Origin: Octopus vulgaris
Lineage: Eukaryota
Direction of reading: 5' to 3'
Length of the DNA stretch: 64,000 bases
Assembly (NCBI GenBank): GCA_951406725.2
Contig: OX597832.1
Coordinates: forward strand, 68,634,001 to 68,698,000
In this document: piece after piece, positions 1-64,000 of the stretch
How the letters are laid out: each line of letters opens with the position of its first letter
Position numbering within the stretch: the first letter of the stretch is position 1
Program-made: the position numbers and the translations under genes
The notes under the pieces: model-generated
What the model saw: only the letters and a program-made list of their open reading frames with translations
The model's database searches: none
Told to the model about the DNA's origin: nothing

Positions 1-60
1 TAATTACAAATTATGTTACAGCACTGGGGCCAAATGTGTATTGGTTTTAACCCTTTCAAA

Positions 61-1030
61 ATGAGTTTAGATCAGATCCACATCACCCCCTCTGGCTGTT
101 TGAATTCAAAAGTGAGTCTTTAGCAATGGAAGTGGCAAGAAATGTTTATTGTATTTATGGAGATGAAGCTTTAAATGTCCAGATATGCCAATGATGGTTT
201 GGTCAGTTTCACTCAAAATTGGTTGTCTCACAGATTCATTTTCATCTGGATGACCAAATTATGTCAATACTGAGCTTCTGAGAAAAATTTAAAGCAAATT
301 TCATGAGAATTACCAAATAAGTTCAATTCAAGTCAAACTTGAATCATAAAACATCAGGATATCTAACTTTGACCATTTCTCAGATTAGTCAAAGTATCAC
401 TCGCTGCTTGTCATTGAAAAATAGACTTGTTACTGAATTTTTCTTGGTAGAATCATCAAAAGAGATGAAAAGTGGGTCCTTTATAATGACATCCAATGAA
501 ATCAATAATGGTTAGTCCCCGATGTGACAGAAGAATCAAGCCCCAAACCAGGACAATACCCAAAAGAGGTTATGCTCTGTGTTTGCTGTGATATGAAGGG
601 TGTGGTCTTTCAAGAAGTATTAACTGAAGCATCTAATGTGGAGAAATATTATCATCAATTTGATGCACTGTACAAAAATTTGCAGCAAATGTGTCTGTCA
701 TTGGTTAATCATAAAAAGGTGTTGTTCTTACATGATAATGCCAGGCCACATATTGCCTGAGTCACTCACAAAAGATTATGGTACTCTATATGCAAGTTTT
801 GCTCCATCTTTCTTACTTTCTAGACTTCATGTTTTCTGACTACCATCTCTTAAGATCATTATAAGATCATTTCAAGAGGTAACAGTTTATTAATTGTAAA
901 GCGGTTAAATGAATTACTCTGAGTGGTTCTTTGCCTTGAAACCTGATGGATTTTACACCAGGGAGTTCAACAATCTGCCAAATAGAGAGGATTATGCCAT
1001 CAACATTGAGGCAGAGAAATATTATTTTAA
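61..1030 (+). mobile_element. Decayed mariner (DD34D-type) transposase relic
   Basis: Broken reading gives EVARNVYCIYGDEALNVQICQ*WF, GDEKW-like (RDEKWVLY), LFLHDNARPHIA and a degenerate 'SDYHL' segment; many stops and frameshifts; TIRs not resolved. Confidence 0.85.
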
Positions 1031-1177
1031 TCGAATATATCGATTAAGGGTAAAGAAGTGTTTCTTTCCCATCTAGCAATCAAGAGGACTTTGAACTAAG
1101 GTTATATATAACCTCATTAATTGTAGCAGGTATTGTGAGATATGCAGCATTTGTTTGTATATTTATTCTTAATATAT

Positions 1178-1386
1178 TTAGGCAGAAATGTTTGCATACT
1201 AGGCAAAATGCATAGCGATATTTCATCTGTCCTTATGCTCTGAGGTCAAATTCTGCTGAAGTTAACTTTGCCTTTCATCCTTTCTGGGTTAATAAATTAA
1301 GTACCAGTTGTGTACTGGGGTCAATCTAATCGACTGGCCCCCTCCCCCCAAATTTCTGGCCTTGTGCTTAGAGTAGAAACGAATAT
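1178..1386 (+). mobile_element. tRNA-derived SINE with Meta-like central domain
   Basis: GCCTTTCATCCTTTC..GGTT.ATAAATTAAGTACCAG core recurs at 16171, 19196, 21500-22278 and 26775. Confidence 0.8.
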
Positions 1387-4254
1387 GCTTAGGTAGATTC
1401 AGACACAACGATATGCTGGTCACTATAGTATACAATCACAGGTGAATAACTTCTCTCTTTTATAGCAACAACATGTTCCACACACTCAGTTTATTGATGC
1501 ACAACATTCTGGAACACCTGTATTTTATCATGTTATCTCATCAGCCTGAAGAACCTGCACCTTTGGGCCTAAATCAAGCTGCTGGATTTGCTTATGCTCT
1601 CAAAAAGCAAACTGCCTGCTAATTAGTGCTTATACCTGCCAACTGATTAAAAAAAAAACAGTCTAGCTCATTATTTGTAGAGCAAGATCTGTAATGATTC
1701 TTTGAGGTCCTGTGTGCCAATGAGCCATATTATGAATAAATATGCTTCTGGCTGTTGAGACATGCTGGAACACTAATGTCCCAGAATCGTGTGTGCCAAG
1801 GAACTGGGTTGAGCACAATATTGTAAAAAAGAGAGATTATTGTACTATGAGAACATTCACAACTATGTCCAGCATATCTTGTGTTCGAACCTGTCCAGAT
1901 GTATTAAAAATAAAAGCAGGAATAATCATTTTACACACAGAAACAACACACACAGAGTATATATATGAAGACCCCCCCACACACACACATATATATTATG
2001 TATATTTATGAATAAATGTATGTGTATGCACACATATACATTGTATATCCAAAGTAATATGTGACTGTATCCATACATATAGTCACACTGTATGTGTATG
2101 TATACACACACACACACACATACACGCAAAGTAATTCATTCCCCATTGTTTCATGATAACATTTTTCTCACCATCACTCATTTCTATGTTCCCATTTAGC
2201 ACTTGGTTACAGTTCACAAAGACAGCAAAGTGTTAGAATACAAAGCACTGATATCCCAACTTATATCCTATCACTCTTATTACTATTTGTAAGATAATTA
2301 TATTAATTATATCAAATATATATGGACAAAACGATATCTATTTTGTTTTGCTCTGCCATCAAACGAGTATGATACTGATTATATCTGAACAAGAAAAATA
2401 TTTGTAGGAAAGTAAAGCTATTGAGATATCCTTCTAAATTATATATCTGTGTGTGTGTGTCTGTGTGTGTGTGTGTGCTTATATGTATATGAACACACAC
2501 ACGGATATTAAATGTAATACCAGCAATTCAGTTCTTCGTTTATTATATTTGTATATATATAAATGTTTGTGTATATATCTATGTATGTATCTAAACAAAA
2601 ATCTCTTGACAACTATGATCTTAATCAGAAATCTCCAGCTGCTTACAATACCTAAACATTAAACATGACTAATCCCATTCCCCACCAAAAAAGGGCAACT
2701 TATAAGGTTTCTACCACAAACCACAAATCCCTACACATATGAAACAAAATCCTCCAATGTAGACAATTTTTTATACTCTAAGTTTATCTGAATCAAAATA
2801 GATCAAAATTGTTTTTAGAAACCTTTATAAAATGCTTTTCACTGATGTCTTTTGTGGAGAAAAATCTTTTATGGGTCCAAATATTTTCCAAACATATTTC
2901 AACTGGCATCAAATTTGTTTTTTTTGTTCCTTCTTTCAGTCACTACTTTACACATCAACTCATGACAGGTGAGATGCTTCATCAGTTAATAGTTTAATCG
3001 CTTTCTAAGAAGAGAAGTTAAGCTTCTTAGTTCAAGGTTGTCAAACATAGGTACCTAGTGCTGATGAGAACAAATTTAATTTGAAATACATATCCATCAG
3101 TCCATAAGAGGCTACTTTAAGCTGACTATGGAGTTTTGACATAATTTGGTCTCCAGCAAGAATTTGTTCTCCATGACAAACTACAGTGAAAATCATTTTC
3201 ACAAATTCAAGTATGTTTCAAATATATTTGAATTGGTATCAAATGTTTTTGCTTTCAACTGTTGCTTTGCACATCAACTCACAAATAAATATATATCATG
3301 TATTCATTAGTTGAAGGGACAGTCACTTAAAACAAACTTGATATCTTTATATTTCTCTTGTTCCTATTCGCTCAACTTCACAAAAGCAATCTGCAAAGAT
3401 GACTGTCATTATTACAGATTATTATCATAAATGTTAATTTGAGTTCTTTCAAAAGTTCATAATCCATCGTTGGCTTATAGTTTTGTTGTCCTTCTCTTTC
3501 CAAAGACAAGACCTGATTGGGCAGAACTCTAATCAATAGTTGTTCCTTTGGTGACCACATCATTTGTTATCAAATGCAGGACTTCATTATCTACTCTGTT
3601 CTTCATGGCAAAATGCATGAAAGGAAACTTCACTGCTGTTTCTAGCAGACTGAGGGATGATACAGTGTTTTCTTGCTTGGATGGTCATATACACAACAAT
3701 ATCTGACATCTGATATAACGAACACTGAACATCATAAATGGAGGCTTTGACATCCTGGCTATCATTGCTGGGAATCTGTTTCAATAACTTCCTTATAAGA
3801 TATGACTGTGTCATTAAGAAGTGGACTTCTTAATGCAGTGATTTCAAGTTCAATCCCACAGCATGGCACCTTTGGCGATTGTTTCTTACTTATAGAGTAA
3901 CTGACGCCTTGTAAATGGATTAAGAAGGCAGTGGCTTAAAAACGGTTACATGTGAATGCTTGCACATGTGCGTGCATGTGTGCCTCTGTGTGTGTGTGTG
4001 TGTGTGTGACGTTGTCTTGATATTAGGCAACAGATTTAAATGAGCGCCCCCTGTCTTACAAATTGTGTCCTTTTCCAGTTTCCATGGAGACACTTCTGGC
4101 CATGGGGAACTAATATCTTTCTTGGAAAATGGGTTTTTGTTGATGACAGGGAGAGCATCAAGCTGTAAAACATTTGCCCCATTGAAATTATGTCTGATCT
4201 ACAAAAGCATGGGAAAGTAGATGTTAGAACAATGATTACAAGGACAGCTGATGG

Positions 4255-4366
4255 CAATGATGACGACGATGATGACGGTCGTCATCATCATCATCATCAT
4301 TCATCATCATCCATCATCAATCATCATTATCATCATCACCATCATCAATCATCACCATCATCAACG

Positions 4367-4397
<31 letters not shown>

Positions 4398-4700
4398 CAT
4401 CATTAACATCATCACCATCACCAATCATCATCGTCATCATCATCGTCATCATCATCATCCATCGTCTTCATCATTATCATCATCACCATCATCATCCTCA
4501 TCATCATCATCATCGTCGTCGTCATCATCGTCATCTTCATCATCATCATCCATCGTCATCGTCATCATCATCATCATCATCATCATCGTCATTATCCATC
4601 ATCATCCATCATCATCATCATCCATTGTCATCCATCATCGTTATCATCATCGTTATCATCACTGTCTTCATCATCATCATCATCATCTTCTTCTTCTTCT
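4255..4700. repeat. Imperfect (CAT)n microsatellite
   Basis: Direct reading; explains the poly-H/S/I ORF 4190-4702. Confidence 0.97.
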
Positions 4701-5957
4701 GAGCCCTGAACCTCTTGACAGTGTCACCACAATGAATATTCATTGCTGGCCATGCTAACAGAACACATCTTTTCAATCAGATCATTCCTGACTCTACTTG
4801 CAGATAACTTCACTCTGTACTGTAACAGATTTGATTCTGGGTAGAGGGTGTATGGTTGGTTGGTTGGCTGGCTGGCTGGCTGGTCGGTTGGATACCCAGC
4901 AATGAGATCAACAACAGTGACATGAATGTATTATTACAATGTTCCATGCTGTTGGATCTGTCCCCAGCAATTACAAAATCATTCCAAGAAGCTAACATGC
5001 TGTGAGGCAGTGAAGAAATGTAAATGAAATTGTTGAGTTATAAAAATACATCTAAAAATACACAAATTCAAATTATAAGGCAGATTTAAAAAAAAAAAAC
5101 TAAAACAAAAGCATAATATTAAAATTAAAATACATTTTGAAGAAAATGTCAGATTACTATTTGATAATGGAATTATTCACAGGGGAGATAGTAATGACCT
5201 CTACCTCCTTTCCAGTCATCCTCCACACAAATAATCAGCTGATTCTGAATAAGAGACAGAGAGAGGAAATCTATAAAGTCACTCAATTCGGTAGAAATAG
5301 CAGCTAAATTTCAGTTGTGTGACATCTTATTGCTAAAATGGAAAATGAAAATGTCCAATAATTATGTTCAAGATATGTTGTGTGTGAAAAGAAAGTGGAA
5401 TAGTCAAAGCAGGGTTGTCTTTGATCATAAATCGGTTCATTAAAGTTTGGTCTGAGTATTCAAGATGTCAACTAGTAACAGATAAGTGACAAAGAAGAAA
5501 AGACAGCTGCCTGTGGTTTCACAACCTGCTAAAAATAGCAGTCTAATATAAAAAACAAAAAATCAGAAAGATAAAGAGAATTCATCAATTTGAAGGAAAG
5601 ATGGTCAAACTAGAATTAAATTGATCTATGCACAAGCAACAGAATTAGATTAAAATAATGATGTGTATAATATTTGTAATTTATATACAAACATAAAATA
5701 GTACTAGATGTAGTATCTTTTTGTCCACAGATACACACACAGATTCAACTGTATCTCTGTAGTTGAATTGAGAGTTTAATGGATAACTCATAGCTTCCTT
5801 CTTTGAATATTTCAAAAAATTAATAACACAATACATTTTTGCTTCAAATCTCATGGAACTTGCTTAGTTCTTAAAGATTTCTATGTTTTTGTCATTTTTC
5901 TTTTAAAACACAAATCTAGCTTTTCCAATTCATTTTTTATAATGTAAACATTGTTTA

Positions 5958-5959
<2 letters not shown>

Positions 5960-5997
<38 letters not shown>

Positions 5998-6034
5998 TTG
6001 CTTGCATATTATGTTTATACATGTATACGTATCT

Positions 6035-6078
<44 letters not shown>

Positions 6079-6194
6079 GGCATGCATGTGTATAATTATA
6101 CATATATACATAAAACATATATAAACATATATACATTTATTCATATATATTCATACACATATTTACAAATATACATATATTAATATTCATATGA

Positions 6195-6250
<56 letters not shown>

Positions 6251-6726
6251 ATATGTATAAATATATATATACATAATGTGTGGGGGGGTGTATACATACA
6301 TATATATATATGCATGTCAATATATGTATGTATACATATGTATACCTATACATACATATGCATATGAATACACATATATGTATGTATACATACACACATA
6401 TATACACATAGATATATACACATGCATACATATATATATATGTATACTCATATATATATGTAAGCATATATATGTGTGTGTGTAAGTACACACACACACA
6501 CATTTATATCTATATATATGATATATTCCAACAATTATGTATTTATTTTTTTGTTTCCTTGTTGATTTGTTTACTCTCCTGAATGTATCTTTGTTTCAAA
6601 TCTATTTCAGAATCTAATCTTACACGTCAAAACCATCTCCACTCTCTTGAGATTATTAGCATTGTTGTGGTTTTTATTTGTTTTTGTCAGAATGGCAGGA
6701 TTTCTTGCTATGAAATGACAACTATG

Positions 6727-6782
<56 letters not shown>

Positions 6783-6807
6783 TATATATAGATATATATG
6801 TATGTAT

Positions 6808-6855
<48 letters not shown>

Positions 6856-6873
6856 GTATATATACACATATAA

Positions 6874-6920
<47 letters not shown>

Positions 6921-7130
6921 TATACACATATATATATAATTGATATTGATATACACTCACAGTGTATGTCTGTGTGTGTTTGTGTATAAATATATCTGTC
7001 ATTCATATATACATACAAATATGCAAATATATCTATCTTTTTTGATATATGGATATAGTTACATACGTCCATACCTATACACACATGTTTATGTATGCAT
7101 ATACGTGTGTGTGTGTGTGTGTGTGTGTGT
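5960..7130. repeat. Compound (TA)n/(CA)n/(TG)n low-complexity tract
   Basis: Direct reading; source of the YIYI ORFs. Confidence 0.95.
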
Positions 7131-8394
7131 AAACCATCACACAAACTATCCAAGATAAAAATGAAGTTAACTTATGTCACATTTATTTCATTTCATGTTA
7201 TTATATATTTACCATAATATGAAATAATTTATTTATTTTCGGAAAATATGATAAATAATATATTACAAAAATCAAAAACAAAAGCAAAAACAAAAAAAGC
7301 GGAAGAGAGAGAGAAATGACACAAAACAAATTGGCTTAGAAAACTAAGAAATGTTATATGATTCTTGAAAACACTCTCTCACAATGGAATATTGGTCACT
7401 GATAACAGCTTTATTGAAATACTTGATTCAATGATTGTTGTTGTTGTTGTTATTGTTGTTGCTATTGTTGTTGTTATTACTATCATCAACATTGCTAATG
7501 TTGTTGGTTAATAATGAAATTATCATCATTATTATTATTGTTGTTGTTGCTGTTCTTCATATTGTTATTATTACTATTATTATTAATGTTCTTGTTCTTG
7601 TTTTTACTATTATTCTTGCTATCATATGGCCATATTATATTATATGAAAACACGTTGCAATATACCTTGATCTCATTTATCTTCCAGTTACTACTTAAAC
7701 TATGTAGATAAACACTGTTAATTAATATATTAAGAAATTTACAAATAACAACAAAATGTGTATATTTTTCGAGACAATGATAATACATTTAGATAACTGT
7801 CTGTTGTGTAACACAAAGAAATATATGATTTCTTTAACTCTCACCATCACCATAATGGTGTATATATTTTTTTGCTTTGTATTGATGAGAAAGGTGACAC
7901 AGTGTATGTCTGTAAGGCAAAGGTCAAATGTTGGCAAATATGATGGAATACAATTCCATTGTTATAGTCAACAAATGGTCATTCATATGAAAACTTCAAG
8001 AATGGAGGAGGTGACAAACTAAGATGATAGCAAATACAATGTTTTACAAGTCTTCCATTGTCATATATACATATGTGTGTGTATGCGTATATATATATAT
8101 AAAATGTGAAAAATAGAAAATGGAATTCACAACACTATCTATTCAGAACTACTATGATCATTTCAACTCATCCTGCACCCATAGCTTTCAGGTGAGATGC
8201 TGTACAAACAATTTTCATGCATTATAGGTACAGATGCATCTCCTCAGGTGACTTCTGGAAAAGTGCCTTCCATTTTACTTGTTGTTTCACTTATTTCTGT
8301 TACAATACATTTTGGTAAGTGTAATATACTGTCTTACAAAGAAGACCCACACACACATGCATGCGCACACACACACACACACATACATACACAA

Positions 8395-8454
<60 letters not shown>

Positions 8455-8457
<3 letters not shown>

Positions 8458-9317
8458 TGTATGATGGATAAATTGTTGCCATTTTTTACTTTTACTTTTG
8501 CACACATGCATTGTTTGCTTTGAATTTGTTGACTACACAGTATAGTAGGGTCAGTTGGGCACCATCTGTAAGAAAAACAGCCCCATGATGCAATTCACTT
8601 CTGCTAGAAATTTGGAAACAATCTGCTCTGCTGTTTGGCATTTGTACCAGAAGCTCCAATGTGAACCTTTCAGAGTGTTTGGGTGTCAATTTGAGGAAAG
8701 TCTATGTACTGAGAGTGATAAAAATCAAACATCCAGTCAACATCATCACAAATGATGGTGATGTTATGCCTCCAATCATCTTCCCACATGACCTCACACT
8801 AAACACAGAGTCCTATATCAAGTGCCTGGAGAAGATAGTACTACCCTGGGTCAAGAAAGTGACTGCTAGAAGACCCTATAACTGGCAACAGAACTCTGCA
8901 CCATGCCACACAAGCAGGAGAATCTAGTCATGGCTGTCAGACAATTTCTGTGACTACATCACCTCCAACATCTGGCCATTTAACTCCCCACACTGCAATC
9001 CCCTTTGATTATTGTGTGAGGCACAATTTAGCAAGAGGCCAGAAAAAACACCTTGTAACACCAAAGATGAACTGAAGGGAAGTATTATGGCAGCATTCAC
9101 CAACTCAAATAAGAAGACCATCCAGAAGGGTTGCAGGAGATTCCGAAGTCATCAGATGACCGTCTTTGAAGCCAATGGTGATATTCTTGAATAAATTTAC
9201 TCTTTAATATTTCAAGATATTTTTATGAAATTTTGGTAAATATGTCTGTTAAAATGAAATGTCAGTGTTATTTTCATTTTGGCATAATTTAGATGACAAC
9301 ATAGTCACAGCACCCTG
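8455..9317 (+). mobile_element. Internally deleted Tc1/mariner element, maT/DD37D-like
   Basis: GDVMPP...YIKCLE..VLPW...WQQNSAPCHTS...IWPFNSPHCNPLDY; ends CACCCTG|TA; degenerate CAGTGT start after a (TA)n run. Confidence 0.85.
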
Positions 9318-9340
9318 TACACACACACAAATAAATATAT

Positions 9341-11524
9341 CATCATCATCATAAGAATTTAACGTCCGTTTTCCATGCTAGCATGGGTTGGACGGTTTTG
9401 ACTGAGGGTCGGCAACCAGATGGCTGCACCAGGCTCCAATTTTGATCTGGCAGAGTTTCTACAGCTGGATGCCCTTCCTAACGCCAACCACTCTGAGAGT
9501 GTAGTGGGTGCTTTTTACATGCCACCTGCATGGGGGCCTGTCAGGCGGTACTGGTAATGACCTTGCTCGAATCTTTTTACACGTACCCACCGGCACAAGT
9601 GCCAGTGAAGCGACGTTTGTAACAATCACGCTTGAATGGTGTCCTTTTATGTGCCACGGGTATGGAAGCCAGTTATCTGCTGTGGCAACGATCACGTTCG
9701 GATGGTGTTCTTGGCCCCCTACTAGCACAGGCATAAGTGCCAGTAAGGTGACACTGGTAATGATCACACTCGAAAAGCTGCTCTGTCAATGATCACACTC
9801 GTATGATGCTCTTTGCACCACGCTAGCACGGATGCCAATCAACGAAGTGATTTTGATTTTGATTTGATTTCACTTGCCTCAAAAGGTCTTCGCAAGCAAA
9901 GTTTAGTGACAAAAGAAGGAAAAGCCACGCATAAGTTGGCTGGTTATGCTCCTGGCATAGGCCACGGGTTAAGGTTTCATCTGGCTTGCCAGGTCTTCTC
10001 GAGCACAGCATATTTCCAAAAGTCTCGGTTGTTAGTCATTTCATTGGTGAGGGCCTAATGTTCGAAGGTCGTGCTTCACCACCTCATCCCAGGTCTTTCT
10101 GGGTCTACCTCTTCCACAGGTTCCCTCAATGTGACACGTTTTCACACAGCTATCCTCATCCATTCTCACCACATGACCATACCAGCACAGTCGTCTTTCT
10201 TGCACACCACATCTAATGCTTCTTAGGTCCAACTTTTCTCTCACGGTACTTACACTCTGTTGAGTATGCACACTGACATTACACATCCATCGGATCATAC
10301 TGGCTTCATTCCTTGCAAGCTTACGCATATCCTCAGCAGTCACAGCCCATGTTTCACTGCCATGTAGCATGGCTATTCATACATATGCATCATACAGTCT
10401 GCCTTTTACTCTGAGCAAGAGGCCCTTTGTCACAAGCAGAGGTAAGAGCTCTCTGAACTTTGCCCAAGCTATTCTTATTCTAGCAGCTACACTTTCAGTG
10501 CACCCTCTTCCACTACTGATTTGGTCACCTAGATAATGGAAGCTATCAACTACTTCTAGTTTTTCTCCCTGGAATGTGGCAGAAGTTGGTCTCTGTGCAT
10601 TTTCAGTGTTTATTGCTCCTGAGCATCTGCCACATACAAAAACTATCTTCCCCGTTAGCATTCTTTTGATATTACTGCACCTCTTATGTGTCCATAGCTT
10701 ACACTGGGTACATCTTATTGAGTTTCTACACCTCTACTACAAATCGAGCAGGGCCATCTACCTGAAGGGCTTTGTGGTTTGCCTGCCTTCCTACTTATTA
10801 GGACTTTGGTTTTAGCTAGGTTGATTCTAAGGCCCTTCGATTCTAATCCTTGTTTCCACACTTGAAACTTCTCTAGTTCTGATAGCAACTCAGCGATTAG
10901 TGCAAGGTCATCAGCATAGAGGAGTTCCTAGGGGAATCCTGTCTTGAATTCCTCCGTTATTGCCTGGAGGACTATGATAAATAGGAGGGGACTGAGGACT
11001 GAACCTTGGTGGACCCCAACCTCTACCTTGAATTCTTCAGTGTACTCGTTGCAAACCCTCACCTTCCTTACAGCATCCCTGTACATGGCTTGCACAGCTC
11101 TCACTAACCATTCATCTGTCCCTAGTTTCCTCATTGACCACCAGATAAAGGATCAGGAGACCCTGTCAAAGGCTTTCTCCATGTCAACAAAAGCCAGGTA
11201 CAGAGGTTTATCTTTGGCCAGATATTTCTCCTGCAGATGTCTTACCAGAAATATGGCATCAGTGGTGCTTTTCCCTGGCACGAAACCAAACTGCATCTCA
11301 TCCAAGCTGACTCTCTCCCTAATCAATGGGCTATGACCCTCTCCGTAGCCATCATTACCTGATCCAACAGCTCGATACCTCTGTAATTATTTGTATCTAG
11401 GGCGTCACCTTTACCTTTGTAGCAGTTAACTATTATGCTGCTACACCAGTCATTGGGTATGACTCCTTCGTGTATCACCTGGTTAACTATACGGGTGACT
11501 AGGCTATAGCCGACACTGCCAGAT
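9341..11524 (-). mobile_element. 5'-truncated RTE-clade LINE (RT with YADD, PHD finger, 3' UTR repeats, GAT tail)
   Basis: ORF pieces GVHQGSVLSPLLF and MLHGSETWA; YADD codons near 10907-10918; GRGRPRKTW; (CAT)n at 9341; collinear with 32900-35200. Confidence 0.95.
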
Positions 11525-11622
11525 CAGACTGGAGCCTGGTGCAGCCCCTGGCTTCCCAGACCCCAGTCGAACTGTCCAACCCGTGCTAGCACAGAAAATG
11601 GACGTTAAACGATGATGATGAT
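11513..11622 (+). mobile_element. Short RTE 3'-end fragment with (GAT)n tail
   Basis: Matches 32179-32300; ends GGACGTTAAACGATGATGATG. Confidence 0.9.
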
Positions 11623-11655
11623 ATATATATATGTATGTATATATATATATATATT

Positions 11656-11704
<49 letters not shown>

Positions 11705-11929
11705 AACACACACACACATGTATATGTCCATCTAGTGTTAATTGTCAGAAACAAAAAAGAGTGCTCAGTATCATAGTAGAGGTAAATATATATGTTATCA
11801 TGGCTGACCCTGTCTCTTGTTACTCTGCGTTTTCCCCATTGGTGAACAAGATCTTTCTGTGCTTCAATATTTGACATTCAGGTTATATGAAGTAGTAGAT
11901 TTATTATATGTTGATTTTTATCCTTTATA

Positions 11930-12275
11930 TTTTCTGTTTCAATCATTGGACTGTGGCCAAGTTGGAGCACTGCCTTGAAGGCTTTCAGCTAAACAAATAA
12001 ATACCAGTACTTTTTTTTAAAGTTTTGTACTTATTCTATCAATCTTTTTTGCTGAACCACTAAGTTACGGGGATGAAAACAAACCAGCACCAGTTGTCTA
12101 ATGGTAGGGGGAAATAACACACACACATGATGGGCTTCCGCATAGTTTCCATCTACCAAATTCACTCAGAAGGTATTTGTCTGTCTGAGGCTATATTAGA
12201 ATACACTTGCCAAAGATGCTGCACAATGGGATTGAACCGGAAACCACCTACTTGAGAAGCAAAGCTTCTTAAACG
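11930..12275 (-). mobile_element. tRNA-derived SINE (CORE-like, long family)
   Basis: Reverse-complement homologue of 49718-50065; B-box GGTTCAATCCC. Confidence 0.8.
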
Positions 12276-13602
12276 CTGACACACTTCGTTTTAGTAAGCT
12301 GTGCAAGTGATTCAAATGTTCTTTCCTTCCCTCAAAAATAGGAGATTAATTATGGAATCTATACTCATGTCACAATACATCGTCAAAATATATTTGCAAA
12401 CACATTTATACATGTATAAAGTAACTTTGTGGCTAATAAAATAAAAAGAAATAAAATAAGATAAATGTAAAATATTACAATGGTCAGCATTTTACTGAAA
12501 CAAACAAATGAAAAGATGGCTAATTGTGCCTGAAGGTCCAAAATGCCTTTGGTAGGAAAATTTACAGGAATTGAATTAAGATAACAAACTCAGATATGAA
12601 ATGCATTCAATTCTTGAAAAGGAGACTGTGAATATCTGGAAATGTTGAATAAATATGAACTTAGGAACTTTAGTATTTCAAACTAACTGTAAATACTAAT
12701 AAGATGATACAAAAATAACTAAGATTACAAAAAGATTGAAAGAACACAGTTGAGAATCTAATGAAATGCTAGAAATCTTTGAGTTCCCTGCCTTGTCAAC
12801 ATCATCATCCAGTGTCTTAAATCCAGGTTTTGCCCCCATTAACTGGGGTGGCTGGACCTAACTCAATATCGTAGCAACTAAGGTAGGCAGGTGCAGCCCA
12901 CCCAAACCTTTGGGCTGGCTGGTGCCTATTCTCCTTTGCTATCATGAGGCCATTTTGGAGCTGCATTTTCTACAGGGAACATGCCCTTGCTTACCCCCAA
13001 CCTCAGTTTCTAGACATGAGTGGTCCCGAGACAAAGACCTCCACCATGATTTTTAAGATACCAATATTTTAACACACTGCTATCACATGATACATTGGAC
13101 ATATTTCACTGGCATTCATGCATTATATATGATACAAATTTCCTATTTCTTTAACAACCAGAGTAATTTGGGATTTATGATGGGAAAGTATTATATTACT
13201 CAGAGCAAGGGCTAAATAAAAGTCAGAAGTAAGGAATGAAGAACTTATGGAAAATTTGTGACTTAGTAAAGGAGTAAAAACATGTTGTTTGCTGTTTTGT
13301 TGTTTTTAGTCTGAAACCCATTCTGAATATGAAGACTTAGTCATCATTGATGTTGCAGCCATGACCATATGTAGAGCTCTCAGTATCTTGGATGTTATTA
13401 TTTGAATTAGATATATGCTGCCTTGTTGAAGACTCTACAGTAGGATTTTAAAACCAATTGGTTGTTGTTTCCAACAGGTCAGAGAGGCACATCACAGTCT
13501 TGCTCCCTCCACTGGTTTCCTTGATGTTTTCTTATTCCTATTTAGCTTCATACAGGCTCTGAATTTGTATTTGACGTACTCAGCCATTTTGAAGATGATA
13601 TC

Positions 13603-14015
13603 TTTTACTTGCTTCAGGCATTAGACTGCTACCATACTGGAGCACCACCTTGAAATCTTAATCAAATAAATCAACCTCCTTTACTTATTTTTCAAGCCTG
13701 GAACTTATTCTATCGGTCACTTTTGCCAAACTGCTAAGTTCTGGCGATGCAAACACATCAACACTGGTTGTCAACCGATGGTGATGGTGGTGGAGGAGGA
13801 GGAGAACAAACATAGATTGAAAGACACACACACACAGATACACATACATATGTATCTATGATGGGCTTCTTTCAGTTTCCACCTACCAAATCCACTCACA
13901 AGGCTTTGGTCATCTCAAGGCTATAGTGGAAAAACACTTGCCCAAGATGCCACACTGTGGAACTGAACCAGCAACCATGTGGTTAGGAAGCAATGTTCTT
14001 ATGACCCACCTACAC
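13603..14015 (-). mobile_element. tRNA-derived SINE (CORE-like, long family)
   Basis: Reverse-complement homologue of 30175-30545 and 49718-50065, with internal (CA)n. Confidence 0.85.
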
Positions 14016-14857
14016 CTTTGGCAACTATTTCTAACTAGTCTCACTTTGTCAGCTTCCTTGAGGTCATTTGTGTTTGTGTTTAGCTGCATACTGTCCCTGA
14101 AATGAGTAGACTAATGATCAACTACAATCCAGAAATGACCAGCTAGCCTTCTGTTCCAGAGAAATACAATTACAACTATTTCAATGACTTTCTCAATACA
14201 TTTTGTAAAATATAGTTGAATGCAATTAGAGAGAGATGTCATTGTTACGTTTGGCAAGCATCGTTTTTGACATCTAATGTTTATCATAGATAGCTGTAAT
14301 ATGCTATACCACACACATGAACATGAAAATAAAGCAAAGTGTCTCAATATATTGAGAATATGTAGCGATCAGTTTTTGCTAATATGTAACATTTGATATC
14401 TGATAGAATATTTTGCCTTATTTTGAGAACTAAAATATAATTGCTGACTTATTTTTTTTTTTCTTTGAAGAGGTTAAAATATCAGATTCCACCGTTGAGT
14501 TTTGAATTTTGAATTGATTTCTTGAGGTTTTTCTACTTATATATTTTGGAGAAATATAAGGAAGCATAATTTTATACAGCTTTTTCTGTGGTTCCTATTG
14601 ATTTTGCATCTTTTTATGTCTCCTTTAACAACAGTTTCACAACAATATTTAAGTACTAGCATCGTTGCAGTGGGTGGGGTAGGGGGTGTTTATATTTATT
14701 TCAAGGAATTGCTTATTGTTCTGCTTTTCGATTTTACAGTAGGTCAATCTAATTCCTGCTATAACAATTCCAGCCATCATCATCATCACATTCTACCCCC
14801 TCGTTCACCTCCTCCTCCTCCCCCCATACCCTCCCCCATCATCATCATCCTCATTAT

Positions 14858-15010
14858 GGCTGTGTAGTTAAGAACCTTCCTTCCCATCCGTGTGATCTTT
14901 GATTCAGTCTCACTGTACAGTGCTTTTAGCAAGTCTCTTCTGCTAGAGCCCCAGGCCAACCAAAAGCCTTGAGAGGATTTGGCAGATGAAAACTAAAAGA
15001 AGCCCATTAC
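14858..15010 (+). mobile_element. tRNA-derived SINE, 5' part
   Basis: TGGCTGTGTAGTTAAG...GATTCAGTC...AGCAAGTCTCTTCT, same family head. Confidence 0.7.
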
Positions 15011-16034
15011 ATGCATGCGTTTGTGTGTCTGTGTGTATGTACCCTTCTCTAGACCTCATGTGATGGTGATAAATGACCATCGTTACAAGAGATGCTGATT
15101 GTTTTATAAAAGATCAGCTTGACCAAAAGGAAATACTACCCCAGGGACAGCATCCAGCAGCAGCAGCAGTAAATCTGATTCCTTTAATATGTTCCCCCGA
15201 CACAAGCATGGAAGAACAGTCATTGGATGATGATGATGCTGTGCTTGTGTTTCTATTTCCTTGAACTGATGCTGCTGTAGTGTTGTAAATGAACATCACC
15301 ATCATACAAGCAGTGTTTTTCATTTCTAATGTGCCATGTAAAATTTTCTGACACAGGAAAAATTTACCTTGTATGGAAATAGGCATATGATGTTGAGAGG
15401 AGGGGCAGGAGCAAATCTGCATCAACTAATTCCATCTGACCCATGAAAGCATGGAAAGGTGGTCATTAAAAGGAAGACGACGACGATGATGATGATGACA
15501 ACGACGATAATGGTGATGATGGTGGTGGTGATGTTAATGATGATGATGACGACAACGACGGTGATAATTATGACAATGATGATGGTGATGGTCGGTGAGG
15601 GATGTTGATGAAGATATCAAAAACAACAACAGCAAAATTAGACATTGTAAACGAAGAACAGGGATAGAATATACATCAATTCATTGTCTTTTTACAGCAA
15701 AATAATCTAATCAAGATATTGGAATAATTTAGTTATCTCATTGCTTTGCTTTACTTATTTCCATAAATTAGCTTAACAAATTAGCTAGCATTAATCTGAT
15801 ACCATTACTTAACATATCTGATTGAATTCTGGACTATCTTCACATATATGTATATATACATATATATATAAATGAACACATCTGTGTGTGCGTGTGCGTG
15901 TTGGGGGTATCCTTATGTTCTCTTTGAAAACTATAAAAATTATTTTGAAATATATCGTATTGTTTTTATTTACTTTATTATTATATTTGGTTTCTTTAAA
16001 TGTGATGTAAAATAATAATCAAAACATTCAAAAT

Positions 16035-16065
<31 letters not shown>

Positions 16066-16151
16066 ATATACACACACACATATGGATGTATATATATCAG
16101 TCTTAGAAAAACATCAATCTAGAGAAGTACACTCTAAGAAGTAGACCAGTC

Positions 16152-16623
16152 TATATTTTTTCCTGGTAAGTTAGTGAGCTGGTAGATATGTTAGCATGCT
16201 GCGTGAAATGCTTAGCAGTATTTCATCTGTCTTTATGCCCAGAGTTCAAATTACCCCGGTGTTGATTTGCCTTTCATCCTTTCGGGGTCGAGAAATTAAG
16301 TGCCAGATACATACAGGGGTCGAGCTAATCGTCTGGCCCCTCCCCCAAAATTCCAGGCCTTGTGATTAGAGTAAAAGAGTATATTTTTTCTTGGTGAAGG
16401 CTGGTTTATGGGGTTACTCTGAGTGTCCTGTCATAAAGGGTTTAATTTTATGGCGTATCATCAGACCCCAATACCTTTTGGCCTAAGACCTCTTTAAAAT
16501 ATCTTAAAGAGCTCTTAGGCCAACAGGTCTTGGGGTCTGATGATATGCCATAAAATTAAACCCTTTATGGACAGGACACCCAGGGTAACCTCATAAACTG
16601 GGTTTTATCAGGAAAAAGATATA
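16152..16623. mobile_element. ~245-bp foldback/MITE-like palindrome interrupted near its left end by a SINE
   Basis: 16381-16500 is the reverse complement of 16501-16623, with centre TTAAAATATCTTAA; TA at both outer ends. Confidence 0.85.
16171..16381 (+). mobile_element. Meta-like SINE with ~17-bp target-site duplication
   Basis: ATATTTTTTCCTGGT at 16153 is repeated as ATATTTTTTCTTGGT at 16381; TTGCCTTTCATCCTTTCGGGGTCGA core. Confidence 0.85.
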
Positions 16624-16635
16624 TACATATATATG

Positions 16636-18490
16636 GGTTATGGCCTAATCACCTGTATTGTAAATCAGGTAATTCACAAAGGAGTCATACCCAGTGATTG
16701 GTGTAGCAGAAACATAGTCAACTGTTACAAAGGTAAAGGTGATGCTTTAGATAGAAATAAATACAGGGTATCAAATTGCTGGATCAGATGATGACAGTCA
16801 CGTAGACAGTCATAACCCAACTTATTAGGGAGTGAGTTAGCCTAGATGAGATGCAGTTTTGTTAGGTGCCAGGTAGAAGAACCACAGATGCTATATTTCT
16901 GGTAAGGAAACTGCAGGAGAAATACCTAGCCAAAGATAAACCTCTGTACTTGGCCTTTGTTGACTTGGAGAAAGCCTTTGACAGAGTCCTCCGATCCCTT
17001 ATCTGGTGGTTAATGTGGAAACTGGGGATAGACAAGTGGCTGGTAAGATTTGTACAAGCCCTGAACAGGGATGCTGTCAGTAAAGTGAGGGTTAGCAATG
17101 AGTATAGTGAGGAATTTCGGGTAGAAGTAGGGGTTCGCCAAGGATCAGTCCTCAGTCCCCTCTTATTCATCATAGTACTCAAGGTAATAACAGAAGAATT
17201 CAAGACAGCTTGCCCTTGGCAGCTCTACTATGCTGATTACCTTGCTCTAATAGCTGAATCACTACAAGAACTAGACACAAAGTTTTAGGTGTGGAAACAA
17301 AGTCTAGAATCAAGGGCCTTAGAGTCAATCTAGCAAAAACCTAGTAAGTAGGAAGGCAGACAAATCATAAACCCTTCAGGTAGATGGCCCTACTCGATCT
17401 GTAGAAAAGGCATAGGTAGAAACTCCATAATATGTAACTGGTGTAAGCTTTGGACACATAAGAGGTGCAGCAATATCAAAGGAAGGTTAATTGGAAAGAT
17501 AGTTTTTGTGTATGGCAGATACACAGGATGCAATAAGCACCGAAAATGTACAGAAAACAGATTCCATCATATGCCAGTGAAAAACTACAAGTAGTCTTTA
17601 GCTCCTGCTACTTAGGTGACCAAGTATGTAGTGGGGGTGGATGCTCTGAGAGCATTGCCACTAGAATAAGAATAACCTGGGCAAAGTTTAGAATGTTCCT
17701 ACCTCTGCTGGCAACAAAGGGCCTCTTGCTGAGAATGAAAGGTAGACTATATGATGCATGTGCGCAAACAGCGATGCTACACAGCAGTGAAACATGGGCC
17801 ATGACTGCTGAGGATATGTGTAAGCTTGAAAGAAATGAAGCTGGTATGATCCACAGGATGTGTAATGTCAGCGTGCATACATGACAGAGTGTAAGCACCC
17901 TGAGAGAAAAGATCGACATAAGAAGCATCAGATGTGGTGTGCAAGAGAGACAACTGCACTGGTATGAACAAGTGATATGTATAGATGAGGACAGCTGTAT
18001 GAAGTGTCACACCCTAACAGTAGAAGGAACCTGTGGCAGAGGTAAAACTAGGAAGACATGGGATGAGGTAGTGAAGTGCGACCTTCAAAGGTTGGGCCTT
18101 ACAGAGGTAATGACAAGAGACCAAGACCTTTGGAGATATGCTGTGATTGAGAAGACTCAGCAAGTAAAGTGAGATTGCAGTTGTGACTAATACCTGTGTT
18201 GCAAAACCAGCCTATTTAAAAGTACCCTGAAATCACCGAGCAACACGCTGTGCTTCAGAACATCTGTTGAGTAGAGGGAAATCAGAACTGAAATCGTAGT
18301 CGTGGCCAATGCCAGTGCCACCTGACTGGCAACCATACTGGTGACACGTAATAAGCACCATTCAAGCATGGGTCGATGTCAGTGCCATGTGACTGGCTCC
18401 CTGTGCCAGTGACATGTAAAAAGTACCTTCTGAACATGGTCGAAGCCAGTGCCACCTGACTGGGTCCTGTGCCACTGGCATGTAAAAATC
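16636..18490 (+). mobile_element. Degenerate 5'-truncated RTE LINE
   Basis: TTDAIFLVR, FVDLEKAFDRV, QGSVLSPLLF, YADY (mutated YADD), HSSETWA; 3' UTR repeats; no GAT tail. Confidence 0.95.
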
Positions 18491-19195
18491 ACCTTCTCTA
18501 TATATATATATATATATATACACACACATACACACACATACCCACATATTCATGAATATTTGTTTGTGTGTCTGTGTGTCTGTGTCTCTGTGTGTGCATG
18601 TGGGATTTTATTTTCTATTTCTTCTCAAAGTCTCTTGCGTCATAATCATAGCTTTTCACAGCTCAAACCTAATCATATCCCTTTCACACTAATTCTAATC
18701 TCTTGATAAAAACATTAAATATGAAATCTAGGATTAATATTGCTACAGGAGATTAAAGGTAAACAACATTAGTTTCTTATAATTATATGAATGCTGCATC
18801 GCTTTTTTTTCTTCTTACAGCCCCTACACTTTTAATTGTTATGAACTGTTACCTATATCATTTCCCTTTAATTTACAATCACCATTTTTATCAAAGCAAC
18901 CTCAAAGTTAGGCTATAACATATATTAGTTTTATATTATATTATATCACATAATAATACGTTTATTGCGATACCTGGTGTCAGTAGCCAGAGTTTCCCAC
19001 GTGCTCATTATATAGAAAGTGATTTTTATTTTGTCAAATAAGTTACAGTAATTTTTGGTGCTGTTCATCTTCTGTTAATATTACTGCATAAATTAATCTT
19101 TTTTTTTATTATTATTTTTAGAAGCATCTCGTAAATTGAATTACATTCAGATTTCTATAAGGAAATTCTTGAGATTATTTTTATAATATAATGGT

Positions 19196-19408
19196 TTCAA
19201 ATTTAGGCACAACGCCACAAATCTTTGGTGGTGTGGGGGCTAAGTTCATTACATCAACCCCAGTATCCAACTGGTACTTATTTTATCAACCCCAAATGGA
19301 TGAAAAGTAAGGGTGACCTCAGTGGAATTTGAACTCAGAATGTGAAGCAGGTGAAATGCCACCAAGCATTTTGGCTAGTGTGCTAAGTATCCCGCCAGCT
19401 TGACACCT
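19196..19408 (-). mobile_element. Meta-like SINE
   Basis: CTGGTACTTATTTTATC.ACCCC...GGATGAAA...GGAATTTGAACTCAGAA, reverse of the 1178 family. Confidence 0.8.
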
Positions 19409-20043
19409 TACTTTTATCACATATTGATAGATGCTACAAATATTCCTTAGCTGACTTCAAATCCCAAATTTATTTCTGTTCAGTGGATTATTTGGCATTC
19501 AATCTGGATCTCCATGCCAAAACTATTGAAGAATTTTCAGCCACTTTGGGTTTACCTTCCTTTATATATTATCTATTCAGTATCCAGATTCATCTGTCTC
19601 CTGTGTTTTCACATTTTTGTAACATGTGTGATTTGTGCAAAGATTTTGCTGCTACTTCTAGCAAGTCTGCTGATCACAGTGAGGATCCCTCATTGGCTTG
19701 AGATATATCTGACAACTATTGGCATTGCTTCACAACAATATCACAAATTTTTCTATATATTATATCTCTTATCATCTTTTTGATAATATATTAAATGATA
19801 TGCCAACTATTGTATCTGTTCACATCTTATTTTACTTCACTTTAAACCTGCATGCTATGTTATATTCTATAGTATAATATTATTGTCTATTATATTATAT
19901 TTTCATATATCATATTATCTATAGATATCTATAGGACTACAATATCCATTAAAATTATTGGTTATCATATGAGACAGATTTGACTGCTATTTCAGGCAAA
20001 GGCAATGACACTGTCGAGATTCTCAACTGACAGAATATTTTTA

Positions 20044-20245
20044 TCATCATCATCATCATCCATTTTCCATGCTGGAATGGGTTTGACGGTTTGACTGAGG
20101 ACTGGGAAAGCCAGGAGGCCTTACCAGACTCAATCTGATCTGGCAAGGGTTCTATAGCTGGATGCCCTTCCTAATGCCAACCAAGAGTGTAGTGGGTGCT
20201 TTTTACATGCCACCAGCATGGGAGTCAGTCAGGTAGCACTGGCTT
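20044..20245 (-). mobile_element. RTE 3'-end fragment
   Basis: (CAT)n followed by TTTTCCATGCTGG...GGATGCCCTTCCTAATGCCAACC. Confidence 0.85.
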
Positions 20246-20869
20246 CTGGATAAAATGAATTGGAGAAGATAAGATTTATATTTTAGAATAGTTAGTTTGA
20301 ATTTCAATGTCTTGTGCATTACTAAACCAGTTGATGCTGTTTCATTTCCTACATATTTGTCTCTTGCACTCCAGAGCCAGTGAAGGAGCCTCGATGTAAC
20401 CATTAGACATGTTAGAAGTAGCAGTAAAATCTTTCCCCAAATCATACCCATTTAAAAGAAATGGGCAAACACTAGGGATAAATGAATGTGAATATTGGTT
20501 AGATAATGTACTAAAGAAGACAGAGCAAAAATTACTGGAAATTCTTCAATGATTGTTCTACTCGGTTGATGTTCAACATCTCTACTTTCATTATAAATCC
20601 TACAGTTTGTGTTTAACACATTTCAAGTTGTGAAATATGTTAAATATTTCACTAAAGACTAGCCATAAATTGTGTTGAAGCAGACTGAAAGAGATTGTTA
20701 TCTTGTTCAACATCAAAGTTTTTGAAGAAACAACAAAACCAGCCATCATTGTTCACTTGTCAACCAAACACTTTGTTGCTGCTGTTGTTGTTACTGTTCA
20801 TCTCATTCTATCAGGCTGTTTTGTCTCTGACTTGCTTTCCTTACCCCTCATCCCACCTTCTCTCCCCCT

Positions 20870-20908
<39 letters not shown>

Positions 20909-21091
20909 ACACACACACACACACACACACACAATAACACTCCTTATATCTTTCATTTTCTTTTTAAGTGTTTTCATTTCTTCTTATACATATGTGACTG
21001 AAAATATATAGTTTATTTCACTATGGTTTCTACCAACTCACAAACTGTATACAACTACTATCACCAATAATAATAATAATAATAATAATAA

Positions 21092-21147
<56 letters not shown>

Positions 21148-21149
21148 AT

Positions 21150-21505
21150 AACAGTGCCCAGCTGACAACAAGGTTTGTGAAAAGGAAGAAAGAAAAGTTG
21201 ATAGATATGACATGTTAGCTTGGGAGGTTAAGCAGCTGTGGTTGCCGAAAAAGGTGGTAGTAGTACCAATAATTGTCAGAGCCCTGGGAACAGTGAGTAA
21301 AAGTCTTCAGAAGTTCATGGAGCAAATAGGGGCTGCAATAAGGGTGGAGCACTTGCAGAAAACAGCACAGCTTGGAACTGCTCGAATATTCCGGAAGGTG
21401 CTTAAAAAATAATGGGTGTTACATTAGTTCGCTGGTAGTGAACAGCTGACACCGTAGTACATCTCCAATGTTAGAAGCTGTTCAAAGACAATAAAGTAAT
21501 AACTT
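21150..21505 (+). mobile_element. R4/Dong-type LINE 3' fragment (restriction-like endonuclease) next to (AAT)/(AGT) tract
   Basis: KVDRYDMLAWEVKQLW..KVVVVPIIVRALGTV...LQKTAQLGTARIFRKVL. Confidence 0.85.
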
Positions 21506-22278
21506 GGCGCAAAGCAAGCAGTTTCAGAGAGTGAGGTAAGTTGATTTCATTGATCCCCAATAGGTAACTGGTACTTATTTTATTGACCCCTGAGAGGATG
21601 AAAGGCAAAGTTGACCTCGGTGGAATATAAACTTGGAATGTGAAAACAAACAAAATGCTGTTATTCATTTTACCCTGGGGGTGCTCGGGTGAACTGGCAG
21701 AATTGTTAGCATGCCAGACAAAATGCTTATTGGCATTTCATGTCTCTACATTATGGGTTCAAATTCTGCTACGGTTACCTTTGCCTTTCATCCCTTCAGA
21801 GTTGAGAACATAAGTACCTGTAAAGTACTGGGTTTGATGCCATCAAATAGCTCCCTCCCACTAAATTCAAAATATCATTATTATTATTAATGATAGAATC
21901 AAATTTTGGCACAAGGCCAAGAATCAACCTCAATTCTTGACAAGTATTTCATTTTTTCAAACTCCCAGAAAGAATGAAAGACAAAGTGAACCCTGGCAGA
22001 ATTTGAATTCAGACCTAGAAGTAATGATGTTTGATTCACTAACAATTCTACCTTCTCCATAATAATCATAATAATAATCCTTTCTATTAAAGGCACAAAG
22101 CCTGAAATTTTGTAGGGAGGGGACTAGTCAATTACACCAACCCTAGTGTTTCACTGGTACTTAATTTATCGAACTCCGAAAGCCGACCTCAGTGGAATTT
22201 GAACTCAACACAAAGACACACGAAATTCTGCTAAGTACTTTGTCCAGCATGTTAACAATTCTGCCAGCTTGCTGCCTT
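21500..22278. mobile_element. Cluster of four Meta-like SINE copies (-,+,-,-)
   Basis: Core motif at about 21570-21630, 21780-21820, 21940-22010 and 22155-22210. Confidence 0.75.
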
Positions 22279-22292
22279 ACTACTATCACTAT

Positions 22293-22346
<54 letters not shown>

Positions 22347-22363
22347 AAATAATAATAATAATG

Positions 22364-22415
<52 letters not shown>

Positions 22416-22417
22416 GG

Positions 22418-22471
<54 letters not shown>

Positions 22472-22473
<2 letters not shown>

Positions 22474-24029
22474 TCTTGGATTGTTGAATGCCTGCAGGTG
22501 TTTTGTTTTACTGACAACATCACAGATTTTCTGATGCATAGCATGAAAGGATGGAAAACCAAATTGTACTCAAGTAATGTGTTCCTTGGAGAAGTTAATA
22601 TTAAAAGGGGAATCTTGTAAGGTGACTCGTTTTCACCATTATGATTTGTAATTGCACTAATACCCATAACAATGACACTCAGGAAAGTTAAGATGGGCTA
22701 CCGATGCGGGAAGAAAGGCCCATCATTGAACCGTTTTCTGTTTATGGATGACCTGAAATTGTTTGGGAAATCTGAAAAACAGATAGATTCCTTAACCAAA
22801 ATAGTCTAGAAGTGTGGTAGGGACATCAGTATGGAATTTGGGATTACCAAATGCTCAGTACTTAATATGAAAACAGAGAAGAAAGCAGCCTGCAGAGCAT
22901 TGCGGTTACCATCAGGAGAGACTATGGGTGAACTCAACGGTAGTGGGTATAGATATTTAGGGATTTGGGAACTAGATGACATTCTACACAGAGAAATGAA
23001 AATCAAGGTTAGTGAGGAGTATCAAAGAAGGTGAAGATGGTGTTGAAATCCAACCTGAATGCCATAAATTTGATTACCACAATGAATATCTGGGCAGTTG
23101 TGGTGGTCAGAAATAGAACGTCCATCCTCAAATGGACTAAGGAGGAAATATCAACACTGGATAGTAGGACAAGAAAGCTGATGACATTACATGGGGCACT
23201 ACACCCTAAAGCAAACATAAACAGACTGTATATGAAAAGAAAGAATGGTGGCAGAGGACTAATTCGTATAGATCATTGTATAAGGAGTGAAAGGAAAACG
23301 CTTGCTGAGTATTTGATAAATAGTGATGAAGACCTGCTGCAATATGCCACAAAAGACATGGGTGTAAATGCAGATGAAATGATGAGCAAGGAAGTGTTTA
23401 ACGAAAGAGCTGAGGAAAAGAGGAAAGAAGACCTTGAAATGAGAAAGCATGGACAGTTTGAAAGGAATACACAAGACGTTAAGGATAATACAGCATCATG
23501 GATATGGCTTGAGTTAGGTGATTTGAAGCATACCACCAAAAGCCTGATCATTGCTGCACAAGACCGGGCTCTTGCTACCATTTTAGTGAAGTATAACATC
23601 TATAAAACACACACATTATTGTAGTGATGAAAAGGAAGAAGGAAACCAAGATCTTAGATGTTGCCATTCCAGTGAATGGATGAGTGGATGAGAAAAAGCA
23701 GAAAACGTTTAATAAGTACAATCTACAAAAAGATGAAATTGCAGAGATGTGGGCAATGAAGTGTGTAACTGTCATACCAGTAGTTGAAGGGGCAGTGAAG
23801 GCATTAACAAGCAGGTTTGAGAAATTTTTTGCAGGAACTGGGATTGACATGAGGGTTGAACCTGTTCAAAGAACCGCTCTATTGGGGACAGCGAAGAATT
23901 GGGGAATGGTACTTGGGTATTAAGTATCAGGGAAAGAGACTCTGTGAGCCCTTTGACAACAGGCTGCTGTCTACTCTTATAGAATTAACTGGAGAAGGTC
24001 AAATTGAGAGCTCTGTGAAGTGAAATGGA

Positions 24030-24030
<1 letters not shown>
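22472..24030 (+). mobile_element. R4/Dong-type LINE, RT plus RLE, 5'-truncated, flanked by (AAT)n
   Basis: IKRGIL*GDSFSP, FLFMDDLKLF, YRYLGI, LHPKANINRLY..RKNGGRGL, IIAAQD, LDVAIP, VQRTALLGTA. Confidence 0.92.
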
Positions 24031-24077
<47 letters not shown>

Positions 24078-24823
24078 CAAGAAAGGTCTGAAAAAGGAAA
24101 CAGAAGGTTTTGTTATTGCAGTGCAAGATCAGAGTGTACCTACCAGAAACTATTGTGAAAATGTCCTTAAATACAGATCTGACCCCTCATGCAGAATTTG
24201 CGGAAAATTCACAGAGACAATTGATGATGTTGTTTCTGGCTGCCCAGTCCTTCCTGAAAAGGAGTAACCTCATAAGACATGAGAGACCAAGGCAGTACAT
24301 CCACTGAAATGCTCGTAAATACTACAAAATTAAATCCCATGATAAATGGTACAGACACCATCTAGAGGATGTAGTAAATGGCGTGGGCGTCACCATCCTT
24401 TGGAAGTTCCCCATACAAACAGAGGAACTTGTCTGTTTTATAGATATGTCTGTCCCACAAGATCAAAATGCTTCAAGAAAAGAATACGAGAAACTTTTTC
24501 ACTATAAAGATCTGTAAATTGAAATCCCAAAAATGGGGAAGCTTAGTACTACGATAATACTATTAGTGATTGGTTTGTTGGGAATGATAAAGAAGGGAGC
24601 TGAGAAGTATATTAAGCAACTCCCTAGTAACTCCAATCTCTGTGAACTACAAAAGATAACCTTGATGGGTACAGCCCATATACTAAGGAAAGCACTCTCC
24701 ATCTAAAATGAAATAAGTGTGGTGATAATTTTAGCAAGACACAAATGCCCCTGCTATTCTTGGCATTAGGAGGAGCTTGGTACTAAGGCAGCTGAAATAA
24801 AATTATAATGAAAAGAAACCATA

Positions 24824-24825
<2 letters not shown>
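24078..24825 (+). mobile_element. Second R4/Dong-type LINE 3' fragment with (AAT)n tail
   Basis: KKETEGFVIAVQDQ, CRICGKFTETIDDVVSGC, RH, IDMSVP, LQKITLMGTAHILRKAL. Confidence 0.9.
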
Positions 24826-24882
<57 letters not shown>

Positions 24883-24901
24883 TAATAATAATTATTATTA
24901 C

Positions 24902-24949
<48 letters not shown>

Positions 24950-24969
24950 CCCTATTATTATTATCATTA

Positions 24970-25110
24970 TTATTGTTGTTGTTGGATCCTTGGGAACAGT
25001 ATCAGAAGGCATCCAGAGGAATATAAAGCAAATGGGAATAGAGTACCCAGGAGAACTATTACAAAAGGATTGCCTCTTTGGTTTAGCCAGAGATAAAAAG
25101 AGTGGCAACA
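24970..25110 (+). mobile_element. Small R4/Dong RLE fragment
   Basis: VVGSLGTVSEGIQRNIKQMGIEYPGELLQKDCLFG. Confidence 0.65.
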
Positions 25111-25495
25111 ATAAATTCAGTGAAAGAGCAAATACAGAATCTGTAGATAAGGGGTCAAGAGCATTAATAATTTCTTAAGTGAATATACTGCATGTTTGCA
25201 CAAAAAAGATTAACACAGATATCAGTGTCTGTTAGCAATAGATGGCATTGAGATGTTAACCCCTCAGTTAAGGTGATTATGTGTGTGTGTATGATGATGA
25301 TTATGATATATATATATATAATAGTTATCGCCATACTAATATGGCATTCTTATAAAAATAAGAAAAAAGCTGTCCGCTTATTAGCTCCATGAGGCCATCG
25401 CCTTAAGTTAGCTATTTGATACACAAACTGTATCCATATAACCTTCGAACAAGGGAGGTCAGTCGCTCCACACACACACACACACACACATATAT

Positions 25496-25548
<53 letters not shown>

Positions 25549-26774
25549 CACACAACCATATGAGTGAGTGAAGAAAATTAAAGAATGCAGAACTCCACAT
25601 GTCAGACAGGAGTTATATTTATTTTTAATTACAGCTGAGATGAGCTCCATACACAGACATACATTACAGACAAACAGATAGACAGATGAGAGGAAGTGAG
25701 AGAGAGAGGGAGAGATAGAGGCAATGAGAGAGGAGAGGGAGAGAAGGAAAGAGAGACAGACTGACAGAGAATAGACAAGCACCTGCTTGACAAAACATTA
25801 ATACAACCCTAAATTCCATTGTTTTCTTTCTTTCCTCTAATATTTCTCTCTCTTCCAATCTTGTTAGCTTTTATTACCAAACTAAAAGAGATCTATCAGA
25901 TGACCTTCTTAAAGCAGATAACATTTGTAACAACTGTATCAAACATAACCTTTTTTTCTCTCATTTACTCTTTGCACCAATTTCTTTCTTTCTTTCTTTT
26001 TTACATTATTATATGAAATCTATTAAAATATACATATTGGAAAAAAATGTTAGAAATTTAAAGAAGTAGCAAAAAAAAGGTCAATTTAAAAAAGTAATAA
26101 AAATTTAAATGGATTACTAGGTTTTATGGCTTTTTGACAGCATTTGTAGAAAGTATGTTTGTAGCAATTTAACATTGTGACATCCTAATCATAAAATGTT
26201 CAGAGAGTGTCAGATGTGTTCCACTGAAAAATAGGAGATTCTTTTTTTCTCTAAATGCTGTAATTTTCACTGCAGTCAAAAATCAGAGAACAATTTAAAG
26301 CTGTTTTGACAAGAAAAAAAAAAAAGGAAATAAAGTTATTTTGTAAGTAGGAGTAATACATTGTCTCTAGTGTATGAGAGTGTTCACCAACCAACAGAAA
26401 GCAACTCAATAAATACCCAGGGACACATTCATCAAGAAAAAGTAATAGTAAAGTGTGTGTTGAATGAATAATTTTAATTAAATGAAGTTTGTTGGCTTAC
26501 CATATAAACTATGCTTATGTCATTGAGTTATATAAATTTTAATATTTCACTGGTGTTTACTCAAATCTGGTAGAATGAATGGTAAAGATGAGCTACTCAG
26601 CAACACTTGAACTCATCTGATTTGAAATTTAAGTGTTGTAACAACACTGGAAGTCATTGTGGCCCATGATCTCCAGAATTTCAACCAATTCCCCCAATGT
26701 TTTAAATCAATACAATTATAAAATAATAATTAAACAACTAACCAACTCTGTTCTTCTTGGAGGTTTCATGACAA

Positions 26775-26951
26775 TCATTAGCACACTGGACGAAATGATT
26801 AGCAGTATTTCGCCCATCGCTATGTTCTGAGTTCAAATACTGCTGAGGTTGACTCTGCCTTTCATCCTTTCAGGGTCGATAAATTAAATACCAGTTATGC
26901 ACTGGGGTCAATGTAATTGCCTAGTCCCCTACTCCCAAATTTCAGGCCTTG
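26775..26951 (+). mobile_element. Meta-like SINE, 3' end replaced by an RTE fragment
   Basis: GCCTTTCATCCTTTCAGGGTCGATAAATTAA core; joins RTE sequence after CAGGCCTTG. Confidence 0.8.
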
Positions 26952-28176
26952 CAGAAACTCCATAAGACGTACCCAGTGTAAGCTATGGACACATAAGAGG
27001 TGCAGCAATATCAAAGGTAGGCTAACTGGGAAGATATCTTTTGTATGTGGCAGATACTCAGGAGCAATAAACACTGAAAATGTGCAGAGAACAACTTTCG
27101 CCACATTCCAGGGAGAAAAACTAGAAATAGTTGATAGCTTCTGTTACCTAGGTGAACAAGTCAGTAGCGGGAGAGGGTGTGCTGAAAGTGTAGTTGCTAG
27201 AATAAGAATAGCCTGGGCAAAGTTCAGAGAGCTCTTACCTCTGCTGGTGACAAAAGGCCTCTTGCTCAGAGTAAAAGGCAGACTGTATGATGCATGTGTA
27301 TGAACACCCATGCTACACGGCAGTGAAACATGGGCTGTGACTGCTGAGGACATGCGTAAGCTTGCAAGGAATGAAGCCAGTATGCTCCACTGGATGTATG
27401 ATGTCAGTGTGCATACACAACAGAGTGTAAATGCCCTGAGAGAAAAGTTGGATTTAAGAAGCATCAGGTGTGGTGTGCAAGAGAGATGACTGCACTGGTA
27501 TGGTCCTGTGTTGTGAATGGAGGAGAACAGCAGTGCGAAAAAGTGTCACACCCTGGCAGTGTGGGAACCTGTGTAAGAGGTAGACCTAGGAAGATTGGGA
27601 TGAGGTGCTGAAGCACAACCTTCAAACATTGGGCTTCACTGAGACAATGACTAGTGACTGAGACCTTTGGAGATATGCTGTGCTTGAGAAGACCCAACAA
27701 GCCAAGTGAGACCATAACCCATAGCCTATGCCAGTGAGATATAATCAACCCACTTATAAGTACCCCTCATTCATTTGACAATAAACTTTGCTTGTGAAGA
27801 CCTGTTGGGGCAAGTGAAATCGAAATCACTGACAGTACCGCCTGATTGGCATTCATGCTAGTGGAACATTAAAAGCACCACCTGAGTGTGATTGTTACCA
27901 GGGCCGCAGGGTGGCTCCCATGCAGGTGGCATGTAAAAAACACCTTTTGAGTATGGTCATTGCTAGTACCACCAGACTGGCCCTCGTGCTGGTGGCATGT
28001 AAAAGCACCCACTACACTCTCGGATTGGATGTCGTTGGGAAGGGCATCCAGCTGTAGAAACTTTGCCAGATTTGATTGGAGACTGGTGCAACCTTTTGGC
28101 TCGCCAGCCCAGTCAAACCGTCCAACCCATGCCAGCATGTAAAGTAGACATTAAACAACAACGATGATGATGATCA
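26952..28176 (+). mobile_element. 5'-truncated RTE LINE starting inside the PHD finger
   Basis: RNSIRRTQCKLWTHKRC...AWAKFRELLPLL...HGSETWA; 3' UTR; GAT tail at 28163. Confidence 0.93.
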
Positions 28177-28905
28177 TTTATGATGTATCTAGGACTACAA
28201 GATGTAAATGTCACCACTTCTTTTTTTCAAGCATGTGATTTGAATGAGATATCACAAGATAGAGAGATCATTATTTGCCCCATGGAAATCATTAAAGTTG
28301 ATCCATTCAAAGCTCATCCAAGTTCAAATCTCATTGAAGCTGATATAATATTTATTCAAGCAAGAATGAATATAAATAATTACCAGTAATATGTGATAGT
28401 GGAATAAGGTTAAAGGCCTTGAATAGATTCACTATAATTACCCCTTCTTTCTTAATGAGGAACTGGTCTTGCATTGAGTTAAACCAAATACAAAAATTCC
28501 TGGCATTCAAAATCTTTTCTTTGGAATTAAAGCTGCATCAGTTATTTGGAACTCTTTATATAAATAGTTGTGATGGGGTTGACCAGAGGGAGAATAAGAA
28601 GGAGCAGGGGGAGGAAGAATTCAAAGGAGGAGAAAGAGAATGAGAGAAAAAAGAAAACTTGTAACTCTTGCAAACACATAACACTCACTACTCCCCACCC
28701 CCACTCAAATGGGCATTGGTGGAAGAATCTGAGAATGTAAGAGAGTGACAACAACTGTTTTTCAGGGAACATTTCTATGGTATTTCTGGTAAATGTTCAA
28801 AGAAATGGCTGTTTCTAACTCATTTATCTAAACCTGTGATAACCTCACCTTCAATACAGCCTTTTGTACCTCCATATAACATGTATGCACACATTATATA
28901 CATAC

Positions 28906-28950
28906 ATATGTGTATATATAAAGATATATATATGCATATTTATATATACA

Positions 28951-28988
<38 letters not shown>

Positions 28989-29033
28989 TGTATATATAAA
29001 TATGCATATATATATCTTTATATATACACATAT
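28906..29033. repeat. Perfect 128-bp palindrome centred on (TA)n
   Basis: The left arm ATATGTGTATATATAAAGATATATATATGCATATTTATATATACATGCA is exactly mirrored at 28985-29033. Confidence 0.9.
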
Positions 29034-29724
29034 ATATACATATGTATATATATGTATATATGTATATACACACACACACATAAAAATATATATCTACTAG
29101 CTGCATAATGGCTTTCTTTCTTCTTTCTCTTTATGGTTTCTTTCCCTTTATTTATTTTTTGTTTATTTATTATTTGTTTTCTTTTTATGTGTGTTTGCCT
29201 TTTTTCTTTTTTTTATTTTCTTTTTTGTTTTTGTTTTATTTCTAAAGGACATTCTAATGAATATTTATTTTGTAATTCCTTTCAGATGACATAACACTGT
29301 GGAGTGATTAATATGAATACACTCTTCGTTTGATAGATTCTGAAAGTAAAGGCAACCAGGAGGGAGGCGTAGGGTGCATTGATGATAGTGGCAGTGGTGA
29401 AGGGGTGAATATTAAAAACAAACAAACAGAAAACAAAAAAGAGAGTGGAAGAAAGAACTTGACAGACATACAGCCAGACAGACATAGTCACTGATTGTTG
29501 TCTGTAAATTTTCTGACAACAAAATTCAATGTATTGAACAAATTTGAGCTCTTCATTGATTTCTGATACGATTTGGGGATTAAAAGAAGGGCATGCACAT
29601 GATCTAACTGTAAATACTGTGTATTAATATACCTATCTATTTATCCATATATATATATATATATATAAATACATACACACTCATATAAATATATATAGAT
29701 ATGTATGTGTGCGTATATATATAT

Positions 29725-30040
29725 AAAGATGCCTGTTGTTATGTCCTGTCGTTATTATTGTTTTTTTTTTGTATTATTTTTGTATTTATATTCGTGTAAC
29801 ATCGTCTATTTTTCCATCCTTGTTTCGTATACATTCAATCCTTTTTCCAAGGAATATAATGCTCTTAGCTTAGTTTTTCCTTGGAGCTGGCCAAATTGGA
29901 GCAATCTCAAGATTAATCAGCTGAAATTGCGAGGATGATCCGGTTCTTGACTGAAGATTAAAGGCTTCGAATGACCCGTCCGTGTTTTTTGTATCATATA
30001 TTTGGATGTTTTGCGTTCTTGTCCCATTTTGTATTTTATA
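29725..30040 (+). mobile_element. Penelope-like terminal (pLTR-type) fragment between (TA)n tracts
   Basis: CpG-retaining, T-rich tail, CTGAAGA motif, TA-repeat flanks; same layout as 61159-61442. Confidence 0.45.
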
Positions 30041-30084
30041 TATATATATATGTGTGTGTGTGTATATATATATATGTGTATATA

Positions 30085-30174
<90 letters not shown>

Positions 30175-30545
30175 AGCGCAGGAGTGCCTGTGTGGTAAGT
30201 AGCTTGTTTACCAACCACATGGTTCCGGGTTCAGTCCCATCTACAATAGCCTCGGGCCAACCAAAGACTTGTGAGTGGATTTGGTAGATGGAAACTGAAA
30301 GAAGCCTGTCGTATATATGTATATATATATATATGTGTGCATGTATGTTTGTGTGTCTGTGTTTGTCCCATCCAACATCGCTTGACAACTGATGCTGGTG
30401 TGTTTATGTCCCCGTCACTTAGCGGTTCAACAAAAGAGACTGATAGAATAAGTACTAGGCTTACAAAGAATAAGTCCCGGGTCGAGTTGCTCGATTAAAG
30501 GCGGTGCTCCAGCATGGCCACAGTCAAATGACTGAAACAAGTAAA
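30175..30545 (+). mobile_element. tRNA-derived SINE (long family), small internal deletion
   Basis: A-box-like GTGTGGTAAG, B-box GGTTCAGTCCC, 3' GGTGCTCCAGCATGGCCACAGTC..ATGACTGAAAC. Confidence 0.9.
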
Positions 30546-30559
30546 AAAAATATATATAT

Positions 30560-30613
<54 letters not shown>

Positions 30614-30662
30614 CTATCTATGTATGTATATAAATATGTATATATATATATGTGTGTGTGTG

Positions 30663-30703
<41 letters not shown>

Positions 30704-31344
30704 TTTGCCAAGTCTGTCCGTAAACGAAGTGATCCCAAGATAAGAAATCTTTGAACTTTAATTCATCCGTATCTCTATTTATTATTATTATTATTTATTA
30801 ATTATTATTATTCTGATCCCCCTAGTCGCCACTCTGTTTACTATTTCAGCCTCGCCTCGTTTTTGCATATTCTGTATAATTCACTAGTTATCGTTATAGA
30901 TATTTAAGATCTATCTCCCTTACAGCGCTGATTAGAAATTGGCTGCCGATTCTTCGCGGGGTTTTTCTCTTCCCTTCTCTCCCCCTCTTTTTACATTGTC
31001 GTCTGTCTGGACTCCTCTCTTCCTACCCCTCGCCATGGCTATGCATACTTAAGCTAGTAACCTGCCTCACTCTTGATTCCGAATTCCTTTTGCCAAGTCT
31101 GTCCGTAAACGAAGTGATCCCAAGATAAGAAATCTTTGAACTTTAATTCATCCGTATCTCTATTTATTATTATTATTATTTATTAATTATTATTATTCTG
31201 ATCCCCCTAGTCGCCACTCTGTTTACTATTTCAGCCTCGCCTCGTTTTTGCATATTCTGTATAATTCACTAGTTATCGTTATAGATATTTAAGATCTATC
31301 TCCCTTACAGGGCTGATTAGAAATTGGCTGCTGATTCTTCGCGG
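30704..31344 (+). repeat. 256-bp direct repeat pair (30704-30959, 31089-31344), Penelope-like partial tandem
   Basis: Period 385 bp, two mismatches seen; degenerate FCQVC...SLN reading resembles a GIY-YIG C-terminus. Confidence 0.75.
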
Positions 31345-31420
31345 CGCGCCCGCCCTACCCACCCCCACCACCAATACCGGATATCTCTATTTTGCTCCAA
31401 CTATACCGGATGTCGTTTCT

Positions 31421-32054
31421 CCCACCACCATTATAGGTGTCTACTCTTTGAACCCCCTCTTCAATACGCTATTTCACCATGCATTACCCCTCTCTCGATA
31501 TCCTACGTTCTACTTGCCTAGAACCTGTCCTCTGAACCACCCCTCCCACTGGTGCTCCCCATTATTTCTGCACCCCCCCCCCCACCACCATTATAGGTGT
31601 CTACTCTTTGAACCCCCCTCTTCAATACGCTATTTCACCATGCATTACCCCTCTCTCGATATCCTACGTTCTACTTGCCTAGAACCTGTCCTCTGAACCA
31701 CCCCTCCCACTGGTGCTCCCCTATATTTCTGCACCACCCCACCACCATTATAGGTGTCTACTCTTTGAACCCCCTCTTCAATACGCTATTTCACCATGCA
31801 TTACCCCTCTCTCGATATCCTACGTTCTACTTGCCTAGAACCTGTCCTCTGAACCACCCCTCCCACTGGTGCTCCCCTATATTTCTGCACCCCCCCACCA
31901 CCATTATAGGTGTCTACTCTTTGAACCCCCCTCTTCAATACGCTATTTCACCATGCATTACCCCTCTCTCGATATCCTACGTTCTACTTGCCTAGTACCT
32001 GTCCTCTGAACCACCCCTCCCACTGGTGCTCCCCTATATTTCTGCACCCCCCCC
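31421..32054 (+). repeat. Four-unit ~155-160 bp C-rich tandem array
   Basis: Unit CCACCACCATTATAGGTGTCTAC...TTTCTGCACCCCC starts near 31422, 31582, 31739 and 31895. Confidence 0.95.
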
Positions 32055-32300
32055 ATAAAAAGCACCATCCGAACGTGGCCGATGCCAGACCCCTCTGGCA
32101 CCTGTGCAGGTGGCACGTAAAAAACACCCACTACACTCGCGGAGTGGTTGGCGTTAGGAAGGGCATCCAGCTGTAGAAACACTGCCAGACTAGACTGGAG
32201 CCTGGGGCAGTCCCGAGCTCCCCAGACCCCGGTCGAAACCGTCCAACCCGTGCTAGCGCGGAAAACGGACGTTAAACGATGATGATGATGATGATGATGA
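32055..32300 (+). mobile_element. Young CpG-rich RTE 3'-end fragment with (GAT)n tail
   Basis: GGTTGGCGTTAGGAAGGGCATCCAGC...GGACGTTAAACGATGATG. Confidence 0.92.
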
Positions 32301-32309
32301 TATACATAT

Positions 32310-32530
32310 ATAGTAAATAATAAAAAACGGCAAAAAACACAAGAAAAACCCACAACATGAGGATGTGGTACAAGCAAAGTATTAATAAGATGATCAGGGA
32401 AGAAGAGAAAGGGTGTTTTACGTTTCAAGTAAAGCTCTTCTTCAGAAATAGGAGACAGAGGAAAGTCCAAGAGAAAAGGCAGACAGAGGGAAAAAGTCGC
32501 CAACATTCCACATGTAGTTACATTTTGGAA
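32310..32530 (-). mobile_element. Penelope-like terminal repeat with degenerate hammerhead core
   Basis: The minus strand reads TTTCTGAAGAAGAGCTTTACTTGAAACGTAAAA (32417-32448), followed by a T-rich tail ending in TATA. Confidence 0.65.
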
Positions 32531-32899
32531 TGACCATCCACATCCGGTCATTCAAAAATATAATCACATGTGAATCATTGGCGATTAAGTATGGTTTAGC
32601 ATGGTTTCTACAACTAGATGCCCTTCTGAAATCCAACCATTTTACAAAATGTGCTGGGTGCCTTTTTCATGGCACCGGCACCAGCAATGCCACTGAGTAT
32701 CTGAAAGATAAAGAATCGTCAACTGAGCTGGGTACAGAGAGGAGGAAAAAACTAAGAGAGAGAGAGATAGAGAGGTGCAATTGTCTTTTTGCAGAGATGA
32801 AAACATTGGCTTGCTTAGCCAAAAAGTGAGAGAGAGCAAAAAGAGATGAGAGGCCCAGGTACAATGTGAAGATGAGACAGAAAAGAAAGTGCATCATCA

Positions 32900-35800
32900 T
32901 CATCTTCATCATCATCATCGTTTAACATGCATTCTCCATGCTAGCATGGGTTGGACGGTTCAACCGGGGATCTGGGAAGCCAGAAGGCTGCACCAGGCTC
33001 CAGTCTGATTTGGCAGTGTTTCTACAGTTGGATGCCCTTCTTAATGCCAACCACTCTGTGAGTGTAGTGGGTGCTTTTTATGTACCACTGGCACAGGTAC
33101 CAGGCGAGGCTGGCAACGGCCACAATCGGATTGGTACTTTTTACGTGCCACTGGCACAGGTGTCAGGCGAGGCTGGCAATGGCCATGATCGGATTGGTGC
33201 TTTTTACGTGCCACTGGCATGGAAACCAGTCAAGGCGGTGCTGGCATCAGCCACATTCGGATGGTGCTTTTTACGTGCCACCAGCACAGGGATCACAACT
33301 GCAGTTTCCATTGATTTTTGATGTTGGTGTACTTGACTCATTGGATCTCCTCAAGCACAGGGTCGAAATGGTGTTTCTTTACTTGCCACCTGCACACGAG
33401 TCAGTCCAGTGGCCCTGGTAACTGCTGGGTGCCAGTCATAGGATTGGTTCCATTTCGATTCCGATTTCACTTGCCCCAACAGGTCTTCGCAAGCAGAGTT
33501 TAGTGTCCAATGAAGGGAGGTTGGCATGGTTACCTGTCGTCGGATGAGGTTCGATTTCGACTTCACTTGCCTCAACAGGTCTTTGTGTGTCCAAGGGAGG
33601 AAAGGCATGCATAAGTTGGCTGGCTGGGATGGACTCACTTGTCCTGCTGGGTCTTCTCACGGACAGCATATTTCCAAAGGTCTCGGTCGCTAGTCATTGC
33701 CTCAGTGAGGCCTAATGTTCGAAGGTCATACTTCACCACCTCGTCCCAGGTTTTCCTGGGTTTACCTCTTCCATGGGTTCCCTCAACTGCTAGGGATTGG
33801 CACTTTTTCACACACCTATCTTCATCCATTCTCACCACATGACCATACCAGTGCACTCGTCTCTCTTGCACACCACACCTGATGCTTCTTAGGTCCAACT
33901 TTTCTCTCAAGATACTTACACTCTGTCGAGTATGTACACTGACATTACACATCCATTCGAGCATACTGGCTTCATTCCTTGCAAGCTTACGCATGTCCTC
34001 AGCAGTCACGGCCCAAGTTTCACTGCCATGTAGCATGGCTGTTCGTACACATGCATCATACAGTCTGCCTTTTACTCTGAGCAAGAGGCCTTTTGTCACC
34101 AGCAGAGGTAAGAGCTCCCTGAACTTTGCCCAAGCTATTCTTACTCTAGCAGTTACACTTTCAGCACACCCACCCCCACTACTGACTTGGTCACCTAGGT
34201 AACGGAAGCTATCAACTACTTCTAGTTTTTCTCCCTGGAAAGTAACAGAAGTTGGTCTCTGCACATTTTCAGTGTTTATTGCTCCCGAGCATCTGCCACA
34301 TACAAAAACTATCTTCCCAGTTAGCCTTCCTTTGACATTGCTACACCTCTTATGTGTCCATAACTTACACTGGGTACATCTTATAGAGTTTCTACCTACG
34401 CCTTTTCTACAGATCGAGCAGGGCCATCTACCTGAAGGCGTTTGTGGTTTGTCTGCCTTCCTACTTAGTAGGACTTTGGTTTTAGCTAGGTTGACTCTAA
34501 GGCCCTTCGATTCTAATCCTTCCTTCCACACCTGAAACTTCTCCTCCAGTTCTGGTAGTGACTCAGCAATTAGAGCAAGGTCGTTAGCATATAGGAGCTC
34601 CCAGGGGCATCCTGTCTTGAATTCCTCCGTTATTGCCTGCAGGACTATGATAAATAGGAAGGGGCTGAGGACTGAACCCCGGTAGACCCCAAACTCTACC
34701 TTGAATTTTTCAGTGTACACATTGCCAACCCTTACCTTACTTACAGCGTCCCTGTACATGGCTTGCACAGCTCTCACCAGCCATTCATCTATCCCTAGTT
34801 TCCTCATTGACCACCAGATAGGGGATCGGGAGACCCTGTCAAAGGCTTTCTCCATGTCAATGAAAGCCACGTATAGGGGCTTATCTTTGGCCAGGTATTT
34901 CTCCTGCAGCTGTCTCACCAGAAATATGGCATCAGTGGTGCTTTTCATTGGCATGAAACCAAACTGCATCTCATCCAAATTGACTGTCTCCCTAATCAGT
35001 TGGGCTATGACCCTCTCCGTAGCCTTCATTACCTGATCCAACAGCTTGATACCTCTGTAATTATTTGTGTCTAGGGTGTCACCTTTAACTTTGTAGCAGT
35101 TGACTATTATGCTGCTACACCAGTCATTGGGTATGATTCCTTCATGTATCACCTGGTTAACTATACGGGTGACTAGGCTATAGCCAACACTGCCAGATAT
35201 TTTGAGCATTTCTGCAGTAATTCCTGATGGGCCTGGGGCTTTCCCTGAATTCATGCTTCTAATTGCCTTAACTACCATAGAACTGTCAACTCGGATAGCT
35301 GGTCCCTCTGTTGGGTTGACATTAGGCAGACTCTCTTTATCGCATTTATTTTCTTTATTCAGCAACCTTTCATAGTGGTGTCTCCAAAACTCTCTCTTTG
35401 CATCCTCATTTAGCGCAAGCGAACCATCATCCATGCGAACACATTTCTCTCCTACCACATCACGATTCTCTCTCACACACTGTCTTGCAACACAAAATAC
35501 CTCAAGTCTTTGGTCCTCATGGTGCAGAACATTGGCAAATTTTTTCTTATCTGCTTCCCCTCTGGCTAAATAAACCTGTCTCCTAGCTTCCCTTCTGGCA
35601 GTCTGATACAGTTCCCTGCTACCTCCGTTCTTCCAGTCCTTCTAAGCCTGTTTCTTTTGTCTAATAGCCTTGTCAACCACATTGTTCCACCACCACGTTA
35701 CCTTGGGTCGAGTGGGGACTTTGCACCAGCCTGAGATCTGGTCAGTGGCTCTCAGCAGGTTGTCCCGTAGAAACCTCCAGTTGTCTTCCACATTATGTGA

Positions 35801-36272
35801 TGCTATACACCCTTCTATTTCATCAAAGGCTTCGAGTAATACGTTTCTAAATCTCTGCCCATTTGCAGGATCTTTAAGTTTCCAGACCCTTCTCCTCCAG
35901 GCTGGACTTCTTCTGGGCATCCATTCAGCCCTTATCCTGAAGTCGCTAACTACTAATCTATGTTGAGGGTTACATTCTTCACCTGGGAAGGTTTTGGCAT
36001 TTATAAGCAGCCCTCTTTCCCTTTTTCTGGTGAGGATATAGTCAATTTGGCTAGTGTGTCTGCCAGAATGATAGGTGACTAGGTGACGGGTGGGTTTCCT
36101 GAAGTTGGTATTGCAAACCATAAGATCATTTGCATCGCAGAACTCCAGCAGTCTGGTTCCCTCCTCATTGCGGGAACCAAAACCATAGCCTCCATGTATG
36201 CCATGGAAGCGCCCTGCACATTGTCCAACATGTCCATTGAATTCACCAACCACAAAAAGAAGGTCTCTGTCA
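32900..36272 (-). mobile_element. Nearly intact 5'-truncated RTE LINE (partial APE, RT, PHD finger, 3' UTR, GAT tail)
   Basis: GEFNGHVG, SQIDYIL, PQHRLVV, then the RT motifs; (CAT)n tail near 32900. Confidence 0.97.
33635..36272 (-). pseudogene. RTE ORF (APE-RT-PHD), one in-frame TAG at 35642-35644 and YADD changed to YAND
   Basis: ORFs 35642-36328 and 33635-35476 share a frame (165-nt gap without stop); YAND at 34580-34591. Confidence 0.9.
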
Positions 36273-36810
36273 GATAATTCTCTCCTTAGAATGTGAGCTG
36301 TACCCAATAATGCTGTCTTCTGTACCACCTCGAGCCTGACAGCAGCTCCAATATTCTTAATGTTTTTTAAAGCCCTTGGAAACTGCTCCTAATGCTCCAA
36401 TTACCACCGGTATCACTATTACTTTCTTCATGTCCCATAACTTTCCCATCTTGTCCTGCAGTGGCTGGTATTTCTCATCCTTTTCTGTTTCCTCACATTT
36501 CACCCATCAAGTGTCTGGTATTGCAAAATCTATTATCTTTACTTCTTTTTCATCTTTATGGTTGAGCACGATATCTGGTCGTCTCACCTCTATGACTTTG
36601 TGGCACTGCATGTTAAAATCCCAGAGTATATTGTAATGTTTGTTTTCCATTACTCCCTCTGACTTCTGTTCATACCATTGTTCGGCTCCCTCTTGAGGTT
36701 TGCTTTACTGCACAACAGCCAGTGGACATATCTGGCTACATTGTCGTGTCTCCTTTAATATTTGCATTGTGCAAGCTTACAGCACTCACTAACAATATGA
36801 CATATTAGTA
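36273..36810 (-). mobile_element. R4/Dong-type LINE fragment (CCHC region plus RLE)
   Basis: HIVSEC..LAQ...RRHDNVARYVHW, ILWDF, RRPDIV, IIDFAIP, VQKTALLGTAHILRREL. Confidence 0.88.
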
Positions 36811-36834
36811 TTATCGATATTATTATTACTGTGC

Positions 36835-37400
36835 AGTACCAGGCAGTGGCTCTCATGGCTTCTGATCTTAACTGATTAGAAGTGTTATCATGTACATTGT
36901 TTTGTCTTGGTATAAAAGATGGGCTACAGCAAATATTCTGCTCAATACCACAGATTTGCTTGTCAGTTGTTTCACCTTAACCAGTTGAGCATGTCCCTTA
37001 GTGGCTGACGATATGTGCATCTCTGATCACGAGCAGAAGTAGTAGGGGAGCATCATAGCCATGTGTTGAGAGGGATTCTTTGGGGTTTGAATAATTCACC
37101 TCTGGAAACATGGGTGGTTCTTTCAACATCCTTAAACAACCCTTATTCAGGGACCTTTTGAGTGGGATGGGCTACTCAACCTGAAGAAAATTCTAACTGG
37201 GCCCCACCTGCAAGGTCTTGTGCTGTTTATCTTGATATGAGATCACCATGTCGCGCACATATGGTTGTGATGCATGTGCCTGGTGTACCTTTATCAGACG
37301 GGTAGTCATAATGGGTATATTGGGCTTCGTATATTTTACCCCAGTGTCACTTTGATGGCATGCACTGCTCTCTCACTCAATAATAATAATAATAATAATA
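36835..37400 (+). mobile_element. ~545-bp (AAT)n-tailed non-coding retroposon, copy 1
   Basis: Ends CTCTCTCACTCAATAATAAT; near-identical to the reverse complement of 37588-38132. Confidence 0.8.
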
Positions 37401-37403
37401 ATA

Positions 37404-37448
<45 letters not shown>

Positions 37449-37456
37449 GTTATTGC

Positions 37457-37495
<39 letters not shown>

Positions 37496-37512
37496 CATCA
37501 TTATTATTATTA

Positions 37513-37550
<38 letters not shown>

Positions 37551-37587
37551 GTTATTATTATTATTATTATTGTTATTATTATTATCA
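37381..37587. repeat. (AAT)n switching to (ATT)n spacer
   Basis: Polarity switches at about 37403. Confidence 0.95.
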
Positions 37588-38174
37588 TTGAGTGAGAGAG
37601 CAGTTCATGCCATCAAAGTGACACTGGGGTAAAATATACGAAGCCCAATATACCCATCATGACTACCCGTCTGATAAAGGTACACCAGGCACATGCATCA
37701 CAACCATATGTGCGCGACATGGTGATCTCATATCAAGATAAACAGCACATGACCTTGCAGGTGGGGCCCAGTTAGAATTTTCTTCAGGTTGAGTAGCCCA
37801 TCCCGCTCAAACGGTCCCTGAATAAGGGTTGTTTAAGGATGTTGAAAGAACCACCCATGTTTCCAGAGGTGAATTATTCAAACCCCAAAGAATCCTCTCA
37901 ACACATGGCTATGATGCTCCCCCACTACTTCTGCTCGTGATCAGAGATGCACATAACGTCAGCCACTAAGGGACATGCTCAACTGGTTAAGGTCAAACAA
38001 CTGACAAGCAAATCTGTGGTATTGAGCAGAATATTTGCTGTAGCCCATCTTTTATACCAAGACAAAACAATGTACATGATAACACTTCCAATCAGTTAAG
38101 ATCAGAAGCCATGAGAGCCACTGCCTGGTACTCCATGAGAGCCACTGCCTGGTACTTTATGAGAGCCACTGCCT
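37588..38174 (-). mobile_element. Same retroposon, copy 2, with triplicated 24-bp 5' end
   Basis: Reverse complement of copy 1; ATGAGAGCCACTGCCT at 38111, 38135 and 38159. Confidence 0.8.
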
Positions 38175-38184
38175 ATTATTATTA

Positions 38185-38230
<46 letters not shown>

Positions 38231-40012
38231 CATCATCATTATTATTATTATTATCATTATTATTATTATTATTTCCAATTGAAGAAAAACATACTTATTA
38301 CACATCGTAGAGTTTGTAGAAGAAAAGCTCATAATTCACTCTTTTGCAACTCAGACTTCGCAATGCAGAGCAATCTTTCAGCTAAATTGTGGGATTTCAT
38401 GGAAATTGTAAATAAACATCAGCATTATACAAACAATGTCCTTCATTTCCAATATTCTGTGAAAAATCATGTTTCACCATGGATTAGCATGACCTATGTG
38501 GTGACATGAAGGACACCCAGCTGTAGAAGATTTTTCTCAAAGAATAACTTTTGACTTATGCAAGCAAGGTAAATTGGACATTAAAACTATGACAATGATG
38601 ATGATGATGATGATGATATTGATTATCTACTAACAACAGATATTTATAAATATACATATATCATCTGGACTACACTCAGCAAACTCATACCTCAGTATAA
38701 CCAAAATATACATGCGCATTGTATACCACAATAATGTACATTATACCCTCCCTCCCCCCTCTCTCTCATACACACACATTTGTGTACACAAATATACATG
38801 ATGTAAATTTGTCGTCTCTGTGTGTTTGTTTATATGTAAGCTTCAGCTGCAACAATGTCTGCTGTATTCGCAAAAGTTTGCTATTGTTACACACGATGAT
38901 TATGGTGGTGTTGATTGTGAATAGAGGAGATCAACCTCTGATAAACATATAACTTGCAGCAATTATTTCTGGTTATAACCGTTATTCTGGTGTTATCTCC
39001 TAGAGTCCACCTGCTGCCATCACAGAAAAACCTGTTAATCACAGAGGATTCAGTTTCCCCACACCTTCAGTGTCACAGTTAACGAGGAATGAAGGATATG
39101 GCTAACTCAAACATAAATCTGTCAGATGAGGAAACTGCAGCACAATTGATTGATCTGATAAATATAGTAACTAAATACTCCTCAAATGACATCCTGGTGT
39201 CTTAAAACCAAGACAACAGCAGATTAAGTAATTTAATTCTTATGTGGTAGCTTTCTGTGATGTTTGGAAATTTAGATATCCTTAAAGACAAATAAAAGAG
39301 CATGCTTCAGTAAGAATGCCTTTGATGTTAGGCTGCCAGTCCAATATTGGTTGTCAGTCTAATGATGTTAGGTTGTCAGTCTAACTAGGACTCAGCTAAA
39401 TTTAACCACTGCCACCATTGCATACATTCACCAACATCACTGCTGCCAGCATGCTATAATCACCACCGCCACCACCACCACCACTGTCACACTACCACAA
39501 TAATCAGCATGCTACCACTACCACCACCATAACCAACAACATCAACAGTAACAAGAATTCATGAGGCTCTTTTGTGTATATTTCTGGATTGTTTCTATTT
39601 CTTGGTGGTACTGTTCTTGTTTAACCCCAGGTCATCTCCAACTGAGTAGATTCTATGATCAAAGGCAGACCATTTGGCAATAGCCTGATACCTTTTATCA
39701 ACCACAGTGTACTTTTGGAAACAATATTCAAAGTATCTTAAAAACTGGCAGACAGTGATTAGAGGGAGATTTGTCTATTTTGTCTTGCAGGTCATGTAAC
39801 AGATGCTTCTTCGATGGCTTGTTATTGTTTAATTCAAATCATTTCTCAATGACCAGACATATGGTCCAAGCTGTTCCATCCATGACCATCCTGTATTCTT
39901 TTTCTAATGGAATATAAGTATATCTAGCACTATATCAGCTATTGTCCTTTCCTCCTTTTTGTGTTTTTAATTGGTCAAATGGGTTACAGTTATGACCACC
40001 TAAAACTTAGTG

Positions 40013-40740
40013 ATCATCGTTGTTTACGGTCCAGTTTCCATGCTGGCATGGGTTGGATGGTTTCACATGGTACTGGCTAGCAGGGAGCTGTCCAGACTCC
40101 AACTGTTTCTTGTGGCATGGTTTCTATGGCTGGATGCCCTTCCTAGTGCCAATCACTTACAATGGTGTACTGGGTGCTTTTTATGTGCCACCAGCACAGG
40201 TGCGTTTATGTAGCACCAGGATGGATAGATCTAAATAGCACTGGCACAGGTGCTTTTTATGTGGCACTGGCACCTGAAAGGAGAAGCCTATATGTGTGGA
40301 AGACAGCAATTTTACTTAGCTTTTCCTGTTTTATCAAGTGCAGCAAAATGCCACATCTCCCAACCCCTTGTTCTTTCCTCAGTGAGGCCCAGTATCCACT
40401 CATGTCTCACCACTCATGTCTTCCTGGGTCTTCCCATTCCACAAGTTCCCTCCACAATTAGAGGTCAGCACTTCTTTACACTGCTGTCTTCATCCATACA
40501 CACCACATAGCCAGACCAGTGCAGTCGTCTCTCTTTCACACAACATCTGATACATCTTATACCCAGTTTTCCTCTTAAATCATTTACACTTTGTCATATG
40601 TGCATACTGACATTACCCATCCAGTAAAGTGTGCTAGCTTTGTTTCTTTCAAGCCTTCACAAGTCCTCTGTAGTCATAGCCTATGTTTCTCTGCCATGTA
40701 ACATAACTGTATGTACACAGGCATTATACAATCTGTTTTT
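40013..40740 (-). mobile_element. Old RTE 3' fragment
   Basis: TCCATGCTGGCATGGGTTGGA, GGATGCCCTTCCT, and decayed C-terminal coding sequence. Confidence 0.8.
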
Positions 40741-42244
40741 CATTCAGCAAAAAGAACATAAGATGAATAAGAGAAAATTTAGAAGACATATTTATTGGTG
40801 TCAGTTCGTTTGACTGAACCATTTTAGGCAAAACTCCAATATGGCCACAGTCCCATGATGGAAACTGGTGGAAAAAGTAGGGAATCTAGAATGAGATTGT
40901 CCAATATGTTTCCATTGATTTTACAAGATGGTTTGCTCTTTATTAAAGGGAAATTTGGCTGCCATTTCTAGCAGAGCCTAGTCCTTTGACTTGCCAGGTC
41001 CTGTTGAACCATCCAACCCATGGCAGCATGGAAAATGGATGGTAAACCATGATGATGATGACTCTAGAGATCATTCCATACCCATCAACCTTGTTTCCAT
41101 CTAAAATGAGGATCCATAACACAGGAACAAGCCTACAAATGTGCAGACAGGCTTTATAGATAATCATTTGACCAGAACTCATATTTATATTATCCCACGA
41201 AGGGAGAAAGGTAGCGTCAGTTTTGGAGAATTAGAACTAAGAGCACAAAGAGATGCCATGAAATGGTAAAATACATTTTATTTCTATCCAATCCATCTTT
41301 TTTTATTATCCATTCTGCTTCTCATATCTTTAATGGCATCCTCTAAAAAAAAGAATAATAAGCTATATCAACCTCAGCAAACCCTTAACAGTCTTAGAGT
41401 TTCCATCAGTGTTCAATGGCAGGATGTTTCAATGAATTATTGAATAATCGCTGCGAGAGAATGACAAATTGGTTAACATCGCAGCAGGAAATATGGAGTT
41501 AGAAAAGAAGTTACCGAACTGCCCTCTTGACACATCAAAGCAAAAAAAAAAAAAAAAAAAAAAACAATAAAACAATAAAAAGCCAAAAAAAGAAAACAGA
41601 AAAAAGAAAAAGCATTTAAATGACTTCTATCCAGTAACTGGTCCTCCTAAGATTAGCAGTTAAATGTCCCTCAAATCGTACATAAATGTCTTGAATAAGA
41701 AATAATGCATTGGGTGTTATTATTATGCAGGATGTTCAAACAACATAAAAGCTTATTTTAAATTAAGAAACAAGACTGGATGTTCATGTCTAAAACATCT
41801 TTAATCACAGGTCTGCTCAGTCTCAATCAGGGATGATTAATGACTAAATAACAAGGATAATTATTTCAAAATTAAACACAATATTTATTATTGTTGCAGA
41901 TGAATTTGAGATAATAACATTAATTCATCTTAATTGAATCAATGAAGTTAATGATTTTTGTTTTTCTTTTTTTTTTAGTAACCACATCGGCTCTGATTGT
42001 GTAAAGCAATCATCAAAAACACTGCAGTCATTATTGTCTCACTGTTTTAATGTGAACCTATGATTACATTATCTAATGTGTGTCCTTCTCATCTTCAGAC
42101 AATGGATTATGATTCAAGAGAGATTTGGCTGCTATTTTCTAGCAACTTGGGTGACCATTTAAAGGGGTCATTCCTGGTTTGAGATCAATGAAGTACATCT
42201 AATGGAATGGTAAATATTTTTTTTGAATAGTTAAAACAGGTTAT

Positions 42245-42575
42245 CATTGTCACTGTTTAATGTCCACTTTCCATGCTGGCATGGGTTGGATGGTTTGACT
42301 GAGGGCTGGCAAGCCAGAAGGCTGCACCAGGCTCCAATCTGATCTGACTAAGTTTCTACAGCTGGATGCCTTTCCTGATGCCAACCACTCCGAGAGTGTA
42401 GTGGGTGAATTTTACATGCCACTGGCATGAGGGCCAGTCAGGCAGTACTGTCATCAACCATGATCAAAGGGTGTTTTTTACGTGCCACCAGCATGGAGCC
42501 AGTCAGGCAGTACTGGCAATGATCACGCTGAAATGGTGCATTTTACATGTCACTGGCACAGGACCGATCAGGTGA
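42245..42575 (-). mobile_element. RTE 3' UTR fragment
   Basis: Homologous to 9355-9660, including the TTTTACGTGCCAC repeats. Confidence 0.85.
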
Positions 42576-43081
42576 TACTTGTATCTTTCTATAAAAATAA
42601 GTATTTGAGCTTGACCTGCCAGTAGTAACAGCTGAATATCCTTCAAATCACAGAGTAGAACTTTAGATAAATGAAGGGCACACAAACTAACTGGGCAGCA
42701 TCGGTGTGGCTGATTTCCTGATGTGCAACTAAAAGCAGCTTTATGACCACAAAATCATGTTTTAAAACCTTAAAAAATGGATGGACGGAGACATTGGATT
42801 ATATATCATCATTATTATCATTTTAATGTCCACTTTTCTATGCTTGCATGGGTTGGACAGCATTTATTGAAACACAGTTTCTATGACCAGATGGTCCTCC
42901 TGTTGCCAACCGTCACCTCTTTCCAAGCAAGGTAATGATATCTCCTCGTGGCTAATCATGTTTCCACAGAATCATCATCATTTTTTATTGTCTGCACAAT
43001 GCTTGTATGGCAGTGATATTCATTTACAACAATCACACTAAGACAAAATTAGGACACATGTACACACATATATGCATATAA

Positions 43082-43235
43082 GATGGGATTCCTTCAGTTT
43101 CTGTCTATCAAAATCCACTAACAAGGCCTTGGTTGGCCCAAGGCTACAGCAGAAAACATCTGCCCAAGTTGCTATATGGTCAAACTGAACTGAAAACTAT
43201 GGGGGTGGGAAAAAAACCTCTTAACCACACTGACG
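43082..43235 (-). mobile_element. Decayed tRNA-SINE head
   Basis: TTCAGTTTC..CTA.CAAA.TCCACT.ACAAGGC...TGCCCAAG pattern. Confidence 0.7.
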
Positions 43236-43254
43236 CCCTTGCATCCTTTTATTG

Positions 43255-43259
<5 letters not shown>

Positions 43260-43319
<60 letters not shown>

Positions 43320-43331
43320 AACACACACACA

Positions 43332-43370
<39 letters not shown>

Positions 43371-43410
43371 ACACACACACACAGACACACACACACAGAC
43401 ACACACACAC
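43260..43410. repeat. (CA)n microsatellite
   Basis: Direct reading. Confidence 0.97.
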
Positions 43411-45527
43411 TCCTACAAAGATGTGATGGTAATAGCTAGAAGTTGTTTGATTATAGGCCTCTGCTCAATCAGAACAAGAAAGTTATTAAATAATGTAGCC
43501 TTTGGAATATCAAAAACAGAAATCACTTGGATGGTTGCAATTGGAAAAACTTAAATTGTAAAAACACTCAGCCAAGTTCACAAGCTAAAAGGGAACTTGT
43601 CTTGGACCATTCCATCTCCTAGAAAGACAAACCTAACAGAAACCCAAACGTTGTGTTGTTCTAAATAATGAATGTTCTTGTCAGGAACAATTCAGGATTT
43701 AGTGTATTCTGTTATAGATTTTCTCCGTTTGGGACTAGTACTGAATCCTAATTGAATAACAGTTAACACAGAACCAACAGGGGAATCTCTATGTGTTATT
43801 TTAATCACATAAAAATACAAGTCATATCTCTTTAGAATTAATCATTCCAAATTGGCCCCAATCATCTTCTCAGGAGAGCAAAGTTAGCACTGTGTGTGTC
43901 CTTTAGCAATGTTCAAATGTTTAAAAGCCTGCTCAAGAAAATGCATAATTACTCTGTTACATTTAATTATTGAGTTATATACAAGGTTCTATCAAGTTTT
44001 ATATTAATTTTTAAATAGAGATCCATCGTTTGTTGTTTACTTACTTATATTTAAATACATATATCTTTCAAGTGAGTAATGAAATTGAGTAAGCAAATTT
44101 GTTGTTTATAAAACCAATTTATAGAGTAGAAAGAATCTCTAAAAACTGTGGAGATCATGTGTTTATTTGTCTAACTCTTTTGTTATCATATTTCTACTGA
44201 AACACACTGCCTTTGAAAATAATGAAGAATTTAGTGAGAGAACATTGTCATTATTAAGCAAGAATTTAACAAATTTTAATGAAGTCTTGATGAAAGTTTG
44301 AATTTAAATCATTTTAAAATATAAAATGTGCTTCATAAAACCCAGGACAATCTCAGGATGGAAAGACTTGGATAAAAGAATTGATATTGAAAAAGTTGAG
44401 AATACATCTAACCATTTTTTCTAAGACTGAAATAACATGATCGCAGTTGAAATGTCTTGGACCAGAAACTAGATAGATTAGAACTAAACTGGTCCTAAAC
44501 AAACACCAAGAGCAGCAAATATCAGTAAAATTATCATCATCATCATCCTCATCGTCATTGCTGTTTTGCACTCTACTTTTTCTTGCTTAGACATGCCAGA
44601 TGCAAGTATTTTTCTGTCGTCCACTGCACTTCAAGATGCCAATCCCCACAACAAATTATCTGAACACGTTTATATGGAAAACCAGAAGAGAAACAAATGG
44701 CCCTAAGATAAGCATTTTTCTTTACAAAGATCATCCAATGTGTCAAGATATACATTTCTAATGAACTGCAAGCAAAACCACACAATTAGCAAAGCCAGTG
44801 TTTACAACTGGCAAATGAACATATGAGCAGACGCCCTCTTACAAACACATATACCTTTCAGTTTCCATTAACCAAATCTACTCACAACCCAAGTCAAAAC
44901 ACATGTGCCAAAGGTATTATGCAGTGAGACTGAACCTCAAATCAATACAGCTGGGAAGCAAACTTCCAAGACACAAAGCCATGTTCAAGCTTCTGTGATT
45001 GGATATTTTATTCTTTTTACTTTCTTTCTCTCAATTCACCAAGGAAGGATAATAAAAGACCTTAGTTTCAAGGAGGTCATTCTTCACCATTCTGAGCAAA
45101 GAACTAACAAACGGTCTCGTAAGAGCTGCTGCAGCAGAATGCAGCACATGAGTGGGTGAACTATCCCCAGAAGAGAGATGCTGATCAAATGTTTCGGACA
45201 CAGGGTATACTACAAAAGGCTTACATCTACACACCAAAAAATGATCCCATTCAACACCAACGTCCACTATTTGTTGCATGTAGTCATTGTTATGTTCAGT
45301 GGCAATACAGATTGATCAACTGTATCACCAAAGATCAGGTAAAGTGTAGTTTAAATGATGGGCCTCAACAAACATTCGAAAAAAATTTACAATTTCACAT
45401 ATAAAGCTTGCACCACATTTAGATTATGGTAATAAAATATCCACTAATTGTGAAATGAAATAATTAAACATACTTCTAATGATTTCACTATAATGTCCAC
45501 CATTTTCATTTATATAAACAAACTTAC

Positions 45528-45634
45528 TTCCAAATCTTCATTGAGTTCTTTACATCGGCGCTTTTTCAGGCGAAGCTCATCTTGGACAACATGCAATTTC
45601 TCATCCAGAGTTTTCTTTTCTTCCATTTCCTGAG
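45528..45634 (-). CDS. CCDC39: Internal coding exon, coiled-coil protein, probably CCDC39 (axonemal ruler)
   Basis: Acceptor TTTTTTTGTTTTCTTGTTTCCAG and donor GAA|GTAAGT; 107 bp, phase 1 to 0; encodes xQEMEEKKTLDEKLHVVQDELRLKKRRCKELNEDLE. It aligns without gaps to my recalled human segment [35 protein letters not shown] (13/35 identical). Recalled from memory, not searched. Confidence 0.8.
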
Positions 45635-45860
45635 CTGGAAACAAGAAAACAAAAAAAGGTAGGGTTATAATGCAACCAAAAAATGACCAAATTTTCTATG
45701 GACAACAGATAAAACTTGCATGGCAAGACACAGGAGCAAAGTGACCAAAGATCTTCATTTCAGTAAATTAATAGACAAAATTAAATATCTCAGTGCACCC
45801 CAATTTTTATTTGGTATCAAAACAGACCAAGAATACAAAATGAAATGAAAACTAATATAA

Positions 45861-46225
45861 AACAAGAGCACTCAGAGAGAGCAAACCTCCACCAAAGCAA
45901 CATCATCCTCTCAACGATTAGTCAGAGATAATTCCTAAAATTAGAATATCTGAAATAAATTCGACTGCTCTCACAAACAAAGATACTAAAAATGAGCCTG
46001 ACCATTCTCAGAAATTAAGTAAATGAAAACAGAAAAAATAGTCCATAATCCTTGTCCAGTATCAGATCAATCCCTAAATCTAATCAGTTTGTATCAGTCA
46101 CAAGGCCAAACATCCCTGAAAGTTCCATCTGAATTCATCCAGTGGTTCTTGAGATATCTTGTCCATGGACAAACAGACAAACACAACTGAAAATAATACC
46201 TGTGCCTTCACTAAGGCAGAGGTTA
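45861..46225 (+). mobile_element. DINE-1/Helentron-type non-autonomous element
   Basis: Starts AACAAGAGC; sub-terminal ACCTCC.CC; GACA-type repeat; terminal hairpin ACCTGTGCCTT-CACT-AAGGCAGAGGT; A-run flanks. Confidence 0.75.
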
Positions 46226-46317
46226 AAATTAAACAAAAAAATTAGCTCTTATATATTGATATATATGCGTGTGTATGTGTGTGTTTATATATGTATCTAT
46301 ATGTATTTATCAGTAAG

Positions 46318-46440
46318 AGTGTATGGCCCAGTGATTAAGGTGTCACACTTATGACAGGTAGATTGTAATTTCAATAACTGGACCAGGTACTACACTGTGT
46401 TCTTGAGCAAAACACTTCATCTCAGGCAGCTCTACATTCA
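46318..46440 (+). mobile_element. Decayed CORE-like tRNA SINE head
   Basis: TGGCCCAGTGATTAAGG...TGTGTTCTTGAGCAAAACACTT; homologous to 52913. Confidence 0.7.
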
Positions 46441-47038
46441 CTTCAACACCCTATGTGTGGTACACTGTGCATCTGTTCAAGCAATGTCAATTTGATTGAG
46501 AGAATGCACCAATGCGCAGCACATGCAGTCGATTGCTATAAGCAAATTATTTGTGCAAATCATTTAACCGAACCTGAATACTCATACCTCGTCTTTGAAA
46601 GCAGATTCCATCATCTATTTATCTAAGTAGGAATGTATATATGTGTATGTATGTATATATGTATGTATGTAGACTCCAATTAGGTGTGTTTTATATACTT
46701 CTTTTATGGTTTTCATATATTCATCTTTTGTCCTATTTTCAGTCTTTATTCAATATTGAATATCTGTGCATCTATAGCTTGGCAAATTGATGTTGATCTC
46801 ATCACAACTGGACTGGATGATATTGTAGACATTTTTATGGAAATCAGTGGAGAACTGATCAAGAGATTGAACACATTTAGGTTGACAGAGGTTTTGTGCT
46901 TTCCTCTCATATTTGCCTGTCTAATTCTCTTTCAATTCTTTGTGCTAACTTTGTACTTCCATTGTTCTTTCTCACCCTATACACATGTGTGTGTGTGTGT
47001 GTACGTGTCTATTTCTCAAGTTATGAATAATTTGCAAG

Positions 47039-47127
<89 letters not shown>

Positions 47128-47243
47128 TATGTATGTATGCATGTATATATATCTCTCTCACTTTATATATTTATATATATATACACACACATATATACAT
47201 ATATCCAGAAATATAAACATATATGTGTGAGTGTGTGTGTGCG

Positions 47244-47297
<54 letters not shown>

Positions 47298-47456
47298 TAT
47301 GTATGTATGTATATATTTACATAGAGCATAAAAAATACAGAATACTAAGAAGAAAATACATGTCTTCAATTTTTATAAATGCACTCACACGCACACACAC
47401 ACACACACACACAGACACACAGGCATGTATCCATCTTTACGTATATATTTGTGTGT

Positions 47457-47545
<89 letters not shown>

Positions 47546-48487
47546 TTTATATATATATATATATATGCATTGATAATCATTAGGTTTAGTTCTGTCTCAG
47601 AATTTCCCATCATTCTCAAAGGGAAAAACAAAAATACTTGAGGAACATATATCTTTGATTCCACTGATATTTAACAGATTTGACAAAATAGAAAAGAAGT
47701 TTACACTATAGAAAACCCATAATTAGCTAAACTTTCTATTATTTTAATAAATCCCCCTTTAATCCAATTAATGGATTATCTGAAGAGTCTATGGCTTCCA
47801 GCCTTCTGATATGGTGATATATTTAAAGACACACAAACACATTCTTCCATATATATATATACATGTGTGTGTGTGTATGAATCAATGTTTCTCATTATTG
47901 TTTAGATTTCTCTGTTCTTCTGCTTCAATTTTCGATAATAAGGTCATTTCTTGCCTTATAATTGAACTGGAATTAGACACATTGTCTTGTAGATGGTATT
48001 GATATTTGGTTTTAGAGATATACTGAAGATTGATTTTCCTGAACATTTTTTGAATATATAATCAAATTCTCTATAATTCTTAAGTTATTTCACTTTTACT
48101 TGAAATAATGCTGAACACACATAAGTTATGATAAGTTGAAACTTAAAGAAGTTTATCCTATATGTATATGTAAACATGTGTGCATGTGTGTGTTTGTGCA
48201 TTTGTGAGTATGTGTTTGACATCACACAATAAATGAAAACAAGCAACACCGTTATATGAGCAGTTTCTCTGTTTCACAAAGTTTTGTGAAAACACGCCCC
48301 GCAAAGTAGAGTTATTACCATGTTTGGAAACAGGTGAGGCTCAGTGACAGGAAGTGTATCCAGCTGTAGAAACATTTGCCTGAACAAATTCCATCTGACC
48401 CAAACAAAGAAAAGTGGACATTAGAACAGTGATGATGATGGCAGTGGCTGTGATGAAGATGATGGCGATGATGATGATGATGATCCA

Positions 48488-48488
48488 T

Positions 48489-48571
<83 letters not shown>
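48488..48571. repeat. (GATA)n tetranucleotide microsatellite
   Basis: About 20 perfect units. Confidence 0.97.
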
Positions 48572-49065
48572 TGAGACAAACTCTATTAGTTTTATTTGTT
48601 TAATAAATTATTAAATCATACCTCCCTATAATAAAATCTTATAATGAATGAAACATTATAGTAAAACCCTTATAATTCATTTGTGTGTTTTTATAATTAT
48701 TATTATTTTTTTTATTATCATATCTCTGTTTATATGTTGGTCTGTCTATTTATCTATCATCATCATCATTTAACATCCGTTTTTCCATGTTGACATGGGT
48801 TGAACAATTTGACAAGAACTGGCAAGGCCAGAGGCAGCACCAGGCTCCTTAATTTGTTTTGGCTTGGGTTCTACAGCTGGGTGCCCTTCATAATGCCAAC
48901 CACTCCAGAGAGTCTCCTAGGTGTATTTTACATGGAACCAGCTCCCACACAATTCAAATAATGCATCTCAAGTTAGAGCTTATACAGTCTGTTAATTCTA
49001 TTGCTGCTATCCTTCCTAATTTGATGCTTTTCACAGTGGAATTATTTATTTATTTATTACTTAAA

Positions 49066-49097
<32 letters not shown>

Positions 49098-49153
49098 TAC
49101 ATCATATTTAAACAAACATAAGTCTCTTTTTGAAGTACTTAAAAGCATTGTAG

Positions 49154-49502
49154 CACAATTAGAAAGATATATTTTTCAATGCGTAAGCACCAATAGAACA
49201 GCATACATAGCATAAAATCCTTACAGAGCAGAAAAATGTGTCAGCAACCAACCATAAGAATCGAACTCACATCCCTTTGATTTTTAGTCAAGTGCTCTAC
49301 CATTTTGCTAAACTGTTGCAGAAGAATGTGTCAGTAAAGCAGTTTATTGTAATGGTAGAGCACTTGACTGGAAATCAAAGGGATGTGAGTTTGATTCTCA
49401 TGGTTGGTCACCGGCAGGTCTTTCTTGCTTTGTAAGGATTTTATCCTATGTATGCTGTTCTATCAGTATTTACACGCTGAAAAATATATCTTTCTAATTG
49501 TG
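49154..49502. repeat. Inverted repeat of two divergent tRNA-like SINE units
   Basis: Arms 49154-49315 and 49340-49502 with a 24-bp spacer; the inner ~70 bp of each arm has A-box, anticodon arm and B-box. Confidence 0.88.
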
Positions 49503-49717
49503 ATATATTATTATATATCATATATTGTTATTTATAATAATTCAAGTGATCTTAATAGATTTATTTTTTACTCTAATTATTATCCATAAGTGGTGCAATT
49601 TTGTTTTGTTCAGGTGGTTTTGTGTTGAGAGTTAAATTCATTTGTTTCTCTGGTATGATTGGTTCTGCTTCCCTTTTCTGTTAATATTGGAAACTTTACT
49701 TCATAACTTGTAAATAA

Positions 49718-50065
49718 TAGGTGCAGGATTGGCTGTGTGGAAAGTAGCTTGTTTACCAACCACATGGTTCTGGGTTCAGCCCCACTGCATAGCACCTTGG
49801 GCAAGTGCCTTCTACTATAGCCTCGGGCTAACCAAAGCCTTGTGAGTGGATTTGGTGTGTGTGTGTGTGTGTGTATCTGTGTTTGTCCTCCCCCCACCAT
49901 CACTTGACAACCAGTGTTTGTGTATTTACGTCCCCGTCACTTAGCAATTCGGCAAAAGGACTGATAGAATAGGTACTAAGCTTAAAAACAATAAGTCCTG
50001 GGAGTCAACTTGTTCAACTAAAAAGGTGGTGCTCCAGCATGGCTGCAGTCAGATGACTGAAACAA
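49718..50065 (+). mobile_element. Full-length tRNA-derived SINE (long family)
   Basis: GGTGCAGGATTGGCTGTGTGG, GGTTCAGCCCC, CCTTGGGCAAGTG (CORE-like), (GT)n, ATGACTGAAAC-A tail. Confidence 0.9.
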
Positions 50066-51133
50066 AAAAAAAAAAAACTTTTTAACAGGTTTATTCCTAT
50101 TTTGCTGCACTTAAGCTTATGCTGGTTTATGTATTCAGGAATTAGATTGTAATTTCAAAATTTATTACTTTCTATAGAGGCTTCGTTTGTACACTTGATT
50201 GCTTAAGCCTCTGCATGTCACATCTTGCCAATCATATCTTTTCTATTCTTCAATTAATTCTTTGTTTTCTATTTTTCTGTTTCCTTTTTGATATTATTGT
50301 CATTGTAATTACAGCTTCACAGTAGTCTGACTTATCCTTTATTTTCCTCAATCTCTATCAGTGCTAAATTGGGTTGAAGGGCTGGAGCACTTAAACCTCT
50401 TTTCAGTAATCCTTGATATAGTTTGTCTATACACTAATTATCTAAATTTATCTTAATTAACTCTAGTGTATTCATTCAATTTATTTTACAGTAATTAAAC
50501 AATAGATACTCATATGTACACAAAATCTAGAAAGACAGATCGATGGTGCTAATAATCATTGTACACAAGAAAATGTAATTTAGTTCATTGTCACTCCATG
50601 ACTGAGTCTGTTGTTTATTAAAAGGAATTGACAGAGTCAGGTTTAAATTTGGCACTGGTCTCTGAGGTGATGAATTCTTGCTGCTAGTCTCCAATTCTGA
50701 GTGGAGTTGGTAGATTCAAAGGCAGTTGAAGATAAGATATGCCATTCAACTTCCTTCTATTTCTTTTATTACTTGTTTTATTCAAATATATAATTTCTTT
50801 CCTATAAATCTTCCCACTTGAAGGTTTCGGTTTGGACATCAATTTTTCTCTGACAACCTAGTTGCACTACCTATAATTTCAGATTGGCCAATTATACTCC
50901 TATTCATTTCTATTTTGAACAGATGGTACTTTTGCATTTCGGTTCATATAATGTTGAACCCCACCAGTCTAACAAAATATCAAATATTGACCTGCACGTG
51001 GTCCTTATATAATGGTGTATTGCATAATGTTATGCATATTCCATGCCTTACATAACTGAATGTACAATGTTACATCATAATAAAATCTCCTAATGAGACA
51101 TTGTAGCTAAACCATACAATTCATTCACCTGTC

Positions 51134-51186
<53 letters not shown>

Positions 51187-51282
51187 GTTATCCTTATCAT
51201 ATTACGTCACCTTGTTGATTCGAGTTATACTGTTTAGCTGACAAATGTGGTGGGATTCACTTAGTCATGCATCAACATTTAA

Positions 51283-51486
51283 TCCTTCAACATTTAGATT
51301 AATGTTTGTTTATTCACATTTTGAATTAATCCTGTATTATCTTGTAACTTCAAGATTTCAATGATGTGACAATATACTTTTGGAATGACATTGTAGGATA
51401 GGTGTGAGAGGCCAGTTGTAGCCAGTTTGAACATAAAACAGGTAGAATATTTGGGCTGGATTTGGACCTGTTTAAATGCTAAAGGG
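51283..51486. mobile_element. piggyBac-type MITE
   Basis: TTAA on both sides; degenerate 16-bp TIR (TCCTTCAACATTTAGA / TTTAAATGCTAAAGGG). Confidence 0.65.
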
Positions 51487-51558
51487 TTAAACTGATCCTC
51501 TTCTATATGTGTGTGTGTGTATATATAGATATATATATATGTGTGTGCATGTGTGAGC

Positions 51559-51597
<39 letters not shown>

Positions 51598-51604
<7 letters not shown>

Positions 51605-52432
51605 TACACACATGTGAGTGAGAACACTTTGAGATATTTTTGGTATCTAACATATGTCAGATACTGCGAGCGCTGCTTCTGATTGGTCAATCCACGGTGA
51701 TGACCCGAGGTCACGGTGACGGCACTACTTTTGTCATTCATAAGTTCCAACTAAACTTCATTCATTACTTTCACGAGCAGGTAGAATGTAGCCATGTAAT
51801 TAAACAAACATACTATCTTTTTTATACCAGATATCACTTAAAGTCATATACACATAAAATATAAACATTTCTGGTGTAATTCAATTTTTTGTTGCCAAAA
51901 AAAATCACAATATATTTCGTGTGCTTGTCGATACTCTTGCAGTGCAGGTAGATCTATCAACAAGATGGCTACTGTTGTGGATATCAAGGTGAATGATTTT
52001 GTTAAGATTGATGGTAAAGATGGGGGAAGAGTGTTATCCGTTGTTCAACCTCTTGGAACATACAGAATGTTCAAAGTGAAGATCAATACTGGCCAAGTTC
52101 GACTGAAAACTTAGCGCTATAAAGTTGGACTATCTTCCTGTGGCATGACATCTTTTACAGTTACACATTGTGACGTCACTGATGTGAAATCAAGCTGTAT
52201 TCATGCGCGCTTCAACACGATGTGAAGAATTTAGTTATTGGGTTAATAAAATATGGTCGTTTATTCGTGTGTAATAAATAAAATACCAAACTCATTCCCT
52301 ATGGATACCGTATTTATTACAACTCATGGCTTGTAAATGTATCTAACTCACTTTCACTCGTTAGATACGTTTACAAGCCACTCGTTGTAATAAATACGGT
52401 ATCCATAGGGAACTCATTTGGTATTCTCTCTA
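51598..52432 (+). mobile_element. Crypton-like non-autonomous element with terminal long hairpin
   Basis: 14-bp IR (51598-51611, 52267-52280); CTGATTGG near the 5' end; 144-bp hairpin 52282-52425; (TA)n on both flanks. The family call is from recalled architecture only. Confidence 0.6.
51965..52114 (+). CDS. 49-aa beta-barrel-like (SH3/KOW/Tudor pattern) ORF inside the element, possibly a truncated N-terminus
   Basis: AAGATGG start context; MATVVDIKVNDFVKIDGKDGGRVLSVVQPLGTYRMFKVKINTGQVRLKT*; reading continues RYKV after the TAG. Confidence 0.4.
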   Translation: MATVVDIKVNDFVKIDGKDGGRVLSVVQPLGTYRMFKVKINTGQVRLKT

Positions 52433-52474
52433 TATATATAAATGTATTGATACATTCATCGCCATACCTATTCT

Positions 52475-52680
52475 TTTATTCTGTTATTTGTTTCAGTCAT
52501 TTGACTGCAGCCATGCTGGAGCATCACCTTTAGTCAAACAAATCGACCTCAGGACTTATTCTTTGTAAGCCCAGTACTTATTCTGTCAGCCACTTTTGCC
52601 CAACCGCTAAGTTATGGGGACGTGAACACACCAACATCAGTTGTCAAGCAATGGTGGGGGAGACAAATACAGACATCTGT
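52475..52680 (-). mobile_element. 3' half of long tRNA SINE
   Basis: TGTTTCAGTCATTTGACTGCAGCCATGCTGGAGCA, reverse of the 50000-50065 end. Confidence 0.8.
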
Positions 52681-52912
52681 CAGTAGATGTTTAGCTTTAC
52701 ACATGGATTGAATAATAGTAGCAGGTTTTTGTTTTATGGAATAAGTTTTGCTGTAAACAACTGTCAGTGCCATGCACGTGACCAGCATCATTAAAGTCCA
52801 AGCCTGTTTAGCTGTTGGTTGCTTCCTATTGATAACTTCCTTGGTTACCTTTCTGCTTCCTGTATACTTCTGCATTAACCAATGGAAAGCCATAACAAGT
52901 CAATTATGACAG

Positions 52913-53252
52913 AGTTTGGCTCAGTGGTTAGAGCGTCGAGCTTACGATCGTGAGGTTGTGAGCTCGAATCCCGGACCGGGCTGCGTGTTGTGTTCTTGAG
53001 CAAGACACTTTATTCAACGTTGCTGCAGTTCACTCAGCTGTAGAAATGAGTTGCGACGTCACAGGTGCCAAGTTGTATCGGCCCTTGCCTTTCCCTTGGA
53101 CAACATCGGTGACGTGGAGAGGGGAGGCCAGTATGCATGGGCGACTGCTGGTCTTCCATAAAACAATCTTGCCCAGATTTGTGCCTCAGAGGGTAACTCT
53201 CTAGGTGCAAACCCATGGTCAGTGTCTGACCGAAGGGGGTCTTTTTTTTTTT
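52913..53252 (+). mobile_element. Young CORE-like tRNA SINE with T-run end
   Basis: A-box TGGCTCAGTGG, B-box-like GCTCGAATCC, TGTGTTCTTGAGCAAGACACTTTA; CpGs retained. Confidence 0.88.
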
Positions 53253-53454
53253 TTATTGGAAAAAACTATATTCAAGTACTTTCTTGAAAATCTATAAACT
53301 GTTTACTGATATTTTAATTCTTTGCGACAGTTATCAGTGAACAGATCGCAGATGTGCAGCAAGAACAGATAACAATCTCTCTCTTTCTCTCCATGCTAAA
53401 CCATCCAATCGATGCCAGCATGGAAAAAGGTAAGTCAAATGATGATGAGATATG

Positions 53455-54323
53455 TGAAGGGGTTCACAAAAGTAACCAGAAACTTTCTCTGTGGAACAAG
53501 CCCAAAGCAGTTCAGATTTTCACCACTAGAAGCCACTTGATGTAACCCTCAGGCATCAGTATGCTATGGGGCATTGTCAAGTGTAGTTCTACTGCCACAT
53601 GTCTTTGCTTTGTTGTGCTTCTCTTTTGTTCATCAATTTTTGCAATGACTGGAACAAAGGAACAGCGTGCTTCCATGAAATTCTGTTTTCCGTTGGGGAA
53701 AACTGCAGCTGAAAATGATGACATGCTCCAAACAGCTTACAAGGACACTGCCATGAGGAAAACACAAGTTTATGAGTGGTTTTTACACTTTAGGAATGGT
53801 CACTTGTTGCTTGAAGCTTGACCTTGTTCAGGGCATCTGTTACCCTCCCAAACAAATGAAAACATGAAAATTCCGGAACTGATCTTGGAGAATGATTACC
53901 AAATTATTGACAAACTTGCTGACATGAATAGTGTGTCCTGAGTGAGGAATTGTGAATGAAAAGAGTTGCAGCAAAATCTGTGCCTCACTTGCTCATGAAA
54001 GATCAAAAGTAGTCATGACTGAATGTGAGTCATGAACTGAAAGAACAGCTGGAAATTGATCCAAACCTTTTTTTAAGGTCATTACTGGTGATAAGAGCTG
54101 GTGTTACGGAATTTGTAGATGTGGAAGAGATGTGGAAGGAAAAAACAATGGAGGCATTAAAAGGCATCATTTTGCAAGGGTTCCAGCACTGCTTTGAACA
54201 GTGGAAAACACATCTGGATTGATACCTTGGAAAATTCTTTAAAGGTGGTAAAAGTATAAACATTTAAAACTAAGTGAATAAAATGATATTGCAAAATTCT
54301 GGTTTCTTTTGGGTATCCCCTCA
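53455..54323 (+). mobile_element. Internally deleted mariner element
   Basis: TIR GAAGGGGTTCACAAAAGTAACCAGAA / TTCTGGTTTCTTTTGGGTATCCCCTCA; EQRASMKFCFPLGKTAAE...QVYEWF, ITGD, FQHCFEQW. Confidence 0.9.
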
Positions 54324-54342
54324 TATTAAAGCAAAACTTGTG

Positions 54343-54895
54343 CAACCCTAAAGTCTCTGAGGCTGGTATTGCATTTAGAACAGCATAAAAGTGGATAGCG
54401 GTAGGTGCTGTTAAGTCTGCAGAGTTATGGCTAAGGCACAAAGTGCTTTTAGGCATTGTATCATAAGGATGGGCTGGGCTGGGTGATACCACAACACCTC
54501 ACTATGACAAGTTGCGAAGAAAGGACAGGAAGTTACTGATGCAGAATGATAAATGAGTTTCAGTTGAAGAAGAATGAACCAGCAAATATGTTGAGATGAG
54601 ACATTAGGGAGCCTGGTAAAGATGGGACCGAGTGGTAGTATGCAAAGTTTCTTGATCTGACCATTGAAGATAACAACCCCACCAGATTAAAATTCCTAAT
54701 TCAGGCAGATTACAAAGCCTTATTGAGCTCATCCAATATGTCCAATTTAGGAAAGTTGGAGTCACCAGCTTGCCCCATGTGCCTGATGGAGGACCTGTGG
54801 AGCTGTCCAAAATCTCAGATAGAGAGATATGACCACTGAAGGCATGGCCAGCTCTTGAAGGTCATAGTAGATACCATCTGGAGTCACAGCAGTCA
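54343..54895 (+). mobile_element. HERO/NeSL-type LINE fragment (post-RT region), heavily decayed
   Basis: PKVSEAGIAFRTA*KW.A..AV..AE..LRHK.LLG.V..G.AGLG, GAW*RW, IKFLIQA, PACPMC, RH.Q.LKVI. Confidence 0.75.
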
Positions 54896-55163
54896 TTGTA
54901 TGTACCTCTGACCAACAAAAAGTTTATCATCGACGTCAAGGCAAGCATGAAAATAATTGCAAACTGCCAGGTCCACCTCCTTGAGCTTACTTGCAACACT
55001 AGAGGACCCATTTAGGATTTTATCAAGCTTATGTATAAATTTTCTTTTTATATGTTTGTTTTGTTTTACACAACATTGAAACAATAGCTAAAAATTTTGT
55101 GAAACAGCATCTCAACTAATTCTAGTCACAAGTTGCTATTAATAGTAAGAAATATATAGTACA

Positions 55164-55676
55164 TCTATATATATAAAACTGTAGTTGTGTGAGTGTCTGT
55201 CCCCTTCGATTTAGATTCCTAACTACTCCCACATTTTGCGGTGCAGCTTAACCAAATTCGGATATCTTATAGTCGTGATTCATATCAAGCCCGTCTGAGT
55301 ATTAGCGCGCATCTACGATGAGTCTACGATTTTAAAAATAATTTAACATCATTTTTTATTCCATTTTAATGCATAATTTTTCGTGTGTCGATGGCGGCGG
55401 AGTTGGCATCCATGGTCACACCTGCACCTGTTTGCTTCTCCCCCTTCTTCCCTCCCTCGTGAAGCTGTGGGGAAGGGAGTGTAAGGAAATCAACGTCGTA
55501 AAGCGTTGTCAAGGAGACCAGCGTTCTTTTAGAACAACGACTTCATGGCTTGAAGACACCAAAACAGAAATGGCTAAGAAAGCCCGAATTGGCATCTATA
55601 AGGGAAGTAACTCTCTAAAAATGCTTATATAGGTATTTCCCTTACAAACCCGAGCAACGCCAGGCGATACTGCTAG
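55164..55676 (+). mobile_element. Non-autonomous Helitron
   Basis: A|TCTATATATATAAA start; CCCGAGCAACGCCAGG sub-terminal hairpin; CTAG|T end; A/T insertion site without TSD. Confidence 0.9.
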
Positions 55677-56027
55677 TAATACATAAAACTAAATACGATA
55701 TATTTTATGCATCATGTATTAATATCCCTTATATTGTATGCAATACATATAAATACTTTATTATATATCATAAACTTTAAATTCTCAATATGAATGAATC
55801 TGCAACTATGGTTGATTTTATCTATTCTATTATGCCTCAAATCATGGCTTGGAAATTTATACTGCTTTCTTATTTCAATATTTTTTGTATATTCTCACTC
55901 ATCTCATAATGTTGTACATATTTATTGAATTTTAGTAATTATATATTCTATCATTGAATTATTATTATTGTTATTATTACTATTATTATTATTATTATTA
56001 ATATTCTTCTTCTTCTTCTTCTTCTTC

Positions 56028-56066
<39 letters not shown>

Positions 56067-58669
56067 CAATTTACCTTTTACTTTATGTATTACATTAATT
56101 TATTTTATTCTATTTTGCTTTTATTTTATCCCATTATATTTTTTCTAACCACTTCTTAATTATCTTTTAATTCCTATGATATTATTTGCATGTTCTCTAT
56201 CTATTAATTCTATTTTTTATTATTATCCAAAATTTTATTATTTTATTTTTATACCATTATCCATTTGCTTTTGTATAATTTTTTATTGTATGCTTTTATT
56301 GTTTACTTCTTTATTTAAATAATTAGTGATATGACGGTCACTCTTCCAATTTCATACACTCCTTCACTCTATTCGTAGACTCTCAGACTTATTGTCTTGC
56401 CTTTATGGTCATTTGGCTTTAAAAAAAGACATATAGAAGGCTGTCAAATAACTGGGTTGCTTGTTGAATAGAATTAAAAGATAAAAGAAACAAACTCTTA
56501 GTTGTAGAGGAGAGATGCTTTGCTATACAACTCCCCCTACCCCTTCCTGTAACTTCCTTCATCGCTATAAATCTTTGTTACCCCAACCCTCACATGATAT
56601 TGTTTTCTCTTATAAAGCTAAGAAATGAAACATATTCTATGACAAGCAAGGGTAATAGAATCGTGAAGATGTACATCCCACTGGGTTTTGAATGTTTTTG
56701 AAGGTTATGGTTCATGTATCCACCGAATGAAAATTGTTTTCTATAATGATGTAATGTCTCCATTAATCACTTATAAATTCGTTGGAAACAGCTGTTATGA
56801 TTTATTTGTTTATTATTCACCTCTCTTGGAACCTGCTCCTTGCATAAAACCAAAGCCTATTATGGACCATACCTTTAGAACATTGCATGTGTTTCTCAAT
56901 TAGCCTCAGGGCCATTGATATGCTCAGTCTGGTAGAGTTAATCCCATACATAACTTCAAAATATCTTTCTGCTCATACTTCCACACCTGCACATGTATTC
57001 CTCTATTTTTGTTGTGTACACAATTTACTTTTCAACCCAACCTGGTGCCTCTCCATTCAAGTGCCTAATTTCCTTGAATCCTGGTCTATTATATATATGT
57101 ATGGATGGATGGATGTAAGTATGTATGTATGTATGTATATATACATATATACATATATATATATATTTTAAAGTTAAATTTTCTTAGAAAGTATGTTTTT
57201 AAATATACTTCACAATATATGGACTGTATTAAGCTCATTGTGATTTAAATCATTGCAAGCTAAATCGAAATATAAGGGAAATTATAGAAGGAACACATCT
57301 AGGCAATCAATACAAATTCCAAAGCATAATTTTCAACGCACACCAAAATAAATATACATATAAATTTATAAATCATTGAACAAAATTACGTGTAGAAGTC
57401 ATATGCGAAACCTATGTACGTTGGGTTCAGGTACTGAATGGAGGAGTAACAAATAAAGAGATAAAAATTCAAGGTAAGGGCTTCCAAAAGGAACTGTTCA
57501 AACGTATTAAGAATTTGATGTTTATACGAAATGTCAGATGAGAGTCCAACCTTTAAAAATTCAGGGATAAATAGGTAGATAAAATAAATATATACAGATT
57601 CGGGTGAATTTGGGTAAAGGAATTCACCTGATTTATAAATTTAAAGGTATATTTACTTCATCGTGCGTTTTAAATTATGCTTTAGAGTGTCTGAGGCACA
57701 TGGAGAAAGAGTGACTATCTCTCCCCAATTGTGAGGCACTATGAAAGAATTTGATATCCAGTAGTGTCTATTACTTTCCAAGATTAAGCCAAAGTTAATC
57801 AAATAATATATGTCTATGAATATTACATTGTAAAGCAATCATGACTCGAAAGCATGATATTCAAGATTTTCTTTAAAAAATGCATATTATAGCAAATAAA
57901 AATAAAAGTAATTTCAGGAAATTAAAAAAATTCTTCATTTCATTTGCACTTTACTGCTTTTTTTAATTCTTGAATTAAATAAAGCAAAAAGACAAAGAAA
58001 GAAAGAAAGAAAACATGCACTGCTACATGTTTTGATTTTGTAATTCTAGAATGATCGGGAATAAAATATGCAAACAATTTGTTAAAAGTTTTGTTTCAAA
58101 GCTTTCCTTTGCTTTTATATGAAGAAGAAAAAAACTACATTATTTTGTTTTTAGAGATAAAAGACATTTAACATTATAAATTCGTTTATAAAGAATTTAC
58201 AATTTCTATTGTTGTTCATCAGATGCTGGCACCAGCATCAAATGTCTTAGTATTTCTCTTTTATAATATTCGTCGATGTTTTGCTCGCCTAAATCTGCAT
58301 TGTTCTTCGCAAGATTAAACATCAACAAGCTTCTAAGTTTTATCACCGATATAACAGTCATCAACAACCATGTGAGCCGTTTCTTAATTTGAAAGATCAT
58401 AATCATTAATATTTAACAATACTTGAATTGCATTCAAGCATTTCATTAAATATTGTAGCTGACATTAATAAATTTATGTTCGAATAAAACAGTAAAAACA
58501 AGATTCAATAAAGGAAATAAAAAAAACAACAAATAAAGAACATGAAATAGCATGGAAAACCTTTGCATTTCAAGACTATTTACGCTTCAACATATGACTT
58601 TGTCTTTCTCTTTTTTGTTCCTGAATTATTTTTACAATGAAAAGCCATATAAATATCAATATTTTACTC

Positions 58670-59415
58670 AATAATCAATACTTCGATTTATTGTTTTTTT
58701 TTTTTGTTTTTTTAGCAGATCAGAAATATCAAATATTTAGTGAGAAGTAAAGGAATATGGTAAACTGAGACAATTCATGGTAAGAAGAGTATATATTCTT
58801 CTCAATCAATTTGGTAAAGGAATGAGTATCTTCACGAGATTTATCCTGGTAGGGAGTATATTCCACTGAGCCATCTGTTGAGCATATTCAACTCAATAAT
58901 TAATACATTTATTACTTTCCATCTTGACCCTGGAGAGCTAACACTCAAAATTGTCCGTTAAGGCATTTGAACTCTGATGTGCAGCATAGTAATATGTACA
59001 GACCAAAGATATCCGGCTGCTGCCTCACTGAATCAATAATCAATACATTGATTTTTTGGGGTTTCTTTTAGCAAAACATAAATATTAAATATTTATAGAA
59101 AAGAGAAGTAATATGGTAAACTGAGAGAATCTGGGATAAGAAGAGTTTATAATCCACTCAATCAATTTGCTAAGGGAATGCACATCTTCAACAAAATTAT
59201 TTTGGTAAAGGAGGGAAGGGGTGAATCCCGCTGAAACAAAATGGAGGCAAGGCTGGGGGTAATAAAATGAAACAACGCAATACATAATCTCTGTGTTTAT
59301 TTCTTTACTTTCTGACTTCATTGTTCCTGGAGGGCTAATAGTCAAAATTGATCCTTAAGTTGTTTGAACTCTGAACTGCAACAATCTGATCTATCTGGAC
59401 CAAAGAATCCAGCTT
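58670..59415. repeat. Old diverged tandem duplication, ~365-bp period
   Basis: CAATAATCAATAC, AATATGGTAAACTGAGA, CTCAATCAATTTG, TTTGAACTCTGA and GACCAAAGA each occur twice in order. Confidence 0.8.
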
Positions 59416-59844
59416 CTGATTGGTTGTTTTGATGATAAAGTTTCTGTCAAAAATGTAGTTGTGGAAATTTATTGCCTAACATGAATACTTGCCTGGATGT
59501 GTCACACTATACACTCACAAACACATTTACACAGACAGGTACACACATATATAGAATGAGAAATGTAAAGAGGAAGAGAATGAGAAAGAAGGGAGAGAGA
59601 ATGGCATGTGTTTGTATGTTTATTTACCTATATGTGTTTATAAGTTGATGTATGTGAACACACACTCATATAGTGTGTTATTCTACAATATATAGACAGA
59701 CATATATGCATTTGTGTGTGTGCTTGTGTGTATGTGTGTGTATATACATTTATAAATATATATATATATATATACATATATACGTGAGTATATATATATA
59801 TATACATATGTATATATATACATATATATTTATTTTATAGAAGG

Positions 59845-59895
59845 AGCTTCTACAGGACTAGTACTGTTTCATTCAAATGAAATCATCAGGAAGCT
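59845..59895 (-). ncRNA. Minimal type I hammerhead ribozyme motif (Penelope-associated type)
   Basis: AGCTTC-CTGATGA-TTTCATTTGAAT-GAAA-CAGTACTAGTCCTG-TA-GAAGCT; stem I of 6 bp, GUA cleavage triplet. Confidence 0.8.
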
Positions 59896-60277
59896 GGCTG
59901 TCAAAATAAGGTTTCGTATTTATACATTTAGGCAGATTTAATGGGGTGGTAGTGGGGGACGTTTTTTGGGTAAGCAGGGCACATACTGTCGTTCTTATGG
60001 GAGTGGTCAACATAATCAGTGATAAAGTAAATAAATGAGTAAATAAATAGAATAATTGAATAGAGTTTTAGGTAAATTAGAAGACTATTGCTTTTAGTCA
60101 GTTTGTGGTGGTTGTTATTAAGTTGAGGGAAGAAGTAGATAAATGAAAAAACATATAAAATAAATATACATACAAACCCTCATACATACACATGCGAATA
60201 TCCATATATATACATATACATATGCCCATGTATATACATACAGGCACACACTTACATACACATAAATACACAATCAC

Positions 60278-60322
<45 letters not shown>

Positions 60323-60325
60323 TAT

Positions 60326-60376
<51 letters not shown>

Positions 60377-61001
60377 TATATACACATATATACACATACA
60401 TACAAATACTCATACACTTAAACACGCAAACACACGCACATATATATATATACATATATATACCCACATATGCACACACACATATATATATTTTATCTCC
60501 TCATCTTCCACCCTTATTTTATTTTTTATTTTTATTTCCTTTTCTCTATTTGTCTCTCCCCCTACTCCAAACACATAGAGACACAGACACACACCTACAC
60601 ACACACACACAAGAAACCCACACGTACACACAGAGACGCACACACATACCTCCACAGTACAATCATACAAAGTAGCTGAAGTTCTTAGCTGACCATCTTC
60701 AAAATCATAAGAGGTATAATTTATGACCTGCCTACACACCAACACACATTCAGTGACACTAGATTAGACAAACGCCAAAAGTTACTAGAATTCCCCTTGG
60801 GGTTCCAGCCAGGCCAGAAGGGATTCTTCTACTACTCCCCTCTCCCTTCCTTTCTATCTCCTTACCCACGGATACAAACGCATACACTCACACACACACA
60901 CACACTCACGCGCACACTCATGCACATACACATACACACATGTTCTCTCACTCATTTCCTCCTCATCTGCTTATACATATGGATATATCTCTCTCTACAT
61001 G

Positions 61002-61043
<42 letters not shown>

Positions 61044-61158
61044 AAGGTTTGTAGAAAAATACAACATGGACAAGAACGTATAACTCTTAGAAGACGATAC
61101 AATAAACACGATATATATATATATATATATATACATACACAAATACACACATGCATAA

Positions 61159-62268
61159 GCAGGAAGGAATTTTTCATTCGAAATATACGTCTCACTTTTA
61201 TCCTTCGAAACGTTTAGTAGATGAAACTTTAGCGACTGAAGAAGGGGATTTTTCGTTGTGCTTATTGTCCTGTATCTCCTTTTTTTGCTTGTCTTGTTCC
61301 TTGGTTTGTGTCTATGTTTTTCGTCTCTCTTTGTGTTCGACGTCCTTTTGGTGTCCTGTACACATATATGCGTGTATATGTACATGTAGAGGTAGGTGCG
61401 TGCATATATGTTTATATATATGCATATATTTTATTAACATATTATACGACTAAACGCACGCACCCTATTAAGTAAGATTGTTCTGTTTATCAAGTTCGCC
61501 TTGATATTAACTCTCACGCGACTCTGCATCTTTCTTTCTTTCTCTCCCATTCCCTTTTTCGTCTTTTTTCCCTCACTTAACTTGTCTCTTCCTCTCTCTC
61601 TCCCCCTCACTGTTCTTCATGGTCTCCTCGCACCATTCCCCTTCTTCTCTCTCTTCCTCTTGCTCCTCCTCCCCCATTCCCGTCGACCATCTGCGACGTA
61701 CTTCCGTCATAACTGCTATCCCGTCCTTTCTCGCCTGCCTTCTAAGGCCACTGGTCGACATCTTCCTCTCTCGTCGTCCACTATAATCCAGCGTTTGCAA
61801 TACTTTTTTCGTCTGGCGTTAACAGCCCTTCTTATCTTGTTCTCCTTGTCCTGTCTCTCACTGTTATATATTTATTTTTCCACTGTTTATATATATATTT
61901 TTTACTGTTTATATGTTTGTACTGTCGTTACCGTCTTGCTTTTTTTACCCCTCTGCGACAAGATCTCAGAATTTTAATTGATTTGCTTTTCGCAGGAAGG
62001 AATTTTTCATTCGAAGTATACGTCTCGCTTTTATCCTTCGAAACGTTTAGTAGATGAAACTTTAGCGACTGAAGAAGGGGATTTTTCGTTGTGCTTATTG
62101 TCCTGTATCTCCTTTTTTTGCTTGTCTTGTTCCTTGGTTTGTGTCTATGTTTTTCGTCTCTCTTTGTGTTCGACGTCCTTTTGGTGTCCTGTACACATAT
62201 ATGCGTGTATATGTACATGTAGAGGTAGGTGCGTACATATATGTTTATATATATGCATATATTTTATT

Positions 62269-62275
<7 letters not shown>
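61159..62275 (+). mobile_element. Penelope-like element: 284-bp direct repeats (61159-61442, 61992-62275) around a CT-rich core
   Basis: Period 833 bp with few mismatches; embedded between (TA)n tracts; no TG..CA ends. Confidence 0.7.
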
Positions 62276-62317
<42 letters not shown>

Positions 62318-62359
62318 GATATGCTATTAAATTAGTATCTAATTCTCTCACCCTTATTA

Positions 62360-62462
62360 ATTAATTATATATATATATACATATACACATATATACATAC
62401 ACATATGCACTTACACACATACACAAACATATACTCATACATATACATATATATACATATAC

Positions 62463-62505
<43 letters not shown>

Positions 62506-63078
62506 CATGTACATACATAAGCATAAACACACATAAATAAATATCTGCCCGCTTATATAAACGCATATGCACATATAAAACCATATGTGCATATAAACAT
62601 ACATACGCATTTATACGCATCCATATGCATATAAATACATGTATGCACACATGCATGCATACCTGCATACATAAATGCATACATGCATATACATACATAC
62701 ACACATATACATACATGCACATACAAACATATATGTACACATACATACATATACATATATATATACATATATATATATATATACATAAATACACGTACGC
62801 ATACATATAAATACATACAAGCATACACACACATACACAAACACATATACATACATACATACATAAACTTATACATGTATATACTCATACTTACACATAC
62901 ACATACACACACACATATATATATATATGCATAAATACACACATGCGTACATATATATACATATACACCTACACATACATACATACACACACATATATAC
63001 AAACATATGCACATATACACACATACATATACACACACATATACATACACATATACATACACATACATATATACATAC

Positions 63079-63123
<45 letters not shown>

Positions 63124-63366
63124 CATATATATATACACATACAAATACAAATCATTCACACATATACACATACACACGTATACACGCCTACACATACACA
63201 TGTACATACACAAATGCACACACACACATACAAATACATATATACACTCTTATACATACATGTGAACACATACACATGCCAACATCCATATATATCTATA
63301 TATATGTATATGCTTGTATACTTGTGCATGGGTGTATGTATGTATATGTATGTGTATATGTATATA

Positions 63367-63406
<40 letters not shown>

Positions 63407-63650
63407 TGTATGTATATATGCGTATATATGTATGTGTGTGAATGTATGGACTTGTAGACCTTTATATGTATATATAGGTGTGTGTGTGAGTGTGTGTGTT
63501 TGTATGTGTGTAGATATGTGTATGTGTATTTATATATGCATATGCTTATGTATGTATATGTATATATATATGTGTATATATATACATATATATTTGTGTA
63601 TGGGTGTAAGTACATATGTGTATGTATGTATGTGTGTATATATATGTGTA

Positions 63651-63697
<47 letters not shown>

Positions 63698-63764
63698 ACT
63701 TGTAGATTTTTGTATGGGTGTATGTGTATATGTGTATGTATGTATGTGTGTATATATATGTGTA

Positions 63765-63801
<37 letters not shown>

Positions 63802-63844
63802 GGACTTGTAGATTTTTGTATGGGTGTATGTGTATATGTGTATA

Positions 63845-63879
<35 letters not shown>

Positions 63880-64000
63880 GGACGTGTAGATTTTTGTATG
63901 GGTTTGTGTATGTGTATGTGTGTAGATATGTATATGTATGTATGTGTACGTATATGTATGTAGGTGCATGTATGTATATGTGTGTATGTATGTATATGCA
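62360..64000. repeat. Long complex (CATA/CA/TA) then (TATG/TG/TA) low-complexity tract
   Basis: Strand polarity flips near 63290; a TGGAC.TGTAGA marker recurs at about 63447, 63695, 63801 and 63879. Confidence 0.95.

What the first reader, a model, noticed from the sequence alone, without database searches (positions are those of the whole stretch)
52282..52425. 144-bp terminal hairpin with six co-oriented unpaired CTCR motifs
Seen: three paired blocks (9, 28 and 21 bp, one mismatch) are separated by symmetric 4x4 internal loops. The loops read CTCA/CTCA and CTCA/CTCG, and the apex is C-TCACTTTCACTC-G. The tetramers are therefore direct repeats while everything around them is inverted. Random decay would not produce this pattern. 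Inference: a designed ssDNA or cruciform recognition structure, comparable in logic to integron attC sites or rolling-circle origins, possibly for a tyrosine recombinase.
Basis: partly seen in the sequence, partly recalled or inferred. Interest (0 to 1): 0.75.

Follow-up and report, generated by a model that had tools for sequence, protein, structure and literature searches.

The report
Folded end of octopus Crypton transposon
The hairpin is the right-hand end of a broken copy of a Crypton jumping gene found hundreds of times in this genome; its one-strand-only mismatch pattern recurs in unrelated animal Cryptons, which suggests that their recombinase likely works on a folded single DNA strand, as bacterial integrons do.

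Summary
The hairpin is real (z -18.6). It ends 8 bp from the right end of an 833-bp internally deleted CryptonA DNA transposon (51601-52433). The family has at least 293 copies; full-length 2.4-kb copies encode a DUF3504 tyrosine recombinase with all catalytic residues. The window copy is CpG-decayed: the family reads CTCG at most loops, so the core is a TC/TC mismatch. On the opposite strand this is CGAG/CGAG, the context of tandem sheared G.A pairs, capped by the mini-hairpin GCGAAAGC. CryptonA loci from other animals (recombinases 43-54% identical to this one) carry hairpins with unrelated stems and the same polarity: 38 TC/TC, 0 GA/GA among 51 two-base loops. Yet 42 of 90 copies here have lost a mismatch by palindrome perfection at about 1% divergence, so long-term retention implies selection. 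The left end complements the segment just before the hairpin, so joining the ends would complete the stem base, as in integron cassettes. There is no target duplication. Best reading (0.55): the folded non-coding strand is the recombination substrate. No biochemistry or circle was shown. Earlier scan notes proposed the same for other genomes; I did not find it in print.

The parts
51601..52433 (+). Internally deleted (non-autonomous) CryptonA DNA transposon, 833 bp, inserted in a TA run
   Evidence: 95% identical to both ends of the full-length copy L034, with about 1.6 kb missing; same two ends in 88 of 90 sampled copies (left end) and 73 of 90 (right end scored)
51601..51611 (+). Left end (TTATTACACAC), reverse complement of the sub-terminal segment at 52267-52277
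   Evidence: first eight positions 87-88 of 88 identical across copies
51965..52103 (+). First 46 codons of the recombinase ORF, cut by the internal deletion
   Evidence: no Pfam hit on its own; predicted five-strand N-terminal domain in the full protein
52267..52280 (+). Sub-terminal arm that would pair with the joined right end plus left end (14 bp) and form the base of the folded site
   Evidence: sequence; the joined form exists naturally in the head-to-tail pair L207/L206; pairing itself is inferred
52282..52425 (.). 144-nt imperfect hairpin, stems of 9, 28 and 21 bp
52291..52294 (+). Outer mismatch, 5' side (CTCA; partner 52413-52416)
   Evidence: TC form in 84 of 89 scorable copies; partner TC form in 59 of 78, GA form in 17
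52323..52326 (+). Inner mismatch, 5' side (family CTCG, here CTCA; partner 52381-52384)
   Evidence: TC form 44, GA form 20 of 66 scorable; partner TC 54, GA 14 of 71
52347..52360 (-). Apex: in the family majority the - strand carries a tandem G.A site capped by GCGAAAGC; decayed at two CpGs in this copy
   Evidence: inverted in 17 of 58 scorable copies
52426..52433 (+). Right terminus (CT)nAT; followed by target-derived DTAY
   Evidence: terminal CTAT also in 11 of 16 hairpin-bearing loci from other animals (two further CTAT hits were internal)

Best explanation
The hairpin is the right end of a CryptonA transposon, and it likely acts as a folded single-strand recombination site for the element's own tyrosine recombinase. 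Shown: family membership, both ends, the recombinase ORF, the mismatch pattern and its strand polarity, the end-to-subterminal complementarity, the target preference and the lack of a target duplication. Inferred steps: (1) the non-coding strand folds (as ssDNA during replication or as one arm of a cruciform), with tandem sheared G.A pairs and a GNA/GNNA mini-hairpin cap that favour it over the coding strand, which has only pyrimidine mismatches; (2) the recombinase cuts at the base of the fold, next to the terminal CTAT, and joins the right end to the left end; (3) in the resulting circle the left end completes a further 14-bp stem with the sub-terminal arm, giving an attC-like site; (4) one strand exchange with a minimal dsDNA target (t^DTAY), resolved by replication, inserts the element without duplication.
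For: Recombinase: DUF3504 E 1e-26, Phage_integrase E 6e-9; R, K, H, R, H, Y present and kept in 47-50 of 50 homologues; Cre-like fold. Polarity: 15 hairpins 280-610 bp downstream of other animals' CryptonA ORFs have 38 TC/TC, 6 TC/TT and 0 GA/GA among 51 two-base loops, all 38 in YTCR/YTCR context, while their arms share no similarity with this one (local scores 5-10 against 65). The opposite-strand YGAR/YGAR context forms tandem sheared G.A pairs in DNA hairpins (PMC10085684, passages). GCGNAGC caps the non-coding strand in 9 of 15, the coding strand in 0 of 15, and GCGAAAGC in this family; these are ultra-stable in DNA (Tm 76.5 C, against 39 C for r(GCGAAAGC); PMC13037366, passages). Erosion: 42 of 90 copies have at least one conversion while paired non-CpG positions differ by 1.15%; converted and unconverted copies are mixed within each marker-defined subfamily. 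End layout: the left end matches the mirrored pre-hairpin segment at 15-16 of 16 in 4 of 9 testable foreign loci and 14 of 16 in one more; cross-lineage controls reach 10-14. Target: T at +2 in 99 of 100, A at +3 in 80, T at -1 in 72; duplication lengths are close to shuffled; three insertions in other repeats show net 0, +1 and -1 base. attC works this way (PMC2727003, part 1 of 8).
Against: No binding, cleavage or circle was observed; no end-to-end joint was listed in four contig sets. Nearest-neighbour DNA energies barely separate the two strands. Single-mismatch direction is uninformative (11 against 15). The protein model is closer to Cre (rank 2) than to integron integrase 2A3V (rank 29). 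Only 13 of 32 foreign loci with 900 bp or more downstream show a hairpin; 2 more show the apex motif only. L149 has a perfected inner site and a GA-form apex; it fell outside the 250-700 bp window that I chose. L194 and L198 lack the apex. The left-end test failed in 4 of 9. Stem covariation alone is weak because template switching makes compensatory changes without selection (PMC8794818, abstract). The clustering test has low power, and one site came close to significance (P 0.07). The mismatches lie 15 to more than 60 bp from the inferred cut site, further than attC's extrahelical bases, and their distance from it is not fixed between families.
Confidence: 0.55

Rival explanations
1. Recombination is conventional (double-stranded circle, as assumed for Cryptons), or at least happens at an unfolded site, and the hairpin has an accessory DNA role: a priming or protection signal on a single-stranded intermediate, or a cruciform nucleator.
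For: GCGAAAGC sits at the phage G4 primase site and resists nucleases (PMC13037366, passages). The conserved features cluster at the apex, far from the ends. The fold is Cre-like. The published model assumes a dsDNA circle (PMC13565253, passage).
Against: It does not explain why each family's left end complements the segment before its own hairpin, nor a target requirement on one side of the cut only.
Confidence: 0.22
2. The YTCR tetramers are co-oriented protein-binding sites in ordinary duplex DNA, and the palindrome is incidental.
For: Six direct copies at near-helical spacing (24 and 32 bp here, about 22 bp elsewhere).
Against: The tetramers always face each other across the fold, with closing pairs that covary (CTCG/CTCG 18, CTCA/TTCG 20). 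The long palindrome is costly: the apex is unscorable in 32 of 90 copies, many through deletion.
Confidence: 0.09
3. The hairpin works as RNA (transcript end, antisense RNA or small-RNA precursor).
For: It lies downstream of the ORF; RNA energies favour the antisense strand by several kcal/mol in 15 of 17 hairpins; GAAA is also a GNRA loop.
Against: Most families have a three-base GNA loop, a DNA mini-hairpin motif. No Rfam family reaches its threshold. The element has no reverse transcriptase. An RNA role does not explain the end complementarity.
Confidence: 0.08
4. The mismatches are kept only to make a necessary long palindrome less unstable or less visible to host repair, and their sequence does not matter.
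For: The hairpin is clearly unstable in the genome.
Against: Any mismatch would serve, but 44 of 51 two-base loops are TC/TC or TC/TT with one polarity.
Confidence: 0.06

Closest known systems
CryptonA DNA transposons and their non-autonomous derivatives (Kojima and Jurka 2011, PMC3212892; passages and a supplement search read)
   Same: Single DUF3504 tyrosine recombinase ORF, about 2-2.4 kb, no reverse transcriptase, no terminal inverted repeats or target duplication, many short deletion derivatives.
   Different: That paper found no terminal repeats in animal Cryptons (termini 'n.d.' in the three supplement rows seen) and does not use the words hairpin or palindrome. Here there is a split 11-14 bp inverted repeat and a 144-nt mismatched hairpin.
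Integron gene cassette attC site (PMC2727003, part 1 of 8 read)
   Same: Imperfect palindrome of similar length at the 3' end of an ORF; poorly conserved sequence with conserved structure; strand asymmetry; tyrosine recombinase. From my own knowledge: the cassette's 5' end completes the outer box on circularisation, and secondary sites need only a few bases.
   Different: Eukaryotic, encodes its own enzyme, no attI or Pc platform; asymmetry comes from tandem G.A and a GNA cap, not extrahelical bases; the enzyme is not especially IntI-like; nothing is shown biochemically.
CTX phage folded ssDNA integration by XerC/D, and strand-biased circularising elements (SE) of Vibrio (PMC9345347, passages read)
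   Same: Tyrosine recombinases acting on one strand, with replication completing the reaction.
   Different: Bacterial; CTX uses host enzymes at dif; SEs have four genes and are target-specific.
Helitron/Helentron and IS200/IS605 ends (features recalled; review passages in PMC13565253)
   Same: Sub-terminal hairpin, asymmetric inverted repeats, no target duplication, single-strand chemistry.
   Different: These use HUH nucleases; this element encodes a tyrosine recombinase, ends in CTAT and has a far longer hairpin.

Membership tests
CryptonA | DUF3504-type tyrosine recombinase as the only ORF | tested here: met
CryptonA | Catalytic R-K-H-R-H-Y residues intact | tested here: met
   R266, K299, H394, R397, H420, Y429 of P0001; kept in 47-50 of 50 aligned proteins
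CryptonA | No reverse transcriptase and no C-terminal GCR1 domain | tested here: met
   Pfam gives only DUF3504, Phage_integrase and QRICH1
CryptonA | No terminal inverted repeats of the DDE type and no target duplication | tested here: met
   ends differ; duplication lengths near shuffled in 100 copies; three empty-site comparisons
CryptonA | Placement in the CryptonA clade on a tree with Repbase references | not tested
   no reference sequences on hand; assignment rests on Pfam, homologue names and structure
Integron attC | Imperfect palindrome whose outer arm is completed by the element's own 5' end | tested here: met
   this family; 4-5 of 9 foreign loci
Integron attC | IntI integrase, attI site and cassette promoter | tested here: not met
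   the enzyme is DUF3504, Cre-like, IntI at rank 29; copies are dispersed singly
Integron attC | Recombinase binds and recombines only the folded bottom strand | not testable with these tools
   needs biochemistry or a strand-delivery assay
Helitron/Helentron, IS200/IS605 | HUH nuclease | tested here: not met
Known structured RNA or microRNA | Match at an Rfam gathering score | tested here: not met
   best match over the hairpin 39 bits against a threshold of 130

The most novel reading that the evidence does not exclude
Animal CryptonA transposons are self-mobilising, integron-cassette-like elements: a eukaryotic tyrosine recombinase recognises one folded DNA strand by tandem sheared G.A pairs and a GNA mini-hairpin rather than by sequence, and pastes it into almost any TA-containing site by a single strand exchange.
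Probability: 0.45. Interest if true: 0.85.

Novelty: new variant of a known kind. Interest (0 to 1): 0.65.

Why it matters
Crypton transposition has not been shown experimentally and is assumed to run through a double-stranded circle (PMC13565253, passage). The end anatomy gives a specific, cheap-to-test alternative: which strand, which fold, where the cut falls. This genome also holds young copies with uninterrupted ORFs. If true, folded-ssDNA recombination, known from integrons and CTX phage, would also operate in animals. It would explain why no terminal repeats were found, suggest a structure-binding ancestry for the domesticated DUF3504 proteins (ZMYM, QRICH1, KCTD1), and offer a one-protein integrase with a minimal target requirement.

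Tried and rejected
Other DUF3504 loci of this genome (7 single-exon loci) have no comparable hairpin within about 1.5 kb and gave no second family. Two apex-pattern searches in the genome were uninformative: one had a miscounted length, the other was swamped by an unrelated repeat. Viral contigs hold no relative. Strand choice by folding energy or by wobble direction: no signal. The excess of outer 3' over outer 5' conversions (17 against 3) is not used, because my anchor pattern would miss long 5'-side conversions. Conversion does not track divergence (P 0.34), so it cannot be dated to after or during insertion. Sequencing runs: no RNA holder listed; contigs showed no end-to-end joint among the ten listed, which is no evidence of absence. 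The wide structural search (VIA) did not run, so IntI-likeness rests on Foldseek ranks only. Helitron, microRNA and MITE readings were rejected on the enzyme, Rfam and end structure.

Full report
Observation. The hairpin is as described: 52282-52425, stems of 9, 28 and 21 bp, six CTCR tetramers on the + strand only, z -18.6 against 200 shuffles. The window is from a 2.8-Gb animal genome; the closest named homologue of the element's protein is an Octopus sinensis gene at 95%, so I call it an octopus (inference).

What it belongs to. The hairpin has at least 40 copies at 95-100% identity (40 of 358 candidates scored). A 23-nt pattern just before it has 293 exact matches against 0 for the control. 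Copies share a left end (TTATTACAC) and a right end ((CT)nAT) and range from 360 bp to about 2.4 kb. Full-length copies carry one ORF; L035 and L038 have it uninterrupted (518 and 522 aa), though both have lost the hairpin apex. Pfam gives DUF3504, Phage_integrase and QRICH1. The six catalytic residues are present and conserved, and the model (pLDDT 80.6) matches QRICH1, then Cre, with integron integrase at rank 29. The window copy (51601-52433) keeps 46 codons and lacks about 1.6 kb. It is a non-autonomous CryptonA derivative.

The real mismatch motif. The window copy differs from the family majority at five CpG positions. In the majority the loops are CTCA/CTCG, CTCG/CTCG and an apex CTCG-C-TTTC-G-CTCG. 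CTCG facing CTCG pairs at its first and last base and leaves TC opposite TC. On the other strand this is CGAG facing CGAG, which forms two sheared G.A pairs between G:C pairs in DNA hairpins (PMC10085684, passages). The apex on that strand is GCGAAAGC, an ultra-stable DNA mini-hairpin also found at the phage G4 priming site (PMC13037366, passages). So the two strands are predicted to fold differently, although nearest-neighbour energies hardly show it.

Conservation elsewhere. A profile of 50 proteins gave 333 related stretches in metagenome contigs, of which the best 80 were kept. A blind hairpin scan found 46 hairpins. Fifteen lie 280-610 bp downstream of the recombinase match (distance window chosen after seeing the scan). 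They fall into five or six lineages at 44-60% protein identity to each other and 43-54% to this one, and their arms are unrelated to this family's. Of their 51 two-base loops 38 are TC/TC, 6 TC/TT and none GA/GA on the coding strand; the other 31 hairpins have 6 TC/TC and 6 GA/GA of 34, and some of those look like ends of further Cryptons, so they are an imperfect control. GCGNAGC caps the non-coding strand in 9 of 15, a G-GTA-C loop in 3 more, and the coding strand in none. Misses: 19 of 32 loci with 900 bp or more downstream show no hairpin (2 of them show the apex motif); L149 at +929 has a perfected inner site and GA-form apex; L121 lacks the GNA cap; L194 and L198 lack the apex.

Erosion. 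I took 90 of the 293 anchor matches (the first 30 loci plus 60 more from the 100 listed), a choice blind to the inner and apical loops. Paired non-CpG positions differ from the majority by 1.15% (42 ungapped copies). Yet 42 of 90 copies have at least one site changed to the exact reverse complement of its partner, and the apex is inverted in 17 of 58 scorable copies. Arm homogenisation with spacer inversion is what template switching produces (PMC8604942, search listing; PMC8794818, abstract). Among 49 copies of the 412-bp type, converted and unconverted forms are mixed within each marker-defined group, and no site clusters significantly (P 0.07-0.59; low power). Mismatches that vanish this fast, yet persist across families whose enzymes are half diverged, are most simply kept by selection on transposing copies (inference). 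The same process means that stem covariation alone proves little.

Ends and target. The left end is the reverse complement of the 11 nt ending just before the hairpin. Joining the right end to the left end extends this to 14 bp and closes the base of the hairpin; that junction occurs naturally in the head-to-tail pair L207/L206. In foreign loci the predicted left end is found at 15-16 of 16 in L127, L132, L140 and L190, at 14 in L121, and not in L126, L128, L135 or L194; controls reach 10-14. Over 100 copies the flank after the right end is D, T (99), A (80), Y (91), and the base before the left end is T in 72. The target thus mimics the element's own left end, on one side of the cut. Duplication lengths are near shuffled; three insertions into other repeats show 0, +1 and -1 base against empty paralogues that are only 66-82% identical.

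Mechanism. This is the layout of an integron cassette: ORF, then an imperfect palindrome whose outermost arm is completed by the element's own start (the last point is from my own knowledge), with one strand marked out. attC recombines as a folded bottom strand, and replication resolves the single exchange (PMC2727003, part 1 of 8). I put 0.55 on the folded non-coding strand being the substrate, 0.22 on an accessory DNA role beside conventional recombination, and less on duplex binding sites, RNA or mere stabilisation. No step of the chemistry is shown here, no circle was seen, and the enzyme shows no special likeness to IntI.

Known and new. Membership of CryptonA is met on every feature tested; membership of integrons and HUH elements is not. 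Kojima and Jurka found no terminal repeats in animal Cryptons (passages; supplement rows). A 2026 CryptonA paper does not contain 'hairpin' or 'single-strand' (abstract and passages), and a 2026 review says the mechanism is not demonstrated (passage). Searches returned no description of this end structure; I read passages of PMC5753468, PMC9345347, PMC4455052 and PMC9004415 and only listings of the rest. Repbase and Dfam entry notes and subscription journals were out of reach and may mention the palindrome. Earlier AI notes of this scan reach the same reading in other genomes (55 findings in at least 16 genomes match 'crypton hairpin', 8 shown). I saw them after forming my reading and do not count them as support. 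What this locus adds is a cephalopod family with uninterrupted ORFs and a measured erosion rate of the mismatches.

Verdict. Real feature, known superfamily, end architecture apparently undescribed in print, with a testable mechanism. Interest 0.65.

Noticed in passing
window 33635-36328 (-), with fragments near 10130-11330, 16767-18003, 26950-27560: LINE with endonuclease remnant and a 613-aa reverse transcriptase ORF that holds a PHD-like zinc finger.
   Followed up: partly
window 36832-38135: Large inverted duplication (arms of 256 nt at 96% and 411 nt at 91%) centred on an ATT microsatellite.
   Followed up: no
window from about 52915: tRNA-like head with A- and B-box-like motifs (recalled), probably a SINE.
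   Followed up: no
L073, L075, L077, L079-L082: Seven other single-exon DUF3504 ORFs in this genome without a terminal hairpin; by eye most lack the C-terminal catalytic motif, so probably domesticated Cryptons.
   Followed up: partly
L021, L227, L238, L239, L241, L242, L270: Copies of different lengths sit at the same TA-rich position of another repeat: an insertion hotspot or co-amplification.
   Followed up: partly
L206/L207 (G000:C1 about 103,191,400-103,192,400): Two copies of different length head to tail with an exact end-to-end junction, like a two-cassette array.
   Followed up: partly
P0001 residues 10-55; window 51992-52103: Confidently modelled five-strand N-terminal domain without a Pfam match; several deletion copies keep it.
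   Followed up: no
L124, L130, L143, L159, L172, L187, L188, L190, L195, 136-302 bp upstream of the match: A second, shorter shared hairpin with a GA/CA loop beside a CCAAT-like motif in foreign CryptonA loci.
   Followed up: no
L034:984-1151 and 3168-3410: Contig depth at the two ends is hundreds of times that over the ORF, so short copies probably far outnumber the 293 exact matches (depth is not a copy number).
   Followed up: no
P0064: A predicted octopus protein with 86% identity over 19% of the recombinase, joined to unrelated domains.
   Followed up: no
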